Source: Candidatus Rokuibacteriota bacterium (lineage in GTDB: Bacteria > Methylomirabilota > Methylomirabilia > Rokubacteriales > CSP1-6). Taken from it: a stretch of 64,000 bases of DNA. The notes under the pieces were generated by a model that saw only the letters and a program-made list of their open reading frames with translations, was not told the origin of the DNA and did not search any database. Shown here one piece after another: positions 1 to 64,000 of the stretch; the stretch's first letter is position 1, and each line of letters opens with the position of its first letter. The DNA is taken from positions 972 to 64,971 of the forward strand of contig JACPCF010000059.1 of the NCBI GenBank assembly GCA_016179965.1. Reading direction: 5' to 3'. The position numbers and the translations under genes were made by a program.

Positions 1-850
1 CGTGTCCCGGTTCCGCAGCTGGGAGCGCTCGTTCTGGCACTGGACGACGATCCCGCTCGGGAGGTGGGTGATCCTCACGGCGGAATCCGCCGTGTTCACG
101 CCCTGGCCGCCCGGCCCCGAGGAGCGGAAGACGTCGATCCGAAGGTCCTCGTCCTTGACCACGACTTCCACGTCCTCCACCTCGGGGATCACCGAAACGG
201 ACGCAAACGACGTATGACGCCGTCGCGAGGCATCGAAGGGAGAGATCCTCACCAGCCGGTGAACGCCAGTCTCGCCCTTCAGGTACCCGTACGCGTACTC
301 ACCGCCCACCTCCATGGTCGCCGACTTGATCCCGGCCTCCTCACCGGGGAGCAGGTCCACCACCTCGGCCTTGAAGCCCGCGCGCTCCGCCCACCGGAGG
401 TACATTCGCACGAGCATCTGGGCCCAGTCCTGGGATTCCGTTCCGCCGGCGCCGGGGTGGATGGAGACGATGGCGTCCTTCTTGTCGTGGACCCCCGACA
501 GGATGACCTTCAGCTCGAACTCTTCGAGGGAGTTGCGGAGGCGACGGAGCCCGTCCTCGATCTCCGGCGCGATGCTCTCGTCGCCCTCCTCTACCGCCAT
601 CTCCCAGAGGAGGCGGAGCTCTTCGGCCTTCACGGAGAGCTCCCGCCAGCGCCCCACCACCCGCGTCAGCTCCGAGCGCTCCTGGACCAGGCTCTGGGCG
701 CGCCGATTGTCCTCCCAGAAGGCGGGCGAGGCCATGTCGGCCTCGATCAGCCGGAGACGCTCCTCCTTGGCGGGAAGGTCAAAGGTGCCCCCGGAGGTCG
801 TCCAGCCGCTTCTCGAGTTCGAGGACGTCGCGCTTCAGCTCGCCGAGCAT
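1..850 (-). CDS. prfB: Peptide chain release factor 2. It is partial, with the 3' end beyond the window start, and contains a programmed +1 frameshift.
   Basis: The minus-strand translation gives [23 protein letters not shown], then an in-frame TGA. The +1 frame continues with the RF2 core, including the SPF and GGQ motifs (…[18 protein letters not shown]…[11 protein letters not shown]…). Confidence 0.9.
779..784 (-). other. prfB: prfB programmed +1 ribosomal frameshift site (CTT TGA C) with an upstream G-rich Shine-Dalgarno-like stretch.
   Basis: The minus strand reads …CCGGGGGCACCTTTGACC…. The TGA occupies 779-781. This is the classical RF2 autoregulatory recoding signal. Confidence 0.85.
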
Positions 851-853
851 CGG

Positions 854-2374
854 TTACCGACTCCTCCGAAGGCGCGCGAAAGCGGCGGCGACGGCCGAGA
901 TCGCGAGGCAGAGGTGGGCGAACACATTCCCAAACCGCGTGTAGAACGTCCCGCTGCGTAGAATCGGGATGTCGCCACTCAGGACCCCTCGCTCGAACAG
1001 GCCGAGGGTCTTCGTGATCCGCCCGTCGGGCCCCACGAACCCGGAGACGCCCGTGTTGGCCGCGCGCGCGATCCCCACCCGGTGCTCCACCGCCCGGAAC
1101 GGGAGCATCGCAAGATGCTGCCACGGGCCGCTCGTCGTGCCGAACCAGGCATCGTTGGTGATGTTCACCATGTACTGGGCTCCCCCCACCATGAACTCTC
1201 TGAAGAGTTCGGGAAAAATCCCCTCGTAGCAGATCACGACCCCGAACGGCGGATCCGCTTCCCGGAACACCTTCGGCACCTGCCCGGCCTGGAACTCCGA
1301 GATGAACTCGGCCCACCGCCGCACGAAGCCGATGATCCCGGACAGCGGCACGTACTCGCCGAACGGAACGAGATGTATCTTATCATACTTGGCCCTAATT
1401 CCCTGTCCTGTCAGCAAAAACGCGCTGTTGTAGAGGCCGCGCTGGTCCCCGTCCACCGATCCAACCAGCAAGGGCGCCTTGACCTCCGCGGAGAGGACCT
1501 GTAGGTCGACGACCAGGTTCGGGTCCCGCCGGAGAAAAATGGGCGCGGCCGTTTCGGGCCAGAGAATGATCGCCGGATTTCTCCGTCCGGCCTCGCGCGT
1601 CAGGCTCGTGTAGATGCGGAGCGTCTCTTTCTGATAGGCAGGGTCCCACTTGAGCGACTGCTCGATGGACGGCTGGACCAGGGCGACCTCCAGGGTCGCG
1701 GGTTTGATCGGGAGGCCCCATCCCGATGCGCCGAAGGCGAGCGTCCCCACGACCAGCGCCGCGGCGACGCTGGCGCCGAGGCTGGCCCGCCGCCACCCGA
1801 GGGCGACGGCGGCGGCCAAGGCGGCGTTGACGGCAACAACGACGAAGGACACCCCGTAGACTCCTGTGAATTCGGCGATCTGGATCAGCGGGAGCTGGCG
1901 GTACTGGGAGTAGCCGAGGAGCCCCCAGGGGAACCCCGAGAGAATCTGCCCGCGGACCCACTCCCCCGCCACCCAGAGGAACGGCGCCGTTGCCAGCGCC
2001 CAACCCGCTCCCAGCCGTGGCCGCAGCCAACTCACCACCACGGCCACGACGCCGAAATAGAGCCCGCAGTAGGCCGCCAGCCCCAGGATCGGGAGCCACG
2101 TCACGGGCCATGGGATCGCGCTGTAGTTCCTGAACGTGTGGTCGAGCCACCGGAGGAGGAGGAAGAAGAAGACCGTGCCCTGGAGCCAGCCGTCGGCGAA
2201 GGCCTCACGAGGGCGCCGAACGACGGCCGCGGCGAGGAGCGGGACCAGGGCGACCCAGGCGAGGAGCGACCAGTCGATCGTGGGATATGCCGCCGTCAGG
2301 AGGACGGCCGACGCCAGGAGGAGGGGGATCCTGACCCGTGCAGCCCCGAGCGTGGCCACCCAGTCAGCGGCCAT
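854..2374 (-). CDS. lnt: Apolipoprotein N-acyltransferase.
   Basis: It has the multi-TM N-terminus and the carbon-nitrogen hydrolase domain (WPETAAP…VVICYEGIFPE…). The start is placed at M49 of the track ORF, giving MAADWVATL… The stop overlaps the prfB start. Confidence 0.85.
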   Translation of the reverse strand: MAADWVATLGAARVRIPLLLASAVLLTAAYPTIDWSLLAWVALVPLLAAAVVRRPREAFADGWLQGTVFFFLLLRWLDHTFRNYSAIPWPVTWLPILGLAAYCGLYFGVVAVVVSWLRPRLGAGWALATAPFLWVAGEWVRGQILSGFPWGLLGYSQYRQLPLIQIAEFTGVYGVSFVVVAVNAALAAAVALGWRRASLGASVAAALVVGTLAFGASGWGLPIKPATLEVALVQPSIEQSLKWDPAYQKETLRIYTSLTREAGRRNPAIILWPETAAPIFLRRDPNLVVDLQVLSAEVKAPLLVGSVDGDQRGLYNSAFLLTGQGIRAKYDKIHLVPFGEYVPLSGIIGFVRRWAEFISEFQAGQVPKVFREADPPFGVVICYEGIFPELFREFMVGGAQYMVNITNDAWFGTTSGPWQHLAMLPFRAVEHRVGIARAANTGVSGFVGPDGRITKTLGLFERGVLSGDIPILRSGTFYTRFGNVFAHLCLAISAVAAAFARLRRSR

Positions 2375-2981
2375 CGAGGAGGCGGTCGCCGAGGTAGCGT
2401 GGGAGCCCCGCTTTGAGAATCTTCTCGCGGGCGGCGGAGACGTCGTACGGGACCCGATGGAGGCTGACCTCGCCGACCTCAAGGTCCCAGAGAGCGTAGC
2501 AGGCGCGCGGATCCCCATCCCGGGGCTGCCCCACGCTGCCGACGTTGATGATGTAGCGCCGCCCGGCTCCCACTCTCACCGTCTCGGGCTCGGGATTGAA
2601 CTCCGGGCCCGAGGAGCCGACCGACCAGACGCCGGGATGATGCGAATGGCCGACGAAGCAGAGCCGGGTCGTGAAGGCCGAAAATACGTCGAACCCCTCC
2701 TCGGCGGTGATCAGGTAGTCCCACTCGTCCGGGTTGTGCGGGCTCGCGTGGACCAGCGTGGCGTCCTCCACCTCCAAGACGAGCGGCAGCCCGGCCAGGA
2801 ACTCGCGATGCGCGTCGTCCAGAACGGAGGCCGTCCAAAGGGCGGCCGCCCGCGCGTAGGGGTTGAACCACCGGAGGTCCAGACGGCCGGTGGTCCCGTA
2901 CTCGTGATTGCCGGCGACCAGGCGCGCCCCCCTCTCGGCGAGTTTCTCGACGCAGGGGAGTGGGTCGGCCCCGTACCCCAC
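2364..2981 (-). CDS. Calcineurin-like metallophosphoesterase. The true start probably lies upstream, near 3095.
   Basis: The GNHE and GHSHxPG motifs are present. Upstream in the same frame the DIHGN and GDVVGYG metal-binding motifs continue (…IRYALLSDIHGNLEAL…). No ATG, GTG or TTG lies before them. Confidence 0.7.
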   Translation of the reverse strand: MGYGADPLPCVEKLAERGARLVAGNHEYGTTGRLDLRWFNPYARAAALWTASVLDDAHREFLAGLPLVLEVEDATLVHASPHNPDEWDYLITAEEGFDVFSAFTTRLCFVGHSHHPGVWSVGSSGPEFNPEPETVRVGAGRRYIINVGSVGQPRDGDPRACYALWDLEVGEVSLHRVPYDVSAAREKILKAGLPRYLGDRLLDGR

Positions 2982-3116
2982 GACGTCGCCCAGGCAGAGA
3001 AGCGCGTCGGCGCCGACGCCGGAGACGTGATCGAGGACGGCAGTCAGGGCCTCGAGGTTCCCGTGGATATCGGAAAGAAGCGCGTACCGGATCGGCCTAG
3101 CCCTTTGTCACGGGAC

Positions 3117-3150
3117 CGCGCGCACCCGCTCCGCGGGTACCCGGCCGCCG
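3117..3150. repeat. Dispersed ~30-nt GC-rich motif, copy A (cgcgcacccgctCcgcgggtacccGgccg). It contains the GGGTACCC palindrome.
   Basis: It matches the sequence at 4197-4224 (~32 of 36 nt). Copy A lies in the intergenic region downstream of nusB. Confidence 0.5.
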
Positions 3151-3334
3151 GGAACAGCCCCACGGTGCTCACTCCCGCAGACAGAGATTGCTGCCTGGTC
3201 GCAAGCGCGAGCGAAGGCGAGCCTCCTTTGCGGGCACCCAGCCCTTGCGGCTGGGTCGTCGCTCCGCGCCGTGGGGCCCCCCGTTCCCCGCGTCACCCGC
3301 GCGGCCCCGTTCCCACTCGACAGCAGACCACCTG

Positions 3335-3748
3335 CTACCCTGGTCTCAGCTCTTTGTGAATGCGGTCCAGGATTCCGTTGATGAAGCGGCTGGACTCCTG
3401 GGTGCCGAACTTCCTCGCCACCTCGATGGCCTCGTTGATGGCCACCTTGGGGGGCACGTCCGTCGTCCAGAGTAGTTCGAAGATCCCGGCGCGCAGGATG
3501 TTGCGGTCGGCCACGGCCATCCGCTCGAGGTCCCAGTGTAGGGCGTACTGGGCGATCAGCTCGTCGATCTTCTCCCGGTGGAGCGTGGCTCCGCGCACGA
3601 GCACCTCCGCGAAGGCGCGCACCTCGGGGTCCACCGGGTGCCGGCTCCAGAACTCCTCCGAAGAGGAAACGGGGTCGGCCTCGCCCCGGAGGTCGAGCTG
3701 GTAGAGAAACTGAAGCGCCAGCTCCCGGGCCTTCCTCCGCTTACCCAC
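3335..3748 (-). CDS. nusB: Transcription antitermination factor NusB.
   Basis: It is 137 aa with a typical NusB sequence (LALQFLYQLDL…FINGILDRI). It sits in the classic position downstream of ribH. Confidence 0.9.
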   Translation of the reverse strand: MGKRRKARELALQFLYQLDLRGEADPVSSSEEFWSRHPVDPEVRAFAEVLVRGATLHREKIDELIAQYALHWDLERMAVADRNILRAGIFELLWTTDVPPKVAINEAIEVARKFGTQESSRFINGILDRIHKELRPG

Positions 3749-4262
3749 GGCGGGGTCCCACTCGGGACACGAATTCCGCCATCTCCAGAGCCGCCAGCGC
3801 GGCTTCCTCGCCCCGGTTCCCCACCTTCCCCCCCGCCCGCTCCCAGGCCTGCGCCTCGTTCAAGGCCGTGACGACGCCGAAGGCGATGGGAACTCCCGTG
3901 GCGAGGGCGACCTCACGGATCCCCGCCGCCGCCTCACGGGCCACGTGCTCGAAGTGCGGGGTTTCCCCGCGAATCACGACCCCGAGACACACGAGAGCGG
4001 CGAAGCGTCCCGTCCGGGCCAGGTGAAGCGCCGCCTGCGGGAGCTCGAAGGAGCCGGGGACCCAGTGGACATCCACCTGGGAGGGATCGCAGCCGTGGCT
4101 CCTGAAGGCCTGCAGGGCACCGTCAAGAAGCCGCTTCGAGATTTCTTCGTTGAAGCGCGCGACCAGGACGCCGAAGCGGCAGGGCCGGCGCCCGACCCGC
4201 GCACCCGCTGCGCGGGTACCCTGCCGGCCGATCCCCTGAATTCTCGGCGCTCGGCCGGCCAT
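3741..4262 (-). CDS. ribH: 6,7-dimethyl-8-ribityllumazine synthase.
   Basis: Core motifs are GVLVARFNEEI and VPGSFELP. The start is the GTG/ATG directly after the ribBA stop. The N-terminus is about 14 aa longer than in typical RibH. Confidence 0.85.
   Translation of the reverse strand: MAGRAPRIQGIGRQGTRAAGARVGRRPCRFGVLVARFNEEISKRLLDGALQAFRSHGCDPSQVDVHWVPGSFELPQAALHLARTGRFAALVCLGVVIRGETPHFEHVAREAAAGIREVALATGVPIAFGVVTALNEAQAWERAGGKVGNRGEEAALAALEMAEFVSRVGPRRG
4197..4224. repeat. Dispersed ~30-nt GC-rich motif, copy B.
   Basis: It matches the sequence at 3117-3150. It lies inside the 5' end of ribH, in the codons for GTRAAGAR. Confidence 0.5.
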
Positions 4263-4265
4263 CAC

Positions 4266-5507
4266 TCAGTCCGAGGGAAGCGAGGTGAAGAGGTGACCAA
4301 GCTTCTCGCGCTTGGTCCTCAAGTAGTGGACGTTCGAGTCGGTGGCGGGAATCTCGATGGGCACCCGCTCGGCCAGGTGCAGCCCGTACCCCTCCAGCCC
4401 GACGATCTTCTTCGGATTGTTGGTCAGGAGGCGCATGCTCTTGACGCCCAGATCCAGCAGGATCTGAGCGCCGATCCCGTAGTCCCGAAGATCGGCCTTG
4501 AAGCCGAGCGCCAGGTTGGCCTCCACCGTGTCCTTGCCCTGATCCTGAAGCTCGTAGGCCCGCATCTTGTTCACGAGCCCGATCCCGCGCCCCTCCTGCC
4601 GCATGTACACGAACACCCCGCGCCCCTCGCGACGGATGATGGCCAGTGCCTTTTCGAGCTGGGAGCCGCAGTCGCAGCGCGTGCTGTGGAACACATCGCC
4701 GGTGAGGCACTCGGAGTGCACCCTCACGAGGACGGGTTTGCCGTCGGAGACGTCGCCGAGCACCAGGGCCAGCGGCACGCGATCGTCCACGGTCGTCTCG
4801 TAGGCGATGGCGGTGAAGTCGCCCATCTCGGTCGGGAGGCGGGTGGTGGCCACGCGGCGGACGAGCTTCTCCTTGCGGATCCGGTACTCGATGAGGTCCT
4901 TGATGGTGATCGTCTTGAGGGTGTGCGCCTGGGCGAGCGCCAGGAGCTGGGGCACCCGGGCCATCCCCCCGTCCTCGTCCATGACCTCGCAGATCACCCC
5001 GACGGGGGCCAACCCCGCCAGGCGCGCCAGGTCCACCGCCGCCTCCGTATGCCCGGCACGGCGCAGGACGCCGCCGGACATGGCCCGGAGCGGCAGGACG
5101 TGGCCGGGGCGGGTCAGGTCGTCCGGGCGCGTCGCGGGATCCACGAGCGTCTTGATCGTGACCGCCCGGTCGTAGGCCGAGGTTCCCGTCGTGACGCCGC
5201 GGCGCGCGTCCACCGTGATCGTGAAGGCCGTCCCCATCGGGGCCGTGTTGTCGGAAACCATCATCGAGATCTGGAGCGCGTCGAGCCGGTCGCCCGTCAT
5301 CGGCACGCAGATCAGGCCGCGCCCGTACTTGGCCATGAAGTTCACGGCCTCGGGGGTGACCTTCTCGGCGGCCATCACCAGGTCGCCTTCGTTCTCCCGA
5401 TCCTCGTCGTCCACCACCACCAGGATCCGGCCGGCCCGGATCTCCTCGATGGCGGTCTCGATGGACACGAACTCCCGGTGGAGCGTGTCCGCTCCCGCAC
5501 TCGTCAT
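4266..5507 (-). CDS. ribBA: Bifunctional 3,4-dihydroxy-2-butanone-4-phosphate synthase / GTP cyclohydrolase II.
   Basis: It is 413 aa. The DHBP synthase N-terminal half is typical (RENEGDLV…), and the GTP cyclohydrolase II half carries the CxCG zinc motif ([10 protein letters not shown]). Confidence 0.9.
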
Positions 5508-6103
5508 GGGTCACCTCGCGCGACGAATCGGTACAGATATTTGCCGATGACGTCCATTTCCAGGTTCACCCGGTCGCCCGCCGCCCGCTTTCCCAGCGTC
5601 GTCACCGCCAGGGTGTGAGGGATCACCATGACCTCGAAGGCCCCCGCCTCCAGTCCCGCCACGGTGAGGCTCACCCCGTCCACGGCCACCGAGCCCTTGG
5701 GGATCAGATAGCGCTCGAGGTCGGGGTCCGGGACCTCGATCCTCATCCTCACGGTATCACGCTCCGGGGCCACGCGCGCCACCCTCCCGACCCCGTCCAC
5801 ATGGCCCAGGACGAGGTGGCCGCCCAGCGGCGCGCCGAGGCGGAGGGGGCGCTCCAGGTTGACGGGCGCCCCCGGAGCCAGGTCAGCCAGGGCCGTCGCC
5901 TTCAGGGTGTCCGGGCCGACGTCGAAGGCGAGGAGGGTTCCCGTGCGCTCCACCACCGTCAGGCAGACGCCGTTGAGCGCCAGACTCGACCCGACCTCCG
6001 TGCCCTCGAGGACGCGCTGGGCCTTGACCCCCAGGCGCCAGGCGCCAACCCGGTGGACGAGCTGGGCGACCTCGCCCAGTTCCTCAACGATGCCCGTGAA
6101 CAT
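5504..6103 (-). CDS. ribE: Riboflavin synthase alpha subunit.
   Basis: It has the canonical MFTGIVEE N-terminus and the duplicated lumazine-binding domains. Confidence 0.85.
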
Positions 6104-7217
6104 CCTCGTCTCCTCGAGCGACATCCCCTTCGATCAGGAGATCCGTCCCCACACTCTTGACCGTCATTGTCGTGAGCCGGAACGCCTCCTTGAGCCCCCG
6201 CCCCGGCCCCCCCACCGGCGTTGGCGCGGTCTGGCCTCCCAGGAGCAGGGGCGCGACGAAGACGGCCACCCGGTCCACGAGCCCCGCCTCCAAGAACCCC
6301 GCGTTCAGCTCCCCGCCCCCTTCCAGGAGCAGGGCTGTCACCTCGCGCCGCGCCAGCTCGGCCATGAGCGCCCCCAAATCCACCCTGCCGTCCCGAGACG
6401 GCAGTCGAAGCACCGTCGCCCCGCGGGCCTCGAGAGCGCGGACCCGCTCCGAGGGCGCGGATTCGGTGACGGCGATCAGTGTTCGCTCAGGGCTTCCGGC
6501 CGAAAGGACTCGAGCCGACGGAGGCGTCCGCCCCTGGCTGTCAACGACCACCCGGTAAGGCTCGCGCTGCCAGGGAGGGTCCAGGCGCACCGTGAGTTCC
6601 GGGTCGTCCGCCAGCACGGTGGCGATCCCAACCGCCACCGCGTCCGATTGGCTCCGCAGCCGATGAGCCTCCCACCTCGCTTCTTCACCCGTGATCCAGC
6701 GCGAGGAGCGGTTCCAGCCGGCGATCTTGCCGTCCAGGCTCATGGCGACCTTGAGGGTCACGAAGGGGCGTTGCTCGGTCACCCAGGTGAAAAACGGGCG
6801 GTTGAGGCGGCGCGCGTCTTCTTCGAGACAACCCACCGCCACGTCAAGACCGGCCTGGCGGAGGGCGGCCACGCCAGCGCCGTTGACCCGCGGGTTCGGG
6901 TCCAGGACGGCCACCACCACCCGACGGAGCCCGGACTCGAGCAGGGCCGGCACGCACGGAGGCGTCCGGCCGTGATGGACGCACGGCTCCAGCGTGACGT
7001 AGAGGGTCGCCCCGCGGGTCCCGGCCCCGGCGGCGATCAGCGCGACGCGCTCGGCGTGAGGGGCTCCGGCCTGCGCGTGGAAGCCCTCGCCGACCACCAC
7101 CCCGTCCTTGACGACCAGGGCTCCGACGAGGGGGTTCGGAGAGGTCAGCCCTCGCGCGTGTCCGGCCAGAGCGAGCGCCCGCATCATCAATGTCTCGTCG
7201 TCGGGATGCGGAGGCAT
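6084..7217 (-). CDS. ribD: Bifunctional diaminohydroxyphosphoribosylaminopyrimidine deaminase / 5-amino-6-(5-phosphoribosylamino)uracil reductase.
   Basis: The CMP/dCMP deaminase zinc motifs are present (HAERVAL, LEPCVHHGRTPPC), followed by the RibD C-terminal reductase domain. The start is chosen at MPPHPDD…. Confidence 0.85.
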   Translation of the reverse strand: MPPHPDDETLMMRALALAGHARGLTSPNPLVGALVVKDGVVVGEGFHAQAGAPHAERVALIAAGAGTRGATLYVTLEPCVHHGRTPPCVPALLESGLRRVVVAVLDPNPRVNGAGVAALRQAGLDVAVGCLEEDARRLNRPFFTWVTEQRPFVTLKVAMSLDGKIAGWNRSSRWITGEEARWEAHRLRSQSDAVAVGIATVLADDPELTVRLDPPWQREPYRVVVDSQGRTPPSARVLSAGSPERTLIAVTESAPSERVRALEARGATVLRLPSRDGRVDLGALMAELARREVTALLLEGGGELNAGFLEAGLVDRVAVFVAPLLLGGQTAPTPVGGPGRGLKEAFRLTTMTVKSVGTDLLIEGDVARGDEDVHGHR

Positions 7218-7230
7218 ACGAGGCGCGCGG

Positions 7231-8154
7231 CTATTCGGGGAGGAGGCCGCCAACGAAGACCTTGGGGTCGAAGGGCTGGAGGTCTTCGACGCGCTCGCCG
7301 GTGCCCACCAGCTTGATCGGCAGCCCCAGCTCCCGGTGGATCCGGACCACGATGCCGCCCTTGGCAGTCCCGTCGAGCTTGGTCAGGATGAGCCCCGTCA
7401 GGCCGACGCCGGCATGGAAGGTCTTGGCCTGGGCGAGCCCGTTCTGCCCGGTGGTCGCGTCCAGCACCATGAGGGATTCGTGCGGAGCGCCCGGGAGCTG
7501 GCGACCCACGACCCGCTTGAGCTTGGCCAGCTCCTCCATCAGGTTGGACTTCGTGTGGAGCCGGCCCGCCGTGTCCACGATCAGCACATCCACGCCCCTC
7601 GCCACGGCCGCCTTCGCCGCGTCGAAGACGACCGCCGCGGGATCCGAGCCCGGCGCCTGGTGGATCACCTCAACGCCGACCCTCTTCCCCCAGGCTTCGA
7701 GCTGGTCGATGGCCGCGGCGCGGAACGTGTCGGCCGCCGCGAGCAGGACAGACTTCCCGTCGCCCTTGAGGGCCGCCGCAAGCTTGCCGCAGGTGGTCGT
7801 CTTTCCGCCCCCGTTGACCCCCAGCACCAGAATGACCGAGGGGCGCTGATCCAGCGCCAGGGGGGCCACGGCGCCGGCGAGGGCCTCCTCCAGAAAGCGC
7901 CCGAGCGTGGAGCGGAGATCCTCGGGCGTGCTCACGCGGCCGTGACGCGCCTCTTCCCTGACGAGCTCGAGGAACTCCCGGGCGACGTCAGCGCCGAGAT
8001 CCGCCGAGATGAGGAGCTCCTCCAGCTCCTCGAGCAGCGCTTCGTCCACCACCCCACCGAGGCTCCAGACGGCGTTGAGCCCGTCGCTCAGGAAATTTCG
8101 GGAGCGCTCGAGGCTCTGCCTCAAGCAATCCGTCAGGGCGGGGAGGAATTTCAC
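7231..8154 (-). CDS. ftsY: Signal recognition particle receptor FtsY (NG domain only).
   Basis: It has the SRP GTPase motifs (GVNGGGKTTTCGKLA…DTAGR…TKLDGTAKGG). The GTG start overlaps the rodZ-like stop as GTGA. Confidence 0.85.
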   Translation of the reverse strand: MKFLPALTDCLRQSLERSRNFLSDGLNAVWSLGGVVDEALLEELEELLISADLGADVAREFLELVREEARHGRVSTPEDLRSTLGRFLEEALAGAVAPLALDQRPSVILVLGVNGGGKTTTCGKLAAALKGDGKSVLLAAADTFRAAAIDQLEAWGKRVGVEVIHQAPGSDPAAVVFDAAKAAVARGVDVLIVDTAGRLHTKSNLMEELAKLKRVVGRQLPGAPHESLMVLDATTGQNGLAQAKTFHAGVGLTGLILTKLDGTAKGGIVVRIHRELGLPIKLVGTGERVEDLQPFDPKVFVGGLLPE

Positions 8155-8873
8155 GGTTTGGGCGCCTCGGTCTCCGCCGGAATGACGAGATTCTGAATGA
8201 CGGCCCCCCTGGCGCCCAGCGGAGGAATCGGCTGGCCGTTGAGCTCGAGGGCGAGGCCTCCAGCGTTGCCGACGGTGAGGACGAACCGCTTGGAGGACAC
8301 CCACTCGCGCGTGGCGCCGGCGGGCAGCAACTCCTGGACGACACTGCCGTCGTCCATCTGCACCCGCACCCAGGTGGGCTCGGTGGCGCGCGCGACCAGC
8401 CTCGCGCGGGACGGCTCCCCTTGAGCCGGCGCCTTCGCGGGACCCGGCGCCGCGCTCTTGGCCGCGGTCGGGGTCGCCCGCTGGACCGTCGAGGAGCCCT
8501 TGAACCGCCCCTGCAGTCCAAGGGTCAGGAAGAACAGTCCCAGCCCCAGCGCCAGCAACAGGACCAGACTCACCAGCACCGGGCCGCGGCCGCGGGCCTT
8601 CGGGCGCAGGGTGAGCGTGAGGGCCGGCTCCGCGGGGGCGCCGCCGACGACCTCGCGGTAGCGCGAGAGCACCTCATCGGCAGGCTCTCCGAGGGCCAGG
8701 CAGTAGGCCCGGATGAATCCCTTGGTAAAGACCGGAGCGGGGAGCTTCTCGAAGGCGTCCGATTCCAGCGCCTGGAGGTAGCTCCGGCCCACACGGGTGG
8801 TGCGGGAGAGCTCCTCGAGGGAGACACCCCGGGCGGTTCTGAGCTCCCGGAGGTAGGACCCGACGGTCTGCAT
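8151..8873 (-). CDS. RodZ-like cytoskeleton protein (XRE-type HTH, one TM, C-terminal DUF4115).
   Basis: The N-terminal HTH is GVSLEELSRTTRVGRSYLQALE. A hydrophobic segment LVSLVLLLALGLGLFFL follows, then a conserved C-terminal beta-rich domain. Confidence 0.7.
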   Translation of the reverse strand: MQTVGSYLRELRTARGVSLEELSRTTRVGRSYLQALESDAFEKLPAPVFTKGFIRAYCLALGEPADEVLSRYREVVGGAPAEPALTLTLRPKARGRGPVLVSLVLLLALGLGLFFLTLGLQGRFKGSSTVQRATPTAAKSAAPGPAKAPAQGEPSRARLVARATEPTWVRVQMDDGSVVQELLPAGATREWVSSKRFVLTVGNAGGLALELNGQPIPPLGARGAVIQNLVIPAETEAPKP

Positions 8874-8939
8874 GGGGAGAACCCCATTGGAGTGTAAGCC
8901 AGGCTCAGAAGAAAAGTCAACGCGCGAAAGGAGTTACGC

Positions 8940-11900
8940 TCAGTCGGTGAGACGGACCGAGACCAGGCGGGAGAGGCCGGGCTCCTCCATCGTGATGCCG
9001 TAGAGCACGTCGGCGGCTTCCATCGTCTTCCGGTTGTGGGTGATCACGATGAACTGAGTCTGCTGGCACAGTTCACGTAAAACTCGAAGGAATCGATGGA
9101 TGTTCGCGTCGTCCAAGGGCGCGTCCACTTCGTCCAGGACGCAGAAGGGGCTCGGCCTGAAGTAGAAGATGGCGAAGAGCAGGGCCAGCCCGGTCAGGGC
9201 CTTTTCCCCGCCCGACAGGAGCGTGACCTGCTGGAGGCGCTTGCCGCGGGGCTGAGCCATCAGCTCGACTCCAGTCTCCAGCGAATCCTCCCCTTCCTCC
9301 GGCTCCACCAGTCTCAGCTCCGCCCGCCCGCCTTCGAACAGCCGGCCGAAGATCTGGCCGAAGTGGCGATTGATCGCCTCGAAGGCCTCGACGAACCGCT
9401 CCTGGGCCGTCCGGGTCATCCCGCGGATCGCCTTTTCCAGGTCTTTGATGGACGCCACGAGGTCGTCGTGCTGGGTCCGGAGGAAGCCCAGGCGCTCTTC
9501 GAGCTCCCGGTACTCCTCATCGGCGACGAGGTTGACGGGTCCCATCGCCTCCAGCTTGGCCGTGAGCTCGCCGAGCCGGCCCCGGGCCGCCTGGAGATCC
9601 CGCGCCGGGTCGTGGTGCCCGGGGAGCCCCGCGGCCTCGACGCCGAAGCGCCGCAGCGCCTCCTGCTCGAGCTCCTCCCGCCTCACCCGCCCCTCGGTCG
9701 CTTTGAGCTCGACCCCATGGAGCTGATCCTTAACCTGGTCGAGCGCCCGCTGGCTCTGACCGGCGGCGGCTTCGATCTCCTGGAGTCGGGACACGAGCTC
9801 GGCGTGCTGCCGGGCGATCCCGCGCTCCTCGGCCTCCAGCCGATCCCGATCCGCCGCCACCCGCCGGGCGCGCTCGTCCGTCTGCTCGCGCTCCCGCGAC
9901 AGGTCCGTCCGCCTCAGCGACAACTGACTCCGTCGTTCCTCGGCCTGGGAGCGCCGCTGGGCCAGATCCTCAGCGAGCTCATCCATGTGGGCGAGCTCCC
10001 GGCGAATGGCCTCCACCCGCTCTCCGTGGGCGGCCCACTCCACGCGGCACGTGGTCAGCGCCGTCGCGAGGGACGCTTCGCGTTCCTGGGACGCCTCAAC
10101 CGTGGCGCGAAGCTCCGCCATGGTCCGCTCCAGCGCTCCCTCGGCCTCCAGGGCGACCCGCGCCTGAGCCTCGAGCCCCGCGCGCTCCCGCGCCGCCTCC
10201 GCCACCTCCTCGACGAGCTGGCGCTCCTCCGTCCCGAGCGTCGCCAGGTGGCCGGTGACGCGCTCGATTTCCCTGAGAACCTGCTCGAGGTCCTTGTCGC
10301 CCTCGAGCCGCCGTCCGGCCTGGGTCTGAACGGCCTCGAGGACGCGGGAGTGCTCGGCCCGAAGCGTCGCGAGCTCGGCCTGCACGGCTTCCGCGCGGCC
10401 TTGGGCCGCGGCGACATCCTGACCGAGCCGCGCCGCGTCGTCGGCCAGCTCCCGGATGGCGCGCTTCCGCCCGAGCAGCGAGTGCTCGCCATCGTCCCGG
10501 CGGCCTCGCCCGCCCGTCAGGCGGCCCGTCGACCACAGTACTTCGCCGGAGCGCGTGACGTAGGTCACGGTGGTGCCGTTCCTGCGCCACCTGGCTTCGG
10601 CCTGTTCCAGATGGGGAACGACCGCCACGCGCCCCAGGAGATGGTGGAGCAACACCGGGTGGCGCGAGCCCACCAGGCGAGCGGCCCATCGGACCTCCCC
10701 CTCGTCGCGCGGCAACCCATTCTCCGGCGGGAGGGTCTCCAACGGGAGGAAGGTGGCCGCTCCGGCGCCGCTCGTCTCCAAGTAGCCGATGCCGGCCTTG
10801 GCGTCGGCGAAGCGCTGGACCACCACCCACTGCAGGCGGTCGCCGAGCACCGCTTCCACCGCCGCCTCCAGCCCCGACGGCACCTCGAGAAGATCCGCCA
10901 CGGTCCCGAGCACCCCGGACAGCCGGGGCACCCCGCCCTCATCGAAGACCGCCCGAACCCCGGCCCCGTATCCCTCCCGCTCGCGCTCCAGCCGCTCCAG
11001 CGCCTCCTGCCTCGACCGGCAGGCCGCCTCGGCGAGCCTCAGATCGGCGACGTGAGCCTGATTCTGATCGCGGACGCCTCCGCGCTCAGCCAATTGCCGT
11101 TCCAGATCCGAGCGCCGCCCTTCCAGCCGCGAGAGCTCCTCGAGGACCTGCCGTCGAGAGGCCTCCACCCTGCCGCGCATCTCGGTCAGGCCATCGGCCT
11201 CGCTCCGGGCGGCCGCGACCTCCTGGGCGAGCCGCTCCCTGCGCCGCTGGAACTGCGCCTCGCGCTCTCGAAGCTCGGCGATCGCGCGGGTGAGCTCCGC
11301 GCGCTCGCCCGCCGCCCGGATCGAATCCAGGCGGAGGGTCTCGAGCCGTTCCCGGTCCCCCAGGAGGGCGCCGCGGAGCGACTCGCGCTGGGCCTCCAGG
11401 GTTTCCAGCTCTCCCCCGCGCCGGCGCTGCTGGGCCAAGAGCCCCTCCAGCTGGCGCTCCCGGGAGTCCCGGTCGGTGCGAAGACCGTTGATCCGTTCCT
11501 CGACCAGCCGGATCTCTTCCTGGAGTCTCAGGTCCTCTTCGCCCAGCTCGCGGATCTGGCTCCCCATCTGCTCGCGCCGCTCGAGCAGCCGCTCCACCTC
11601 CCCCTGAATCTTCTGGACCGACTGGTGGAGGTCCGACAGGCGATGCTCGGTCTCCTGGATCAGGGAGCGCTGGGTGGCCTCCTGAGCCGCCAGGCCGGCC
11701 ATCCTCACGCGCGTGACCTCTTCCTCCCGCCGGAGCGCGTCGATCCTCTCGCGGTGCTCGACCTCCTGACGGGCCAACGCGCTGTAGTCGGCGGCGAGCA
11801 GCGCCAGCGCCAGCCCCTGCTGCTCCGCGTGGAGCGTCTTGTACTGCTGGGCCTTCTTCGCCTGGCGCTCGATGGAGCCGAGCTGTCGCTTGACCTCGTC

Positions 11901-12482
11901 CATCACGTCCCGGACCCGCAGGAGGTTCTGGCGGGTCGCGTCCAGCTTCCCCAGCGTCTCGGCGCGCTGCTGCTTGTAGCGCGTGATCCCGGCCGCCTCC
12001 TCGATGAACACCCGCCGCTCGTACGGCTTCGCCGTCAGGACGTGGTTGAGCCGCTCCTGGTCCATCAGCGCGTAGGCCTTGGGGTTGACGCCGGTGCCGA
12101 TGAAGAGATCCAGGATGTCGCGGAGCCGGCACACGTTCCGGTTGAGGAGGTATTCGCTCTCGCCCGTGCGGTAGAGCCGGCGGCCGACGCCGACTTCGCT
12201 CCAGGGCACCGCGACGGCGCCGTCGTTGGCGAAGACGAGCTCCACGTCGGCCAGGCCCAGCGGCTTGTGGGAGGCCGAGCCGTGGAAGATGACGTCCTCC
12301 ATCTTGTGGCCGCGGAGGGACTTCGGGCTCTGCTCGCCCAGCGCCCACCGCACCGCGTCGGCCAAATTGGTCTTACCACAGCCGTTGGGCCCGACGATGG
12401 CGGTGATCCCGGAAAAGATCTTGAACTCGGTCTTCTCGCCGAAGGACTTGAAGCCGTGGACGACGATCTTCTCGAGCCGCAT
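8940..12482 (-). CDS. smc: Chromosome partition protein SMC.
   Basis: The start MRLEKIVVHGFKSF carries the Walker A motif GPNGCGKTN. Long coiled coils, a hinge and the C-terminal LSGGEKALTGLALLFAIF…VLDEVDAPLD are present. Confidence 0.9.
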   Translation of the reverse strand: MRLEKIVVHGFKSFGEKTEFKIFSGITAIVGPNGCGKTNLADAVRWALGEQSPKSLRGHKMEDVIFHGSASHKPLGLADVELVFANDGAVAVPWSEVGVGRRLYRTGESEYLLNRNVCRLRDILDLFIGTGVNPKAYALMDQERLNHVLTAKPYERRVFIEEAAGITRYKQQRAETLGKLDATRQNLLRVRDVMDEVKRQLGSIERQAKKAQQYKTLHAEQQGLALALLAADYSALARQEVEHRERIDALRREEEVTRVRMAGLAAQEATQRSLIQETEHRLSDLHQSVQKIQGEVERLLERREQMGSQIRELGEEDLRLQEEIRLVEERINGLRTDRDSRERQLEGLLAQQRRRGGELETLEAQRESLRGALLGDRERLETLRLDSIRAAGERAELTRAIAELREREAQFQRRRERLAQEVAAARSEADGLTEMRGRVEASRRQVLEELSRLEGRRSDLERQLAERGGVRDQNQAHVADLRLAEAACRSRQEALERLEREREGYGAGVRAVFDEGGVPRLSGVLGTVADLLEVPSGLEAAVEAVLGDRLQWVVVQRFADAKAGIGYLETSGAGAATFLPLETLPPENGLPRDEGEVRWAARLVGSRHPVLLHHLLGRVAVVPHLEQAEARWRRNGTTVTYVTRSGEVLWSTGRLTGGRGRRDDGEHSLLGRKRAIRELADDAARLGQDVAAAQGRAEAVQAELATLRAEHSRVLEAVQTQAGRRLEGDKDLEQVLREIERVTGHLATLGTEERQLVEEVAEAARERAGLEAQARVALEAEGALERTMAELRATVEASQEREASLATALTTCRVEWAAHGERVEAIRRELAHMDELAEDLAQRRSQAEERRSQLSLRRTDLSREREQTDERARRVAADRDRLEAEERGIARQHAELVSRLQEIEAAAGQSQRALDQVKDQLHGVELKATEGRVRREELEQEALRRFGVEAAGLPGHHDPARDLQAARGRLGELTAKLEAMGPVNLVADEEYRELEERLGFLRTQHDDLVASIKDLEKAIRGMTRTAQERFVEAFEAINRHFGQIFGRLFEGGRAELRLVEPEEGEDSLETGVELMAQPRGKRLQQVTLLSGGEKALTGLALLFAIFYFRPSPFCVLDEVDAPLDDANIHRFLRVLRELCQQTQFIVITHNRKTMEAADVLYGITMEEPGLSRLVSVRLTD

Positions 12483-12600
12483 CGCACTCCCCAGAGAGAT
12501 TGACGTATTCATACCATGGGGGCCGGCTCCGGACAAAGAAAAAACCCCACGGCCGGGGTGGTAGGGCGACAAGAAACCCTAGATGTTGAGCTAGGCTGGA

Positions 12601-15375
12601 TCAGGCCCGTGCGGTCTTATCGAGGCAACACTTCTTGTACTTCTTGCCCGAGCCGCACGGGCAGGGATCGTTCCGCCCGACCTTCTGGCCGCTGGCGTTC
12701 CTGAGGGCCGGGCGGGCCGCCGACGCCACCTCGACGCTCTCGCCCCGGGACTCGCGCGCCTCGGCCCAGGGGTTCCGCCGCACCTCGGGCGCGGCCTCCC
12801 GGACCAGCTGGACCTTGAAGAGCCACTCCACCACGGTCGCCTTGATCCGGTCCTCCATCTCCTGGAAGAGGTCGAAGCCCTCCCGCTTGTACTCGGTCAG
12901 CGGGTCGCGCTGGCCGTAGCCGCGGAGGCCGATCCCTTCTTTCAGGTGGTCCATGGACAGCAGGTGGTCCTTCCACTGGGTATCGATAACCTGGAGCATC
13001 ACCACCCGCTCCAGGTTCCTCATCGCTTCGGCGCCGAGCGCCTCCTCGCGGGCCTTGTAGCGAGCCTCCACCGCGTCCCGGATGAGCTCCTCCAGCCCCT
13101 CCCGCGAGGCGACCTCGCCGTGGAGCGCCTCGGCGGGCAGGCGGAGGTCGAACTGGCGGTGGAGCGCCTCGTTGAGCCCCTTCAGATCCCAGTCCTCCGG
13201 ATGGGCGTCCCGAGCGGCGTAGAGGTCGAGGAGGCCCGTCGTCACCTCCTCCAGCCACCCGCGGATCGTCTCCTCCTGGCTTTCCCCTTCCAGGATCTCG
13301 CGCCTAATCCGGTAAACCTCCTGGCGCTGCTTGTTCATCACGTCGTCGTACTCGAGGAGATGCTTGCGGATCTCGAAGTTGTGGGTCTCCACCCGCTTCT
13401 GGGCCGTGGCGATCGCCCGGGTCACGAGCTTGTGCTCGATGGGCTCTCCCTCCTCCATGCCCAGCCGGTCCATGATCTTCCGGATCCGATCCGAGCCGAA
13501 GATCCTGAGCAGGTCGTCCTCGAGCGACAGGTAGAAGCGCGACGAGCCGGGGTCGCCCTGCCGGCCCGAGCGGCCGCGCAGCTGGTTGTCGATGCGCCGC
13601 GATTCGTGCCGCTCGGTGGCGATGATGTGGAGGCCGCCGACCGCCACGACCCGCGCGTGCTCGGGCTCGGTGATGCGCCGGGCCTCCTCCAGCGCGGCCC
13701 GGCGCGCCTCGGGCGGCGCCGTCAGCGGATCCAGCCCCTTCTTGCGCAGGATCTCCTTGGCCAGGAAGTCCGGGTTGCCGCCCAGGAGGATGTCGGTGCC
13801 GCGACCCGCCATGTTGGTGGCGATGGTGACGGTCTTCTCCCGTCCCGCCTGGGCGACGATCTCGGCCTCGCGCTCGTGGTACTTGGCGTTCAGGACCTGG
13901 TGCGGGACCCCGTGCTTCTTCAGGAGGCGCGACAGCCGCTCGGACTTCTCGATGGAGACCGTGCCCACGAGCACCGGCTGCCCCTTTTCGTGGCAGGCCC
14001 GGATCTCCTGCGTCACCGCGTCGAACTTTTCGCCCTCGGTCTTGTACACGACGTCGGGATAGTTGGTCCGGATCAGGTGGCGGTTGGTCGGGATGACGAC
14101 CACGTCCAGCTTGTAGATCTTCGCGAACTCCTCGGCTTCGGTCTCAGCCGTGCCGGTCATCCCGGCCAGCTTGTCGTACATGCGGAAGTAGTTCTGGAAG
14201 GTCACTGTGGCCAGCGTCTGGTTCTCCCGCTCGATCCGGACCCCCTCCTTGGCCTCCACGGCCTGGTGGAGCCCGTCCGACCAGCGGCGCCCCGGCATCA
14301 GGCGGCCGGTGAACTCGTCCACGATCAAGACCTGGCCGTCCTTGACGACGTAGTCCACGTCCTTCTTGAACAGGGCGTGGGCCCGGAGCCCCTGGTGGAT
14401 GTGGTGAAGGGTCTCCATGTGGATCGGGTCGTACAGGTTGTCGACGCTGAGGAGCTGCTCGCAGCGCGCAATCCCCTGCTCAGTGAGAGCCACGGCCTTG
14501 GACTTCTCGTCCACGATATAGTCGCCCGCCTTTGAGGCCTCAATCTCTGAGAGCTTCCCCTCCACGATGGTCGCGGCGCGCTGGAGCTTGGGGATGATCC
14601 GATCGATCTTGTAGTACTTGTCGGTGGATTCCTCGGCGGGGCCGGAGATGATCAGCGGGGTGCGCGCCTCGTCGATCAGGATCGAGTCCACCTCGTCCAC
14701 GATCGCGTAGTGCAGCTCCCGCTGGACCAGCTCCTCCAGGCCGAAGCGCATGTTGTCCCGCAGGTAGTCGAAGCCGAACTCGTTGTTCGTCCCGTAGGTG
14801 ATGTCCGCGAGGTAGGCCTCCCGGCGGGAGCAGGGACGGAGGTTTGCCAGCCGGATGTCGGACGAGATGTACGCCGGATCGTAGAGGTAGGACACCTCGT
14901 GCTGGATCACCCCGAGCGTCAGCCCCAAGGCGTGATAGATCGGCCCCATCCATTGGGCATCGCGGCGCGCCAGGTAGTCGTTGACCGTGACGATGTGCAC
15001 CCCGCGCCCCGTCAGGGCGTTGAGGTAGGCCGGGAGCGTGGCGACCAGGGTCTTCCCCTCGCCGGTGGCCATCTCGGCGATCTTCCCCTCGTGGAGCACC
15101 ATGCCGCCCATGAGCTGGACGTCGAAGTGGCGCATCTCGACGGTCCGCCGGGCGGCCTCCCGGCAGACGGCGAAGGCCTCGACCAGCACGTCGTCCAGGT
15201 CGGCGCCCTCGGCGAGGCGCTTCGTGAATTCGTCAGTCTTGGCGCGGAGAGCGGCGTCGGACAGGGGCTGGAGGCCCGATTCGAGGGCGCCGATGGCCTG
15301 GGCCGTCGGCGTCATCCGCTTGATGTCGCGCTCGTGCTTGGTGCCGAAGAGCGATTTCAGGATGGCGGCAAGCAT
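12601..15375 (-). CDS. secA: Preprotein translocase ATPase SecA.
   Basis: It is 924 aa with the DEAD-like motor domains and the C-terminal zinc finger [13 protein letters not shown]. Confidence 0.95.
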
Positions 15376-15407
15376 GTCAAGGATTCATTGTACACCAGCC
15401 GGAGGAA

Positions 15408-15443
15408 CGAAAAAGAAAACCCCCGACGCTCGCGCGTCGGGGG
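15408..15443 (-). terminator. Rho-independent terminator downstream of the csp-like gene, only ~33 nt upstream of the secA start.
   Basis: The minus strand reads GCCCCCGACGC-GCGA-GCGTCGGGGG, a 10-bp perfect stem, followed by TTTTCTTTTTCG. Confidence 0.55.
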
Positions 15444-15463
15444 CCTCGGGGAACCGGCGCCGG

Positions 15464-15661
15464 CTACAGCTTAACGACTCTGGTCGCCTGAAGGCCCTTC
15501 GGGCCCTCGGTGTACTCGAACTCCACCTGCTGGCCCTCGGACAGGGTCTTGAAGCCCTCCCCCTGGATGGCCGAGTAATGCACGAAGACGTCCTCCCCGC
15601 CCGGCTGCTCGATGAAGCCGTACCCCTTCGCGTGCGTGTCAAGGGGAGGAACCAGAACCAA
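15464..15661 (-). CDS. Cold-shock domain protein, N-terminally truncated (TTG start; beta1 strand VKWFN missing).
   Basis: The RNP1 (KGYGFI) and RNP2 (VFVHY) motifs are present and the C-terminal half aligns to CspA. The first ~13 residues of the CSD are absent. The ORF begins 37 nt after the recN stop, inside a tandem repeat. Confidence 0.55.
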
Positions 15662-15689
15662 GGGGGGGAGCCAGAACCAAGGGGGGGAG
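15652..15689. repeat. Perfect 19-bp tandem duplication (minus strand CTCCCCCCCTTGGTTCTGG x2) containing two C7/G7 homopolymer tracts.
   Basis: Read directly from the sequence. It lies between the recN stop and the csp-like ORF and contains that ORF's TTG start. Confidence 0.85.
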
Positions 15690-15697
15690 ATGGACCG

Positions 15698-17410
15698 TTA
15701 CCCGGACGCCCGCGCGCCGCGGTAGAGCTCGCGCGCGTGCTTGAGCGCCGTCTCCGTGAGCCGCTCGCCGCCGAGCATCCGCGCCAGCTCCCCCACCCGG
15801 GCATCCGCGGAAAGGGGCTCCACGGTGGTACGGGTCCGCTTACCGGTGACCGTCTTCGTGACGAGGACGTGCTGATCGGCATAGGCGGCGATCTGGGCCA
15901 GGTGGGTGACGCAGAGGACCTGACGGCTCCGCGCGGTCTGCCTGAGTTTCTGCCCCACCACCTCAGCGATCCGCCCGCCGATCCCCGCGTCCACCTCGTC
16001 GAAGACCAGGGTGGGAACCCGATCGGCCGCCGCCAGGATGACCTTGATCCCCAGCATGGTTCGACTGAGCTCGCCCCCCGAGATCACCCGGGAGAGCGGC
16101 TTCAGCTCCTCGCCGGGATTGGTGGAGAGGAGGAACTGCGCCGCCTCGAGCCCGCGCGGCGTCACCCGAGAGTTGTCGGGCCCCGCCGACAGCCCTCCAG
16201 GGACGGCCGGCTCGCGGGTCAGGACAACCCGGAACTGGGCCTTCTCCATGCCGAGGGCGCGAAGCTCCCGCTGGATGAGCCCCTCGAGCCGGCCGGCCGC
16301 CTTTTCCCGCGCGGCAGAGAGCACGAGCGCGGCCCGCCCGGCCTCGGTGGCCAGGGACGCGAACGCCGCTTCTTGCTCGGCCACCAGCTCGTCGTGACGA
16401 TCCAGGCGCTCGAGGTCGGCGGCGACCTGCTCCCGGTACCGGAGGATCGCCTCGACGCTCTCCCCGTACTTCCGCTTGAGCTTGGTCAGCGCGTCGAGGC
16501 GCGCGTCGATTTCCTCCAGCCTCCCCGGCTCGAACACGAGCCGGTCGCGAAGGCGGCGGGCTTGCTCCACGGCTTCCTCGAGATGGGCCTGGGCCGATTC
16601 CAGTGGCTCGCCGGCGGCAGCCAGCGCCGGGTCCAGCTTCGCGAGCTCGCCCAGCATCCGCGAGGCCCGGGCCACACGCGCCATGGCGGACTCGGTGTCG
16701 TCGTAGAGGAGGCGCGTCACCTCCGCCAGCCCCTGGGTGAGGCGCTCGGCGTGCTGGAGCCGCTGGCGCTCGAGGCGGAGGTCCTCCTCTTCGCCGGCCG
16801 TGAGCCGGGCGCCGTCGATTTCCGAGAGCTGGAAGCGGTAGAGGTCTTCCTTCTGGGCCCGATCTCGCTCCGCCGTCCGGAGTCGCTCCAGCTCCTGCCG
16901 CGCCGCCTCCCACCGGCCGACCAGCGCCGCCACGTCGTCGCGGCCAGCCTCGGCCCCGGCGAAGCGGTCCAGGAGCTCGAGCGGGCGGGCGGGCTCCATG
17001 AGGAGCTGGTGCTCGTGCTGGCCGTGAATCTCAACCAGGCGATCGCCGAGGCGCTCCAGGAGCCCGACGGTGGCCGGCGTGTCGTTGACGAACGCGCGGC
17101 TCCTGCCGCCCCGGCTGAGCTCCCGTCGAACGATGAGCTGACCGTCCTCCGCCGAGTGCCCGGCCTCCCCGAGGACGCTCGATATCTCGCCGCCGGGATC
17201 CACGTCGAAGACCGCTTCCACCGTCGCCGAGTCGGAGTCCGAGCGGATCACGTCGGGGTGGGCGCGGGCCCCCAGGAGCAGCAGAAGGGCGTCGATGAGG
17301 ATGGACTTGCCGGCGCCGGTCTCGCCGGTCAGGACGTTGAGCCCGGGGGCGAACGGGACGGTGACCTCCTCGATCACCGCGAACCGCATGACCCGGAGCT
17401 CACGAAGCAT
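15698..17410 (-). CDS. recN: DNA repair protein RecN.
   Basis: The N-terminal Walker A motif LTGETGAGKSIL is present, along with a coiled-coil middle region and the C-terminal signature/Walker B region. Confidence 0.9.
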   Translation of the reverse strand: MLRELRVMRFAVIEEVTVPFAPGLNVLTGETGAGKSILIDALLLLLGARAHPDVIRSDSDSATVEAVFDVDPGGEISSVLGEAGHSAEDGQLIVRRELSRGGRSRAFVNDTPATVGLLERLGDRLVEIHGQHEHQLLMEPARPLELLDRFAGAEAGRDDVAALVGRWEAARQELERLRTAERDRAQKEDLYRFQLSEIDGARLTAGEEEDLRLERQRLQHAERLTQGLAEVTRLLYDDTESAMARVARASRMLGELAKLDPALAAAGEPLESAQAHLEEAVEQARRLRDRLVFEPGRLEEIDARLDALTKLKRKYGESVEAILRYREQVAADLERLDRHDELVAEQEAAFASLATEAGRAALVLSAAREKAAGRLEGLIQRELRALGMEKAQFRVVLTREPAVPGGLSAGPDNSRVTPRGLEAAQFLLSTNPGEELKPLSRVISGGELSRTMLGIKVILAAADRVPTLVFDEVDAGIGGRIAEVVGQKLRQTARSRQVLCVTHLAQIAAYADQHVLVTKTVTGKRTRTTVEPLSADARVGELARMLGGERLTETALKHARELYRGARASG

Positions 17411-17508
17411 GGTCAGACATTTTACTCGGGCCTCGCCTCATCCGACCCGCCTCCGGCGGGTGCCCGGCCGACCCAACTGCCGTCGGCGCCGAAGCGCTTC
17501 GGCTCGAA

Positions 17509-18369
17509 CTACCGCTCACCCCACTTGAGCTTCGTCCTGAGGACCGAGAAGAAGTGGCGGCGGGGGTCTCTCACGAGCCGGATCCGGGGCGCCGCCTGAC
17601 GCACCTCGACGACATCCCCTTCCCTGAGCGCAACGCCGACCTGGCCGTCGAGGGTGAGCATCACCTCCTGCCGCCCCGTCAGCAGGGTGACCTCGATGGG
17701 GAGGTGGGCGGGGAGCACGATGGGCCGGTTCGTGAGGGTGTGGGAGCAGATCGGGGTGAGAACCACCGCGTCCATGGTCGGGTACACGATGGGGCCGCCC
17801 GCCGACAAGCCGTACGCGGTCGACCCCGTCGGGGTCGAGATGATCAGCCCGTCCGCGCGATAGCCCGTGGCGTATTGCCCCTCGACGGAGACCGCCAGGG
17901 TGATGATCCGGCGCATCGCCGACTTGGTGATGACGACGTCGTTCAGCGCCACGTACTCGGTGAGGCGCTCTTCCCCGCGCCGCACCCGGGCGGCGAGCAT
18001 CATCCGGTCCTCCACCATCATGTGGCCGCGGAACAAGGCGTCGAGGGTCGGGATGAGCTCGGCTTCGGTGGTGGCGGTCAGAAAGCCGAGACCGCCCAGG
18101 TTGACGCCGAGGATCGGGACCCCCAGGTCGCCCACCAGGCGCGCCATCGACAGCAGAGTGCCATCGCCCCCGAGGACAACAAGCAGATCAGACTGGGCGG
18201 GGAGGTCCGACTTTCTCACGGCGGCGCCGGGGTGCGCGATTAGCTCCGCCGTCTCCTTCTCAAGCATCACCTGCTTGCCCTGCGCGGTCAGCCACTCCAC
18301 CAGCCGGGGCAACACCTCCCGAGCCTGGGGCCGGTCCACCTTGGCGACGATGCCCACGCGCTTCATCAC
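17509..18369 (-). CDS. nadK: NAD kinase.
   Basis: The GGDGT motif and the NE/D short motif are present. It is 286 aa. Confidence 0.9.
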   Translation of the reverse strand: MMKRVGIVAKVDRPQAREVLPRLVEWLTAQGKQVMLEKETAELIAHPGAAVRKSDLPAQSDLLVVLGGDGTLLSMARLVGDLGVPILGVNLGGLGFLTATTEAELIPTLDALFRGHMMVEDRMMLAARVRRGEERLTEYVALNDVVITKSAMRRIITLAVSVEGQYATGYRADGLIISTPTGSTAYGLSAGGPIVYPTMDAVVLTPICSHTLTNRPIVLPAHLPIEVTLLTGRQEVMLTLDGQVGVALREGDVVEVRQAAPRIRLVRDPRRHFFSVLRTKLKWGER

Positions 18370-19175
18370 GTGTTGGCTCCCTCAGTGACTTTCGCGATCA
18401 GGGCGTCCAGCTCGGGCACGGTGCGCCCGCCTCGCGAGAGATAGAGGAAAAACTCGCGGTTTCCCTTCGGCCCCGTGAGCGGTGAGGCGGCCAGGCCCAG
18501 GACGTGCCACCCGTGGAGGATGGCGAATCGGGCCAGTCGGCCGAGGACGGCCCGATGCCGGACCGGATCTCTGACGACACCGCCCTTGCCGACCAGTCCC
18601 CTGCCCACTTCGAACTGGGGCTTCACGAGCAGGACGGCCTCCCCGGGGTTGGCCAGCACCCCCATGACGGCGGGGAGCACTTTCTCGAGCGAGATGAACG
18701 CAACGTCCACCGTCGCCAGGTCGGGCTCGACGGGGAACGCCGCCGCGATCAGGGTCCGGGCGTTCGTCTTCTCCATGAGCATCACCCGCGGATCCGCGCG
18801 GAGGCCGGCGTCCAGTTGCCCCCTGCCCACATCCACGGCGTACACGCGCGCGGCGCCCCGGGAAAGGAGGCAGTGGGTGAAGCCGCCGGTAGAGGCGCCC
18901 ACGTCGAGGCAGGTCCGGCCCGCCACGGAAATCCCGAAGGCGTCGAGGGCATGGGCGAGCTTCTCGCCCCCGCGGCTCACGTAGGGCGGCCGCGCCTTGA
19001 CCTCCACGGCCGCGCCGACATCCACCTGCCGGCCCGCCTTGTCCACGCGCCTGGCGTCCACGAAGACGCGGCCGGCCAGAATGAGCCGCGCGGCCTGCTC
19101 CCGGCTCGGGGCCAGCCCGCGGGCGACCAGCAGCCGATCCAGCCGCTCCCGCGATCGGGCGGCGGCCGTCCTCAC
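18366..19175 (-). CDS. tlyA: TlyA family rRNA (cytidine-2'-O)-methyltransferase / hemolysin A.
   Basis: It has an S4-like N-terminus (RLDRLLVARGLAPSREQA) and a FtsJ-like methyltransferase domain (LDVGASTGGFT). The GTG start overlaps the upstream stop as GTGA. Confidence 0.8.
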   Translation of the reverse strand: MRTAAARSRERLDRLLVARGLAPSREQAARLILAGRVFVDARRVDKAGRQVDVGAAVEVKARPPYVSRGGEKLAHALDAFGISVAGRTCLDVGASTGGFTHCLLSRGAARVYAVDVGRGQLDAGLRADPRVMLMEKTNARTLIAAAFPVEPDLATVDVAFISLEKVLPAVMGVLANPGEAVLLVKPQFEVGRGLVGKGGVVRDPVRHRAVLGRLARFAILHGWHVLGLAASPLTGPKGNREFFLYLSRGGRTVPELDALIAKVTEGANT

Positions 19176-21679
19176 GCCCCTTCCCTCCGCCAGGCGGTGA
19201 TCCGCTCCTTGAGCTCCTCCACCAGGGCGCGCGCCCGCTCCCGGTCCGCCGACTCGCCGACCACGTGGAAGCAGGCTCGATCCGGGTCGGGGATCGCGGC
19301 GACCCACTCCTCCCCCATGCGGATGCGGACCCCTTCGACCAGCTCCACGGCCTGCCCTTTGGTCGCGGCGAGCAGGCGGCGCATGACGCCTCCCTTCTCC
19401 TCGTTGGGGCACGGAACCTCTCCGCGCGTCACGTGGCTCTCCGGCACCGCCCGGACGAGGGTGTGCAGCCGGACCTCCAGCCGCGCCATCATTTCGAGCA
19501 GCTCGACCACCGCCGCCATCGCGTCGAAGGCCGGCTGGAACGCGGGGAAGATGAACCCGCCCAGCTCCTCTCCGACGAGGGCGACGCCCGCACCCAGCGC
19601 GGCTTCGGCGAGCGAGCGCGGGCTCCCGCGAGAGCGCAGCAGGCGGAAGCCGTGCTCCTCGGCGAGCCGGTCCATGACCTGGGAGGCCGTGATCGGGACC
19701 ACCACCGTCCCGGGAGGTTGCGTGCGCATCACGAGGAGCGCCATCAGGGCCAGGGCGAGGTCGCCGGGAAGGATCTCTCCCTTCTCGTCCACGAGGAAGA
19801 CCTTCTCGCCACCCGTGTCCAGGAGCACCCCCAGGTCCGCCCCCAGCGTCCGGACGATGTTGGAGAGCTGATCCAGCGAGCGGCGGAACTCGTCGGTGGT
19901 CTTCGCGATGCGCGTCTCGTCCAGGTACGCGTTGAGGGAGATCACCTCCACGCCCAGCTCTCCCAGGATCGCGGGAAAGATGGCGGAGGCCGGGCCGAAG
20001 GCGTAGTCCAGGACGATTCGGAGCTGGGCCCGCCGCACCACCTCCCGATCGACGGTCCGGAGGAGGCCGTCGCAGTACCGGTCGGTCCCGGCGTGGGGGA
20101 AGGAGAGGACCCCGGTCTCGTCCGTGGGCGCGCGGTAGAAATCCTCGCGGAAGAAGAGGCGCTCCACCGCTTTCTCGCGCTCCGGCGCCAGGTCCAGGCC
20201 GCGCGCGTCGAAGAATTTGATGTCGAGCAGCTCCCGGTCGTACGGCGACTTCCGCACGTGGCTTCCCCCGGCCAATCCCAGCGCCGGAATCTGATAGCGC
20301 ACGACCGGGATCGGCGCCACGCCCAAGTCGTGGACGTCCACGCCCACCGAGAGCAGGCCGGCCATCAGCGCCCGATTGATCATCCGGGAGGTCTTGTGGT
20401 GATCGCGGCTCGTGATGACGGCGCGGCGCTTGCCGAGGCTGGCCCCGACGGCGCCGCCGAGCTTGGAGGCGAACTCGGGTGAGACCTCGATGTTGGCCAG
20501 CCCCGTGACGCCGTAGCGGCCGAACAGGGCCCGCGACCACCGCTCGCCCCAGACGAGGCTCACGGCCAGCGTGGCGCCGTCCTCCACCTCCTTGTACGGC
20601 CAGACCTTCACGTTGGCCTTGAGCGCGCTGGACTCGCCGATCTTCGAGAAGTCGCCGACGGCCACGCCTTCGGCGAGGAAGGCCTTGGCCCGGACCGTCG
20701 CGCCCCGCCCGACGATGGCCTCCTTCAGCACGGCTCCGGGACCGACACGCGCCGCCTCCCAGAGGACGCTCCCCGTGACCTCCGCCCCCTCTTCGACGAT
20801 CGCCCCCGGACCGATCACCGAGTCGGCGATCCGCGCGCCGGCCTCCACGCGGGCCCCGCGCCCCACGATGACCCCGCCCGTGAGCGCGGCGGCCGAGTTC
20901 ACCTGGGCGAAGTCGTCGAGCCAGATGCGGTGGGCCGTGCCCGGCTGCCGCCGACCCGGAATCTCCGCCCGCAGCCTCCCCTGGAGGAGATCCAGGTGGG
21001 CCAGCCGGTACTCCGTGAGGTCACCGACGTCGCGCCAGTAGCCCTCGGCCACGTGGCCGTAGAGGCGACGCCCCTCCGCCAGCAGCGCGGGAAAGAGCTC
21101 TTTGCCGAAGTCGTACTCCCGGTGGGGTGGGATCGCGTCGAAGACGGACGGCTCCAGGATGTAGATCCCGGTGTTGATGGTGTCGCTGAAGACCTCCCCC
21201 CATCCGGGCTTCTCAAGGAAGCGGGTGATGCGGCCCGCCTCGGCGGTGATCACGATGCCGTACGGGAGCGGATGCTGGACCCGGGTGAGCACCATGGTCG
21301 CCTCGGCCCGCCGCTCGCGGTGAAACGCGACCGCGGCTGCCAGGTCGAAGTCGGTGAGCACATCACCCGAAATGACCAGAACGGACTCCGCCGGCGTGCC
21401 GACGGCGAACTTGACAGCGCCGGCCGTGCCGAGATCCGCCGTCGGCGTGAGGTAGCGGAGCGTGACGCCCAAACGGCCGCCGTCGCCGAAGTGGCCGGTG
21501 ATGGTCTCGGGGAGGAAATAGAGGAGCGCCTGGAGGTCGGTGAAGCCGTGGCGGTGGAGGAGGCGGACCGTGTGCTCCATGATGGGGACGTTTCCCATGG
21601 GAACCATGGGCTTGGGGACGTGCGTCGTGAGGGGCCGGAGCCGGGTTCCGAATCCCCCCGCCATGATGAGAGCCCTCAT
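19172..21679 (-). CDS. Bifunctional mannose-1-phosphate guanylyltransferase (N-terminal nucleotidyltransferase plus a left-handed beta-helix) / phosphomannomutase-phosphoglucomutase (C-terminal).
   Basis: The N-terminus is MRALIMAGGFGTRLRPLT, with hexapeptide repeats in the middle. The C-terminal alpha-D-phosphohexomutase domains include TASQV (a variant of the TASHNP phosphoserine loop). Confidence 0.8.
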   Translation of the reverse strand: MRALIMAGGFGTRLRPLTTHVPKPMVPMGNVPIMEHTVRLLHRHGFTDLQALLYFLPETITGHFGDGGRLGVTLRYLTPTADLGTAGAVKFAVGTPAESVLVISGDVLTDFDLAAAVAFHRERRAEATMVLTRVQHPLPYGIVITAEAGRITRFLEKPGWGEVFSDTINTGIYILEPSVFDAIPPHREYDFGKELFPALLAEGRRLYGHVAEGYWRDVGDLTEYRLAHLDLLQGRLRAEIPGRRQPGTAHRIWLDDFAQVNSAAALTGGVIVGRGARVEAGARIADSVIGPGAIVEEGAEVTGSVLWEAARVGPGAVLKEAIVGRGATVRAKAFLAEGVAVGDFSKIGESSALKANVKVWPYKEVEDGATLAVSLVWGERWSRALFGRYGVTGLANIEVSPEFASKLGGAVGASLGKRRAVITSRDHHKTSRMINRALMAGLLSVGVDVHDLGVAPIPVVRYQIPALGLAGGSHVRKSPYDRELLDIKFFDARGLDLAPEREKAVERLFFREDFYRAPTDETGVLSFPHAGTDRYCDGLLRTVDREVVRRAQLRIVLDYAFGPASAIFPAILGELGVEVISLNAYLDETRIAKTTDEFRRSLDQLSNIVRTLGADLGVLLDTGGEKVFLVDEKGEILPGDLALALMALLVMRTQPPGTVVVPITASQVMDRLAEEHGFRLLRSRGSPRSLAEAALGAGVALVGEELGGFIFPAFQPAFDAMAAVVELLEMMARLEVRLHTLVRAVPESHVTRGEVPCPNEEKGGVMRRLLAATKGQAVELVEGVRIRMGEEWVAAIPDPDRACFHVVGESADRERARALVEELKERITAWRREGA

Positions 21680-21760
21680 GACCGCTCCTCGCGGGGAACA
21701 AAGAGAACGAATCAATTATACAGGAGCGGCGCGTGGGACGGTAAAGCGGCCGCCGCCGTC

Positions 21761-22480
21761 TTACTGCAGCCGGTAGGGGTGGCGGGGTCGAAGCGCGTAC
21801 AACAGCACGATGCCGGCGAGGAACCCGCCGATGTGGGCGAACCACGCCACGCCGCCCTCGGGCCCCTGGCCGGCCACGGACGCGCCGAAGGTGATCAGGC
21901 CGTTGAGGAACTGCACGATGATCCAGAAGCCCAGGACGAAGAGGGCAGGGATCCGGACGATCCGGATGAAAAAGCCGAAGACGATCAGCGTGAGCACGCT
22001 GGCGTAGGGGAAGAGCACCAGGTACGCCCCCAGCACGCCCGAGACGGCGCCGCTGGCGCCGATCATCGGGGTCGCGGAGGAGGGACCCACGAGGGTCTGG
22101 CCGAGGGCGGCGGCGACGCCCGACGCGAGGTAGAACCCCAGGAAACGCCCGTGCCCGAGGGTGTCCTCGACGTTGTTGCCGAAGATCCAGAGGTAGAGCA
22201 TGTTGCCGAACACGTGGAAGAACCCGCCGTGCATGAACATGGAGGTGAAGATCGTCGCCACCGGATGGGGGAAATCCGCCGGCACTTCGCAGGCGCCCGT
22301 GAGTCGGCAGGGGATCAGCCCGAACTCGAAGATGAACGCCTGGGCGGCGCGGGAGGCCACGGGGTCGTCCCCGAGCTGGAGCGAGGCCTGGTAGAGAAAG
22401 ACCAGGATATTGGACGCGATGAGCCCGACGGTGACGAACGGCACCGTGCGGGTGGGGATGTCGTCCTTCAGGGGAAGCAT
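21761..22480 (-). CDS. Rhomboid family intramembrane serine protease.
   Basis: It has six TM segments, the GASGAVSG catalytic serine motif and a downstream AHIGG histidine. Confidence 0.8.
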   Translation of the reverse strand: MLPLKDDIPTRTVPFVTVGLIASNILVFLYQASLQLGDDPVASRAAQAFIFEFGLIPCRLTGACEVPADFPHPVATIFTSMFMHGGFFHVFGNMLYLWIFGNNVEDTLGHGRFLGFYLASGVAAALGQTLVGPSSATPMIGASGAVSGVLGAYLVLFPYASVLTLIVFGFFIRIVRIPALFVLGFWIIVQFLNGLITFGASVAGQGPEGGVAWFAHIGGFLAGIVLLYALRPRHPYRLQ

Positions 22481-22489
22481 GGGGCGCCC

Positions 22490-23806
22490 CTACTTGGGGA
22501 TCGGCTTCAGCACCGTGACCGTGGGGTTCGCGAGATAGCGGCTGGCAACGCGCTGGATATCCTCGAGCGTGACGGCCTCCACGGCCTTGGCGTAGCGATC
22601 GAGGAACTCGTGTCCCACGCCGGCGAGCTCGAAAAAGGCGAAGTACCACACCTGGCGCGCGTTGGTGCGGCGGTCCATGGCCAGATTCCCCAGCAGGAAG
22701 GCCTTGGCCCGCTGGAGTTCGTCCGGCGTCACCCGCTCCTCCCGAATCCGCGCCACCTCCCGCCGGAGCCCCTCCTCCGCGCGGACCAGGTTCTCGGCCG
22801 CGGTCCCCATGTGGATCACAAAAAAGCTGGTATCCGCGCGCGAGGGGTAGAGCGCGCCGAGCGAGTAGGCCAGCCCCTGATTGTCCCGGAGCTCCACGAA
22901 GAGGCGGCCGGCCATTCCGCCGCCCAGGAGGGTGCTGAGAACCTTGACGCCCGCATAGTCCGGCTGGCTCAGCGACGGCGCCAGGTACCCCATGAGGATC
23001 TGCGCCTGGGCGGCGGGGCGCTCCAGGACCTGGCGCGCGTTGGCTGCGGTGGGAGGCGGCGGGGCCGAGTCGTCCGCCCCAGAGCCCGCCGGCAGGTCGG
23101 CGAACAGCCGCCCCACCTCCTCCACCACCGCCTGCGCCGAGACCTGGCCGCTGACCGCGAGCACGATCCGGCCGGCGCGGTAGTGGCGCCGATAATGGTC
23201 CAAGAGCTGCGCCCGATCCAGCCGCTCCACCGTTTGGCGCTGGCCGAGCGCCGGGCGCCCGTAGGGGTGGGGACCGTAGAGGGAGGCCAAGAGCGTGTCA
23301 AACGTGAGGGGGAACGGCAGATCGCCGCGGTTGCGGATCTGGTTCAGGATCACGCGCCGCTCGTTCTCGATCTCGTCGGCCGGCAGGCTCGGCCTGAGGG
23401 CCACATCGGCGAGGAGGTCCAGCAGGGCCTTCCAGTGCCGAGCGAGCGCCGTGCCCCGAAGCTCGGCGTAATCCGTGTCCCCCGAGGCGCTCACGCTGCC
23501 GCCGATCTCCTCGGCCGCCTCCGCGATCTCCTGGGCGCTCCGGCGGGCCGTCCCTTTGACCATCACGTGCTGGAGGAGATTCGAGATCCCCGCGTTCTCG
23601 GGACGCTCCCAGCGCCCGCCCATCCTCACTTGGAGCGACACGGCCACCACGGGCGCGGCCGGGTTTTCCCGTACCAGGAGCGTGAGACCGTTGGCGAATC
23701 GGTGACGGAGGATGGGGGGAACGTGGCCGGCAGCCCAGGAGTTGCCGGGAATCATGGCGAGCCCCCCCGCCACCATCAGCCAGAGCGCCGCCGCCCGAGG
23801 CTTCAT
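22490..23806 (-). CDS. M16 family peptidase-like protein, probably the non-catalytic partner (HxxEH replaced by NxxQH).
   Basis: It has a signal peptide and the M16 fold, with ISNLLQHVMVKG at the zinc-motif position. It overlaps the upstream M16 gene by ATGA. Confidence 0.75.
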   Translation of the reverse strand: MKPRAAALWLMVAGGLAMIPGNSWAAGHVPPILRHRFANGLTLLVRENPAAPVVAVSLQVRMGGRWERPENAGISNLLQHVMVKGTARRSAQEIAEAAEEIGGSVSASGDTDYAELRGTALARHWKALLDLLADVALRPSLPADEIENERRVILNQIRNRGDLPFPLTFDTLLASLYGPHPYGRPALGQRQTVERLDRAQLLDHYRRHYRAGRIVLAVSGQVSAQAVVEEVGRLFADLPAGSGADDSAPPPPTAANARQVLERPAAQAQILMGYLAPSLSQPDYAGVKVLSTLLGGGMAGRLFVELRDNQGLAYSLGALYPSRADTSFFVIHMGTAAENLVRAEEGLRREVARIREERVTPDELQRAKAFLLGNLAMDRRTNARQVWYFAFFELAGVGHEFLDRYAKAVEAVTLEDIQRVASRYLANPTVTVLKPIPK

Positions 23807-25158
23807 CGGCCTTCGCTCGCCGGGGTGAAGGCCAGCACGGCGTAGCGGTCGGCGAGGAGGTAGCGCCGGGCCGCTTCCTGGATCTGCTCCCGGGTGACGC
23901 TCCGGACGCGCTCCAGGTAGCGGAGCTCCTCCTCCAGACGCCAGACCGTCTCGGCCAGGCCGTAGGCGTAGGCCAGCCCCTCGGCCGTCTCGATGGCAAA
24001 GGCGTGCTCGGCCTCGGCCGCCGTGACGGCGCGCCGGCGCTCGACTTCGCTGACGCCGTCGGTCTGGATGCGCCGGATCTCCGCCAGGATCACCGCCTCG
24101 ACCTTTTCCAGATCCTTGGGTTCCAGTTGGGCAGAGACGCTGACGAGTCCCCCGCCCTGCAGCGCGCCATAGCTGGCGCGAATGGACGAGACCAGCCGGC
24201 TCCGCTCGCGCAGCGTCTGGTTGAGGCGCGAGCTCCGCGAGCCGCCGAGGATGGACGCCAGAAGGTCCACGGCAAACACGTCTGGATGATCCAGCGGAGG
24301 GGCGCTCCACCCCAGCGCCAGATACGCCTGCTTCTCGTTCCGGGACACCACGTGCCGCCGCACCCCCGCCAGGGCCGGCGGGAGCGGAAGAGGCGAGCGG
24401 CGGGAGCCAACGGCCGGGACCCTGGCGAACGTCCGGGCCACCGCGGCGCGGATCTCGTCGGGATCGACGGCGCCGATCACGACCAGCGCCATGTTGTCGG
24501 GAACGTAGTGGCGCTTGTAGTAGCCCCGGATCGTTTCCCGGGTGGCCGCCTTCAGCGCGCCCTCGTCGCCCAGGACCGGGCGCCCGTAGGGGTGTCCCGG
24601 AAACACGTGGGCGTAGAGCTGGCGGAAGAGCGACGACCGAGGGTTATCCTCGCCGAGCCGAACCTCCTCGAAGACCACCTGCCGCTCGCGGTCCACCTCC
24701 CTGGGGTCAAAGGCCGAGTTGAAGGCGACATCGGCCAGCACTTCGATGGCGCGGGTCGCCTGCCGGGTGGGCAGGAGCATGTAGTAGAAGGTGTAGTCGA
24801 GAGAGGTGCCCGCGTTCGTCCGGCCGCCGACCGCTTCGACCTCCCGGTCCATGAAGCCCGGCCCCCGCGTCTCGGTCCCCTTAAAGAGCATGTGCTCAAC
24901 CAAGTGGGAGAACCCGAGCTCCTCCGGACGCTCGTCGCGGCCGCCGACGCCGATCCAGAGGTGGAGCGCCACCACATCGCTCGCCCGGTGCTCCTGGATG
25001 ATCACCCGCATGCCGTTCTCGAGCACTAGACGCGTCGGCCGATCGAGGCCCGCCGGGCCCGCCGAAGGCGCGGAGCCGGTCACGCTGCACCCCGAGAGAA
25101 GAAGCACCAGGGGCCATCCCCACCGGAAAATCGCGCGCGCGCGGGCAGCCGCTGACAT
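23803..25158 (-). CDS. M16 family zinc metallopeptidase (pitrilysin-like), probable lipoprotein.
   Basis: The HxxEH motif is FSHLVEHMLFKG. The N-terminus has a signal peptide with a lipobox (LLLSGC). Confidence 0.8.
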   Translation of the reverse strand: MSAAARARAIFRWGWPLVLLLSGCSVTGSAPSAGPAGLDRPTRLVLENGMRVIIQEHRASDVVALHLWIGVGGRDERPEELGFSHLVEHMLFKGTETRGPGFMDREVEAVGGRTNAGTSLDYTFYYMLLPTRQATRAIEVLADVAFNSAFDPREVDRERQVVFEEVRLGEDNPRSSLFRQLYAHVFPGHPYGRPVLGDEGALKAATRETIRGYYKRHYVPDNMALVVIGAVDPDEIRAAVARTFARVPAVGSRRSPLPLPPALAGVRRHVVSRNEKQAYLALGWSAPPLDHPDVFAVDLLASILGGSRSSRLNQTLRERSRLVSSIRASYGALQGGGLVSVSAQLEPKDLEKVEAVILAEIRRIQTDGVSEVERRRAVTAAEAEHAFAIETAEGLAYAYGLAETVWRLEEELRYLERVRSVTREQIQEAARRYLLADRYAVLAFTPASEGR

Positions 25159-25244
25159 GGGCGACTCAGCGTACCAAACTTTGCGGGAGGCGACAAGCAA
25201 ACGCCCCGCGCGCGGCGAACGATGGTGCGCGGGAGACGGGTTCC

Positions 25245-26501
25245 ATGTACTATGGGAATGATCATGAGCCGGAGCCGAGGATGAGCCCACTGAGCCGGTG
25301 GCAGGTCCTCTTCGCGGCCAGCGGCGGATTCTTCGTCGTCATCGGGTGGCAGCTGCTCCCCTCCCCGCTAGCCGCCCTGCTGCTCGCGCTGGGCGGCGGA
25401 CTCTTCGGGGTGGCGCTCGCGCCTCGAGTCTGGCGGCACAGCCCCGCCAAAGGCCCCGCCGACACCGAGCGCCTCGAAGCGACCGTCGCCGCCTTTCAGG
25501 AAGGGATGCTCGACCTCTACTCGCTGGTGGAACTGGGCCGCACCATCAGCGCCTCGCTCGACCTGGACCAGCTCTTCACCACGACCATGAAGCGGGTGGC
25601 CGAAACGACCGGCGTGGAAAGCTACGCGCTCTTCCTGCACGACGAGACGGGGGACAAGCTCGTCGCGCGGACCGTCAGCGGGACGGGCACGGAGGCCCTG
25701 CAGGATCGCGCCTTCGCGATCGGCGAGGGGCTCGCCGGACGCGTCTACCAGAGCCGGTCGCCGGAGACGCAGTCCGCCGGGAGTCCCCTCCCCTGGCCGG
25801 ACGTCCCTTCCCACGTCCGGTCGGTCGTCGCGCTTCCTCTGTCCTCCTCGGCCGAGCGAACCCTCGGCGTCCTCCTGCTCTATTCGCCCACCGCCGGGGC
25901 GTTCGGCGAACGGCAGACGGCCTACTTCACCGCGGTCGCCAAGCAGCTCGCCATCGCTCTGGAGAACGCCCAGCTCTTCATCAAGACGCGGGAGCTGAGC
26001 TACCGCGACGCGCTCACGGGCCTGTTCAACCGCCGGTATTTCGAGGAAGCCCTGGACCGGGAGGTGCGGCGGGCGGTCCGCTACAACCTGCCCGTGGGGT
26101 TGCTCATGGCGGACATCGACCATTTCAAGATCTACAACGACAGCCAGGGACACCATCAGGGGGATAACGTCCTCAAGGAAGTGACGGCCCGCCTCACCGA
26201 GAATACCCGACAGGTGGACATCGTCGCCCGCATCGGCGGCGAGGAATTCGTCGTCATCCTCCCGATGACCACGAAGACGCATGCCCGCCTGGTGGCCGAG
26301 AAGCTTCGGCGCTCGGTGGAGGAGACCAAGATCCCCGGGGAAGAAGTCCTGCCGGGAGGACGATTGACCATCAGCCTCGGGCTCGCCGCCTACCCCGAGG
26401 ATGCCTCCGACCCCACGGGGCTCGTCCAGGCGGCGGATGCGGCGCTGTACACGGCCAAACGCAAGGGGCGCAACCGGACCGAAATGCTTGGCCGTTCCTA
26501 A
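25245..26501 (+). CDS. GAF domain-containing diguanylate cyclase (GGDEF).
   Basis: It has two N-terminal TM helices, a GAF region and a C-terminal GGDEF domain with an intact GGEEF motif and a RxxD I-site (RYNLPVGLLMADIDHF…RIGGEEFVV). Confidence 0.8.
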   Translation: MYYGNDHEPEPRMSPLSRWQVLFAASGGFFVVIGWQLLPSPLAALLLALGGGLFGVALAPRVWRHSPAKGPADTERLEATVAAFQEGMLDLYSLVELGRTISASLDLDQLFTTTMKRVAETTGVESYALFLHDETGDKLVARTVSGTGTEALQDRAFAIGEGLAGRVYQSRSPETQSAGSPLPWPDVPSHVRSVVALPLSSSAERTLGVLLLYSPTAGAFGERQTAYFTAVAKQLAIALENAQLFIKTRELSYRDALTGLFNRRYFEEALDREVRRAVRYNLPVGLLMADIDHFKIYNDSQGHHQGDNVLKEVTARLTENTRQVDIVARIGGEEFVVILPMTTKTHARLVAEKLRRSVEETKIPGEEVLPGGRLTISLGLAAYPEDASDPTGLVQAADAALYTAKRKGRNRTEMLGRS

Positions 26502-26648
26502 CCCTTCCCCCGGCCTTTCGGGGCGGGCAGATTGTCGGTCTTGGGTCGGGCAGAAAGCCAGCGGAGAGGGGTCAAAAAGGGTTGGTATCCTCGCCCTATC
26601 GTCATGTAACATATTGATAAGTGGGAACAATAGTTTATGCCTCCCCCC

Positions 26649-26664
26649 TGGCATCCATCCTGCT
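26649..26664 (+). promoter_or_regulatory. Candidate sigma54-type -24/-12 promoter element (TGGCAT-N6-TGCT) in a low-GC leader upstream of the repeat-protein gene.
   Basis: The GG and GC dinucleotides are spaced exactly 12 nt apart (TGGCATccatccTGCTtt). The surrounding ~300 nt is ~50% GC against a ~68% background. Confidence 0.25.
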
Positions 26665-26805
26665 TTACCTATTGGCAAGCCAAGACCATCCGGAGTAGAG
26701 AGACTTCTGAAAAAGGAGGTGGGGGAAGCAGGTCGGCCGGGGGGTAGGCAAAGGTTCCGTGAGACACACGACTCAACAAGACAAAAGGAGAAAGGGCAAA
26801 CCCAA

Positions 26806-27717
26806 ATGAGAAAGGTGTTCGCAACCCTGATGGTGTTCTTCCTCTTCGTGGCGCTTTCGCCGATGGTGGTCGAGGCGGCTTCGCCTTGCCCGCCTGAGGT
26901 GCAGGCGGCCAAGGACATGCTGGCCAAGCAGGTTGCCAGGGGCCAGGATGTGCAGGCGCCCCGCGCCCTCGCCGGTGCCCGGAGCCAGGATGTGCAGGCT
27001 CCTCGCGGCCAGGATGTCCAGGCGCCCCGTGGTCAGGATGTTCAGGCCCCTCGCGGCCAGGATGTGCAGGCGCCCCGCTCCCTCGCCGGTGCCCGGAGCC
27101 AGGATGTTCAGGCTCCTCGCGGTCAGGATGTCCAGGCCCCTCGCGGTCAGGATGTCCAGGCCCCTCGTGGCCAGGACATTCAGGCGCCCCGCGCCCTAGG
27201 CCGTAGTCAGGATGTGCAGGCGCCTCGCGGTCAGGATGTGCAAGCGCCCCGCGGCCAGGATGTTCAGGCCCCTCGCGGTCAGGATATCCAGGCTCCTCGC
27301 GGCCAGGATGTTCAGGCGCCCCGCGGTAAGCGCGTCGAGGCGCCGCGTGGTCAGGATGTCCAGGCCCCTCGCGGTCAGGATGTGCAAGCGCCCCGCGGTC
27401 AGGATGTCCAGGCCCCTCGCGGCCAGGATGTCCAGGCCCCTCGCGGCCAGGATGTTCAGGCTCCTCGCGGTCAGGATGTGCAGGCGCCGCGTGGTCAGGA
27501 TGTCCAGGCCCCTCGCGGTCAGGATATCCAGGCTCCTCGCGGCCAGGATGTGCAGGCGCCCCGCGCCGGCACCACTGGCGCCAAGGCTGCCCAGGCGCCC
27601 CGCGCTGACAAGGCTCGGATCCTCGTGAACGAGGCCGAGGCCGCGTGCAAGGCCGGCGACACCGCCAAGGCGACCGAGAAGGCCAAGGCCGCCATGGCGA
27701 TCCTGCAGCAGAAGTAA
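26806..27717 (+). CDS. Secreted octapeptide-repeat protein: a signal peptide, 26 x (R/G)GQDVQAPR units, and a short Lys/Ala-rich C-terminal tail.
   Basis: A strong RBS (AAAGGAGAAAGGG) is followed by ATG. The N-terminus MRKVFATLMVFFLFVALSPMVVEA is a signal peptide. Residues 46-253 are 26 in-frame octapeptide units. The gene has its own terminator. Confidence 0.8.
   Translation: MRKVFATLMVFFLFVALSPMVVEAASPCPPEVQAAKDMLAKQVARGQDVQAPRALAGARSQDVQAPRGQDVQAPRGQDVQAPRGQDVQAPRSLAGARSQDVQAPRGQDVQAPRGQDVQAPRGQDIQAPRALGRSQDVQAPRGQDVQAPRGQDVQAPRGQDIQAPRGQDVQAPRGKRVEAPRGQDVQAPRGQDVQAPRGQDVQAPRGQDVQAPRGQDVQAPRGQDVQAPRGQDVQAPRGQDIQAPRGQDVQAPRAGTTGAKAAQAPRADKARILVNEAEAACKAGDTAKATEKAKAAMAILQQK
26941..27564 (+). 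repeat. In-frame coding tandem array: 26 x 24 bp (consensus GGYCAGGATGTSCAGGCSCCYCGY).
   Basis: Units differ mostly at synonymous third positions. ALAGA/SLAGA/ALG linkers occur every fourth unit near the start of the array. Confidence 0.9.
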
Positions 27718-27736
27718 GTTCCCTCGGTTCCTCCAG

Positions 27737-27771
27737 GGCCCCAGGGCAACCCCCTGGGGCCTTCTTTTTTT
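27737..27771 (+). terminator. Rho-independent terminator of the repeat-protein gene.
   Basis: GGCCCCAGGG-caacc-CCCTGGGGCC, a 10-bp perfect stem, is followed by TTCTTTTTTT. Confidence 0.75.
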
Positions 27772-27800
27772 CTCCACCCAACGGGTATAGAATCCCCCCG

Positions 27801-29258
27801 ATGAGTCTGACCCCCCTGCGCACCGCCGCGACGACCGGCCTCGCGTTGAGCCTGCTGCTGAGCTGGACCGGGCCCGGTCGGGCCGAGCGGACGCTCTCAG
27901 TCCAGGAAGCCATCCTCCGGGCCAAGCCCGCCGTTGCCCTCGTCGTGGCGGAGGTCGTGGCCGAGGTTCGGCTGAACTGCGGGAGCGGCGAGATCCAGCA
28001 CACGCCTCCCCCCTTCAGGGAGACCGGCACCGGGTGGTTCATTGACGCGCGGGGGTTCATCATCACGAACGGTCACGTCGTCCAGCCAGCCCACACCCCG
28101 CCCCGGTGGATGGTCAACTCGTTCGCCAAGCGGGCCATCGAGTCCGCCTGCGTGCCGGCCATCCTCAAGCGGATGGGGATCGCCCCCGGCGAGCGCCCCG
28201 TCGCCGAGGACCAGGTCAAGCGGCAGGCCCTCGACAGCGTCCTGCCCTCCACGAAGGTCAAGCTGGACCCGGGCATCTTCGTCGTCCTCTCCAACGGCAC
28301 GCGCGTGCGCGCCGAGGTGAAAAAGTACAGCCCGCCGCTCTCCGTGGGGGACGATCCGGAAGGCAAGATGTCCGGCCGGGACCTGGCCCTCCTGAAAATC
28401 CCGGGGAAGGACTTCCCGATCCTGCCGCTGGCGGACTCGAAGGCCGCCAAGATCGGCGACCCGATCCACATCCTGGGCTTTCCCGGGGTGGTGCTGAGCC
28501 ACGAGCTCCTGAACCAATCCGCCACCGTTGAGGCCTCCGTCACCAACGGCGCCGTCTCGGGCTTCAAGCAGGACAAGGCGAACCAGCCCGTGATCCAGAC
28601 CGACGCCCCCGCGGCCTGGGGCAACAGCGGCGGGCCGGCCGTCACGGCCAGAGGCGAGATGGTGGGGGTGCTGACCTTCGTCTCCCTCGCCCCGGGGCCC
28701 GAGGGCGGAATCGTCCAGGGCTTCAACTTCATCATCCCGTCGAACGCGGTCCGGGACTTCATCCAGGGGACGGAGGTGAAGGTCAGCGCCGAGAGCCCCT
28801 TCAACAAGGTCTGGTGGGCCGGGCTCGTGGAAGAGTTCGACGGCAACTACAAGGCCGCCGAGCGGTACTTCAGCGAGGCGAACAAGCTCGTCCCCAACCT
28901 CCCCGACGTCAAGCGGATGCTCGCGGAGGCCCAGGACAAGATCAAGAACCCGCCGCCGCGGCCGTTCCCCTGGGCGTGGGTCACACTCGCCGTCACGCTC
29001 ACGAGCCTCGGCAGCTATGGCGCCATGTGGGGGCGCAAGTGGCGGAAGAATCGCTACCGCGTGGCCCCCTCCGTGGTCATCCGTCTCCTGGAGGAGGGCA
29101 AGAATCCCCTGGTCCTCGACGTGAGGAAGCCGTCCGCCTTCGAGACGAGCCCCCTCAAGGTCCCCGGGGCCCTGTACGTCTCCCCCGACGACCTCGACGC
29201 GGGCAAGTTCGACATCGAGGTCGAGCCCAACCGCACCGTCATCGCCTACTGCACCTGA
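27801..29258 (+). CDS. Trypsin-like (S1/HtrA-type, no PDZ) serine protease with a signal peptide, one C-proximal TM helix and a C-terminal rhodanese domain ending at an in-frame TGA.
   Basis: The catalytic triad context is TNGHVV / DLALLKI / GNSGGPAV. The TM segment is WAWVTLAVTLTSLGSYGAMWG. The rhodanese N-terminal part is LVLDVRKPSAFE…VIAYCT, then TGA. A TATAGAAT -10-like box lies 8 nt upstream of the ATG. Confidence 0.75.
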   Translation: MSLTPLRTAATTGLALSLLLSWTGPGRAERTLSVQEAILRAKPAVALVVAEVVAEVRLNCGSGEIQHTPPPFRETGTGWFIDARGFIITNGHVVQPAHTPPRWMVNSFAKRAIESACVPAILKRMGIAPGERPVAEDQVKRQALDSVLPSTKVKLDPGIFVVLSNGTRVRAEVKKYSPPLSVGDDPEGKMSGRDLALLKIPGKDFPILPLADSKAAKIGDPIHILGFPGVVLSHELLNQSATVEASVTNGAVSGFKQDKANQPVIQTDAPAAWGNSGGPAVTARGEMVGVLTFVSLAPGPEGGIVQGFNFIIPSNAVRDFIQGTEVKVSAESPFNKVWWAGLVEEFDGNYKAAERYFSEANKLVPNLPDVKRMLAEAQDKIKNPPPRPFPWAWVTLAVTLTSLGSYGAMWGRKWRKNRYRVAPSVVIRLLEEGKNPLVLDVRKPSAFETSPLKVPGALYVSPDDLDAGKFDIEVEPNRTVIAYCT

Positions 29259-29438
29259 CCCGACGAAGTCACGAGCGCCAGGATGGCGCAAAAGCTCAGG
29301 CGGATGGGCTACAAGGATGTCAAGATCCTGAAGGGTGGCCTCGGGGCCTGGGCCAACGCGGGCCTTCCGCTCGAGGCCAAAGCCGGCCTGCCGACGATCG
29401 GCGTCGAGCTCTACAAGAGCATGCTCGGAAGCGTCTGA
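29259..29438 (+). other. In-frame continuation of the rhodanese domain after the TGA (PDEVTSARMAQKLRRMGYKDVKILKGGLGAWANAGLPLE…).
   Basis: It has the same frame as the protease ORF. It aligns to the C-terminal half of single-domain rhodaneses (helix after the active-site loop, plus the GGxxAW motif). Confidence 0.55.
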
Positions 29439-29447
29439 GCTGCGCGC

Positions 29448-30200
29448 TCAGACCAGCCGCTGGCGGATCCGCGACGACGTGAAGTCCACCGCCATGACCA
29501 GCGCGATCAGAAGCAGCAGCACCGTGGACGCCGCCGGATAGTTGAGCATTCTCAAGTACGTCTGGATGTAGAAGCCGATCCCCCCCGCCCCCACGAACCC
29601 CAGGATCGCCGCCGCCCGGATGTTGGTCTCCAAACGGTAGAGGGTGAACGAGACGAAAAGCGGCAGCAGCTGGGGGACGACGCCCCAGCGCAGCACCTGA
29701 AGCCGCGTGGCGCCCGCGGCGGTCACCGCCTCCACGGGACCCGGGTCAATGGCCTCGATCGCCTCCGAGTAGAGCTTCGCCAGGATCATCGTGGTGTACG
29801 CCACGACCGCCAGCACCCCCGGAAACGGGCCCAGTCCCACGGCGGCGACGAAGAAGAGCGCATAGACGAGCGTGTCGATGGCCCGGAGCGCGTTGAGCAC
29901 CGAGCGCGCCCCGTAGAAGAGCCACGCCGGGGTCACGTTGCGGGCGGCCACGAAGCCCAGGGGAAGCGCCGCCACGGCGGCCACGGCGGTTCCCACCACC
30001 GCGATCTGAAGGGTCTGGAGCGCCCCCCGTGCCGCATTGCCGAGCACGGAGAGGTCGGGCGGGACCATGCGCCGCAGGAAATCGGCCATGAACGGGAGCC
30101 CCTCGACGATCCGGGGAAGGGACAGCTCCGTCTCCCAGGCCGACCAGAGGAAGAGGGCCAGGACACCCGCGAGCGTCGTCCACCGGCGTGCCGTCCTCAT
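29448..30200 (-). CDS. phnE: Phosphonate-type ABC transporter permease (PhnE family).
   Basis: It is 250 aa with six TM segments and an EAA-like loop. Its start overlaps the phnC stop as ATGA. Confidence 0.75.
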   Translation of the reverse strand: MRTARRWTTLAGVLALFLWSAWETELSLPRIVEGLPFMADFLRRMVPPDLSVLGNAARGALQTLQIAVVGTAVAAVAALPLGFVAARNVTPAWLFYGARSVLNALRAIDTLVYALFFVAAVGLGPFPGVLAVVAYTTMILAKLYSEAIEAIDPGPVEAVTAAGATRLQVLRWGVVPQLLPLFVSFTLYRLETNIRAAAILGFVGAGGIGFYIQTYLRMLNYPAASTVLLLLIALVMAVDFTSSRIRQRLV

Positions 30201-30940
30201 CGCGTTCCACCTCCAAAGATGGCGTCCACGATCTCGTCGGTGACCCCGGCCGCGCCGCCGTCGTAGACGACGCAGCCATCGCGGAGCCCAATGACCCGCT
30301 GGCCGTACGCCAGGGCGAGGTCCATCACGTGCAGCGTGGTGATCACGGTGATGCCGTCCTCGCGGTTGATCTGGCGCAGCAGGTCCATCACGGTCCGGGA
30401 AAGCGCTGGGTCCAGGCTCGCCATCGGCTCGTCGGCCAGGATAATGCGGGGCTCCTGGACCAGCGCCCGCGCGATCGCCACCCGCTGCTGCTGACCGCCG
30501 GACAGCGTGTCGGCGCGCCGGTGAGCGAGCTCCGCCAGCCCCACGCGGGCCAGGACGGCGTCGGCCAGGACGCGGTCGCGCCGCGGGAATGACCCCACGA
30601 GGGAGCGCAGGGGGGGGACGTGCGACAACCGGCCCACCAGGACGTTGTCGAGGACCGACAGGCGCTTGATCAGGTTGAACTGCTGGAAGACGAAGCCGAT
30701 CCGGGCGATGAGGCGCCGGCGGGCTTCCCCCCGCGCCGCCGTGAGGCTCCGGCCGTCCACGAGGATCTCCCCGGAAGTGGACGCCACCAAGCCGTTCAGG
30801 CAGCGGAGCAGGCTCGACTTGCCCGCCCCGCTGGGCCCGATGACCGTCACGAACTGGCCGTCGGGAACTTCCAGCGAGACCTCCCGCAGCGCGACGGTGT
30901 TCGGCGGGTAGATCTTGGTGAGGGCGTGGACCTCGATCAC
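30197..30940 (-). CDS. phnC: Phosphonate-type ABC transporter ATP-binding protein (PhnC family).
   Basis: Walker A (GPSGAGKSSLLRCLNG), the LSGGQQQR signature and Walker B are present. The GTG start overlaps the HIT gene stop as GTGA. Confidence 0.75.
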   Translation of the reverse strand: MIEVHALTKIYPPNTVALREVSLEVPDGQFVTVIGPSGAGKSSLLRCLNGLVASTSGEILVDGRSLTAARGEARRRLIARIGFVFQQFNLIKRLSVLDNVLVGRLSHVPPLRSLVGSFPRRDRVLADAVLARVGLAELAHRRADTLSGGQQQRVAIARALVQEPRIILADEPMASLDPALSRTVMDLLRQINREDGITVITTLHVMDLALAYGQRVIGLRDGCVVYDGGAAGVTDEIVDAIFGGGTR

Positions 30941-31287
30941 GCCCGGGCGACCGACTCCCCCCGCTTCCCGGCGAGAAAGTGGAGGTGGAGGTGGTACACG
31001 ACCTGGCCGCCCTCGGGCCCGCAGTGGCAGTTGACGCGGTAGCCCCGCTCCGCCACGCCCGTGGCCTCGCCGAGCCGCCGCGCCACGAGAAAGCACTTGC
31101 CGACCAGCTCGGCGTCGGCCGGCGTCAGCGTCGCCACCGACTCGATGTGGCGCTTGGGGATGATCAGGAGGTGGGTCGGCGCCTTCGGGTAGAGGTCCCG
31201 GAACGCGAGCACCTCCCCGTCCTCGTATTCGATGTCGGCGGGGCTCTCCCGCGCCACGATCTTGCAAAACATGCAGGTCCGGCTCAT
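30937..31287 (-). CDS. HIT family (histidine triad) hydrolase.
   Basis: It has the HLHLHF histidine triad and an N-terminal CxxC. It is 116 aa. Confidence 0.8.
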   Translation of the reverse strand: MSRTCMFCKIVARESPADIEYEDGEVLAFRDLYPKAPTHLLIIPKRHIESVATLTPADAELVGKCFLVARRLGEATGVAERGYRVNCHCGPEGGQVVYHLHLHFLAGKRGESVARA

Positions 31288-31305
31288 CGCGCGCCCCTCC
31301 TAGCG

Positions 31306-31311
31306 TATAAT
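31306..31311 (+). promoter_or_regulatory. Consensus -10 box (TATAAT) upstream of a small zinc-ribbon ORF.
   Basis: A perfect TATAAT lies 10 nt upstream of a GAAAGGAGG RBS. The -35 region is weak. Confidence 0.4.
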
Positions 31312-31335
31312 AGAAGGCCCGAAAGGAGGCTCGCA

Positions 31336-31449
31336 ATGGGCACGTGTCCCAAGTGCAAGCGGAGGATCCGACGCAACGGCAACCACGTCAAGCTGGGCCA
31401 GGTCTGGCACCACAAGACGTGCCCTGAGAGACCAACCAGAAAGGTCTAA
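31336..31449 (+). CDS. Small (37 aa) basic zinc-ribbon-like protein MGTCPKCKRRIRRNGNHVKLGQVWHHKTCPERPTRKV.
   Basis: It has a strong RBS with ideal spacing and a consensus -10. CxxC…HHxxC is a candidate metal-binding motif. It lies divergent from the HIT gene. Confidence 0.5.
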   Translation: MGTCPKCKRRIRRNGNHVKLGQVWHHKTCPERPTRKV

Positions 31450-31561
31450 CAATCCACCGCATGCGCGAGCGGATTCGACGACCCGACCGCAAGGGTCGGG
31501 TGCCCGCAAAGGTGGCTCGCCTACGCTCCCGCGTTCGCCCGCCTTCAGGAGGGTCGGGTCG

Positions 31562-33292
31562 TTATAAGGTGCCGCGGCCCCCGCCCCCGCGGCCCCCTCC
31601 CGAAAAGCCGCCGGAGAATCCGCTGCCCCCACCGCTCCACGAGGAGCCGCCGCTCCCCCGCGCGCTGGTCAGCCACGCCTGGTGGGCATCGCGGCCAAAA
31701 TGCCGGATGCTCCTCGCGTAGCTGGACATCGTGAAGGGCGCGTCGGACCCGTACCACGCCGGGGCGGCCACGGCAAACCCCTCTAAGTTCGAGATCCAGG
31801 CCTCCTCCACCCCCAGGGCGATGGCGTACGGGAGCCACTTGTGGAGCGTCTCGAGAGGCAGCCGCTGCAGCCGGTCCCTCTCGGCGCGCTCCAGGAACTC
31901 CTGAAACCCCAGGATCTGGAGCCTGGCCCGCGCCCCTTTGAAGGTCTTCCGTGGCATGACCCGGGCGAAGGCGAGGACCACCAGCCCGGACAGGACCAGG
32001 GCCAGGAGCAGCAGGGGCGACACATACCCTGCGAGCAGATTCTCCTCGCCCACCAACGCCAGAACCACGGGGGCCGCCACGCACACGCCGCCGATCGCCC
32101 CCCAGAAGCGCCGAACTGATTGGGGCGAGGCGAGAAAATACTTCTGCTTCACCAGATCCCGGTAGAGCTGGTCCCGGATCGGGGGGAAGATGGCCTGGGA
32201 GTCCCGCCGGATCTCGGAGAGGAGCCGATGATCCGTCACCCCGCCGTGGCCGAAGACCTGGGCGAGCACGATCACCTCGAAGTCGGCGATGTGGGGATCG
32301 CCGAGCCATGGCTTGGTGAGCGTGAAGAGGTAATCGGTCTCCTTGAAGAGCGCGCCCGTGGTGACTTGCTTGATGTGAACGTGGCCGCGGACGGCGAGGT
32401 CCACCACCGTGGCCACCACGTCGCGCGGGTGAACGATCTCGTCCACGATGGTCCCGGCCTCGCCCGGCCTGAGCCCGGCGGGAGGCTCGTACTCGGGCTT
32501 GACCGACCGCGCGCCCAGGGGATCGCGACCCAACCGGCGCCAGGCAACGAAACACCCGGCAAACACGAGGAGCGGCAGCCCGAGCCAGGGCTCATCCAGG
32601 AGAAGCCAGCCGAGCCGCTCCGCTGGCGACGGGAAGCGGACGTGCCCCTTCGGCCATCCGACCACCACCGTCAGCCCCTCCCGGATCCCCAGGGGGCGTT
32701 TGGTCCGGAACAGAAGGACCCGCTCGGCCTGATCCAGCGTATAGTCTCTGGCCGCGGCGCCGAAGGGCCCCGTGAAGGCCGTCACCCGGACCGACCCCAT
32801 GGGGACCGTCTGCGGAAGCCCCACCACGGCCTCGGCCTCCCGGATCGGCGCCGCCCACTCGGTCCCGGTGACGTTCCAGTAGAGCTCGTCGTGGGCGTCG
32901 AAGGCGAGCAGCCCGCCGCGCACGCGGTAGAGAATGGTCACGCTCCGCGTGGCATCCCGCGCCCCCGGCACCCAGGCCTTGATCTTGACGGACCTCCCCC
33001 CGTAGGAGATCTGCGTCTTCAGCGGCTTGCCCCCGTCGTCGAGGACATGAATGCGATCAACCCGGAGGTCGGAGTCAAAGCCCTGGCGGTCGTAGCGGAT
33101 CGGGATGGCGCGGGAGATCCCCTGGTGACTCCCCCGGAACGCGAACGCGATCGTCTCCTGGACCAGCAGGCTCGAGTCCGGGTTCACCTGGATCGAGACC
33201 TTGAACGCTTCGATGGAATACGAGCGGGTCTCGGCTCCCGCGGGGGCGAGCAGAAAGAAGGAGAGAAACGCGAGAAGCGCGAGCGGGCCCAT
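31562..33292 (-). CDS. DUF2207 domain-containing membrane protein (LemA-associated).
   Basis: It has a signal peptide, a large extracytoplasmic domain, TM segments and a Gly-rich C-terminal tail (GSGGSSWSGGGSGFSGGFSGGGRGGGG). It is paired with lemA as in many genomes. Confidence 0.75.
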   Translation of the reverse strand: MGPLALLAFLSFFLLAPAGAETRSYSIEAFKVSIQVNPDSSLLVQETIAFAFRGSHQGISRAIPIRYDRQGFDSDLRVDRIHVLDDGGKPLKTQISYGGRSVKIKAWVPGARDATRSVTILYRVRGGLLAFDAHDELYWNVTGTEWAAPIREAEAVVGLPQTVPMGSVRVTAFTGPFGAAARDYTLDQAERVLLFRTKRPLGIREGLTVVVGWPKGHVRFPSPAERLGWLLLDEPWLGLPLLVFAGCFVAWRRLGRDPLGARSVKPEYEPPAGLRPGEAGTIVDEIVHPRDVVATVVDLAVRGHVHIKQVTTGALFKETDYLFTLTKPWLGDPHIADFEVIVLAQVFGHGGVTDHRLLSEIRRDSQAIFPPIRDQLYRDLVKQKYFLASPQSVRRFWGAIGGVCVAAPVVLALVGEENLLAGYVSPLLLLALVLSGLVVLAFARVMPRKTFKGARARLQILGFQEFLERAERDRLQRLPLETLHKWLPYAIALGVEEAWISNLEGFAVAAPAWYGSDAPFTMSSYARSIRHFGRDAHQAWLTSARGSGGSSWSGGGSGFSGGFSGGGRGGGGRGTL

Positions 33293-33302
33293 GAGGGCCC
33301 GG

Positions 33303-33866
33303 CTACGTCCCGAACGACACGCGCGGAACCTGCCGCTCCTCCGGCCGGTCGAGCTCGAAGAACGGGCGCTTCTTGAACTGGAAGGTGGTCGCGACAAAGT
33401 TCGACGGGAAGCTCTCGATGGCGGTGTTGAGGTCGCGCACCACGGCGTTGTAGTAGCGGCGCGCGCTCTGCACCGCCTCCTCGATCTGGCCGAGGTCGGC
33501 CTGGAGCCGCTGGAAATTCTGGCTGGCCTTCAGCTCCGGGTAGGCCTCGGCCACCGCGAAGAGGTTGCGAAGGGCCTGGGTGAGCTGGTTCTCCGCCTGC
33601 GCCCGCGCCTCGGGGGTGCCCGCGGCCATGGCCGCGCTCCGCCAGCGGGTCACTTCCTCGAAGGTTTTCCTCTCGTGGGACGCGTAACCTTTCACGGTCT
33701 CAACGAGATTTGGGACCAGATCGGTACGCCGCTTCAGCTGGACGTCAATGTCCGACCACGCCTCGCCCGAGCGCTGGGTCAGCCCCACCAGCCGGTTATA
33801 GGTGGCGATGGCAAACCAGACCAGCAGGGCCAGGACGATCAGGAAGAGCCATCCGCCCAAGGTCAT
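33303..33866 (-). CDS. lemA: LemA family protein.
   Basis: It has an N-terminal TM segment and the conserved LemA core (NRLV…QLKRRTDLVPNLVETVKGYASHE…). Confidence 0.85.
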   Translation of the reverse strand: MTLGGWLFLIVLALLVWFAIATYNRLVGLTQRSGEAWSDIDVQLKRRTDLVPNLVETVKGYASHERKTFEEVTRWRSAAMAAGTPEARAQAENQLTQALRNLFAVAEAYPELKASQNFQRLQADLGQIEEAVQSARRYYNAVVRDLNTAIESFPSNFVATTFQFKKRPFFELDRPEERQVPRVSFGT

Positions 33867-33925
33867 GCCCCGTATGATAGCGGGGGCGGGAAACGAGCGT
33901 CAACGAAATTGGCGGGGGCGGACGC

Positions 33926-34129
33926 CTACCCTTCCAGGATGAAGGTGACCTCGATGGTCGCCCGGTACTCCGTGATCTTCCCCTTCTCCACGTGGGCTTT
34001 CTGTTCCAGGACGTGGAGCCCCGTGACCCCTCTCAGGGTCTTGTTGGCCCGCTTGAGCGCCGAATTCACCGCATCCTGCCACCCCCGCGGAGAGGACCCG
34101 ATGATCTTGGTGACCCGCGCGACGGCCAT
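33926..34129 (-). CDS. Dodecin family flavin-binding protein.
   Basis: It is 67 aa from M23 of the track ORF (MAVARVTKIIGSSPRGWQDAV…IEVTFILE), which is dodecin-like in length and pattern. Confidence 0.65.
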   Translation of the reverse strand: MAVARVTKIIGSSPRGWQDAVNSALKRANKTLRGVTGLHVLEQKAHVEKGKITEYRATIEVTFILEG

Positions 34130-34398
34130 AGGTGTTCCTCCTCGCCTGGAATCTGGGTTGGCCGGCACTGTAGGGGGTAACGGGGTGGCTGTCAAGAGGC
34201 AGGCGCGACTTCTGCCTCGGCTTGCCGACGACTTTGAGATAGAGCGAGATAAAGCCGATCAGGAACCGGGCGGCCCCATGCCGGCGGCTCGTGTCCCATC
34301 ATCCACTCCCTTTGAGGGTTACCCGCATGATCGTTCCATCTCGATCTACCGTCAGGGCCTTGTACTCCACCGGACGGCTCTCTTAAGCCGGATCCATC

Positions 34399-35196
34399 TC
34401 ATTCGAAGACCGGCTCACGCCCTTCGGCGTAGGCGCGGATTCCGGCCTCCAGCGTCTTCTTGGCGACCTCGGTCGTCATCGTCTCATAGAAGCACGCCGT
34501 CTCCAGCTCGAGCCCCTGGGCGAGCGGCATCTCGAGCCCCTCGTGGATCGCCCGCTTGATGTTCCGCACGGCCACGGGCGACCACCGGGCGAGCTTCTCG
34601 GCGTAGGCCAGGCTCTCGGGAAGGAGCCGGTCGGGGTCCAGCGCCCGGTGGACCAGCCCGACGCGCTCGGCCTCATCGGCGGTAAGCGCTTTGCCCTCCA
34701 GGATGAGCTCGAGCGCCTTGGCCGGCCCGAGAAGGCGCGCCATCCGCTGGGTCCCGCCGGCACCGGGCATGATTCCGAGCTGCACCTCGATCAGGCCGAT
34801 CTTCTTCGGGCCGCGGGCCATGAAGCGGAAGTCGCAAGCCAGCGCGAACTCGCAGCCGCCACCCAGCGCCTGACCGTTAATCGCCGCGATGATCACCGGC
34901 GCGCACGTTCCCAGGCGCGTGAGCGTCTGGTGCCAGAAGCGCAGGGACTGGTAGGCCTTGGGGTGGGAGGGCTCGGCGTCCCGAACGAGCTGGAGGTCGG
35001 CGTGAGCGATAAAGTAGTCCTTGACGCCGCCCGTGATCACCACCGCCCGGACCCCTTCTCGCTCCCACTCGTCGAGGAGGTCATTCAACTCGTGGAGCAT
35101 CCCTGTCCGGAGGAAGTTCCGCGGCGGGTGGTAAATTGTGACAAGCGCCACCGCCCCCCGGGGCTCCACGACGAAATACTTGGTCTTAGTCCTCAT
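34399..35196 (-). CDS. Enoyl-CoA hydratase/isomerase (crotonase) family protein.
   Basis: It has the crotonase fold signature (VVITGG…DYFIAHADL…QLGIMPGAGGTQR). Confidence 0.8.
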   Translation of the reverse strand: MRTKTKYFVVEPRGAVALVTIYHPPRNFLRTGMLHELNDLLDEWEREGVRAVVITGGVKDYFIAHADLQLVRDAEPSHPKAYQSLRFWHQTLTRLGTCAPVIIAAINGQALGGGCEFALACDFRFMARGPKKIGLIEVQLGIMPGAGGTQRMARLLGPAKALELILEGKALTADEAERVGLVHRALDPDRLLPESLAYAEKLARWSPVAVRNIKRAIHEGLEMPLAQGLELETACFYETMTTEVAKKTLEAGIRAYAEGREPVFE

Positions 35197-35970
35197 CCCG
35201 CATCTCCACTTTCGCTTGGCGCTTGGCCGCCTTGCGCTTCCTCTCCTCCGCAAGCTCGAAGCCCGCCTTGACCCGCTCCTCCCGGCTGCGACCCTCCCTC
35301 ATCCAGTCTGTTGACTCTCTTAAGGGTCGAAGTGCCCACCAACCCACTCCAGCATGGCATCACGTTCCTCGTGGTCAGGATCGCGAATCGCCTCGAGAAA
35401 GCTTTCGTACCCTCGCACGCCACCGCAGTCCTCTGGTGGGCAGGCCCGCGCGCCGCCCAGGCAGACCGGAAGGTCCGACTTCATTGAATGACGCTATTGA
35501 CTTGTCCAGGGGCGCATCTCCGGAACGGTGGATTTATCAGAGGCGGTCGCTCGCAATCAATTGCCGATTCGAACCGGCGACGTCCAGCATGGGAAGCTGG
35601 ACCGGCCGAACCCCGGTCGAGACGGCCCGGGATGAGACGGTAGACATTACCGGGCCCTTCGAGAGCTCCCCCCTCTGTCACCGCTCCCATGGCCTCCCAG
35701 ATCTTACCGCGAAAAGGGCAGCAGGAGGGCAGAACGCAGACGGGCCCGGTCCCGTCTGGCCGGGAAGTAGCCGAGCGACGACAGCCCTCGAGCCGGAATG
35801 CGAAGGATTACGGCGCGAACCGCAGCCCTGAACTGGGTGCGGGGGCTTCTGGGGAGGCAGTGGGGGGTGCCGGAGAGGCAGACTTGGAGACCGCGCGAAG
35901 CCGACAAGGCACTGAGAAAAGGGACCCTCTCCTGAAATCAGCCCTCCTCAATTCGAACGACTTCTTGAGG

Positions 35971-36606
35971 GCCTGCGAACGTACACCCGGACCACATCTC
36001 CCGCTGGGAGATCGTGGACCCGCTCCAGTTCTTCCGCACCGTCCGGGACGAGCGGGGGGCGATGGCGCGTCTGAACGACATTATCACCGCCCGCCTCCGC
36101 CAGGAGGTCGGCAAGGTGGACTTCAAGGCGATCATCCGGGAAAAGCGGGACGAGATCATGGGGACGGTGACGGGCGCCACCCGCGAGCTGGCTGCCCCGT
36201 TCGGCATCCGGGTGGTGGACGTGCGGGTCAGGCGGGCCGACCTGCCGCCCGAGGTCCAGGCGAGCGTCTTCGCCCGGATGCAGGCCGAACGGCATCGGAT
36301 CGCCATGAAATACCGGGCCGAGGGCGACGAGAAGGCCAGAGAGATCAGGGCGGAAGCCGACAAGGCGCGGGAGATCATCCTCGCCAAGGCCTACGGGGAG
36401 AGCCAGCGTCTCAGGGGCGAGGGGGATGCCCTGGCCATCACGGTCACGGGCCGGGCCTTCGGCCAGGAGCCGGAATTCCTACGGTTTCCTCAGGCCACTG
36501 GGAAAGCTACGAGCAGGTGTTCGCCGAGGGGACGACGATCATGTTGCGGCCGGACTCTGACCTCCTGCGCTACCTGCAGTCGCCCCGTGATCTCGGTCCT
36601 GCCCTC
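35971..36606 (+). pseudogene. hflC: hflC-like (SPFH/band 7 protease modulator) remnant, lacking the N-terminal ~120 aa and frameshifted near 36475.
   Basis: Frame 1 aligns to the middle and C-terminal part of HflC (…ISRWEIVDPLQFFRTVRDERGAMARLNDIITARLRQEVGK…YGESQRLRGEGDA…). A second frame carries the HflC C-terminus (…YEQVFAEGTTIMLRPDSDLLRYLQ). There is no hflK partner. Confidence 0.6.
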
Positions 36607-36968
36607 CCACGGCCGGATGGGCGTGGGCCAAAGGGGTCGGCTGGCTCCTGCGGTCGGCGTTAAGCATACTCCGGGCCAAGAGCTCCGGGCCGAAGGGGTG
36701 AAGGCGCTGCGGGCCGATCTGGGGGGCAGCTCCCCAAAGGACCTGGGCTGCGGCGGCCACGGCGGGGCCGTAGAGGCGCGGGCGGCCGGCGCGAGGCCGG
36801 GCGGTCGGGGCCGACGGGATCCGGCGGAGCAGCCGAATGGTGGCCTTACGATGGACGCCGGCGACGGTAACCACCTCGTCCAAGAGCCGGCCCTTCTCGG
36901 CCTGGGTGGCGTGGAGATAGCGCTCCCGCTGGATCGTGGCGTACTCCCGAAGGCTGGCTCGCGTCACG
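36539..36968 (-). mobile_element. N-terminal fragment (~143 aa) of an integrase-core (DDE) transposase. The N-terminal HTH region is present and the DDE domain is absent.
   Basis: A GGAGGG RBS is followed by GTG. The product VTRASLREYATIQRERYLHATQAEKGRLLDEVVTVAGVHRKATIRLLRR…RLHPFGPELLA matches the conserved N-terminus of IS481/ISNCY-like transposases. The ORF then degenerates. Confidence 0.5.
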
Positions 36969-37090
36969 GTGCCCTCCTGGCTGGCGTTGGTAACCCTGAC
37001 TTTTGATGTACCGCCTTGCCTTCGGTAACCCAAATTTTGAGTTGATGCGGATTCTTGACAGCCCCTCCCCCCCGGCCTAGACTCCGAACG

Positions 37091-38920
37091 ATGCACTCCG
37101 TCGCCGCCCTCTTCGCCGCCGCCCTCCTGCTGGCGTCGGCCCCTCACGCCGCCGCCCAGCCGAAGATCACCGTGAGCCACGGCCTGTCCATGCACGGCGA
37201 CCTCAAGTACGGCCCCGGATTCAAGCACTTCGAGTACGCCAACCCGAACGCCCCTAAAGGGGGAGACGTCCGGCTGGCCGCCATCGGCACGTTCGATACG
37301 CTGAATCCGTTCATCCTCAAGGGCGTCGCGGCGGCCGGGCTCGGCGAGATCTTCGAGACCCTGACGACGAGTTCCGCCGACGAGCCGTTCGCCCAGTACG
37401 GGCTGATCGCGGAGACCATCGAGATGCCGGCCGATCGCGCGTGGGTCGCCTACACGCTCCGGCCCGAGGTGCGCTTTCACGACGGGAGCCCCATCACCCC
37501 CGACGACGTCGTCTGGACGTTCGAGACCCTGAAGAGCAAGGGCCATCCCTTCTTCCGGGCGTATTACGCGCAAGTAGCCAAGGCCGAGAGAATCGGCGAG
37601 AGGAAAGTCAAGTTCAGCTTCGGCAAGGGCGACAACCGCGAGCTGCCCCTGATTATCGGCCAGATGGCGGTGCTGTCCAGGGCCTACTGGAGCACGCGGG
37701 ACTTCGAGAAGACGACCCTCGAGCCGCCGCTGGGAAGCGGCGCGTACCGAGTCGAGTCGGTGGAGGCAGGCCGTTCGATCACCTATCGTCGCGTCAAGGA
37801 CTACTGGGGCGCCGGCCTCCCCGTCAACGCCGGCCGCGACAACTTCGACACAATCCGCTTCGACTACTACCGCGACACCACGGTGGCGCTCGAGGCGTTC
37901 AAGGCTGGCCAGTACGACTTCCGGCAGGAGAACGTGGCGAAGAACTGGGCGACCGCCTACACGGGCCCCGCCGTGGCGCAGGGCCTGATCCGGAAGGAGG
38001 AGATCCGAAACCAGGTCCCGACCGGCATGCAGGCGTATGTCTTCAACCAGCGGCGTCCCATCTTCCAGGACCCGCGCGTCCGGCAGGCGCTCGCCTACGC
38101 GTTCGACTTCGAGTGGACCAACAAGCAGCTCTTCTACGGCGCCTATACCCGGACGAAGAGCTACTTCTCGAACTCCGAACTGGCCTCCCAGGGGCTTCCC
38201 GGCTCGGAGGAGCTCAAGATCCTCCAGCCGTTCCGCGGGAAGATCCCCGAGGAGGTCTTCACCCGTGAGTACCAGCCGCCCGCCACCGACGGCTCGGGAA
38301 ACATCCGCGACAACGTGCGCGAGGCCTTGCGGCTCCTGGCGGCCGCGGGCTGGACGGTCAAGGGCCAGCGGCTCGTCAACGACCGCGGCGAGCCCCTGCA
38401 GTTTGAGATCCTCGGCAACGACCCGACCTTCGAGCGGATCGCGCTCCCCTTCGCCAAGAACCTCGAGCGCCTGGGAGCCGCCGCCCGCGTCCGCACCGTG
38501 GACACCGCCCAGTATCAGAACCGCCTTGACACCTTCGACTTCGACATGACCACCTTCGTCTGGGGCCAGTCGCTCTCGCCAGGCAACGAGCAGCACGACT
38601 TCTGGCACTCCGAGACCGCCAACATTCCCGGCAGCCGCAACCTCGCCGGCATCAAGAGCCCGGTGGTAGATGCGCTCATCGACCTCGTGATCCGGGCGCC
38701 GGACCGGCCGAGCCTCGTCGCCCGCACCCGGGCGCTCGACCGCGTCCTCCTCTGGGGGCACTACGTGATCCCCCACTGGCACATCCAGGCCTACCGGGTC
38801 GCGTACTGGGACAAGTTCGGCCGGCCCGCGGTGGCCCCGAAGTACGCCCTCGGCTTCGACACCTGGTGGGTGGACCCTAAGAAGGAGGCCGAGCCGGCCC
38901 GACGCCGGGGCAGCCAGTAG
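37091..38920 (+). CDS. yejA: ABC transporter substrate-binding protein, family 5 (YejA-like, peptide/microcin C type).
   Basis: It has a signal peptide and an SBP_bac_5 fold, and it starts a yejABEF-type operon. Confidence 0.8.
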   Translation: MHSVAALFAAALLLASAPHAAAQPKITVSHGLSMHGDLKYGPGFKHFEYANPNAPKGGDVRLAAIGTFDTLNPFILKGVAAAGLGEIFETLTTSSADEPFAQYGLIAETIEMPADRAWVAYTLRPEVRFHDGSPITPDDVVWTFETLKSKGHPFFRAYYAQVAKAERIGERKVKFSFGKGDNRELPLIIGQMAVLSRAYWSTRDFEKTTLEPPLGSGAYRVESVEAGRSITYRRVKDYWGAGLPVNAGRDNFDTIRFDYYRDTTVALEAFKAGQYDFRQENVAKNWATAYTGPAVAQGLIRKEEIRNQVPTGMQAYVFNQRRPIFQDPRVRQALAYAFDFEWTNKQLFYGAYTRTKSYFSNSELASQGLPGSEELKILQPFRGKIPEEVFTREYQPPATDGSGNIRDNVREALRLLAAAGWTVKGQRLVNDRGEPLQFEILGNDPTFERIALPFAKNLERLGAAARVRTVDTAQYQNRLDTFDFDMTTFVWGQSLSPGNEQHDFWHSETANIPGSRNLAGIKSPVVDALIDLVIRAPDRPSLVARTRALDRVLLWGHYVIPHWHIQAYRVAYWDKFGRPAVAPKYALGFDTWWVDPKKEAEPARRRGSQ

Positions 38921-38944
38921 CCCCTCCTCCTTCGGCCGCCGTCG

Positions 38945-40060
38945 ATGTTCGCCTACATCCTTCGCCGCTTGCTCCTGATCGTCCCGACACTGTTCGGGAT
39001 CATGGTGATCAACTTCGCGATCGTCCAGTCGGCTCCCGGCGGCCCCATCGAGCAGCTGATCGCCCAACTCCGGGGCCACGCCGTTCTCGCCACCGCGCGG
39101 GTGGGCGGGACGGCCGGCGGCGAAACGGCGGGGGCCGTGCCCGCTGTGGAGCCGGGACGCACCGGCGACGCCGCCGAGAAGTACCGCGGCGCCCGCGGCC
39201 TCGATCCCGAGCTCATCCGCCAGCTCGAGCGGCAGTACGGCTTCGACAAGCCGGCCCACGAGCGGTTCCTCGCCATGATGAAGAACTACCTCCTGTTCGA
39301 CTTCGGCACGAGCTTCTTCCGCGACCGCCCGGTGATCGAGCTGGTACTGGAGAAGCTGCCGGTGTCCATCTCGCTCGGCCTCTGGACGACGCTCCTCGTG
39401 TACCTGATCTCGATTCCCCTCGGGATCGCCAAGGCCGTCCGCGACGGCTCCCCCTTCGACGTGTGGACGAGCGGGGTCGTGATCATCGGCTATGCCATCC
39501 CGAGCTTCCTCTTCGCGATCCTCCTGGTCGTCCTGTTCGCGGGCGGGAGCTTTGTCGCCTGGTTTCCGCTGCGCGGCCTCACGTCCGCCAACTGGGCCGC
39601 GCTTCCCTGGCCGGCCCGCATCGTGGACTACCTCTGGCACGTCACGCTCCCAGTGCTGGCCCTCGTCATCGGCGGCTTCGCGGGGCTCACCATGCTGACG
39701 AAGAACTCCTTCCTGGAGGAGATCAACAAGCAGTACGTCATCGCCGCCCGCGCCAAGGGACTCACGAAGCGCCGCGTGCTCTACGGCCACGTCTTCCGCA
39801 ACGCCATGCTCATCGTGGTCGCGGGATTCCCGGCCGCCTTCGTCGGAATCCTCTTCACGGGCGCGCTGCTCATCGAGGTCATCTTCTCGCTGGACGGGCT
39901 GGGGCTCCTGGGGTTTGAGGCGGCGATCAACCGCGACTATCCGATCATGTTCGGGACCCTCTACATCTACACGCTCGTGGGGCTCGTGCTGAACCTCATC
40001 AGCGATCTGACGTACGTGGCGGTGGACCCGCGGATCGACTTCGCCACGCGCGAGGTGTGA
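38945..40060 (+). CDS. yejB: Peptide ABC transporter permease (YejB-like).
   Basis: It has the DppB/OppB-type N-terminus [28 protein letters not shown] and an EAA loop. Confidence 0.85.
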
Positions 40061-40063
40061 GGA

Positions 40064-41089
40064 ATGACGCTGAGCCCCTTGATCCGGCGAAGGCTCCACA
40101 ACTTCAGGGCCAACCGGCGCGGCTTCTGGTCCCTCTGGATCTTCCTCGCGTTGTTCGTCACGAGCCTCTTCGCCGAGGTCGTCGCCAACGACCGGCCGCT
40201 CCTCGTCCGGTACGAAGGGCGCTTCTACGTCCCCTTCCTCCGGCCCTACCCCGAGACGACCTTCGGGGGCGCTTTCCCCACGGAGGCGGTCTATCGCGAC
40301 CCCTTCGTCATCAAGACCATCACGGAGAAGGGCTGGATGCTCTGGCCGCCCATCCCCTTCCGCTACGACACGATCAACTACGACCTGCCCGTGCCCGCTC
40401 CGGCGCCGCCGTCGTCGGCCAACTGGCTCGGCACCGATGATCAGGGGCGCGACCTGGCCGCCCGGCTGATCTACGGCTTTCGGATCTCCGTGCTGTTCGG
40501 CTTGACGCTGACGCTCTTGAGCTCGGTGACCGGCATCATCGCCGGCGGCGTCCAGGGCTACTTCGGCGGCAAGACCGACCTCTTCTTCCAGCGCTTCATC
40601 GAGATCTGGTCGGGGCTGCCGGTCCTCTATCTCCTCATCATCCTGGCCTCCATCGTCGAGCCCAACTTCTGGTGGCTCCTGGGGCTCATGCTCCTCTTTT
40701 CTTGGATGTCGCTGGTCGGGGTGGTGCGGGCCGAGTTCCTGCGGGCGCGCAACTTCGATTACGTGCGCGCCGCCCGGGCGCTCGGCGTTGGGAACGCCGT
40801 GATCATGTTCCGGCACGTCCTCCCCAACGCCATGGTGGCGACGCTGACATTCCTCCCCTTCATCCTGAACGGCTCGATCACGACGCTGACCTCGCTGGAC
40901 TTCCTCGGCTTCGGCCTGCCGCCGGGCTCGCCCTCCCTCGGCGAGATCCTCGCCCAGGGCAAGGCCAACCTCCAGGCGCCGTGGCTGGGCATCACCGGCT
41001 TCGCCGTGCTCGCCCTCATGCTGAGTCTCTTGATCTTCGTCGGCGAGGCGGTGCGCGACGCCTTCGATCCCCGGAAGACAGTCGGATGA
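40064..41089 (+). CDS. yejE: Peptide ABC transporter permease (YejE-like).
   Basis: It is a DppC/OppC-type permease. Its stop overlaps the yejF start as ATGA. Confidence 0.85.
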   Translation: MTLSPLIRRRLHNFRANRRGFWSLWIFLALFVTSLFAEVVANDRPLLVRYEGRFYVPFLRPYPETTFGGAFPTEAVYRDPFVIKTITEKGWMLWPPIPFRYDTINYDLPVPAPAPPSSANWLGTDDQGRDLAARLIYGFRISVLFGLTLTLLSSVTGIIAGGVQGYFGGKTDLFFQRFIEIWSGLPVLYLLIILASIVEPNFWWLLGLMLLFSWMSLVGVVRAEFLRARNFDYVRAARALGVGNAVIMFRHVLPNAMVATLTFLPFILNGSITTLTSLDFLGFGLPPGSPSLGEILAQGKANLQAPWLGITGFAVLALMLSLLIFVGEAVRDAFDPRKTVG

Positions 41090-42640
41090 GCGCGGTCTCC
41101 CTCCTCCAAGTCCGCAATCTCTCGGTTGTGTTCGACACCCCCGCCGGCGAGGTCCGCGCCGTGCGGGGGATCTCGTTCGGCATCGATCGCGGCGAGACGC
41201 TGGCCCTCGTCGGCGAGAGCGGCGCCGGAAAGTCCGTCACGGCACTCTCGATCCTCCAGCTTCTCCCCTACCCCCTCGCCCGCCACCCGAGCGGGAGCAT
41301 CCGCTTCCGGGGGGAGGAGTTGCTCGGCGCCGGCGAGGTCGCGCTGCGGCGGGTGCGCGGCAACCGGATCACGATGATCTTCCAGGAGCCGATGACGTCG
41401 CTGAACCCGCTGCACCCGATCGAGAAGCAGATCGGCGAGGTGCTGTTCGTCCATAAAGCCCTCGGCCGCGCCGCCGCGCGCGCGCGGACGCTGGAGCTCC
41501 TGCACCTGGTCGGCCTGCCGGAGGCCGAGCAGCGGCTCAACGCGTATCCCCACCAGCTCTCGGGCGGCCAGCGCCAGCGCGTCATGATCGCCATGGCGCT
41601 GGCCAACGAGCCCGATCTCCTGATTGCCGACGAGCCCACGACCGCCGTGGACGTCACTATCCAGGCCCAGATCCTCCAGCTGCTCAAGGATCTCCAGGCC
41701 CGCTTCGGCACGGCGCTCCTCCTGATCACCCACGACCTCGCCGTCGTCCGCAAGATGGCCGACCGCGTGGCCGTCATGACCCAGGGCGAGATCGTGGAGG
41801 CGGGCACCGTCGCCGACGTGTACGGGCAGCCGCGCCATCCCTACACGCGCCGGCTGCTGGCGGCGGAAGCTCAGGAGCGCCGTCATCGCCCTCCGCGGGA
41901 GGCGCCGGTCGTCCTGGCGGCCCGGGACCTCAAGGTCTGGTTCCCGATCAAGGCGGGGGTCTTCCGGCGCACGGTCGATTACGCTCGGGCTGGCCCTGCT
42001 ACGCCTCCAGACGAGCGAGGGTGTGATCCAGTTCGAGGGGCGGGAGCTGCAGGGGCTCAGCTCAAGGACCCTGCGCCCCCTCCGGCGCGAGATGCAGATC
42101 GTCTTCCAGGACCCCTTCGGCTCGCTGTCGCCCCGCCTGTCGGTCCGGCAGATCGTGGAAGAGGGACTCCGGGTCCATGGGATCGGCCGGACCTCCGCGG
42201 AACGCCAGGAGCTCATAGAGCAGGCGTTGAGCGAGGTCGGCCTCGACCCCGACACCTGCGACCGCTACCCGCACGAGTTCTCGGGCGGCCAGCGGCAGCG
42301 GATCGCCGTAGCCCGGGCCCTGGTCCTGCGCCCCCGCCTCCTCGTGCTCGACGAGCCGACCTCCGCGTTGGACATGTCCGTCCAGGCGCAGATCGTCGAG
42401 CTGCTGCGCGAGCTTCAGGCGCGCCACAATCTCGCCTACCTCTTCATCAGCCACGATCTCAAGGTGATCCGCGCGCTGGCCGACGAGATCATCGTGCTGC
42501 AGGCCGGCCGCGTCGTCGAGCAGGGCCCCGCCGCCCTCATCTTCGAGCGCCCGACGCACCCCTACACGAAGGCCCTCATGGCCGCTGCCCTCCGGCTGGA
42601 GACGGCGGAGGACGGCGAGCCGAACCCCGCCGTAATCTAG
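41086..42640 (+). pseudogene. yejF: Double-NBD peptide ABC transporter ATPase (YejF-like), disrupted. NBD1 is intact. The Walker A region of NBD2 is deleted and the frame shifts.
   Basis: NBD1 runs from 41086 to about 41960 with Walker A, LSGGQRQR and Walker B. After …VWFPIKAGVFRRTVDY the expected ~28 aa (…GETLxLVGESGSGKST…) are missing. The NBD2 remainder (LALLRLQTSEGVIQFEG…LSGGQRQR…) continues in the +1 frame to 42640. Confidence 0.7.
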
Positions 42641-42738
42641 GCGGAGGCGGGCGGCCGACGGCGGGCCCACGGACGGGCCGCCTCGAGCTGCGAATAGCCG
42701 TTGCGCCAATGGGATCAAGCCTCACCGCCAGATAAACT

Positions 42739-45114
42739 CTATCGCTCTCCGGATGAAACAGGAGCTCCCGATGCCGTCCGTACTTGGCCGTGTCGCAGCG
42801 CCGCCCAGACGCGCTGCGGCGTCATCGGCAGGTCGAGATGTCGAACGCCCTGGCCCGCGAGCGCGTCGAGCACCGCGTTCACCGCCGACGGCAGGGACCC
42901 CGCGACACCCGACTCGCCCGCCCCCTTCACGCCGAGCGGGTTCGTGGTGCATGGTACGCAGTGATGCCCGACTCTCATGTCCGGCATGTCGTCGGCTCGC
43001 GGAATCATGTAGTCCATGAACGATGCGGTCAACAGCTGTCCGCTCTCGCTGTAGACGACCGCTTCGCCCAGCACCTGGCCAAGGCCCTGTGCGACGCCGC
43101 CGTGGATCTGCCCCTCGACGATGGGCAAATGCAGGATGTTGCCGACGTCGTCCACGGCCGTGTAGCCGACCACCGTGACCACGCCCGTCTCCGGATCGAT
43201 CTCGACCTCGCAGATGTGGCAACCGTTGGGAAAGCTCATCTGCGGCGAGACAAACTTGGCCGTGTTGTCTAGCCCGCCGGCGAGCTCCTCCGGCATCCCG
43301 GGCATCGTGCGCGCGCGCCGGGCGAGATCCAGGATGCCGATCTCCCGGTCGGTGCCGGTCACGCGGAACCTACCGTCTCGGAACTCGATGTCGAACGGGG
43401 CGGCTTCGAACAGGTGTGCGGCGATCCCGCGGCCCTTCTCGATCGCCGTGTCGCACGCGAGCGCGGCTGCGCTGCCGGCCATCATCATCGAGCGCGACGC
43501 GACGCTCGGCGTGCCGACCGGCACCTCGTCGCTGTCGCCCTGGATGAGCCTAACCGCGCTCACGTCCACGCCGAGCCTTGTGGCAACGAGACGTGGGAAC
43601 GTCGACGCATGCCCCTGCCCCATCGCCTGCACGCCCGTGCGCAGCGCGATTGTGCCGTCATTCTCGAAGCGCAGATCCACGGTCTCGTCGAGGATGCCCC
43701 CCGCCACCTCGAGGAAGGAACACAGACCGATCCCTCGCACCCTGCCTGCCCTCTCCGCCGCCGCGCGCCGGGCCGGGAAGCCCTTCCAGTCCGCCAGCGC
43801 CAGCGCCTTGTCCATCACCGCCTCGAACTCCCCGCTGTCATAGACCTGGCCGTTCGGCGCCTTGTACGGCATCGCGGACGGGGCGATGAGGTTGCGTCGC
43901 CGCAGCTCCACGCGGTCGATGCCCATCGTCAGCGCCGCCGAGTCGATCAGCCGCTCGATGAGGTAAATCGCCTCCGGGCGGCCCGCGCCGCGGTACGGCC
44001 CCAGCGGTGCCGCGTTGGTGAGCACCATCTTCACGTCGATCTGGATGGCGGGAATCACGTACACGCTCGACAGGCAGTTCTTCGTGTTGTTGGTCGCGAA
44101 GATGGCTGCGTACGTCGAGACGTACGCTCCGAGCCCCACGAACGTGCGCACCCGCAGGGCGAGGAACCTCCCGCGCGCGTCGAGCGCAAGCTCGCCCTCG
44201 AGTACGCCGTCGCGGCCGTGGGTGTCCGCGAGGAAGCTCTCGAGCCGACTTGCTCGCCACTTCACCGGCCGGCCCACACGTCGAGCCGCATAGAGCAGCG
44301 CCGCGTACTCCGCGTACGCCTGTACCTTCATGCCGAAGCCGCCGCCGACGTCGTACGTGAGCACGCGGATGCTCTGCGGGGGGACCTTGAACACGCCCTC
44401 GGCGAGCAGCTTCCGCACCACCGAGACGCCCTGCGTACCCGCGACCAGCGTGTAGCGCTCCGCCGCCGCGTCCCACTGCCCGATGGCAGCGCGCGGCTCC
44501 AGCGCCGAGGGGGCTAGGCGCGTGTCGAGCAGCCGGACGCTCGCGACGTGGGCCGCGCGCGCAAACGCGCTCTCGACCGCGGCCGCATCGCCGTCGGTCC
44601 AGTCGAGGGCGACGTTGTCCGGCGCCTCGGGCCAAATCGGCTGCGCCTCCGGGGCCATCGCGCGCTCGACGTCGGACGAGGCCGGCAGTTCGTCAAGGTC
44701 GACGATGAGGGCCTCGACCGCATCCTGCGCCTGCGCGGCGGTCTCCGCCACCACGATCGCGATCGGTTCGCCGTCGTAGCGCACCCGATCGACCGCGAGC
44801 GGCGGCATCGCCGCACCGAGCATCGGCTTACCGCCGCGCCCCGGGAACGACGCCGCGGGCCGGATCGCCCCCAGCCCGTCCGCGACGAGGTCCCTTCCCG
44901 TGAACACGCCGATGACGCCGGGCATCTTCAGGGCTTTCGAGACGTCCGTCCCGCGGAGCTCCGCGTGCCCGACTTGCGCCCGCACGAACGCGGCATACGC
45001 CTGCCCGGGCACATTGATGTCGTCGGTGAACCGCGCGCGCCCGGTGAGCAGCGGTTCGTCCTCGCTGCACAGGGCGTCACGGTCGCTGCCGAATCGTAGA
45101 AGGTTCCCGTTCAC
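42739..45114 (-). CDS. Xanthine dehydrogenase/CoxL-family molybdopterin-binding large subunit, form II-like (AYRGAGR-type loop). It is an orphan with no adjacent small or medium subunits.
   Basis: It is 791 aa with the aldehyde oxidase/xanthine dehydrogenase a/b hammerhead and MoCo-binding domains. The loop reads GPYRGAGRPEA. Confidence 0.8.
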   Translation of the reverse strand: MNGNLLRFGSDRDALCSEDEPLLTGRARFTDDINVPGQAYAAFVRAQVGHAELRGTDVSKALKMPGVIGVFTGRDLVADGLGAIRPAASFPGRGGKPMLGAAMPPLAVDRVRYDGEPIAIVVAETAAQAQDAVEALIVDLDELPASSDVERAMAPEAQPIWPEAPDNVALDWTDGDAAAVESAFARAAHVASVRLLDTRLAPSALEPRAAIGQWDAAAERYTLVAGTQGVSVVRKLLAEGVFKVPPQSIRVLTYDVGGGFGMKVQAYAEYAALLYAARRVGRPVKWRASRLESFLADTHGRDGVLEGELALDARGRFLALRVRTFVGLGAYVSTYAAIFATNNTKNCLSSVYVIPAIQIDVKMVLTNAAPLGPYRGAGRPEAIYLIERLIDSAALTMGIDRVELRRRNLIAPSAMPYKAPNGQVYDSGEFEAVMDKALALADWKGFPARRAAAERAGRVRGIGLCSFLEVAGGILDETVDLRFENDGTIALRTGVQAMGQGHASTFPRLVATRLGVDVSAVRLIQGDSDEVPVGTPSVASRSMMMAGSAAALACDTAIEKGRGIAAHLFEAAPFDIEFRDGRFRVTGTDREIGILDLARRARTMPGMPEELAGGLDNTAKFVSPQMSFPNGCHICEVEIDPETGVVTVVGYTAVDDVGNILHLPIVEGQIHGGVAQGLGQVLGEAVVYSESGQLLTASFMDYMIPRADDMPDMRVGHHCVPCTTNPLGVKGAGESGVAGSLPSAVNAVLDALAGQGVRHLDLPMTPQRVWAALRHGQVRTASGAPVSSGER

Positions 45115-45341
45115 CGCCTTCCTCCGTCCTGAAGTCCGTCAGTCAGGCAGATTGCCGTGCGCGAGGGCCCGGCCATGAGGGAGTCGCGTAACCGGCGGTA
45201 CACGCGCAATCCGAGCATACCACTCACGGCCGCTCGAATGCGGGCGAGCGGCCGTACGGGGCGTTCATGCGAGACGCACCCTCGTCGCTTCCGCAACGCA
45301 AGAACCCCGTAAAGGCTCCTCAGCACGCCGCGCGCAGGCGA

Positions 45342-45371
45342 TTGACAGCGCCCCTCTGCGCCCAGTATACT
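45342..45371 (+). promoter_or_regulatory. Sigma70-like promoter (TTGACA-N18-TATACT) upstream of the liv-like/fmdA operon.
   Basis: It lies in the 300-nt intergenic region 45 nt upstream of the livK-like start. An inverted TGTCAA follows the -10. Confidence 0.4.
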
Positions 45372-45414
45372 GCTGGCCTGTCAACAGGCTACCTCAGGAA
45401 GGAGGCGCGATGCA

Positions 45415-46656
45415 ATGACGAGAGACAGGATTCGTAGATCTCTGCGAGGCCTCGCCGCACTGCTGGCTGCCGTCGGCCTGGCAGCCCCGGGCGCAGCCTA
45501 CGCCCAGGGCGGTCCGATCAAGATCGGATTGCTGGTGCCGCTTACCGGCCCGCTCGCCACGCCCGGCCGAGACATGGTCGACGGGTTCAATCTGTTCTGG
45601 GAGCAGGCCAGGCACACCGCGGGCGGCCGCAAGGTGGAAATCGTGGTCGCAGACACCACCTGCAACCCGGACCAGGCCATTACTCAGGCGCGCCGCATGG
45701 TGCACCAGGAGAAGGTGCACTTCATGGTCGGCCCGCTGTGCGGCCACGAGGGACCCGCGGTGGCGCAGGTGAGCAAGGAGACCGGCGTGCCGCTCCTCAT
45801 GGACACCGCCGGCGCCGACACCGTCACCAAGTGGGACCGCACTCCGACGGTGGTGCGCACCGCGGTCTCCGCGAGCCAGATCGGACACCCTTGGGGCGAG
45901 TACATGTACAAGGAGCTCGGCTTGAGAAACGTCACCTTCATCGGCCAGGACTACACCTGGGGCCACGAGGTCACGCTCGGCGCGGTGAAGACCTTCACGG
46001 CGCTCGGCGGCAAGGTGGCGAAGATCATCTGGAACCCGATCGGCACCAAGGACTACGGCCCGACGATCGCCGCCATCCCGGCGGAATCGGACGGCGTGTC
46101 GGCGGTGGTGGTCGGCGTCGACCGCGTGCGCCTGTTCGAAGCCTGGTTCAATTTCGGCATGGACAAGAAGAAGAAGATCTACGGCGGCTACTGGATGCAC
46201 CAGGATGCACTGCCGCAGATGGACGAGCGCGCCATCGGCCTGATCGGCAATTCGCTGCACTATGCTGCGGGGCTGGACACGCCCGAGAACAAGGCGTTCA
46301 CCGAGGCGTTCGCCACGAAGCACAAGCGGCTGCCTTCCTGGTTCGCCGAGTCCGCGTACACCACCGGCCTGTGGAGCAAGACGGCGGTCGACTCCATCCA
46401 AGGCAAGATCGAGGACCGCGCCGCCTTCCTCAATGCGATGCGTACGGCACAGATCAAGGCGCCGCGCGGGCCGCTGCGCATGGACGGGTACGACAACCCG
46501 GTGCAGAACGTCTACATCTCGAAGATCCAGAAGATCAAGCACCCGGTGCTTGGCGAGGTGATGACCAACGTGCCGATCAAGACCTATCCCGCGGTGTCGC
46601 AGTTCTGGACCTGGACGCCCGAGGAGTTCCTGAAGCAGGGGCCGTACAAGCGCTAG
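45415..46656 (+). CDS. Branched-chain amino acid/amide-type ABC transporter substrate-binding protein (LivK/FmdD-like).
   Basis: It has a signal peptide and the Peripla_BP_6 fold (IKIGLLVPLTGPLATPGRD…). Confidence 0.8.
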   Translation: MTRDRIRRSLRGLAALLAAVGLAAPGAAYAQGGPIKIGLLVPLTGPLATPGRDMVDGFNLFWEQARHTAGGRKVEIVVADTTCNPDQAITQARRMVHQEKVHFMVGPLCGHEGPAVAQVSKETGVPLLMDTAGADTVTKWDRTPTVVRTAVSASQIGHPWGEYMYKELGLRNVTFIGQDYTWGHEVTLGAVKTFTALGGKVAKIIWNPIGTKDYGPTIAAIPAESDGVSAVVVGVDRVRLFEAWFNFGMDKKKKIYGGYWMHQDALPQMDERAIGLIGNSLHYAAGLDTPENKAFTEAFATKHKRLPSWFAESAYTTGLWSKTAVDSIQGKIEDRAAFLNAMRTAQIKAPRGPLRMDGYDNPVQNVYISKIQKIKHPVLGEVMTNVPIKTYPAVSQFWTWTPEEFLKQGPYKR

Positions 46657-46729
46657 ACGCGGCACCCGGATGCCGGGCGGCGGCGCGCTGCCGCCCGGTA
46701 CCTCTTTTCCCCAGCACCTTGCCCTCACG

Positions 46730-47593
46730 ATGATGACCGGCGCCATCCTGCAGGCGATCAACGGCGTTTCGCTCGCCGCGCTGCTGTTTCTGCTGGCGAG
46801 CGGGTTCACGCTCACCTTCGGCCTGATGCGCGTGGTGAACATGGCGCACGGCGCCTACTACCTGCTCGGCGGCTACGTCGGCCTTTCGACCGTGCGCGCG
46901 ACCGGCAGCTTCGCGCTCGCCATCGCGGCCGGCGGCGCGGCGATCGTGCTGCTCGGCTATCTCGTGGACCGCTTTCTCATCCGGCGCACCGGCGAGAACC
47001 ACCTCGCGCAGGTGCTGCTCACCGTCGGGGTCGCCTTCGTGATCGGCGACATCGCGCTCAAGATCTGGGGCGGGGACTCGCTGAAGGTGCACGTGCCAGA
47101 GTTGCTGCGCGGCCCCATGGAGCTGCCCGGGGGCCTGGTCTACCCGGCGTACCGCTTCGTGCTCATCTTCTTCAGCATCGTGGTCGGCGTGCTGCTCTGG
47201 GTGCTCTATCGCAAGACGCAGATCGGCGCGGTGGTGCGCGCCGGCGTGGACGACCGCGAACAGGTGAGCGCCACCGGCATCAACGTGGACCGCCTGTTCG
47301 TGATCGTGTCGGCGCTCGCCTCGTTTCTCGCCGGAATGTCCGGCGTGGTCGGCGGCGCATTTCTTATGCTCTACCCGGGCGCAGAGTGGGAGATCCTGGT
47401 GTACGCGCTGGTGGTGGTGATCGTCGGCGGGCTCGGCAGCCTCGAGGGCGCCATGATCGGGGCGCTGATCGTCGGCCTGCTCGACGCCTACGGGCGCTGG
47501 CTGCTGCCGGAGTTTTCGTATTTCGTGCTGTTCGCGCCGATGGCGCTGCTGCTGCTCGTCAGGCCGCGCGGCCTGTTCGGCAAGGACATCTGA
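46730..47593 (+). CDS. livH: Branched-chain amino acid ABC transporter permease (LivH-like).
   Basis: It is of the BPD_transp_2 type. The start is placed at MMTGAILQAING. Confidence 0.8.
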   Translation: MMTGAILQAINGVSLAALLFLLASGFTLTFGLMRVVNMAHGAYYLLGGYVGLSTVRATGSFALAIAAGGAAIVLLGYLVDRFLIRRTGENHLAQVLLTVGVAFVIGDIALKIWGGDSLKVHVPELLRGPMELPGGLVYPAYRFVLIFFSIVVGVLLWVLYRKTQIGAVVRAGVDDREQVSATGINVDRLFVIVSALASFLAGMSGVVGGAFLMLYPGAEWEILVYALVVVIVGGLGSLEGAMIGALIVGLLDAYGRWLLPEFSYFVLFAPMALLLLVRPRGLFGKDI

Positions 47594-48538
47594 TTGGGCC
47601 GCGTCGGCATCGGTCTCGCTCTTGCCGCGTTCGCCGTCGCCCTGACCCTGCCGCAGTTCGCGGGCCCCTTCTGGATGGGACTGGTCACGCAGATGCTGAT
47701 CTTCGGTCTGCTCGCGCTGTCGGTGGACCTGCTGCTCGGCCAAACGGGGCTGTTCTCGCTCTGCCATGCCTCCTTCTTCGCAGTCGCCGCCTACACGACC
47801 GCCATTCTTCAGGTGCGCTACGCGGTGCCGACGTTGCTCGCCGCGCCGGCGGGCCTCGTCGCCGGCACGCTGCTTGCGCTCGGCTTCGGGCTCGCGGTGC
47901 GAACGCGCGGCGTGTACTTCATCCTGATCACCATCGCGCTGGGCTACATCGTGTGGGGCGTCTTGCACCGCTGGTCCTCGTTCACCGGGGGCGACAACGG
48001 CGTCACCAACGTCCCGTTCCCCGCAGTGGGCGAGCTGCGCATCGGCTCGCACACCGAGTACTACTATTTCGTGCTGGCGGTGGTGATCGCCTGCGCCCTC
48101 GTCTACCGCGTGCTGATCGCCTCGCCGTTCGGCCTGAGCTTGCGCGGCATCAAGGCAAGCGAGACGCGCACGCGCAGTCTGGGCTACCGCACGGGCCTGC
48201 ACCTGTACGCGGCGTTCGTGCTGTCCGGGCTGCTGGCAAGCCTCGCGGGCGTGCTCTACGTGTACTACAACCGGTTCGTGAACCCGGTCTCCGCCTCGTT
48301 CCCGATCTCGGTCGAGGCGACGCTGATGGCGATCATCGGCGGCAGCGGGACGATTGCCGGGCCGTTCATCGGCTCCGGAATCATTCTCGGCCTGCGCAAC
48401 TGGGTGAGCAGCTTCTTCGAGCTGTACGCCACCGTGATGGGCGTGGTGTTCATCGCCACCGTGCTGTGGGCGCCGGACGGGATCGTCGGCCTGGTGAACC
48501 GCTTGCGCGCCGCGCGCGCGAGGCGCAAGGCGTTATGA
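47594..48538 (+). CDS. livM: Branched-chain amino acid ABC transporter permease (LivM-like).
   Basis: It is of the BPD_transp_2 type. It uses a TTG (or downstream ATG) start directly after the livH stop. Confidence 0.75.
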   Translation: MGRVGIGLALAAFAVALTLPQFAGPFWMGLVTQMLIFGLLALSVDLLLGQTGLFSLCHASFFAVAAYTTAILQVRYAVPTLLAAPAGLVAGTLLALGFGLAVRTRGVYFILITIALGYIVWGVLHRWSSFTGGDNGVTNVPFPAVGELRIGSHTEYYYFVLAVVIACALVYRVLIASPFGLSLRGIKASETRTRSLGYRTGLHLYAAFVLSGLLASLAGVLYVYYNRFVNPVSASFPISVEATLMAIIGGSGTIAGPFIGSGIILGLRNWVSSFFELYATVMGVVFIATVLWAPDGIVGLVNRLRAARARRKAL

Positions 48539-49281
48539 CGCCGCCCGCCATCGAGGTCGGCGCGTTGACCAAGGAGTTCGGCGGGCTGCGCGCGGTGGAC
48601 GGCATCTCGCTCTCCGTTGCCACCGGCGAGCGGCGGGTGCTGATCGGACCCAACGGTGCGGGCAAGACGACGCTGTTTCACTGCATTACCGGCACGCTCA
48701 GCCCTTCGGCCGGGCGCGTGGCGCTGTTCGGCCGCGACGTCACGGCGCTTGCCGAGAGCCGGCGCACTGCGCTCGGCATGGGCCGCACGTTCCAGATCTC
48801 GAACGTGTTCGCCAACCTTTCGCTCGCCGAGAACCTGGTGCTCGCGCTGATCGGCACCGGGCGGCGCAAATGGATCATGCATCGCCCGGTAGGCGCGTAC
48901 CCCGATCTGCGGCGGCGCGCGCTCGAGGGACTCGAGCACGTCGGCCTGAGGCAGCGCGCCGACGAGTCCGTGAAGCACCTGTCCTACGGCGAGCGCCGGC
49001 AGCTCGAGCTGGCGCTCGCGCTCAACTCCAATCCGAAGGTGCTGTTTCTCGACGAGCCCTGCGCCGGGCTCTCGCCGGGCGAACGCCAGCGCATCTCGAA
49101 GATGATCGGCGCTCTGCCGCGCGACATCACGCTCGTCATGATCGAGCACGACATGGACGTCGCGCTCGGCCTCGCCGACCGGGTGACGGTGCTGCATCGC
49201 GGAAGAATCATCCTCGAGGGCTCGCCCGCCGAGGTGCAGGCCAACCCCGAGGTGCGTGACGTCTATTTCGGCCATGTCTGA
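48535..49281 (+). CDS. livG: Branched-chain amino acid ABC transporter ATP-binding protein (LivG-like).
   Basis: Walker A is GPNGAGKTT, the signature is LSYGERRQLE and the Walker B is FLDEP. Confidence 0.85.
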   Translation: MTPPAIEVGALTKEFGGLRAVDGISLSVATGERRVLIGPNGAGKTTLFHCITGTLSPSAGRVALFGRDVTALAESRRTALGMGRTFQISNVFANLSLAENLVLALIGTGRRKWIMHRPVGAYPDLRRRALEGLEHVGLRQRADESVKHLSYGERRQLELALALNSNPKVLFLDEPCAGLSPGERQRISKMIGALPRDITLVMIEHDMDVALGLADRVTVLHRGRIILEGSPAEVQANPEVRDVYFGHV

Positions 49282-50029
49282 GCCGCTGCTCTCGGTCCGC
49301 GGGATCCACACGTACTACGGCGACAGCTACGTGCTGCAGGGCGTCAGCCTCGAGCTGCAGGAGGGCCGCATCGTGGCGATCCTCGGACGCAACGGCATGG
49401 GCAAGACCACGCTCATCCGCTCGGTCGCGGGCCTCACCCCGCCGCGCGAGGGCGAGGTCTTGTTCAAGGGCCGCTCTCTGCGCGGGCTCCCGCCATACGC
49501 GATCGCCCAGCTGGGGATGGCGAACGTGCCGCAGGGGCGGCGCATCTTCGGCTCGCTGACCGTGCGCGAAAACCTGCTGCTGCCGACCAGCGCTCTCGCG
49601 GGGGGGCGGCCCGCCCAGGCGCGCGAAGGCCGCAAGCGCTGGGACCTCGATGCCGTGCTGCAGGAGTTTCCGCAGCTCGCCGAGCGCATCGCACACTCCG
49701 GCGGCGCGCTGAGCGGCGGCGAGCAGCAGATGCTGGCGGTCGGCCGCGCGCTGATGGCGAACCCGGACCTGATCCTGATGGACGAGCCCTCCGAGGGACT
49801 CGCCCCCCGCCTCGTACAGCAGGTCGAGGCGATCATGAAGAGCCTGCGCGCGCATGGCCATGCTATCCTGCTGGTCGAACAGAACTTCGCGCTCGCCGTG
49901 TCGGTCGCCGATTCAATCCATGTGCTCTCGTCGGGCCGCTTCGTGTTCCAGGGGACGCCCGCCGAACTCGCCCGCGATAGCGAGATCCTCGACCACCACC
50001 TCGGTGTGGCCGGATCCCAAACCGCCTGA
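49274..50029 (+). CDS. livF: Branched-chain amino acid ABC transporter ATP-binding protein (LivF-like).
   Basis: Walker A is GRNGMGKTT and the signature is LSGGEQQMLA. It overlaps the livG stop. Confidence 0.85.
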   Translation: MSEPLLSVRGIHTYYGDSYVLQGVSLELQEGRIVAILGRNGMGKTTLIRSVAGLTPPREGEVLFKGRSLRGLPPYAIAQLGMANVPQGRRIFGSLTVRENLLLPTSALAGGRPAQAREGRKRWDLDAVLQEFPQLAERIAHSGGALSGGEQQMLAVGRALMANPDLILMDEPSEGLAPRLVQQVEAIMKSLRAHGHAILLVEQNFALAVSVADSIHVLSSGRFVFQGTPAELARDSEILDHHLGVAGSQTA

Positions 50030-50042
50030 AAGGAGCTCCCCC

Positions 50043-50975
50043 ATGCCCGTACGTCACGTTCTCAACCCCAGCCCGGAGACCATCCACTGGGGCCACTTCG
50101 ACGCAAAAATTCCCGCACGCCTCGAGGTCGACTCGGGCGATACGGTGGTCGTCGATACCGTGTCCGGCTGGGGCGACGTCATAGACGTCTCCCTGTTGCG
50201 CCCTGACCACCTCGAGATCGTCACGAAGATGAAACCGATTCTCGGACCACACATCCTCACCGGACCGATCGCGGTGCGCGGCGCCCTGCCGGGCGACGTG
50301 CTCGAGGTGCGCATCCAGGCGATCGAGCTGACCGTGGACTGGGGCTGGAACATCATCCGGCCGTTGCGCGGCACGCTGCCCGAGGACTTCCCGAATTTCG
50401 AGCGCCGCACCCTGCCGCTCGACCGCAAGGCCATGACGACCAAGCTCCCCTGGGGACCGACGATCCCGCTGCGGCCGTTCTTCGGCATCCTCGCCACCGC
50501 GCCGCGCCCCGAGTACGGCATGATCTCCTCGGTCGAACCGCGCGAGTTCGGCGGCAACATCGACTGCAGGGAGTTCGATCCGGGGACTTCGCTGTTCCTG
50601 CCGGTGTTCGTGCCGGGGGCGAACTTCTCCGCGGGCGACGGCCACGCGGTGCAGGGCGACGGCGAGGTGTGCCTCACGGCGCTCGAAACCTGCCTGAAGG
50701 GCACTTTCGAGCTGGTGCTGCGCAAGGACATGCGGCTCGCCATGCCGCGCGCGATCACCCCGACCCATTACATCACCTTCGGTCTCGACCTGGATCTCGA
50801 CGACGCCGCCAAGCAGGCGCTGCGCGACATGATCGCCTGGCTGGTGCAAATGGGAGGTTGGACGCCGTCCGAGGCCTACGTCTTCTGCAGCCTCGCCTGC
50901 GACCTGCACGTCACCCAGCTGGTCGACGGCAACAAGGGCATCCACGCCATGGTGAACAGGAATCTGGTGGGCTAG
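50043..50975 (+). CDS. fmdA: Formamidase/acetamidase (FmdA_AmdA family).
   Basis: It is 310 aa with the FmdA_AmdA pattern, including the conserved C-terminal region (…CDLHVTQLVDGNKGIHAMV). Confidence 0.8.
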   Translation: MPVRHVLNPSPETIHWGHFDAKIPARLEVDSGDTVVVDTVSGWGDVIDVSLLRPDHLEIVTKMKPILGPHILTGPIAVRGALPGDVLEVRIQAIELTVDWGWNIIRPLRGTLPEDFPNFERRTLPLDRKAMTTKLPWGPTIPLRPFFGILATAPRPEYGMISSVEPREFGGNIDCREFDPGTSLFLPVFVPGANFSAGDGHAVQGDGEVCLTALETCLKGTFELVLRKDMRLAMPRAITPTHYITFGLDLDLDDAAKQALRDMIAWLVQMGGWTPSEAYVFCSLACDLHVTQLVDGNKGIHAMVNRNLVG

Positions 50976-51562
50976 CATGAAACTGTTCGATCTGACAGGC
51001 CGGGTCGCGATCGTGACCGGCGGTAACCTGTCTCCTCATCCCCATCGACGTATTGCGGCGGGCTCTCGCCTACTCGCTTCGTCACCTTCGGATACCTGCC
51101 CCGCGGGGCTGCGTCCTCGATGGCCATGACGTTGATCTGATGCCACCAGTCGTCGCCGAAGTCAAACCAGTAGCCGAAGGTATCGTCCACCTTCAAGCCT
51201 AGCGACCCAATGGTGGTGCGCGTCAGGTCGCCGGCCGGCTTGCGGTGGGAGAACGGCTCGTCCACAGCCATGGGCAGCACGTACCGCCGCGCCTGCCGGT
51301 CCATCGGCCCTTTGCCGCCCACCTGGAACTCGTGCATGTGCTCCTCTTCGCGATCGAAGGCATCGAAGATCGCGTGATGCAGGTCTTCAAGCGTCTGGTC
51401 TCCGCGCATCTGAATGGTCCGGGCGATCAGCGGGTTCTTCCGGGCGAAGCTCCCGGTCATGGGCCCGCTGGTGATGAAGACCTCCAGCGTATAGAGCCGC
51501 TGGCCGCCTCCGGCCCGAGTCACTGCCTTCTTGGCTGGTTTCTTTGCTGCCTTCCGTGACAT
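50972..51562 (-). CDS. Plasmid pRiA4b ORF-3-like protein (PF07929 family, often IS/plasmid-associated). Its 3' end reads through into the SDR fragment.
   Basis: The core is …YTLEVFITSGP…GDLTRTTIGSLGLKVDDTFGYWFDFGDDWWHQINV… The original C-terminus/stop seems to be lost at the ~51050 junction. Confidence 0.55.
   Translation of the reverse strand: MSRKAAKKPAKKAVTRAGGGQRLYTLEVFITSGPMTGSFARKNPLIARTIQMRGDQTLEDLHHAIFDAFDREEEHMHEFQVGGKGPMDRQARRYVLPMAVDEPFSHRKPAGDLTRTTIGSLGLKVDDTFGYWFDFGDDWWHQINVMAIEDAAPRGRYPKVTKRVGESPPQYVDGDEETGYRRSRSRPGLSDRTVSC
50978..51050 (+). pseudogene. Short-chain dehydrogenase/reductase gene fragment. Only the first ~17 codons are present (MKLFDLTGRVAIVTGGN), then the frame runs into unrelated sequence.
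   Basis: A canonical SDR N-terminus up to the TGGxxGIG glycine motif is present, which then degenerates into the antisense of the pRiA4b-ORF3-like gene. Confidence 0.55.
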
Positions 51563-51874
51563 GAGGCGCTCGAGTGGATCGCCACGCAAATCAACGGGCC
51601 CCCTTATTTGTCGTGTCCTCGCCGCTCCTCATCCCACCCGCGCTCCTCGATCCACCCTCGGCGGTAGACTTCTCGAGATTCACTCGAGACCTCGAACCAG
51701 ACCGCGTCCCCTGGCGCCCTGTCGTTGAGACTGTACTCCGCCCAGGCATCGAGGCTGTGGATCAACGCGGTTCCCCACTCTTCCGGGGTTGCTTGAACCG
51801 AACCGAGCAGCGACCATCGCTGTCTCCGACAGGACGCGGCTGGCGGGCCGAACCGTGCAGCTCACCTACGAAAA

Positions 51875-51901
51875 CCCCTGGCGGCTCGTGGCCGCCAGGG
51901 G
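51875..51901 (-). terminator. Hairpin terminator directly 3' of tRNA-Ala.
   Basis: CCCCTGGCGGC-tcgtg-GCCGCCAGGGG, an 11-bp perfect stem, is followed on the minus strand by TTTTC. Confidence 0.55.
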
Positions 51902-51914
51902 CCGAAATGCCAAC

Positions 51915-51990
51915 TGGTGGAGGGTAAGGGATTCGAACCCTCGACCTCGGCGTTGCGAACGCCGCGCTCTCCCAACTGAGCTAACCCCCC
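51915..51990 (-). tRNA. tRNA-Ala (anticodon CGC), with CCA encoded.
   Basis: It is 76 nt with a cloverleaf. The G3:U70 alanine identity pair, U33, the anticodon CGC, A37, the GTTCGAATC T-loop and 3' CCA are all present. Confidence 0.9.
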
Positions 51991-52018
51991 GACGACGCGC
52001 TATTGTAGCAGATTCGGG

Positions 52019-52825
52019 TCAGGGCTTCCCGGACTCGGGCGGCGCGTAGCCGCGGAGGAACGGTGTGACCAGGTCGATGGGGATGGGGAAGAAGGTCGTC
52101 GTGTTGCGCTCCGAGGCGACCTCGCGCATCGTCTGCAGAAAGCGCAACTGGACGGCAATCGGATAGCGCGAGAGGACCTGGGCGGCGTCGGCCAGCTTGG
52201 CCGCCGCCTGGAACTCGCCGTCGGCGTTGATGACCTTGGCGCGGCGTTCGCGCTCGGCCTCGGCCTGCTTGGCCATGGCCCGCTGCATGTCCTGGGGAAG
52301 GTCGATGTGCTTGACCTCCACATTGGTGACCTTGACGCCCCAGGGGTCGGTGTGCTCGTCGATGATCTTCTGCAGCTGCTGGTTGATCTTGTCGCGGGCC
52401 GCGAGGAGGTCGTCCAGCTCCTGCTGGCCGAGGACGCTCCGGAGTGTCGTCTGGGCCATCTGGGAGGTGGCGTAGAGGTAGTCCTCCACCTGGATGATCG
52501 CCTTCTCCGGATCCAGCACCCGGAAGTAAATCACCGCGTTCACCTTGATTGAGACGTTGTCGCGGGTGATGACGTCCTGGGGCGGCACGTCCATGGCGAC
52601 GGTGCGGAGGCTCACCTTCACCATCTTGTCCACGAAAGGGATCAGGAGCAGGAGGCCGGGGCCCAGGCCGTCGCCGCCGGGGTTGAAGACCGACCGGGCC
52701 TTCTTTCCGAGGCGGAAGATGACGCCCCGCTCGTACTCCCGGAGGATCTTGACCATCGAACTGAAGAAGAACAGAGCCGCGGCGACCGCGAGGATGATAC
52801 CGAAGAGCAGGTTGAATTCAGGCAT
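52019..52825 (-). CDS. SPFH/band 7 (stomatin-like, QmcA/YbbK-type) protein.
   Basis: It has an N-terminal TM segment, a PHB domain and a coiled coil. It pairs with nfeD. Confidence 0.85.
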
Positions 52826-52834
52826 AGCGTCCTC

Positions 52835-54127
52835 CTAAGGGCCCGTCGCCTTGGTCACTTTGAGGGTCAGCCCGTCGATCCCGGTCACCGTCACCGACTC
52901 CCCCTCGGCCACCGCGCCGCCCTCCGCCACCGCGCGCCAGCGCTCTCCGTGGACGAACACCTCGCCGGCCGGGTCGAGCGGCGAGCGCGCCACCGCCACC
53001 TGGCCGATCAGCCCGGAATAGCCGGTGGTGGGTTTCTGGAACAGCGCGCGGACGCCGGCCGTCACGGCAAAGGCGAAGAAGGCCCCCGTCGCCCCCACGG
53101 TCGGCAGGATCACCCACCACGACACGCTGATCCCCGCCTCGGGGGCGTCGAAGAGCATGATGGAGCCCAGGAGCATCGAGACGATGCCGCCGATGCTCAG
53201 GATGCCGTGGCTCACCACCTTGATCTCTGCGATCAGGAGAATGACCCCGAAGACGATCAGCAGCAGCCCGGCGTAGTTGATCGGCAGGGTCTGGAACGCG
53301 AAGAAGGCCAGGATCAGGCTGATCCCGCCCAGGACGCCGGGCAGGATCACGCCGGGGTTGGACAGCTCGAAAAAGATCCCCAGCAGCCCGATCATCATCA
53401 GAATATAGGCGATGTTCGGGTCGGTGATGATCGTCAGGAACCGGTCCCGGAAGCCGATCTCCACCTTCTTGATGGGAGCGTCGGCGGTCCGGAGCGTCAC
53501 CGGGCCCTTGACGGTCTTCACGGTCTTGCCGTCGATCTTCACGAGGAGGTCGGCGACGTTCTCCGCGATGAGGTCCACGACCTTGAGCTTCACCGCCTCG
53601 CGCTCCGTGGCGGAGACCGAGGCCCGGACCGCCTTCTCCGCCCAGTCGGCGTTCCGTCCCCGCTCGGTGGCGATCGTCCGCGCGAAGGCCGCGGCGTCGT
53701 TCTCGATCTTCTTCGCGCTTACCTTGTCCATCTGCCCGCCGCCCACCGACACCGGATGGGCCGCGCCAATGTTCGTGGCCGGCGCCATGGCCGCGACGTG
53801 GGCCGCCATGGTGATGAAGACGCCGGCCGAGGCCGCGCGCGCGCCGGTCGGTCCCACGAACACGATCACGGGCACCTCGGCGTTCAGCTCTCGCTGGACG
53901 ATGGAGCGCATGGAGCGCTCGAGCCCGCCGGGCGTGTCGAGCTGGATGATGAGCGCCTGGGCCTTCTCCGCCTGGGCGCGATCGATGGCCATGGACACGA
54001 GACGGACCGTGACCGGGCTGATGACGCCGTCAATCTGGATCAACGCAACCGGCTCGGCCGCCCGCGCCGGCGCCAGTCCGAAGACCACGAACACGAAGGG
54101 AAGGACGGAGGTCAGAAACCGCGTCAT
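52835..54127 (-). CDS. nfeD: NfeD-like membrane-bound ClpP-class serine protease.
   Basis: It has a signal peptide, a ClpP-like protease domain, multiple TM segments and a C-terminal OB-fold. It lies upstream of the stomatin gene. Confidence 0.8.
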   Translation of the reverse strand: MTRFLTSVLPFVFVVFGLAPARAAEPVALIQIDGVISPVTVRLVSMAIDRAQAEKAQALIIQLDTPGGLERSMRSIVQRELNAEVPVIVFVGPTGARAASAGVFITMAAHVAAMAPATNIGAAHPVSVGGGQMDKVSAKKIENDAAAFARTIATERGRNADWAEKAVRASVSATEREAVKLKVVDLIAENVADLLVKIDGKTVKTVKGPVTLRTADAPIKKVEIGFRDRFLTIITDPNIAYILMMIGLLGIFFELSNPGVILPGVLGGISLILAFFAFQTLPINYAGLLLIVFGVILLIAEIKVVSHGILSIGGIVSMLLGSIMLFDAPEAGISVSWWVILPTVGATGAFFAFAVTAGVRALFQKPTTGYSGLIGQVAVARSPLDPAGEVFVHGERWRAVAEGGAVAEGESVTVTGIDGLTLKVTKATGP

Positions 54128-54166
54128 GAGTCGCCTACGGGTTGACTATACCACAGCCGGGACGGC

Positions 54167-55114
54167 TCAGCGGGACCCGCGCTGGAGAGCCAGGAGACTC
54201 ACAAACTCGAAGAGGAGATTGGCGGCGAGGAGAGCCGTCACCTGTCCCGGGCCGTCGTAGAGCGGCGAGACTTCCATCACGTCGGCGCCGACGAGCGTGA
54301 GCCCCTGAAGCGCGCGCACGAGGCCCACGGCCTCGTAGGCGGTGAGCCCGCCGACTTCGGGCGTTCCCGTGCCCGGGGCGTAGGCCGGATCCACGGCGTC
54401 GATGTCGAAGGAGCAGTAGACCGGCGCGCCCGCGAGCCGCTTGACCCGGTCCGCGACCCAGCCGATCCCCCGCTCCTTGATTTCTTCGATCCGGATCACC
54501 TCGAGGCCGTGCTCGGCGTGGAAGTCGAAATCATCCGGCCCGTAGAGCGGGCCGCGGATGCCGATCTGGATCGTCCGCCGAGGGTCAATCAGCCGCTCCT
54601 CCACCGCCCGGCGGAACGGGGCTCCGTGGAAGTACTTGGAGCCGAAATATTCGTCCCAGGTGTCCGGGTGGGCGTCGAAGTGGACCAGCCCGAGCGGTCC
54701 GTGCCGCCGGGCGACGGCCCGGAGGATGGGGAGCGTGACGGAGTGGTCGCCACCCACCGACAGGGGAATCACGCTGTGCTCCACCAAGCGCCCCATCTCG
54801 CGCTCGACGGCCTCGAAGGTCCGCTCGATGGAGATCGGCGCCACGTCCACATCGCCGTAGTCGGCCACGCGGAGCTTCTCGAAAGGCAAGACCTTGAGAA
54901 CGGGGTTCCAGGGACGGATCAGGGCCGACTGGTCGCGAACGGCGCGCGGACCGAAGCGGGCTCCCGGCCGGTAGGAGGCGCCGCCGTCGTACGGAATCCC
55001 CACGAGCGCCACGTCGAGCCGCTCGGGCTCCCGCACGTGGGGCAGGCGCATGAACGTCGGCGGCTGGCCGAAGCGCGGCGAGCGGAAGGCGTCGAGCGGC
55101 CGGAGGTCGTTCAC
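54167..55114 (-). CDS. speB: Agmatinase / arginase-family ureohydrolase.
   Basis: The Mn-binding motifs are present (GGDHSVTLP, DAHPD, SFDIDAVDPAYAPG). The GTG start lies 8 nt after the sufS stop. Confidence 0.8.
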   Translation of the reverse strand: MNDLRPLDAFRSPRFGQPPTFMRLPHVREPERLDVALVGIPYDGGASYRPGARFGPRAVRDQSALIRPWNPVLKVLPFEKLRVADYGDVDVAPISIERTFEAVEREMGRLVEHSVIPLSVGGDHSVTLPILRAVARRHGPLGLVHFDAHPDTWDEYFGSKYFHGAPFRRAVEERLIDPRRTIQIGIRGPLYGPDDFDFHAEHGLEVIRIEEIKERGIGWVADRVKRLAGAPVYCSFDIDAVDPAYAPGTGTPEVGGLTAYEAVGLVRALQGLTLVGADVMEVSPLYDGPGQVTALLAANLLFEFVSLLALQRGSR

Positions 55115-55122
55115 CGCGAAGG

Positions 55123-56340
55123 TCAGATCATGAGGTCCAGATTGGAGAGCGACCGCGCGAGATGCTCGATCTCTGCCGGCGTCGTATGGACCGAGAAACT
55201 GGCTCGGACGGTTCCCACAACTCCAAGGCGCCGCATGAGAGGCATCGCGCAATGGTGACCGGCGCGGACGGCGATCCCCTCCTGGTCGAGGAGGTGGGCG
55301 ACGTCGTGGGGGTGGAGGCCGCGGACGTTGAAGGCGACCACGGCTCCCTTGATCTCGGGGTTCCGCGGCCCGTAGATGGTCGTGTCGCCGTTCTTCGCCA
55401 GCAGCTCCAGCGTCAGCCGGCAGAGAGCCCGCTCGTGGGCAGCGACGGCCTCCATCCCGATTGCCGACAGGTACTCCACGGCCGCCCCGAGGCCCACGAT
55501 GGGGGCGATGGGCGGTGTCCCCGGCTCGAAGCGCCAGGGCAGATCGTTCCACTGGGCGTGGTCGATCCAGACTTCCTTGATCATCTCGCCCCCGCCCCAG
55601 GCGGGCTCCAGCGAGTCGAGCACGGCGCGACGCCCGTAGAGCACGCCCCCCCCTGTCGGGCCGAGCATCTTGTGTCCCGAGAAGGCGTAAAAGTCCGCGC
55701 CCAAACTCTGGACGTTCACGGGCAGATTGGGGACGGCTTGAGCGCCATCTACCAGGACGAGGGCGCCCGCGGCATGGGCCCGCTCGGCGATCTCCCTGAC
55801 CGGGTTGATGGTGCCAAGGACATTGGAGACGTGGGCCACCGCCACCACTCGCGTCCGGCGCGAGAGGAGGCGGGTGAAGGCCTCCAGGTCCAGAAAACCT
55901 TCGCCGATCACGGGCACCGCTTTCAGCACGGCCCCACGATCCCGGCAGAGCATCTGCCAGGGAATCAGGTTGGAGTGGTGCTCCATCTCCGTGACGATGA
56001 CTTCGTCACCGGCCTTGACGGTCCTGCCGATGGCCTGAGCCACCAGGTTGATCGCGTCGGTGGTCCCCCGCGTGAAGACGATCTCCTCCCGCTGGGCGGC
56101 ACCGATGAACTGCCTGACGCGGTCCCGCACCGACTCGAGGAGGGCCGTGGCCTCCTCCCCCAGCGTGTGGATCGAGCGGTGGACGTTGGCGTGGGTGGTC
56201 TCGTAGTAGCGGCGCACCGCCTCGATCACCTGGCGCGGCTTCTGGCTCGACGCGGCCGAATCGAGGTAGACGAGGGGCTTGCCGTTCACGCGACGGTTCA
56301 GTATCGCGAAGTCGGGTCGGCAGCGTTCCGCCAATGTCAT
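55123..56340 (-). CDS. sufS: Cysteine desulfurase, SufS-type (class V aminotransferase).
   Basis: The PLP-lysine motif is SGHKMLGPTGGG and the catalytic-cysteine loop is RAGHHCA. Confidence 0.85.
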   Translation of the reverse strand: MTLAERCRPDFAILNRRVNGKPLVYLDSAASSQKPRQVIEAVRRYYETTHANVHRSIHTLGEEATALLESVRDRVRQFIGAAQREEIVFTRGTTDAINLVAQAIGRTVKAGDEVIVTEMEHHSNLIPWQMLCRDRGAVLKAVPVIGEGFLDLEAFTRLLSRRTRVVAVAHVSNVLGTINPVREIAERAHAAGALVLVDGAQAVPNLPVNVQSLGADFYAFSGHKMLGPTGGGVLYGRRAVLDSLEPAWGGGEMIKEVWIDHAQWNDLPWRFEPGTPPIAPIVGLGAAVEYLSAIGMEAVAAHERALCRLTLELLAKNGDTTIYGPRNPEIKGAVVAFNVRGLHPHDVAHLLDQEGIAVRAGHHCAMPLMRRLGVVGTVRASFSVHTTPAEIEHLARSLSNLDLMI

Positions 56341-56708
56341 CGCGCGGCACCCACGGCGGTCAGGGCTCCTTTCAGAACCTGAAGCGGGAGGGTCACGCAC
56401 GTGATCCGGGAGGGGCGGATCTTCGCCTCGAGGCGCGTCAGGAGATCGTCGGGTGCCAGCGCCAGCACTTCACCGATCGCCCGCCCCCGGGCGATCTCCA
56501 CGAGGAGGTCGGCCGAGGCCATGCAGATGGCGCAGGAATCCCCCTTGAAGCGGGCGTCGGCGACGCTCCCGTTGGCCAGCTTGAGTTGAATCCGCACTCG
56601 GTCTCCGCAGAGCGGGTTCACATCCTCAAAGACGGCGTCGGCGTCGGCGAGATCGCCGAAGAAGCGCGGGTGCCGGAAACGCTCGCTGATGACCGAGCTG
56701 TAGAGCAT
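56337..56708 (-). CDS. sufU: SufU/IscU-like sulfur-transfer scaffold protein.
   Basis: It has three conserved cysteines (NPLCGD, GDSCAIC, RITCVTLP). It overlaps sufS by ATGA. Confidence 0.75.
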   Translation of the reverse strand: MLYSSVISERFRHPRFFGDLADADAVFEDVNPLCGDRVRIQLKLANGSVADARFKGDSCAICMASADLLVEIARGRAIGEVLALAPDDLLTRLEAKIRPSRITCVTLPLQVLKGALTAVGAAR

Positions 56709-56714
56709 GGGAAC

Positions 56715-57755
56715 CTACTCGAGCTCGCCGCGAGGCGCGGTAGCCCGATACGGCGGGAACCTGAAGGCCATCTCGCGCGAGAGCAGGCCGCCGTGACCGA
56801 GCGCGGCGATCTCGGCGTTGCCGATCTCATCCCCCGCCAGGATTCGTGGGAAGACCAGGTCGAATGTCGTCGCCTGGGAGAACATCCCGCACGTGGGCAT
56901 CCCCACCAGGGGCGCTCCCTCCCAGCGGGCGATCCAGAGGAGGCTCCCGGGATGGGCCGGCGATCCGTGCCGTTCCATCCGCCCCCCGACGAGTTCCAGG
57001 CCTCCGAACACCGGGTCGAGTGGGTCCAGCGCGCTGGCGCCCGCCACGATGAAGATCTGAGCGCCGGCGTCCTTGAGCGCCTCGAGCTCCTTGGCGACGG
57101 CATGGGGGCCCATCCCGGCAAAGCGGATGGGGAGCAGCCGCGAGCCGAACCAGTCGATCTTCTCCTGGAGCGCCGACTCGAACCGCCGCCGCTGCTGTTC
57201 CTCCAGCCTCTCCCGCGCCACGGCGCCGATGACGAAGGGCGTGAACGGGCTCACCGCGAGCACGCCCCCGGCCTGTCGGGCCAGACGTTCCACTTCGGCG
57301 ATCGTGGCGGAGGCGATGACCAGCGGAGTGACCTTGGCCTTGGCCACCACCTCCCCGGCCTCCACGGGCTGGCCGTCAAAGAGGGTGAAGACCGAGATCC
57401 CCTCGAAGGCGTTCGCCTTGGAGAGCGGCCCGGTCCTGACCTTGAGGAGACCCCGCCGCGCGGCGGTCAGCGCCCACTGGCCCCCGGTGTAGCCCTTCAC
57501 CTGAACGCCGTCGCCGACGACGGCCCGCGAGAGACGGGCCCCCGCCTCTTCCTCGTGGAGGTCCCCGGGCTCGAGCTCCAGGAGATGGAGCTCCTCCCAG
57601 TCACAGCCGAGAATCCGTTCCGCCAGGACGCCGTCCAGCGTCTCGCCCTTCTGGCCCACGACTTTCTTCGCCCCGTCCCTGACGTCGTGGCAGAGTACCT
57701 TCCCGATCAGTGCTCCAGCCGTCGCCCCCGACCTCAGGACCGCGTGGGCCTTCAA
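56715..57755 (-). CDS. Hypothetical protein in the Mo-hydroxylase maturation cluster. The family was not recognised.
   Basis: It is a 346-aa ORF translationally coupled to the xdhC paralog upstream. No motif could be assigned confidently. Confidence 0.4.
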   Translation of the reverse strand: MKAHAVLRSGATAGALIGKVLCHDVRDGAKKVVGQKGETLDGVLAERILGCDWEELHLLELEPGDLHEEEAGARLSRAVVGDGVQVKGYTGGQWALTAARRGLLKVRTGPLSKANAFEGISVFTLFDGQPVEAGEVVAKAKVTPLVIASATIAEVERLARQAGGVLAVSPFTPFVIGAVARERLEEQQRRRFESALQEKIDWFGSRLLPIRFAGMGPHAVAKELEALKDAGAQIFIVAGASALDPLDPVFGGLELVGGRMERHGSPAHPGSLLWIARWEGAPLVGMPTCGMFSQATTFDLVFPRILAGDEIGNAEIAALGHGGLLSREMAFRFPPYRATAPRGELE

Positions 57756-58849
57756 CGCTTCCCCTCTCTGACCTTCCGGCTGATCGGCATCCCTGTGGCG
57801 CCGACGCGCTCGGCCAGAATCTCTGCCAGGATGGCCAGCGCGATCTCGGGAGCGGTCTGGGCGCCGAGATCAAGGCCGATGGGGACACGGATCCGCGCCA
57901 GCAGCTCCTCGGACACGCCCTCTTCTCTCAGGAGGGTGAGGATGGCGTTGCCGCGGCGCGTGCTCCCCAGCATCCCGATGTAGCCGGCCTTGCTCGCCAG
58001 GGCGTGGCGGAGCACCGGGAGGTCGTACTTGTAGTCGTGCGCCACCAGGACCAGGGCCGTCACTGGAGTGAGCGGGATGGACCTCACCACTTCGGAAGGA
58101 ATGCCCACTTCCAGGCGGTCCACGTCGGGGAAGCGCTCGCGGCTGGCGAAGCGCGGGCGGCCGTCCACCACGATCGTCCTGAAGCCGAGGATCTTGGCCA
58201 GGGAGACGAGCGGCATGGCGACATGGCCGGCGCCGACCACCAGGAGCGTGGACGGAGGCCCGAAGGTCTCGACGAAGCAGCGGATCCCCTCGAGGAAGAG
58301 CGTCTTCGAGACGCCGCGGCTCAGGCACTCCCCAGCCTCGGCGGCGAACCGCCGGTCCAGGAAGGGATCGCCCAGACTCCCCTCGGTGCGCCCGTCGTCC
58401 AGGAGCAGGAGCTTCGCCCCGTTGTTGGGAGGATCCAGGCGCGTGATCAGCGCGCCCCAGCCGCCCTGCTCGGCGTGGGCCCGGAGCGTCTCGTAGTAGG
58501 TCAGCGGCGGGGCGTCGGTCCGGGCCAGCCTTAGCGGCTCGACGAAGACCTCGATGGTCCCGCCGCACGTGAGCCCGATCTCCCACGCCTCTTCGTCTCC
58601 GAGGTTCAGCTCCAGGAGCTTCGGGGTATTCTCGCCGAGGACGCCTTCGGCCTCCTCGATCACCTGGGCGTCCACGCAGCCGCCGATGGTCACCGAGCCC
58701 AGGATCCGGCCGCCGCCCCCCACGAGCATCTTGGCCCCCTCCTTGCGCGGGGTCGTGCCGCGGGTGTTGACCAGCGTGGCCAGGGCCACCTTCTCCTCTA
58801 CGTTTTTCAGCCGTTCGAACTGCTCGAAGAGCTCGTGCATAGCGCTCAA
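57752..58849 (-). CDS. XdhC/CoxI family molybdenum-cofactor insertion chaperone.
   Basis: It has an N-terminal XdhC_CoxI domain and an XdhC Rossmann domain (LLVVGAGHVAMPL). Confidence 0.75.
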   Translation of the reverse strand: MSAMHELFEQFERLKNVEEKVALATLVNTRGTTPRKEGAKMLVGGGGRILGSVTIGGCVDAQVIEEAEGVLGENTPKLLELNLGDEEAWEIGLTCGGTIEVFVEPLRLARTDAPPLTYYETLRAHAEQGGWGALITRLDPPNNGAKLLLLDDGRTEGSLGDPFLDRRFAAEAGECLSRGVSKTLFLEGIRCFVETFGPPSTLLVVGAGHVAMPLVSLAKILGFRTIVVDGRPRFASRERFPDVDRLEVGIPSEVVRSIPLTPVTALVLVAHDYKYDLPVLRHALASKAGYIGMLGSTRRGNAILTLLREEGVSEELLARIRVPIGLDLGAQTAPEIALAILAEILAERVGATGMPISRKVREGKR

Positions 58850-59073
58850 ACTATACCACGGAGATCGCCCGCCGAGAGGGCGGACTCAGGTGGTCGGGGG
58901 TGAAGAGAGAGCCGCCTCGTAATCCTGCCAGGTGTTGACGTCCGGGGGGTGGGGGTGATCAACCTCTACGTGGTGGACCCATTCGGGACCTTGAGCGCGA
59001 TTGGCTGATCAAACAGCGATCGGGGGAAGATGATCGGGGCCCGCCACCAGGACCAGTCCCGAGACGAACGGCC

Positions 59074-60024
59074 TCATCCCGTGGGATCTGCGGAGTATCT
59101 TCCCGGATCCCGGTCGAACGTTTCCTTGCATCGGAGGCAGCAGAAGTAAACGCTTCTCCCCAACGCCCCTGATCGATATCTGGCCGATGCGACCTCCACG
59201 AGCATCCCGCAGACCGGATCCCTAGCTTCGGTTTCGCCGATCTCCTCCTGAGCGGTTTGCGCGCCCTTCCAGTCAACCTTCTGGCTCCTCGACACCTGAA
59301 TGATCTCGGCCAGGATGCTCACCGCGATCTCCTGAGGCGTAACCGCGCCGATGTCAAGCCCCGCCGGGGCCTTCAGCCGGCCGAGCCGTTCGGCTGGCAC
59401 CCCCCTCGCCCGCAAAGCCTCGATGACCGCGCCGGCCCGCTTCCGGCTTGCCACCAGGCTCACGTAGCCGGCCTCGCTCCGAAGCGCCTGCAGGAGGGCC
59501 TCTTCGTCGAAGGTCCCATGGCTGGCCACCACGACGAAGGTCCGCGGAGTGACGCGGAGCTGGGCAAGGCGATCGGCGGAGCTTTCGGAGGGCACCAGGA
59601 CCACGGCAAAGTCCATGGCCTGGCCGAGCTTCGCCAGCGTCTCGATCACCGGCCCTCGGCCGAAGAGGAGGAGTTCGGGTTTCGGCAGCACCGGCTCCAC
59701 GTAGATCTCCAACGTCCCCCCGCTGTGGCACGTCATCGGGTATTCGAGCACACCTTCTCGCCTGCCGGAACCGGTCCCGCCTTCCCCCACCAGGGCGATG
59801 AAGCGCGGCTGGCCGTCGCCGAGGGCCTTGAGCGCCTCTTTGACCACCACCGGCTGGGCGCAGCTACCCCCGACCCATCCCGAAACCGTTCCATCTTTCC
59901 GGATGAGAGCCTTGGCTCCGGGCTTGGCCGAGGTCGGCCGCTCGCACCGAACCACGGTAGCCAGGGCAAACGGCTCACCCTGCTGAGCAAGCTCATACGC
60001 CAGGGCGAAGAGATCATCGGCCAC
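59074..60024 (-). CDS. XdhC/CoxI family protein fused to a C-terminal YHS (TRASH-like) metal-binding domain.
   Basis: XdhC_CoxI plus a Rossmann domain (LLLFGRGPVIETLAKL) are followed by DPVCGMLVEVASARYRSGALGRSVYFCCLRCKETF, a YHS-type Cys cluster. Confidence 0.75.
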   Translation of the reverse strand: MADDLFALAYELAQQGEPFALATVVRCERPTSAKPGAKALIRKDGTVSGWVGGSCAQPVVVKEALKALGDGQPRFIALVGEGGTGSGRREGVLEYPMTCHSGGTLEIYVEPVLPKPELLLFGRGPVIETLAKLGQAMDFAVVLVPSESSADRLAQLRVTPRTFVVVASHGTFDEEALLQALRSEAGYVSLVASRKRAGAVIEALRARGVPAERLGRLKAPAGLDIGAVTPQEIAVSILAEIIQVSRSQKVDWKGAQTAQEEIGETEARDPVCGMLVEVASARYRSGALGRSVYFCCLRCKETFDRDPGRYSADPTG

Positions 60025-60042
60025 GGAAACACCGCTCGGGCG

Positions 60043-60627
60043 TCACGTCTTCTCTGCTCCGCCGCCCAGGAGCCGCCTGACTGCGCGCCCCATCGTCTGC
60101 CTCACGGCTTTGGCCCCCAGCGAGAGGGCGTCCAGCTGCTTGGCCTCCGATGGAACCGCTTGAGCGCCCTCCTGGCCAGAGCCTACCTCCAGCTTCTGCC
60201 GCAGGGCAGCGGCGAACTGCTGAAAGATCTGGTTCGACACGCTCTCGATCATCCCTCGGCCCATCTGGGCGAGGATCCCGCTGATATTCACCTGCGAGGC
60301 CACCGTGACTTCGGTGCCGCCAACTATCGGGTGGAGGCGGCTCTGCATCCGCATCTCGGCCCCGCCCTTGCCCTTGACGTCCTGCCCCTGGCCGATCAGC
60401 TCGGCTTCCCATTGCATCGCGTCCAGGCGCTCAAAGCGGATCTTGCCCTTGTAGCTGGCCGTCACGGGCCCCACCTTCACGGTGATCGTTCCCAGATAGG
60501 TACGGTCGTCCACCTTCTCGGTGATCGCCGCCCCGGGCAAACAGCTGGCCACCTGGTAGGGGTCGGTGAGGAAGCTCCACACTCGATCAGGAGGCGCATC
60601 CAGAGCGAACTTCTGCTCGATCTTCAT
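60043..60627 (-). CDS. coxG: CoxG-like SRPBCC family protein (carbon monoxide dehydrogenase subunit G).
   Basis: It is 194 aa with the pattern MKIEQKFALDAPPDRVWSFLTDPYQVASCLPGA…. Confidence 0.8.
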   Translation of the reverse strand: MKIEQKFALDAPPDRVWSFLTDPYQVASCLPGAAITEKVDDRTYLGTITVKVGPVTASYKGKIRFERLDAMQWEAELIGQGQDVKGKGGAEMRMQSRLHPIVGGTEVTVASQVNISGILAQMGRGMIESVSNQIFQQFAAALRQKLEVGSGQEGAQAVPSEAKQLDALSLGAKAVRQTMGRAVRRLLGGGAEKT

Positions 60628-60650
60628 GGCGTTTCCGCGAAAACCATCGC

Positions 60651-61094
60651 TTACTGCCGGCTCAACGACACGGGGCCGTAATGCCCCGTGCTACGCCCCG
60701 TCCCCTCCAATCGCTTGTCGGAGACAACCTTCAGGGAGAAATCCCTCCCACCCACATCCAACAACACCCAAATGCTTCCATCCTGCTTGGCCCCAACGCT
60801 CCCTCTCATCCGGTGATAGGTAAACGAGCCGTGGACGACAAACACCATCGTTCCACTCACTTTTTGCCCTTGCTGGTCCTCGACCACCACTTCGATGGGA
60901 TGCACCATATTCCCACCCCACTCGCCCTTCCACTTTCCGACGAGATTGGGGGGCGTTGGTACAGGGGCCAGTGTCTCTTCGACGGTGGCGCAGCCGGTCA
61001 CAATACCGAGGAGAGGCGCCATGGCGAGGACGGAAACGAAACCTCCTGTTCTTGACCTCACGGTTTTGGCTCCTCTTCCTGTGGGTCGGTTCAC
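60651..61094 (-). CDS. Hypothetical lipoprotein.
   Basis: It has a signal peptide with a lipobox (LLGIVTGC). There is no recognisable domain. Confidence 0.5.
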   Translation of the reverse strand: MNRPTGRGAKTVRSRTGGFVSVLAMAPLLGIVTGCATVEETLAPVPTPPNLVGKWKGEWGGNMVHPIEVVVEDQQGQKVSGTMVFVVHGSFTYHRMRGSVGAKQDGSIWVLLDVGGRDFSLKVVSDKRLEGTGRSTGHYGPVSLSRQ

Positions 61095-61116
61095 CGCTCA
61101 AGTTTACTGGGCTGCC

Positions 61117-63486
61117 CTACTCAGTGACCCCGTGCTCACGCAGGAGCTTCCAGACCTTGGCCGGAGTGATGGGAATGTCGATGTGGCGCACCCCCAAATG
61201 CCAGAGGGCATCCACGACCGCGTTGGTGATGGCCGCCGGCGCGCCGACCGTGGCCGACTCCCCCACCCCCTTCGCCCCCAGCGGATGGTGGGGCGACGGG
61301 GTGCAGGTTTTGTCGGTCTCCCACCGGGGCGTCTCCACCGCCGTGGGCAGCAGGTAGTCCATGAAGCTGCCGCCCTGGATGTTGCCGTGCTCATCGTAAG
61401 AGATCTCCTCGTAGAGCGCCGGGGCCAGCCCCATGGTGAGCCCGCCGTGGATCTGGCCTTCGACGATCATCGGGTTGATGATGTTGCCGCAGTCGTCCAC
61501 CGCCACGAAGCGCCGGACCTTCACCTCCCCGGTCCCCTTGTCGATGTCCACCACCGAGATGTAGCTCCCGAAGGGGAAGGTGAGGTTGGGCGGGTCGTAA
61601 TACGAGACCGCCTCGAGCCCCGCCTCCATGCCTTGCGGATGATTCGTATAGGCCGCGAAGGCGATCTCCTGGATGGTCTTCGCCCGGTTGGGTGCCCCCT
61701 TCACCGAGAACTTCCCCGGCTCCCAGACCAGATCTTCTTCCGCGGCTTCCAGCAGGTGCGCCGCGATCTTCCGCGCTTTGTCCCGGATCTTCCGGGCCGC
61801 CATGGCCCCGGCCGCGCCGGCGACGGGGGTCGAGCGGCTCGCGTAGGTGCCAAGGCCGTAGGGAGCAGTGTCGGTGTCGCCCTCCTCCACCTGGATGTCG
61901 GCCGCGGGAATCCCCAGCTCCTCGGCGAGGATCTGGGCGTACGTGGTCTCGTGACCCTGCCCCTGGGACTTGGTCCCGAAGCGGGCGATGGCCTTGCCGG
62001 TCGGATGGATCCGGATCTCGCAGCTGTCGAACATCTTGAGGCCCAGGATGTCGAAGTGCTTGGACGGGCCCGCCCCCACGATCTCGGTGAAGCTCGAGAT
62101 CCCGATCCCCATCAGCTCGCCGCGCTTGCGCTTCTCCGCCTGCTCTCGCCGGAGCTCGGCATAGCCGATCTTCTCCATGGCCTTTCGGAGGGCGCCGGCG
62201 TAGTTTCCGCTGTCGTACTCCCATCCGAGGGCGGACTTGTACGGGAACTGCTCGGGCTTGATGAAGTTCTTGAGCCTGAACTCGGCCGGGTCCATCCCGA
62301 GCTGGTGGGCCACGAGGTCCGCCATCCTCTCGATGGTATGCACGGCCTCCGTGACGCGGAACGAGCACCGGTACGCGATCCCCCCCGGCGGCTTGTTGGT
62401 GTATACCCCGTCCACCTCCACGTGGGCCGCCTTGAAGTCGTAGGAGCCGGTACAGATATGGAAGAGCCCGGCCGGGAACTTGGAGGGGTTGGCCGCCGCG
62501 TCGGCGTAGCCGTGGTCGGCGATCGTCTTGATCCTGAGCGCCGTGAGCGTGCCGTCCTTCTTCGCCGCCAGCTCGGCCGTGATGTGATAGTCCCGGGCGA
62601 AGGAGTCGGCCTGGAGGTTTTCCATCCGGTCCTCCATCCACTTGACCGGCTTCCCCGTCAGCACCGAGGCCGCCACGGCGATCACGTACCCCGGATAGAC
62701 CGGCACCTTGCCCCCGAAGCCGCCGCCGATGTCGGGGGAGATGATCCGGATCTTGTGCTCGGCCAGGCCAACGTGCCCTGCCACCAGGGCAAACACCGTG
62801 CGGATCGCGTGGGGCGCCTGGGTGGTCATCCAGACCGTCAGCTTGCCTGACACTTTGTCGAAGTGGGCGATGCAACCGCAGGTCTCAATGGAGGCCACGT
62901 GGATCCGCGGGAGGTAGATGTCCTGCTTGACCGTCACCTCAGCCTCGCGGAAGACGCGATCGGTGGCGGCCTTGTCCCCCCACTCCCAGTGCCAGATGTG
63001 GTTATCCTTCTTGTCCTTCTTGTCGGTGCGGAGCACCGGCGCTCCGGGCTCCAGCGCCTTCTTGGGATCGACGACGACGGGGAGCGGCTCGTACTCGACC
63101 TCCACCGCCTCGACGCCATCGGCGGCTTTGTAACGGTCCGTGGCGAGGACCGCTGCCACCTCCTGAGCCTGATACATGACCTTCTCCACCGGGAGCACCA
63201 TCTGGGTGTCCGACATGAGGGTCGGCATCCAGTGGAGGTTATACTTGGCGAGATCCTGGCCGGTGATGACGGCCAGCACCCCCGGCATCGCCAGGGCCTT
63301 GGTGGGATCGATCTTCTTGATCTTCGCGTGGGCGAAGGGGCTCCGGACGATGTCGAGGTAGAGCATGCCCGGAAGCTGGATGTCGTCCACGTAGGTCCCC
63401 TTCCCCCGGATGAAGCGCGGGTCCTCCTTGCGCTTCACCGAGTGCCCCATCCCTCCGATCTCGGGCGAGGTCTTGGGCGCCATCAT
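61117..63486 (-). CDS. coxL: Aerobic carbon monoxide dehydrogenase large subunit CoxL, form I (active-site loop AYRCSFR).
   Basis: It is 790 aa from MMAPKT. The loop [10 protein letters not shown] is diagnostic of form I Mo-Cu CODH. Its start overlaps the coxS stop as ATGA. Confidence 0.85.
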
Positions 63487-63971
63487 GACCCTCCCTGCCG
63501 CAGCTTGGCCGCGGCGTACTCGATTGCCTTCACGATGTTCACGTAGCCGGTGCACCGGCAGAGGTTTCCTGAGATGGCCCGGCGGATCTGCTCCTCGTCG
63601 GGTTGGGGGTTCTTCTTGAGGAACGCGTAGCTGGCCATCAGCATGCCGGGGGTACAGTAGCCGCACTGGAGGCCGTGCTCCTGCATGAAGCCTTCCTGGA
63701 GCGGGTGGAGCTTGCCGTCCTGCTCGAGGCCCTCCACGGTCATGATCTCTTTCCCGTGGGCCTGGACGGCGAACACGGAGCACGACTTCACGGCCCGCCC
63801 GTCGAGGAGGACGGTGCAGGCCCCGCAATGCGTGGTGTCGCAGCCGATGTGGGTCCCGGTCAGCCGGAGGATGTCCCGGATGAGGTGCACCAGGAGGAGC
63901 CGCGGCTCCACCTCGGCCTCATGCTTCTCCCCGTTGATCGCGACTTGCACGAGCATCGTCCTCACCTCCAT
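63483..63971 (-). CDS. coxS: CO dehydrogenase small subunit CoxS ([2Fe-2S] binding).
   Basis: Both [2Fe-2S] motifs are present ([15 protein letters not shown] and CGYCTPG…CRCTGY). Confidence 0.9.
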
Positions 63972-64000
63972 ATTCTCGGGTTTCGCTCGCCTGCGACTCG

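What the first reader, a model, noticed from the sequence alone, without database searches (positions are those of the whole stretch)
26806..27717. Secreted protein built from 26 tandem (R/G)GQDVQAPR octapeptides, with synonymous-only divergence between DNA units
A 303-aa ORF has a strong RBS, a clear signal peptide and its own terminator. 208 of its residues are 26 in-frame 8-aa repeats with consensus GQDVQAPR. The 24-bp DNA units are not identical. They differ at wobble positions (GGC/GGT, GTG/GTC/GTT, CAG/CAA, GCG/GCC/GCT, CCC/CCT, CGC/CGT) while the peptide stays constant. This argues that the peptide sequence itself is constrained, rather than being a recent slippage expansion. Linker variants (ALAGARS/SLAGARS/ALGRS) appear every fourth unit near the 5' end, which suggests an older 4-unit super-repeat. 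Each unit carries one Arg and one Asp. No known family was recognised.
Basis: seen in the sequence. Interest (0 to 1): 0.85.

Follow-up and report, generated by a model that had tools for sequence, protein, structure and literature searches.

The report
Secreted repeat-loop protein of Rokubacteria
This is a real gene for an exported protein, found only in the uncultured soil phylum Methylomirabilota (Rokubacteria), in which a small helical clasp holds a long floppy loop made of 24 copies of one short peptide that selection keeps constant while the DNA drifts; its function is unknown and no described family matches it.

Summary
ORF 26806..27717 (+) encodes 303 aa: a signal peptide, an N-terminal helix with Cys28, a 208-residue repeat region, and a C-terminal helical hairpin with Cys281. 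It is followed by a strong terminator. There are 24 clean 8-aa units plus one degenerate unit, not 26. The 24 units give 17 different DNA sequences but only 4 peptides (pS 0.51, pN 0.046). Only the annotated frame shows this pattern.

The gene belongs to an undescribed family: at least 658 proteins, and 104 genomic relatives, almost all from Methylomirabilota/Rokubacteria MAGs. Members share the two-cysteine helical frame and carry 6-34 copies of x-Q-[DE]-[VI]-Q-[AS]-P-R. The low-pN, high-pS pattern is family-wide (median pS 0.48, pN 0.07 in 70 genes).

AlphaFold2 predicts the terminal helices with confidence and the array as disordered. New here: 42 of 47 upstream regions carry a sigma-54 -24/-12 element, and the gene is monocistronic.

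Function is unknown. My best model is a multivalent short-motif loop in the cell envelope. Rivals are a peptide polyprotein, a hydrophilin-like protectant, and a fibre.

In passing, the neighbouring HtrA-like protease carries a rhodanese domain with a conserved in-frame TGA, probably selenocysteine.

The parts
26525..26554 (+). Two direct copies of GGGCAGA (26525 and 26548), about 100-125 nt upstream of the -24 element. This could be an activator (bEBP) binding region, or the tail of the upstream GGDEF gene's terminator. Unresolved.
   Evidence: One search gives the coordinates. One search shows it is invariant in five close relatives. Its function was not tested.
26649..26664 (+). Sigma-54-type promoter element TGGCAT-CCATC-CTGCT (-24 GG, -12 GC), 142-157 nt upstream of the start codon.
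   Evidence: One search finds the match at 26648-26664. It is invariant in close relatives. An equivalent element scoring at least 8 of 10 is present on the sense strand in 42 of 47 unique upstream regions of family genes. The antisense strand has 2, and shuffles average 2.1 with a maximum of 7.
26786..26796 (+). Shine-Dalgarno-like AGGAGAAAGGG. The AGGAG is 15 nt and the GGG is 9 nt before the ATG.
   Evidence: Sequence. Invariant in five relatives.
26806..27717 (+). Complete coding sequence, 303 aa plus stop.
   Evidence: It is the only frame under purifying selection.
26806..26877 (+). Sec-type signal peptide, residues 1-24, with predicted cleavage VEA|AS.
   Evidence: Inspection, plus the AF2 helix at residues 2-16. 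The same M[KR]K-hydrophobic-AxA layout occurs in 30 aligned homologues.
26878..26940 (+). N-terminal clasp helix (residues 25-45, ASPCPPEVQAAKDMLAKQVAR) with the invariant Cys28 (26887-26889).
   Evidence: AF2 helix at residues 30-47 with pLDDT about 87. C28 is invariant, and P29, E31, V32, K36 and L39 are at least 90% conserved.
26941..27564 (+). Repeat region, residues 46-253: 24 octapeptide units with three linkers (ALAGAR 26965-26982, SLAGAR 27079-27096, ALGR 27193-27204). Predicted to be disordered.
   Evidence: AF2 pLDDT is about 45 and no secondary structure is predicted.
27565..27603 (+). Degenerate last unit and junction, residues 254-266 (AGTTGAKAAQAPR).
27595..27714 (+). C-terminal helical hairpin (residues 264-303) with the invariant Cys281 (27646-27648) in the LVxEAEAAC motif.
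   Evidence: AF2 helices at residues 264-282 and 286-301 with pLDDT about 90. C281, A280 and L273 are invariant. The last Cys lies 20-23 residues from the C-terminus in 53 of 53 complete proteins.
27735..27773 (+). Intrinsic terminator: a 12-bp GC-rich stem followed by a T-run.
   Evidence: Folding energy is -26 kcal/mol. A comparable hairpin plus T-run follows the gene in 58 of 78 loci.
27801..29438 (+). Context gene. It encodes an HtrA-like serine protease (periplasmic), a TM helix and a cytoplasmic rhodanese-like domain. An in-frame TGA at 29256-29258 is a candidate selenocysteine codon, and a hairpin lies at 29275-29289. This gene is immediately downstream of the repeat gene in about 45 of 87 loci.
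22490..25158 (-). Context genes. A divergently transcribed pair of exported M16 peptidases. M16a (23803..25158) has the active HLVEH motif and a lipobox. M16b (22490..23806) has the degenerate NLLQH motif and a signal peptide. This pair is the most conserved neighbour of the primary copy.

Best explanation
Shown or strongly supported: this is a genuine, monocistronic gene with a sigma-54-type promoter. It encodes a Sec-exported envelope protein of a family confined to Methylomirabilota/Rokubacteria. The N-terminal helix and the C-terminal helical hairpin are the constant frame of the family. The segment between them is an intrinsically disordered, near-neutral polyampholyte loop with no aromatic residues. 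In this gene the loop carries 24 copies of the heptapeptide Q-D-[V/I]-Q-A-P-R, each separated by one residue. Selection acts on the peptide and not on the DNA.

Inferred: the three helices pack into a small bundle that is stapled by a disulfide between the two invariant cysteines, so the array forms a closed loop.

Inferred working mechanism: the loop is a multivalent display of a short linear motif. An envelope partner recognises that motif. The best candidates for the partner are the exported peptidases that flank the primary copy, namely the HtrA-like protease and the M16 active/inactive pair. Copy number sets the valency or reach. Expression is switched on by an unidentified sigma-54 activator.
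For: Gene reality: only + frame 0 shows pN/pS well below 1 (0.11, against 0.37 to 11.7 in the other frames).

Peptide-level selection:
- Within this gene pS is 0.51 and pN is 0.046. Across 70 genes the medians are pS 0.48 and pN 0.07.
- In 643 units, Q2 is 97% conserved, D/E3 93%, V/I4 86%, Q5 98%, A/S6 100%, P7 99% and R8 100%. The spacer between motifs varies from 1 to 3 residues.
- Within single arrays (L003, L024) the same Ser position is encoded by both TCN and AGY codons. This implies parallel change at the amino-acid level.
- More distant members keep only [DE]-x-x-A-P-R, or have no repeats at all, yet retain both helices and both cysteines. The array is therefore an expansion of the helix 1 to helix 2 linker.

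Structure:
- AF2 predicts helices at residues 30-47, 264-282 and 286-301 with pLDDT 87-91, and the array at pLDDT about 45.
- The repeat-less homologue P0139 gives three helices with pTM 0.54.
- Exactly two Cys occur in 50 of 53 complete proteins, at fixed positions.

Expression:
- A sigma-54 element is present in 42 of 47 upstream regions against about 2 expected. This includes paralogues in unrelated contexts.
- A terminator follows the gene in 58 of 78 loci.

Context:
- The repeat gene is transcribed divergently from the M16-M16-rhomboid genes in most loci.
- An HtrA-like protease follows directly in about 45 of 87 loci.
- Both M16 proteins carry export signals.
Against: - No partner has been identified.
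- The protease is absent downstream in about 20 primary loci, where the ABC-transporter genes (permease and ATPase) follow directly. It is also absent next to all paralogues.
- A strong terminator separates the repeat gene from the protease.
- Synteny with the M16, rhomboid, TlyA, NAD kinase and RecN genes may simply be inherited gene order.
- The disulfide and the packing of the bundle are inferred. I could not read model coordinates.
- AF2 'disorder' is a lack of confident prediction, made from a 30-sequence alignment of a repeat.
- No bEBP is encoded in the window or in any locus.
- No expression or protein data are available.
Confidence: 0.4

Rival explanations
1. Polyprotein precursor. 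After export, envelope proteases cut the array at every unit. The cut could fall after the invariant Pro-Arg, or one residue later in an R-X|Q pattern as used by MPP-like M16 pairs. This would release about 24 identical hepta- or octapeptides per molecule, to serve as a signal, a public good or an antimicrobial. The mechanism would parallel yeast alpha-factor and fungal KEX2-processed repeat proteins.
For: - The protein has a signal peptide followed by tandem identical peptides, each ending in an invariant Arg preceded by Pro.
- The conserved core is set off by a variable 1-3 residue spacer, which is the layout of core peptide plus spacer.
- Selection keeps all units within a protein identical, even through different codons.
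- The primary copy sits between an exported active/inactive M16 pair and a periplasmic HtrA-like protease.
- Fungal KEPs show that this architecture exists in nature (PMC7329392, PMC9769878, PMC6339444).
Against: - HtrA-family proteases characteristically cut after aliphatic residues, not after Arg (own knowledge). The neighbour's closest solved relatives are DegQ, DegS and DegP.
- The protease neighbour is missing in about 20 primary loci and next to all paralogues.
- A terminator separates the two genes.
- There is no dibasic site, no peptide exporter or receptor, and no modifying enzyme nearby.
- The conserved disulfide-capable helical frame has no obvious role in a mere precursor.
Confidence: 0.17
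2. Hydrophilin or LEA-like protectant, or an entropic spacer. The function would lie in bulk properties of the loop: very hydrophilic, Gly- and Pro-rich, charge-balanced and disordered. It could retain water, prevent aggregation or keep envelope layers apart during desiccation or osmotic stress in soil. Array length would tune the amount of protective polymer.
For: - The mature protein has GRAVY -1.01 and Gly 9.7%. The repeat region has GRAVY -1.25 and 29 basic against 24 acidic residues.
- It contains no aromatic residue.
- The array is predicted to be disordered.
- Copy number varies widely, from 6 to 34.
- The hosts are soil and groundwater organisms.
- The gene has an inducible-type promoter.
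Against: - Residues Q2, Q5, P7 and R8 are 97-100% conserved across a phylum, while the flanking helices are only about 50-65% identical. That is more specific than a bulk property would require.
- Lineage-specific variants sweep whole arrays.
- No LEA or hydrophilin Pfam family matches.
Confidence: 0.2
3. Regular structural polymer. The octapeptide array would fold only on oligomerisation or surface deposition, for example into a triple beta-helix or polyproline-II fibre. It would then form part of a sheath, an S-layer attachment or a matrix.
For: - The period is a strict 8 residues within each protein.
- There is a weak Pfam match to the T4 gp5 octapeptide beta-helix (E = 3.8e-4, 21 bits).
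- Single-chain AF2 cannot see folds that depend on oligomerisation.
Against: - The gp5 match is below the gathering score of 30.9 bits.
- The V-to-G spacing differs from the gp5 VxGxxxxx register (read directly from the sequence).
- Each unit has only one semi-hydrophobic position, and that position is A, T, S or Q in some lineages.
- The period is 9 or 10 in some members, and 8- and 9-residue units are mixed within single arrays (L015).
- AF2 predicts no strands.
Confidence: 0.07
4. The feature is not functional as a protein. It would be a neutral slippage-generated repeat, an assembly artefact, or a by-product of a gene on the other strand.
For: - Long ORFs exist in other frames and on the minus strand.
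- Short-read MAGs show N-gaps inside the arrays (L010, L033, L048), so array lengths in assemblies can be wrong.
Against: - pN/pS is well below 1 only in the annotated frame.
- At least 658 homologues share the same architecture.
- The promoter, signal peptide, cysteines and terminator are all conserved.
- Long-read MAGs carry arrays of 19-34 units.
Confidence: 0.02

Closest known systems
Fungal KEX2-processed repeat proteins (KEPs), yeast alpha-factor precursor and Ustilago Rep1
   Same: Both have an N-terminal secretion signal followed by many tandem, nearly identical short peptides, each ending at a basic residue. The peptide sequence is conserved between repeats (PMC7329392, PMC9769878, PMC6339444).
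   Different: KEPs are eukaryotic and use dibasic KR/RR sites cut by a Golgi kexin. This protein has a single Arg preceded by Pro, no kexin, and a conserved two-cysteine helical frame around the array. Processing has not been shown. There is no homology.
Hydrophilins and LEA-type repeat proteins (for example B. subtilis GsiB and plant group-3 LEA)
   Same: Both are highly hydrophilic, Gly-rich, disordered and built from tandem short motifs. Both are stress-type small proteins (own knowledge for the class; values).
   Different: Those proteins are cytoplasmic, have 11- or 20-residue motifs that form helices on drying, and lack Pro in every unit. This protein is exported, has Pro every 8 residues and a helical clasp. 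No Pfam LEA match was found.
ZraP, Spy and CpxP periplasmic stress proteins
   Same: All are small, exported, largely helical envelope proteins. E. coli zraP is transcribed from a sigma-54 promoter under a bEBP (own knowledge). This family has a sigma-54 element.
   Different: There is no LTxxQ motif and no Pfam match. The ZraP, Spy and CpxP proteins have no repeat loop and no conserved Cys pair. No bEBP gene lies next to this gene.
Phage T4 gp5 C-terminal octapeptide beta-helix (PF22178)
   Same: Both have an eight-residue period containing Val and Gly. There is a weak HMM match (E = 3.8e-4).
   Different: The match is below the Pfam threshold. The register differs (VxxxxGxx here, VxGxxxxx in gp5). 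AF2 predicts no beta structure. The period is not fixed across the family.
Pro-rich periplasm-spanning linkers (TonB, TolA, LpoB)
   Same: All are extended or disordered Pro-containing repeats in the envelope, where length matters (own knowledge).
   Different: Those linkers are tethered to a membrane at one end and carry a functional domain at the other. Their repeats tolerate substitution. This protein has no membrane anchor, both ends form a single small domain, and the motif is nearly invariant.
Multi-core RiPP precursors (thiovarsolin NF033878, cyanobactins)
   Same: Both have tandem core-like peptides within one precursor.
   Different: The HMM score is 8.4 bits against a cut-off of 35. 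This protein has a Sec signal rather than a leader peptide. No modifying enzymes are found in any of the loci examined.

Membership tests
Peptidase_M23 (PF01551) | Match over the whole catalytic domain (about 96 profile positions) | tested here: not met
   The score of 35.8 bits exceeds the gathering score, but the match covers only profile positions 4-24, inside the repeat (residues 237-257). It is a repeat artefact.
Peptidase_M23 (PF01551) | Zinc ligands HxxxD and HxH | tested here: not met
   The protein contains no histidine.
T4 gp5 C-terminal beta-helix (PF22178) | HMM score above the gathering threshold | tested here: not met
   The score is 21 bits against a threshold of 30.9.
T4 gp5 C-terminal beta-helix (PF22178) | VxGxxxxx register and predicted beta structure | tested here: not met
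   The sequence shows V-Q-A-P-R-G, so Gly is 5 residues after Val rather than 2. AF2 predicts no strands and pLDDT is about 45.
Multi-core RiPP precursor (thiovarsolin NF033878) | HMM score above cut-off, plus neighbouring modification enzymes | tested here: not met
   One search gives 8.4 bits against a cut-off of 35. The neighbours are peptidases, a GGDEF protein and ABC-transporter genes (permease and ATPase), with no RiPP enzymes.
Processed repeat polyprotein (KEP-like, functional class) | N-terminal secretion signal | tested here: met
   Judged by inspection of residues 1-24 and conservation in 30 homologues. No dedicated predictor was available.
Processed repeat polyprotein (KEP-like, functional class) | At least three tandem near-identical peptides | tested here: met
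   24 units with 4 distinct peptides.
Processed repeat polyprotein (KEP-like, functional class) | A defined protease site flanking every unit, with a cognate protease | tested here: inconclusive
   Pro-Arg is invariant at each unit end, but there is no dibasic site. The neighbouring protease is HtrA-like and its specificity is unknown. It is absent from many loci.
Processed repeat polyprotein (KEP-like, functional class) | Released peptides detected | not testable with these tools
   This needs peptidomics on native material.
Sigma-54-dependent gene | -24 GG / -12 GC element with correct spacing upstream, on the sense strand | tested here: met
   TGGCATCCATCCTGCT at 26649-26664.
Sigma-54-dependent gene | The element is conserved in orthologues and paralogues beyond chance | tested here: met
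   42 of 47 on the sense strand, 2 on the antisense strand, and a shuffle mean of 2.1. With the strict pattern, 23 of 48 match against 0.07 expected.
Sigma-54-dependent gene | A cognate enhancer-binding protein and its binding sites | tested here: inconclusive
   No GAFTGA or ESELFGH motif is present in the window or in the 87 loci. The direct repeats GGGCAGA upstream remain unassigned. The activator may be encoded elsewhere.
Hydrophilin (descriptive class) | Gly above 6% and mean hydrophilicity above 1 | tested here: met
   Gly is 9.7% and GRAVY is -1.01 for the mature protein. The criteria are recalled from Garay-Arroyo et al. 2000 (own knowledge).
Hydrophilin (descriptive class) | Induction by, or protection against, water deficit | not testable with these tools
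   No expression data are available.
CpxP/Spy/ZraP | LTxxQ motifs or a Pfam match | tested here: not met
   No such Pfam hit appears at E up to 10. The sequence contains no LTxxQ.
Bacterial lipoprotein | Lipobox [LVI][ASTVI][GAS]C at the end of the signal peptide | tested here: not met
   The sequence reads VVEAASPC, with Pro at -1 and Ala at -3. Homologues have Q, N or T at -1.
Rhodanese-related selenoprotein NF041203, 'form 3, CxU' (neighbouring gene, not the finding itself) | An in-frame UGA in the C-x-U motif, Cys-containing orthologues, and a hairpin downstream of the UGA | tested here: met
   TGA occurs in 38 of 40 unique orthologous sequences, TGT (Cys) in L016, and GAA in L001/L073. 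NF041203 is the best rhodanese match at 75.7 bits, below the 115 cut-off, as a domain within a fusion. The hairpin GCGCC-N5-GGCGC lies 17 nt after the UGA and is invariant in 34 of 34, with no covariation. The family is listed in PMC13188914. The Sec machinery genes were not examined.

The most novel reading that the evidence does not exclude
The array is a bacterial Sec-exported prohormone-like polyprotein. Under sigma-54 control, the cell exports a clasped precursor. Envelope peptidases (the MPP-like M16 pair, the HtrA-like protease, or both) then cut it into two dozen identical QDVQAPR-type peptides, possibly with N-terminal pyroglutamate. These peptides would act as a phylum-specific extracellular signal or effector. 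The lineage-specific motif variants would be dialects that co-evolve with a receptor.
Probability: 0.13. Interest if true: 0.85.

Novelty: new variant of a known kind. Interest (0 to 1): 0.55.

Why it matters
Methylomirabilota/Rokubacteria are widespread, uncultured soil and groundwater bacteria, and very little of their cell biology is known. This family is present in most of their genomes, often in several copies. It has its own inducible-type promoter and a strong terminator. It matches no Pfam or NCBIfam family, so it is a conspicuous unknown of the phylum's envelope.

It is also a clean natural example of selection holding dozens of tandem peptides identical while the DNA is kept diverse. 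Rare T-ending codons are used, and even both serine codon families appear within one array. This resembles the codon scrambling that engineers use to stabilise repetitive genes. It shows that repeat homogeneity can be maintained at the protein level, and not only by DNA-level concerted evolution.

If the loop proves to be a multivalent ligand or a peptide precursor, it would define a new envelope signalling or proteolysis module.

The array is also a practical marker for strain typing, and a known trap for short-read assembly.

Tried and rejected
- Pfam Peptidase_M23 hit: rejected as a repeat artefact. Only 21 of 96 profile positions match, and the protein has no His.
- Pfam gp5 beta-helix and Cornifin hits, and the NCBIfam thiovarsolin hit: all below threshold, and the register or context is wrong.
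- PDB sequence search: nothing.
- Foldseek of the repeat-less homologue's model against PDB: only generic helical bundles, with E at least 0.8.
- Rfam scan of the 5' region for a riboswitch, for example c-di-GMP given the GGDEF neighbour: nothing.
- Literature searches for the motif and for Rokubacteria repeat proteins: nothing relevant.
- Antisense or alternative-frame gene: rejected.
- Operon with the downstream protease: weakened by the conserved terminator and by loci without the protease.
- Conserved context of paralogues: none found. The neighbours are unrelated and include RND efflux, a putative Rieske oxygenase (judged by eye) and an AI-2E transporter.
- Nearby sigma-54 activator: none.
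- Concordance of motif variants among paralogues of one genome: not consistent. L009 has QDIQAPR, while L018 and L026 have QDIQSPR.
- A conserved GAT codon as a DNA-level signal: GAT is 96% in this gene but only 35% family-wide, so it is lineage-specific.
- Exact-sequence look-up of the window protein: not on record.
- The Cys28-Cys281 distance could not be read from the model, because coordinates are not exposed.
Full report
**1. The observation**

The ORF at 26806..27717 on the plus strand encodes 303 residues. It starts with a typical Sec signal peptide, MRKVFATLMVFFLFVALSPMVVEA|AS, and has no lipobox. An AGGAG lies 15 nt before the ATG. A 12-bp GC-rich hairpin with a T-run follows at 27735-27773.

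Tandem Repeats Finder reports periods of 24 and 48 nt. Parsing the protein gives 24 clean octapeptides: 17 GQDVQAPR, 3 SQDVQAPR, 3 GQDIQAPR and 1 GKRVEAPR. One degenerate unit, AKAAQAPR, follows.

Sixteen of those residues belong to the linkers ALAGAR, SLAGAR and ALGR, which follow units 1, 5 and 9.

The 24 units have 17 different DNA sequences but only four peptide sequences. By the Nei-Gojobori method, pS between units is 0.51 and pN is 0.046. As a control, I treated the same DNA in the other five frames. Those frames give pN/pS of 0.37 to 11.7, and one contains stops. The long antisense ORFs are therefore by-products of a GC-rich repeat.

**2. A family, not a singleton**

A word-seeded HMMER search found at least 658 proteins at E ≤ 0.001. 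All are unnamed or annotated as hypothetical. Where a source names the organism, it is Rokubacteria or Methylomirabilota.

A pattern scan of one genome from each of 185,579 species found 104 encoded relatives. Of the 80 loci kept, nearly all are Methylomirabilota/Rokubacteria MAGs. A few carry other bin labels, including an archaeon, and these are most simply explained as mis-binned contigs.

All members share one architecture:
- a signal peptide;
- a helix beginning C-P-[PA]-E-V..AK..L;
- one unit followed by SLAGAR;
- an array of units;
- a C-terminal L[VI]xEAEAAC[KA].GD....A..KA..A...LK.

Fifty of 53 complete proteins have exactly two cysteines. The second always lies 20-23 residues from the C-terminus.

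Over 643 units, the composition is x, Q (97%), D/E (93%), V/I (86%), Q (98%), A/S (100%), P (99%), R (100%). The spacer between cores is usually one residue (G or S), but it is two or three residues in some lineages. Copy number ranges from 6 to 34, with a median of 17. With 24 units, the window gene is at the high end for short-read assemblies and ordinary for long-read ones.

A full HMMER scan of 1.84 billion representatives with only the C-terminal 50 residues found just 20 proteins. Some of these have the same two helices and cysteines but different repeats:
- [ED][SA][NA]APR units;
- seven-residue xQEAPR units;
- no recognisable repeats at all (P0139, 109 aa, and P0130).

The constant part of the family is therefore the helical frame. 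The array is an expansion of the linker between helix 1 and helix 2. The minimal shared element of the repeats is an acidic residue followed by x-x-A-P-R.

**3. Selection on the peptide**

The pattern of low pN and high pS between units holds in 70 family genes, with median pS 0.48 and median pN 0.07.

Three refinements follow.

First, arrays are homogenised in a lineage-specific way. Each protein has its own dominant unit, such as QEVQAPR, QDAQAPR, QDIQSPR, QDTQAPR, QDVQAGR or QELQAPR. Mean unit identity is 0.90 within proteins and 0.80 between them.

Second, this homogeneity is not only DNA-level conversion. In L003 and L024, the Ser of QDIQSPR is encoded by both TCN and AGY codons within one array. 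Those codon families cannot interconvert by a synonymous step. That points to parallel selection for the same residue in every unit.

Third, codon usage in the window's array is far from that of its neighbours. GAT is 96% against 21%, GGT 58% against 4%, and CCT 58% against 6%. GC3 is 0.73 against 0.88-0.95. My inference is that DNA diversity is itself favoured, because it reduces recombination and slippage. This was not tested.

Segmental duplications are visible in the window's array. A 114-bp block (linker plus four units) recurs at about 89% identity. A six-unit block recurs at 91%.

**4. Structure**

AlphaFold2 was run with a 30-sequence alignment. It predicts helices at residues 30-47, 264-282 and 286-301 with pLDDT 87-91. 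The whole array has pLDDT of about 45 and no secondary structure. The repeat-less homologue P0139 gives three helices with pTM 0.54.

Cys28 sits at the start of helix 1 and Cys281 at the end of helix 2. In an up-down-up bundle these two positions are neighbours. I therefore infer a disulfide that closes the array into a loop. I could not inspect coordinates, so this is unverified.

Foldseek against the PDB returns only generic helical bundles.

The mature protein has no His, Trp, Tyr or Phe. It is strongly hydrophilic, with GRAVY -1.01, and the array has GRAVY -1.25. The array is nearly charge-balanced.

**5. Expression signals**

The 300-nt upstream region is 86% identical among five close relatives. 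It contains TGGCATCCATCCTGCT at 26649-26664, which is a sigma-54 -24/-12 element.

I scored every family gene's upstream region against TGGCAC-N5-TTGC, requiring the GG and GC dinucleotides. Forty-two of 47 unique regions reach 8 of 10 on the sense strand. Two do so on the antisense strand. Dinucleotide shuffles give a mean of 2.1 and a maximum of 7. A strict pattern gives 23 of 48 against 0.07 expected. Paralogues in unrelated genomic contexts also carry the element.

No enhancer-binding protein is encoded in the window or in any locus. No Rfam family matches the leader.

A strong terminator follows the gene in 58 of 78 loci. The family is therefore a self-contained, probably sigma-54-dependent transcription unit.

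**6. Genomic context**

The primary copy sits in a conserved position. On the minus strand lie RecN, NAD kinase, TlyA, rhomboid, M16 and M16. The repeat gene follows on the plus strand. In the window's clade, a GAF-GGDEF gene is inserted upstream of it.

Downstream there is an HtrA-like protease in about 45 of 87 loci. In about 20 loci, the ABC-transporter permease and ATPase genes follow directly. A HIT-family gene lies further downstream in the loci annotated by the look-up of encoding contigs.

The M16 pair is exported. M16a has a lipobox and the active HLVEH motif. M16b has a signal peptide and the degenerate NLLQH motif. This is the active/inactive arrangement seen in MPP-like heterodimers.

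The protease's nearest solved relatives are DegQ, DegS and DegP.

Paralogues lie in unrelated contexts with no protease nearby. The peptidase neighbourhood is therefore suggestive but not compelling. It could be inherited synteny.

**7. Mechanism**

What is shown: a real, exported protein under purifying selection, with a conserved helical frame and a disordered repeat loop, and a conserved sigma-54-type promoter.

What is inferred: the disulfide clasp and the function.

I favour a multivalent short-linear-motif loop recognised by an envelope partner (confidence 0.4). Near-invariance of four motif positions across a phylum exceeds what bulk properties need. The variable spacer and period argue against a rigid solenoid. 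The conserved clasp argues against a disposable precursor.

The rivals are:
- a processed polyprotein, at 0.17. It is attractive because of the invariant Pro-Arg at each unit end and the flanking peptidases. It is weakened by the HtrA-type neighbour, the terminator and the loci without a protease;
- a hydrophilin-like protectant or spacer, at 0.2;
- a fibre, at 0.07;
- an artefact, at 0.02.

**8. Comparison with known families and novelty**

No described family matches.
- The above-threshold Pfam Peptidase_M23 hit covers 21 of 96 profile positions inside the repeat, and the protein has no histidine, so it is an artefact.
- The gp5 beta-helix, Cornifin and thiovarsolin hits are all below threshold.

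The closest analogues by mode of action are fungal KEX2-processed repeat proteins (PMC7329392, PMC9769878, PMC6339444), hydrophilins, and sigma-54-controlled ZraP. The protein is a member of none of these.

I rate it as a new variant of a known kind, namely secreted tandem-repeat disordered proteins. It represents an undescribed, phylum-restricted family with an unusual clasp-and-loop architecture.

**9. Seen in passing**

The neighbouring protease gene continues in frame past a TGA at 29256-29258, into a conserved rhodanese-like domain. The same codon is TGA in 38 of 40 unique orthologous sequences. It is TGT (Cys) in L016 and GAA in L001/L073.

An invariant hairpin, GCGCC-N5-GGCGC, begins 17 nt after the TGA in 34 of 34 sequences. 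This holds at synonymous sites too, although without covariation. In the Cys variant L016 the hairpin is degraded.

The best rhodanese model is NF041203, 'rhodanese_LYCAU (seleno)protein'. This is the known 'form 3, CxU' selenoprotein family (PMC13188914).

The annotated 485-aa protease is therefore most likely a 545-residue selenoprotein. It fuses a periplasmic HtrA-like domain, through one TM helix, to a cytoplasmic Sec-containing rhodanese domain.

Noticed in passing
window 27801-29438 (TGA at 29256-29258; hairpin 29275-29289): The downstream HtrA-like protease gene reads through an in-frame TGA into a conserved rhodanese-like domain (motif AYC-T-[TGA]-PDE). The codon is TGA in 38 of 40 unique orthologues, TGT (Cys) in L016 and GAA in L001/L073. 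An invariant hairpin lies 17 nt downstream. The best family match is NF041203, a rhodanese-related (seleno)protein. It is probably a selenoprotein fused to a protease through a TM helix. The stop-delimited 485-aa ORF (27801..29258) would then be a truncation of that protein.
   Followed up: partly
window 26649-26664, and the equivalent positions in L001-L087: A sigma-54 -24/-12 promoter element lies upstream of the repeat gene. It is conserved in 42 of 47 family genes, including paralogues. No enhancer-binding protein is encoded nearby.
   Followed up: yes
window 26941-27564: Codon usage in the array is strongly skewed towards T-ending codons that are rare in neighbouring genes. GAT is 96% against 21%, GGT 58% against 4% and CCT 58% against 6%. 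GC3 is 0.73 against about 0.9. This may reflect selection for DNA diversity within the repeat. The GAT bias is lineage-specific, at 35% family-wide.
   Followed up: partly
L003 6001-6654 and L024 5001-5849: Within single arrays, the Ser of QDIQSPR is encoded by both TCN and AGY codon families. This implies independent changes to the same amino acid in different units.
   Followed up: partly
window 22490-25158 (minus strand): The divergent M16 peptidase pair is exported and has the active/inactive arrangement of MPP-like heterodimers. M16a has a lipobox and HLVEH. M16b has a signal peptide and the degenerate NLLQH.
   Followed up: partly
window 26525-26554 and 26710-26725: Two conserved elements lie upstream of, or within, the leader. 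One is the direct repeat GGGCAGA x2, about 100 nt upstream of the -24 element. The other is a Shine-Dalgarno-like AAAAAGGAGGTGGGGG about 85 nt before the start codon. Both are invariant in five close relatives, and their roles are unknown.
   Followed up: no
P0122, P0125, P0140, P0139, P0130: Some family members share the same two-cysteine helical frame but have other repeats ([ED][SA][NA]APR, or seven-residue xQEAPR) or no repeats at all. They show that the array is an expanded inter-helix linker.
   Followed up: partly
L010, L033, L048 (runs of N inside the array): Short-read MAG assemblies break or scaffold across the array. Copy numbers from such assemblies (for example 6 units in L073) are therefore unreliable. 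Long-read MAGs carry 19-34 units.
   Followed up: no
L023, L028, L031, L037, L042, L046, L052, L067, L069, L075: Contigs with the typical Rokubacteria synteny are filed under bins named Verrucomicrobiia, Acidoferrum, Nitrosocosmicus (an archaeon), Dormiibacterota, Limnocylindria, Deferrimicrobiaceae or Actinomycetes. These are probably binning errors in those MAG sets.
   Followed up: no
L006 2-598 and 5992-6525; L017 5001-6137 and 8464-8898: Two family genes lie within a few kb of each other on one contig. Several genomes hold three copies (for example L009, L018 and L026 from one MAG), so the family is multi-copy.
   Followed up: partly
window 26878-27714 (mature protein): The mature protein contains no His, Trp, Tyr or Phe. 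It would therefore be invisible at 280 nm, and tryptic digestion would reduce it to one repeated octapeptide. This is relevant for any proteomic search.
   Followed up: no

Follow-up and report, generated by a model that had tools for sequence, protein, structure and literature searches.

Organization of the protease–rhodanese gene

The locus described here lies within a 64-kb stretch of DNA, referred to below as the window, and consists of a frame that specifies, in order, a signal peptide, an S1 (Trypsin_2) protease domain, a TPR-like hairpin, one predicted membrane helix and a rhodanese-like domain (Table 1). The likeliest start is the ATG at 27801, from which 485 amino acids are encoded up to an internal TGA; the ORF listing stretches the same ORF upstream to a GTG at 27645. 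The first-pass annotation had the protease ORF ending at this TGA (29256–29258) with the frame running on for 59 codons to a second TGA at 29436–29438, and the sequence confirms both stops and the open frame between them (PDEVTSARMAQKL...GGLGAW...). It had also taken the continuation to complete a rhodanese domain. When the TGA is read through, the Pfam Rhodanese model (PF00581) indeed matches across it with an E value of 1.2e-11 and a score of 45.4 bits, against a cut-off of 22.2.

Table 1. Predicted features of the gene, in window coordinates
Feature	Position	Strand	Details
Predicted protease–rhodanese selenoprotein gene	27801..29438	+	545 codons plus stop; from translation, Pfam and full-length orthologues of 540-545 aa
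Trypsin_2 / S1 serine protease domain	28026..28670	+	residues 76-290; Pfam E 4.6e-25
Predicted single membrane helix	28965..29033	+	about residues 389-411, FPWAWVTLAVTLTSLGSYGAMWG; read off the sequence
Rhodanese-like domain spanning the in-frame TGA	29079..29357	+	residues 427-519; Pfam
Cys484 codon, TGC	29250..29252	+	family-invariant Cys of the 'YC' motif; predicted partner of Sec in C-x-U
Predicted Sec486 codon, in-frame TGA	29256..29258	+	UGA-C context; TGA at the homologous codon in orthologues
Codons predicted to be translated after Sec	29259..29435	+	59 codons: C-terminal half of the rhodanese domain and an amphipathic tail
bSECIS-like hairpin	29275..29289	+	GCGCC 29275-29279, AGGAU 29280-29284, GGCGC 29285-29289
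Predicted true stop codon, TGA	29436..29438	+	same C-terminus …YKSMLGxx* in orthologues

The protease triad of His92, Asp194 and Ser276 (the last within GNSGGP) is invariant among 15 orthologues, and the protease domain itself is free of Sec, the predicted residue being located in the fused rhodanese domain. Directly C-terminal to the predicted membrane helix is the segment RKWRKNRYR, which by the positive-inside rule places the rhodanese domain in the cytoplasm; the extra C-terminal cNMP-binding domain (PF00027) found in some homologues fits a cytoplasmic C-terminus as well. The topology proposed earlier, with the protease outside, one membrane helix and the rhodanese inside, is consistent with these features of the sequence.

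At the site of interest the sequence reads A-Y-C-T-TGA, such that Cys484-Thr485-Sec486 would form a Y-C-x-U motif with Sec two residues past the conserved Cys. Scored with Cys in place of Sec, the domain finds its best NCBIfam match in rhodanese_LYCAU (NF041203, 'rhodanese-related (seleno)protein'), which gives 79.7 bits to the isolated domain and 75.7 bits to the whole protein, both below the cut-off of 115; the motif of that family is taken from the name of the model and from a review table. In an AF2 model of a Cys-form homologue (pLDDT 83), the triplet equivalent to C-T-U links the central β-strand to the start of the next helix, whose N-cap is the Sec position. Since the helix begins directly after the Sec-equivalent residue, only C-x-U separates strand from helix in the model. 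The top Foldseek matches are all rhodanese domains. Which of the two residues is the equivalent of the canonical catalytic Cys depends on the alignment: aligned to 6mxv without gaps, the catalytic Cys falls on the Sec position, and in a profile alignment with a 2-residue insertion it falls on the invariant Cys484. The C484/U486 pair probably serves as a center for redox chemistry or for the transfer of sulfur or selenium, in the manner of a selenenylsulfide C-x-U.

Conservation of the TGA, the downstream frame and an RNA hairpin

The first-pass annotation had asked whether orthologues carry Cys, Sec or a sense codon at this position, and both TGA and sense codons occur. Other genomes and metagenomes yielded ~79 orthologous loci, and in 57 of these exactly the homologous codon is TGA. 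The TGA was recovered in independent assemblies from NCBI MAGs, JGI, ENA and Logan, and at least 15 protein clusters in public databases stop precisely at ...YCT. Assemblies with the TGA form include GCA_040961615.1, GCA_023248995.1 and GCA_973787305.1, and genomes with a sense codon include CSP1-6 and LDXP01. TGA-bearing orthologues diverge to as little as 55% amino-acid identity, and the tree is filled with TGA apart from ~12 scattered, independent sense replacements, a distribution that suggests TGA as the ancestral state and the sense codons as later changes. The minority with a sense codon has Ser (the commonest), Cys, Thr, Asp, Glu, Ala or Gly, and replacement mainly by residues other than Cys is unusual for a catalytic Sec and counts against the Sec reading. 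Cys codons (TGC or TGT) do occupy the position in three loci, L033, L085 and L093, the first of which forms a near-identical TGA/TGC pair with L039, with identical flanks. Among full-length protein homologues, ~16 of 100 have the motif YC[ST]CPDE.

Downstream of the TGA the frame behaves as coding sequence. Over the 42 codons that follow it, pN/pS is 0.33 and the median dN/dS is 0.23, and entropies of 0.42/0.31/0.87 for the three codon positions display coding periodicity (43 sequences in each case). Purifying selection is apparent from the first codons past the TGA, where P-D-E is invariant, and the 42 codons are devoid of frameshifts and further stops in the orthologues. The UGA-C context is kept in most sequences.

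The hairpin GCGCC-AGGAU-GGCGC that the first-pass annotation had pointed out is present. It begins about 16-17 nt past the UGA and can be extended by an A-U pair to a 6-bp stem with a GGA triloop. Published criteria for bacterial SECIS elements (bSECIS) call for a loop of 3-9 nt, an upper stem of 4-16 bp, a G in the first two loop positions, a spacing of 16-37 nt from the UGA and a free energy of ≤ -7.5 kcal/mol (PMC13188914). The hairpin conforms to all of these, with a loop of 5 (or 3) nt, a stem of 5-6 bp, a G at loop position 2 that is invariant, an apical loop that begins 21 nt past the UGA and a free energy of -9.1 to -10.2 kcal/mol. Evidence from the single sequence is weak, the 70-nt fold having a z-score of -1.6, and some hairpin passes loose bSECIS rules at 8 of 36 (~22%) arbitrary in-frame TGAs of this GC-rich window; the above-chance signal lies in the comparison across genomes, both for the recurrent TGA and for the hairpin.

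That comparison showed the stem to be invariant in 41-42 distinct TGA sequences even though it falls on synonymous sites. Third positions of the codons AGC, GCC and GCG have zero entropy, as against 1.2-1.6 bits at other four-fold sites, and codon 11 may specify Q, R, L or H, yet its first base, which is the last base of the stem, is always C. An intact hairpin occurs in 42/42 sequences with TGA as opposed to 6/18 with a sense codon (Fisher p = 1.3e-8, uncorrected for phylogeny), being eroded in the other 12 of the 18. No other feature of the region is as conserved at the RNA level, and the initial judgment that it was 'not a convincing SECIS', reasonable from one sequence, was too pessimistic. 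RNAalifold recovered only the invariant 5-bp helix, with neither a conserved lower stem nor compensatory covariation, the latter because the stem never varies. At gathering thresholds, Rfam models gave no match to a SECIS family in the window, the single type of hit being tRNA-Ala.

Proposed selenocysteine decoding and the alternatives

We propose that the TGA at 29256–29258 is, with very high probability, the selenocysteine codon of a real, unannotated selenoprotein, a codon long retained by a whole family of membrane proteins in Rokubacteria. The support consists of the conserved TGA, the conserved protein downstream, the RNA hairpin linked to TGA, the Sec/Cys pairs and the relationship to CxU seleno-rhodaneses. 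On this proposal, the hairpin would act as a bacterial SECIS when the ribosome meets the UGA in its weak UGA-C context, recruiting SelB-GTP with Sec-tRNA(Sec) in competition with RF2 in what we infer to be SelB-dependent decoding. Once Sec had been inserted, translation would run on to the real stop at 29436, and the product would be a protein of 545 residues in which a secreted or periplasmic S1 serine protease is joined through a membrane helix to a cytoplasmic rhodanese-like domain bearing Cys484-Thr-Sec486.

ARAGORN detected no tRNA-Sec in the window or in ~700 kb of orthologous loci, and Pfam annotation of the 40 ORFs in the window revealed no SelA, SelB or SelD. Within the phylum, Sec-type hydrogenases have been reported in Methylomirabilota, and one Methylomirabilota MAG is reportedly predicted to have 63 selenoprotein genes (Deng et al. 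2026). Reassignment of UGA to a sense codon was rejected. The window contains a prfB gene with a CTT-TGA-C +1 frameshift site, which marks UGA as a normal stop in this organism, and TGA is the commonest stop, ending 21 of 39 genes. When the window was scanned for further in-frame TGAs that have coding sequence on either side and a SECIS-like hairpin, the hits were antisense or adjacent-gene artefacts only, and hence gave no second selenoprotein candidate.

Besides selenocysteine recoding, which is strongly supported, the first-pass annotation had offered two other origins for the TGA, a recent nonsense mutation and a sequencing error, and both are refuted because the codon recurs in dozens of assemblies and purifying selection acts on the 3′ part. 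A mutation that had pseudogenised only the cytoplasmic rhodanese module, leaving protease and helix functional and the 3′ part decaying, could account for the sense codons of some orthologues and for the way gene callers and databases present the gene, as products of 485-487 aa with a separate downstream ORF of 51-52 aa. It is nevertheless highly improbable in view of a TGA shared by 57 loci whose proteins differ down to 55% identity, of the apparent ancestry of that TGA relative to the sense codons, and of 42 downstream codons with a dN/dS of ~0.23 and intact reading. An error in sequencing or assembly would need to change one base only (TGC or TGG to TGA), and a related NCBI record (P0120) does have an apparent assembly frameshift elsewhere in the gene; with the identical TGA turning up in dozens of assemblies that different projects produced independently, this is the least probable explanation of all. 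A comparably slight chance to that of pseudogenisation attaches to the idea that the TGA is a true stop followed by a separate small gene (MAQKL..., 51 aa) whose product associates with the truncated protein. Gene callers do predict such an ORF of 51-52 aa, beginning 25 nt past the TGA, both in the window and in L001-L004, but its putative start is not conserved, being ATG, GTG or GCG (Ala in L007), the eight codons that separate this start from the TGA show conservation at the protein level, including the invariant P-D-E, and in orthologues with a sense codon both halves make up one unbroken rhodanese domain.

The alternative that retains a little more probability, albeit still a small one, is that the UGA is read through without Sec, either by a near-cognate tRNA (Trp, Cys, Arg) or to give a mixture of truncated and extended isoforms made with a standard amino acid. 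This supposes that the hairpin and the leaky UGA-C context stimulate near-cognate insertion. Conservation of the UGA-C context in most sequences, the failure to find Sec machinery within the window and the tolerance of the position for Ser, Thr, Asp, Glu, Ala, Gly and Cys would all agree with it. Against it stand a hairpin whose size, spacing and loop G agree with a bSECIS of the SelB type, the existence of TGA/TGC pairs, the coincidence of this C-x-U position with the Sec site of a recognized family of predicted seleno-rhodaneses, and the selenoproteins already predicted in the phylum. As far as is known, bacteria very rarely use programmed read-through of UGA that is conserved and inserts a standard amino acid.

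If the gene does encode a selenoprotein, a systematic annotation error is corrected, as the records for soil and groundwater Rokubacteria/Methylomirabilota split it into a truncated "trypsin-like peptidase" and an orphan ORF of 51 aa (at least 15 protein clusters, 57 loci). The predicted CxU seleno-rhodanese group would gain a multidomain architecture of secreted protease, membrane helix and cytoplasmic Sec-rhodanese, and a phylum with reportedly very large selenoproteomes would gain a compact, sharply conserved SECIS candidate of 15 nt. The orthologues also provide a natural series from Sec to Cys, Ser, Thr, Asp and Glu at one site, useful for asking what Sec contributes. General principles of recoding are unchanged by the finding.

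As to function, we speculate, with low confidence, that the protein might be a selenium- or redox-gated transmembrane signaling protease, in which the cytoplasmic C-x-U rhodanese would act as a sensor of the redox, persulfide or selenium status of the cell and govern the protease in the periplasm. Were this correct, how efficiently Sec is inserted would decide whether the cell makes the full-length, regulated protein or a product of 485 residues whose sensor domain is incomplete, and envelope proteolysis would in this way depend on the supply of selenium. The cNMP-binding domain of some relatives would then join the C-x-U sensor module, and Ser, Thr or Asp in place of Sec at the helix N-cap would mark lineages that kept the scaffold and lost the switch.

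Relationship to known systems

In its protease portion the protein resembles the S1C proteases HtrA, DegP and DegS, with which it has in common a Trypsin_2 domain, a His-Asp-Ser triad (GNSGGP) and a secretion signal. It differs in that Pfam finds no PDZ domain and in having a C-terminal membrane helix leading to a cytoplasmic rhodanese, and its score of 78.2 bits against TIGR02037, where the cut-off is 416.2, places it outside the HtrA/DegP family as defined by that model. Two predicted selenoprotein families related to proteases, a 'trypsin-like serine protease' and a 'MucD-like' protein, were described from the GOS data (PMC2398784); there, Sec is located in the trypsin domain or in the CxxU of a thioredoxin/PDZ protein, whereas here it would be in a rhodanese. 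The accessible selenoprotein catalogues contain no entry with the architecture S1 protease–membrane helix–CxU rhodanese, and the deep-Sep paper mentions neither a rhodanese nor a protease.

With the bSECIS elements of Escherichia coli fdhF and fdnG, the candidate element shares a near stem-loop in the coding region following the UGA, an unpaired G in the apical loop and a spacing within 16-37 nt. The hairpin is much smaller, at 5-6 bp with no conserved lower stem detected, and its sequence is different.

The rhodanese-like domain has the same fold as Alr3790 of Anabaena (3ilm, 3k9r, 3hix), GlpE (1gmx) and YgaP (5hbl), with a Foldseek E value of 4e-8 and TM scores of ~0.7-0.8. Following its central strand, Alr3790 likewise has an acidic '(G/P)DE.TS' stretch, but carries Gly at the position of the invariant Cys of the protease–rhodanese family and has no Sec. 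Canonical sulfurtransferases possess a six-residue CX5 cradle loop, in place of which the AF2 model of the Cys-form homologue has only the triplet equivalent to C-T-U.

The closest relationship in motif appears to be with the CxU rhodanese 'form 3', a selenoprotein predicted computationally by Zhang and Gladyshev and included in reviews (PMC9312934, PMC13188914), where it corresponds to NCBIfam NF041203, COG0607 form 2, with TKB26178.1 as an example. That family consists of small stand-alone proteins, described by a model of 126 positions, whereas the domain here is a C-terminal module (about residues 427-527) of a 545-aa membrane-anchored protease, scores below the model's cut-off, and has sense-codon relatives with mostly Ser, Thr or Asp rather than Cys. 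The two are alike in their rhodanese fold, in a Sec, predicted here, two residues past Tyr-Cys (LYCAU there, AYCTU here) and in a bSECIS hairpin, here a candidate, in the coding region directly 3′ of the UGA.

Reading frame and domain organization

The first-pass annotation placed an in-frame TGA inside a rhodanese loop with the frame open beyond it, a description confirmed on the window sequence. Reading through this codon yields a product of 545 residues, and the context of the TGA is ...VIAY-C484-T485-[TGA]-PDEVTSARMAQKL.... The protease triad, His92, Asp194 and Ser276, is invariant in the orthologue alignment. Canonical HtrA identity was rejected because Pfam detected no PDZ domain in the read-through product.

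Gene order (GGDEF gene, repeat protein, protease-rhodanese gene, HIT) is conserved. In three orthologous loci (L001, L002 and L004) the position of the repeat-protein gene is occupied by a gene of variable length (142-293 aa) lacking a Pfam match, and the repeat protein may serve the protease as a partner or substrate. The inverted repeat that follows it looks like an intrinsic terminator; if it is one, the protease gene would have its own promoter.

Coordinates of features in the window and in the read-through product
Feature	Position	Strand	Remarks
prfB (RF2)	1-850; ATG 850-848, CTT 784-782, TGA 781-779	-	Pfam PCRF and RF-1
Repeat-protein gene	about 26800-27717	+	immediately upstream of protease gene; signal peptide
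Tandem array	26984-27565		roughly 25-35 octapeptide repeats GQDVQAPR; 24-nt period; 73-82% matches
GC-rich inverted repeat, then T-run	27736-27775	+	GGCCCCAGGG...CCCTGGGGCC; between repeat-protein and protease genes
Protease-rhodanese gene	likely ATG 27801 to TGA 29256-29258	+	ORF reading; 5' limit of same ORF in ORF listing, GTG 27645
Frame after TGA	59 codons more, ending TGA 29436-29438	+	ORF reading
Hairpin	GCGCC 29275-29279, AGGAU 29280-29284, GGCGC 29285-29289	+	begins 16 nt after UGA
Molybdenum-hydroxylase cluster	42739-45114, 55123-56708, 57752-58849, 59077-60024, 60043-60627, 61117-63828	-	
Signal-like segment	N-terminal		read-through product
Trypsin_2 protease domain, PF13365	residues 76-290		E 4.6e-25
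TPR-like match			weak; read-through product
Hydrophobic helix, then RKWRKNRYR			read-through product
Rhodanese domain, PF00581	residues 427-519		E 1.2e-11, above gathering score; contains the TGA

The TGA codon and the frame beyond it

Used as a protein query, the read-through product located the family in Rokubacteria/Methylomirabilota and returned many full-length relatives of 540-545 aa, along with shorter proteins (476-487 aa, 65-94% identical) in at least 15 distinct clusters, every one ending ...YCT. DNA was obtained for 93 loci from NCBI MAGs, GTDB species representatives and metagenomes, and the site was readable in about 79. TGA occupies exactly the same codon in 57 of these, which favors recoding in the orthologue comparison suggested at first pass; the sense codons are a minority, comprising Ser (13 loci), Cys (TGC or TGT; 3), Glu (GAA; 2, a CSP1-6 MAG and a matching metagenome contig), and Thr, Asp, Ala and Gly (1 each). 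Wherever a TGA locus is not truncated by the edge of its contig, 43-61 open codons follow and specify one and the same C-terminal half-domain. Loci L039 (TGA) and L033 (TGC), identical in their 40-residue flanks, form what is, by sequence, a classic Sec/Cys pair. On a neighbour-joining tree of 66 orthologues TGA is found throughout, with sense codons as approximately 12 scattered replacements, and identity among TGA-bearing proteins extends down to 55%. TGA appears to be an ancestral state that has long been retained, the midpoint root being ambiguous by parsimony.

The GAA codons lie at L005 8142-8144 (Candidatus Rokubacteria CSP1-6) and L015 5456-5458, where 120 nt of flanking sequence, SECIS-like hairpin included, hardly differ from those of TGA-bearing L006; GAA is a recent two-base change from TGA and an unusual Sec replacement. 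One sub-branch (proteins P0010, P0016-P0018, P0020, P0022, P0030, P0037 and P0077, 620-683 aa; loci L017 and L089) has a Ser or Thr codon at this position and an extra cyclic-nucleotide-binding domain, PF00027, C-terminal to the rhodanese domain, which fits a sensory function of the C-terminal part in the cytoplasm.

Two other explanations raised at first pass were a nonsense mutation that pseudogenizes the domain and a sequencing error. The latter is ruled out by recurrence of the same TGA across many independent assemblies. Against the former, the 42 codons 3' of the TGA, compared in 43 distinct TGA sequences, contain no stops or frameshifts, have mean entropies of 0.42, 0.31 and 0.87 bits at codon positions 1, 2 and 3, and show a pN/pS of 0.33 and a median dN/dS of 0.23. 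This periodicity, purifying selection and open frame exclude a decaying pseudogene fragment. A separate 51-aa gene, as used by gene callers, is likewise excluded, since constraint is already present at the first post-TGA codons, P-D-E, upstream of its ATG, and that start is not conserved (ATG, GTG or GCG among orthologues).

The downstream hairpin and UGA decoding

Earlier caution over the hairpin was fair for a single sequence, as its fold is unremarkable (z = -1.6) and loose SECIS rules are passed by 8 of 36 arbitrary in-frame TGAs in this GC-rich window, but the stem GCGCC...GGCGC is unchanged in every distinct TGA sequence. The loop varies (AGUGU, AGGAU, CGGGU, CGUGU, CGUGC) around a constant second-position G. 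Synonymous third positions of the stem codons, AGC-GCC and (x)xG-GCG-Cxx, have zero entropy, compared with 0.7-1.6 bits at nearby Gly/Ala four-fold sites, and the residue after the stem is only Q, R, L or H, all with codons starting with C, the last stem base. The hairpin is intact in 42/42 TGA sequences and 6/18 distinct sense-codon sequences (Fisher p = 1.3e-8, ignoring phylogeny); four of the six retain the exact sequence, among them L033 (Cys) and L005 (Glu), in which the flanks continue to match those of TGA relatives. RNAalifold on the aligned sequences found no structure besides the stem helix and no covariation, because the stem never varies, and Rfam gave no match. A published bSECIS model, quoted in PMC13188914, sets four criteria: an apical loop of 3-9 nt; an upper stem no shorter than 4 bp; a G within the first two positions of the loop; and a UGA-loop distance of 16-37 nt together with a free energy of -7.5 kcal/mol or lower. 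The predicted hairpin agrees with all four, with a loop of 5 nt (3 if an A-U pair closes it), a stem of 5-6 bp, the constant second-position G, a distance of 21 nt and -9.1 to -10.2 kcal/mol.

UGA is, as judged from the window, an ordinary stop in this organism: TGA terminates 21 of 39 window genes, and prfB has the classic autoregulatory +1 frameshift site (CGG GGG CAC CTT TGA C), its ORF continuing in the +1 frame past the left window edge. Recoding would thus be specific to TGA 29256-29258. No selA, selB, selD or tRNA-Sec was found within the 64-kb window, nor tRNA-Sec in the fetched orthologous loci. Support at the level of the phylum comes from the literature, where a Methylomirabilota MAG has 63 predicted selenoprotein genes (PMC13188914) and Sec-type group 4 hydrogenases are reported from Methylomirabilota (PMC13582414).

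The minus-strand cluster encodes two molybdenum-hydroxylase large subunits, two XdhC-family maturation proteins (one with a C-terminal YHS domain), CoxG, and a NifS-like class-V aminotransferase with NifU; no TGA or sel gene was seen in it. Selenium-utilisation catalogues include YHS-domain proteins and Se-dependent Mo hydroxylases.

Conservation of the TGA, coding constraint after it and a hairpin tied to it uphold the proposal of selenocysteine recoding, and SelB/SECIS-dependent Sec insertion at UGA 29256 is the best explanation and very probably correct. The one rival that keeps a little weight, hairpin-stimulated read-through inserting a standard amino acid, is very unlikely. Sec insertion would give a membrane protein of 545 aa whose C-x-U center lies in the cytoplasm; we infer the machinery for decoding, the topology in the membrane and the chemistry, a selenenylsulfide site for redox or transfer reactions.

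The active site and comparison with known selenoproteins

AF2 modeling of the domain from a Cys-form homologue gave pLDDT 83, and about 90 near the site; in this model strand VVAY leads into a three-residue coil, C-T-C, and then a helix. Since this helix begins at the Pro directly after the Sec-equivalent residue, Sec would be its N-cap, two residues past the invariant Cys. The range of residues replacing Sec suits this position, Ser, Thr, Asp and Gly being typical of helix N-caps. The modeled C-T-Sec arrangement differs from the six-residue cradle of canonical rhodaneses. Which residue matches the canonical catalytic Cys depends on the alignment: it is the Sec position when 6mxv is aligned without gaps, and Cys484, with a two-residue insertion, in a family-profile alignment. 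Among solved structures, Foldseek ranks the Alr3790 rhodanese-like domain and further single-domain rhodaneses as closest.

The protease-rhodanese family is widespread across Rokubacteria, and public databases store its proteins as truncated. A second route to mis-annotation is illustrated by P0120 (616 aa; NCBI, Candidatus Rokubacteria MAG, 3.5-kb contig), whose first 320 residues are identical to the window protein before it enters another frame, probably because of an indel introduced when a near-identical genome was assembled. The predicted protease-rhodanese selenoprotein is absent from the selenoprotein catalogues consulted: a 2026 review has no 'protease', 'peptidase' or 'trypsin' entry, and the protease selenoproteins of the GOS set carry Sec elsewhere. 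Sec in a CxU rhodanese is already a known, predicted kind. The best NCBIfam model for the C-terminal domain, NF041203 (rhodanese_LYCAU, rhodanese-related (seleno)protein), describes a family that reviews list among the selenoproteins predicted by computation, under 'rhodanese-like form 3 / COG0607 form 2' and with the motif CxU. The window protein shares this motif (A-Y-C-T-U), but its family does not reach the NF041203 threshold (79.7 bits against a cut-off of 115), and here the domain is fused via a membrane helix to a secreted S1 protease.
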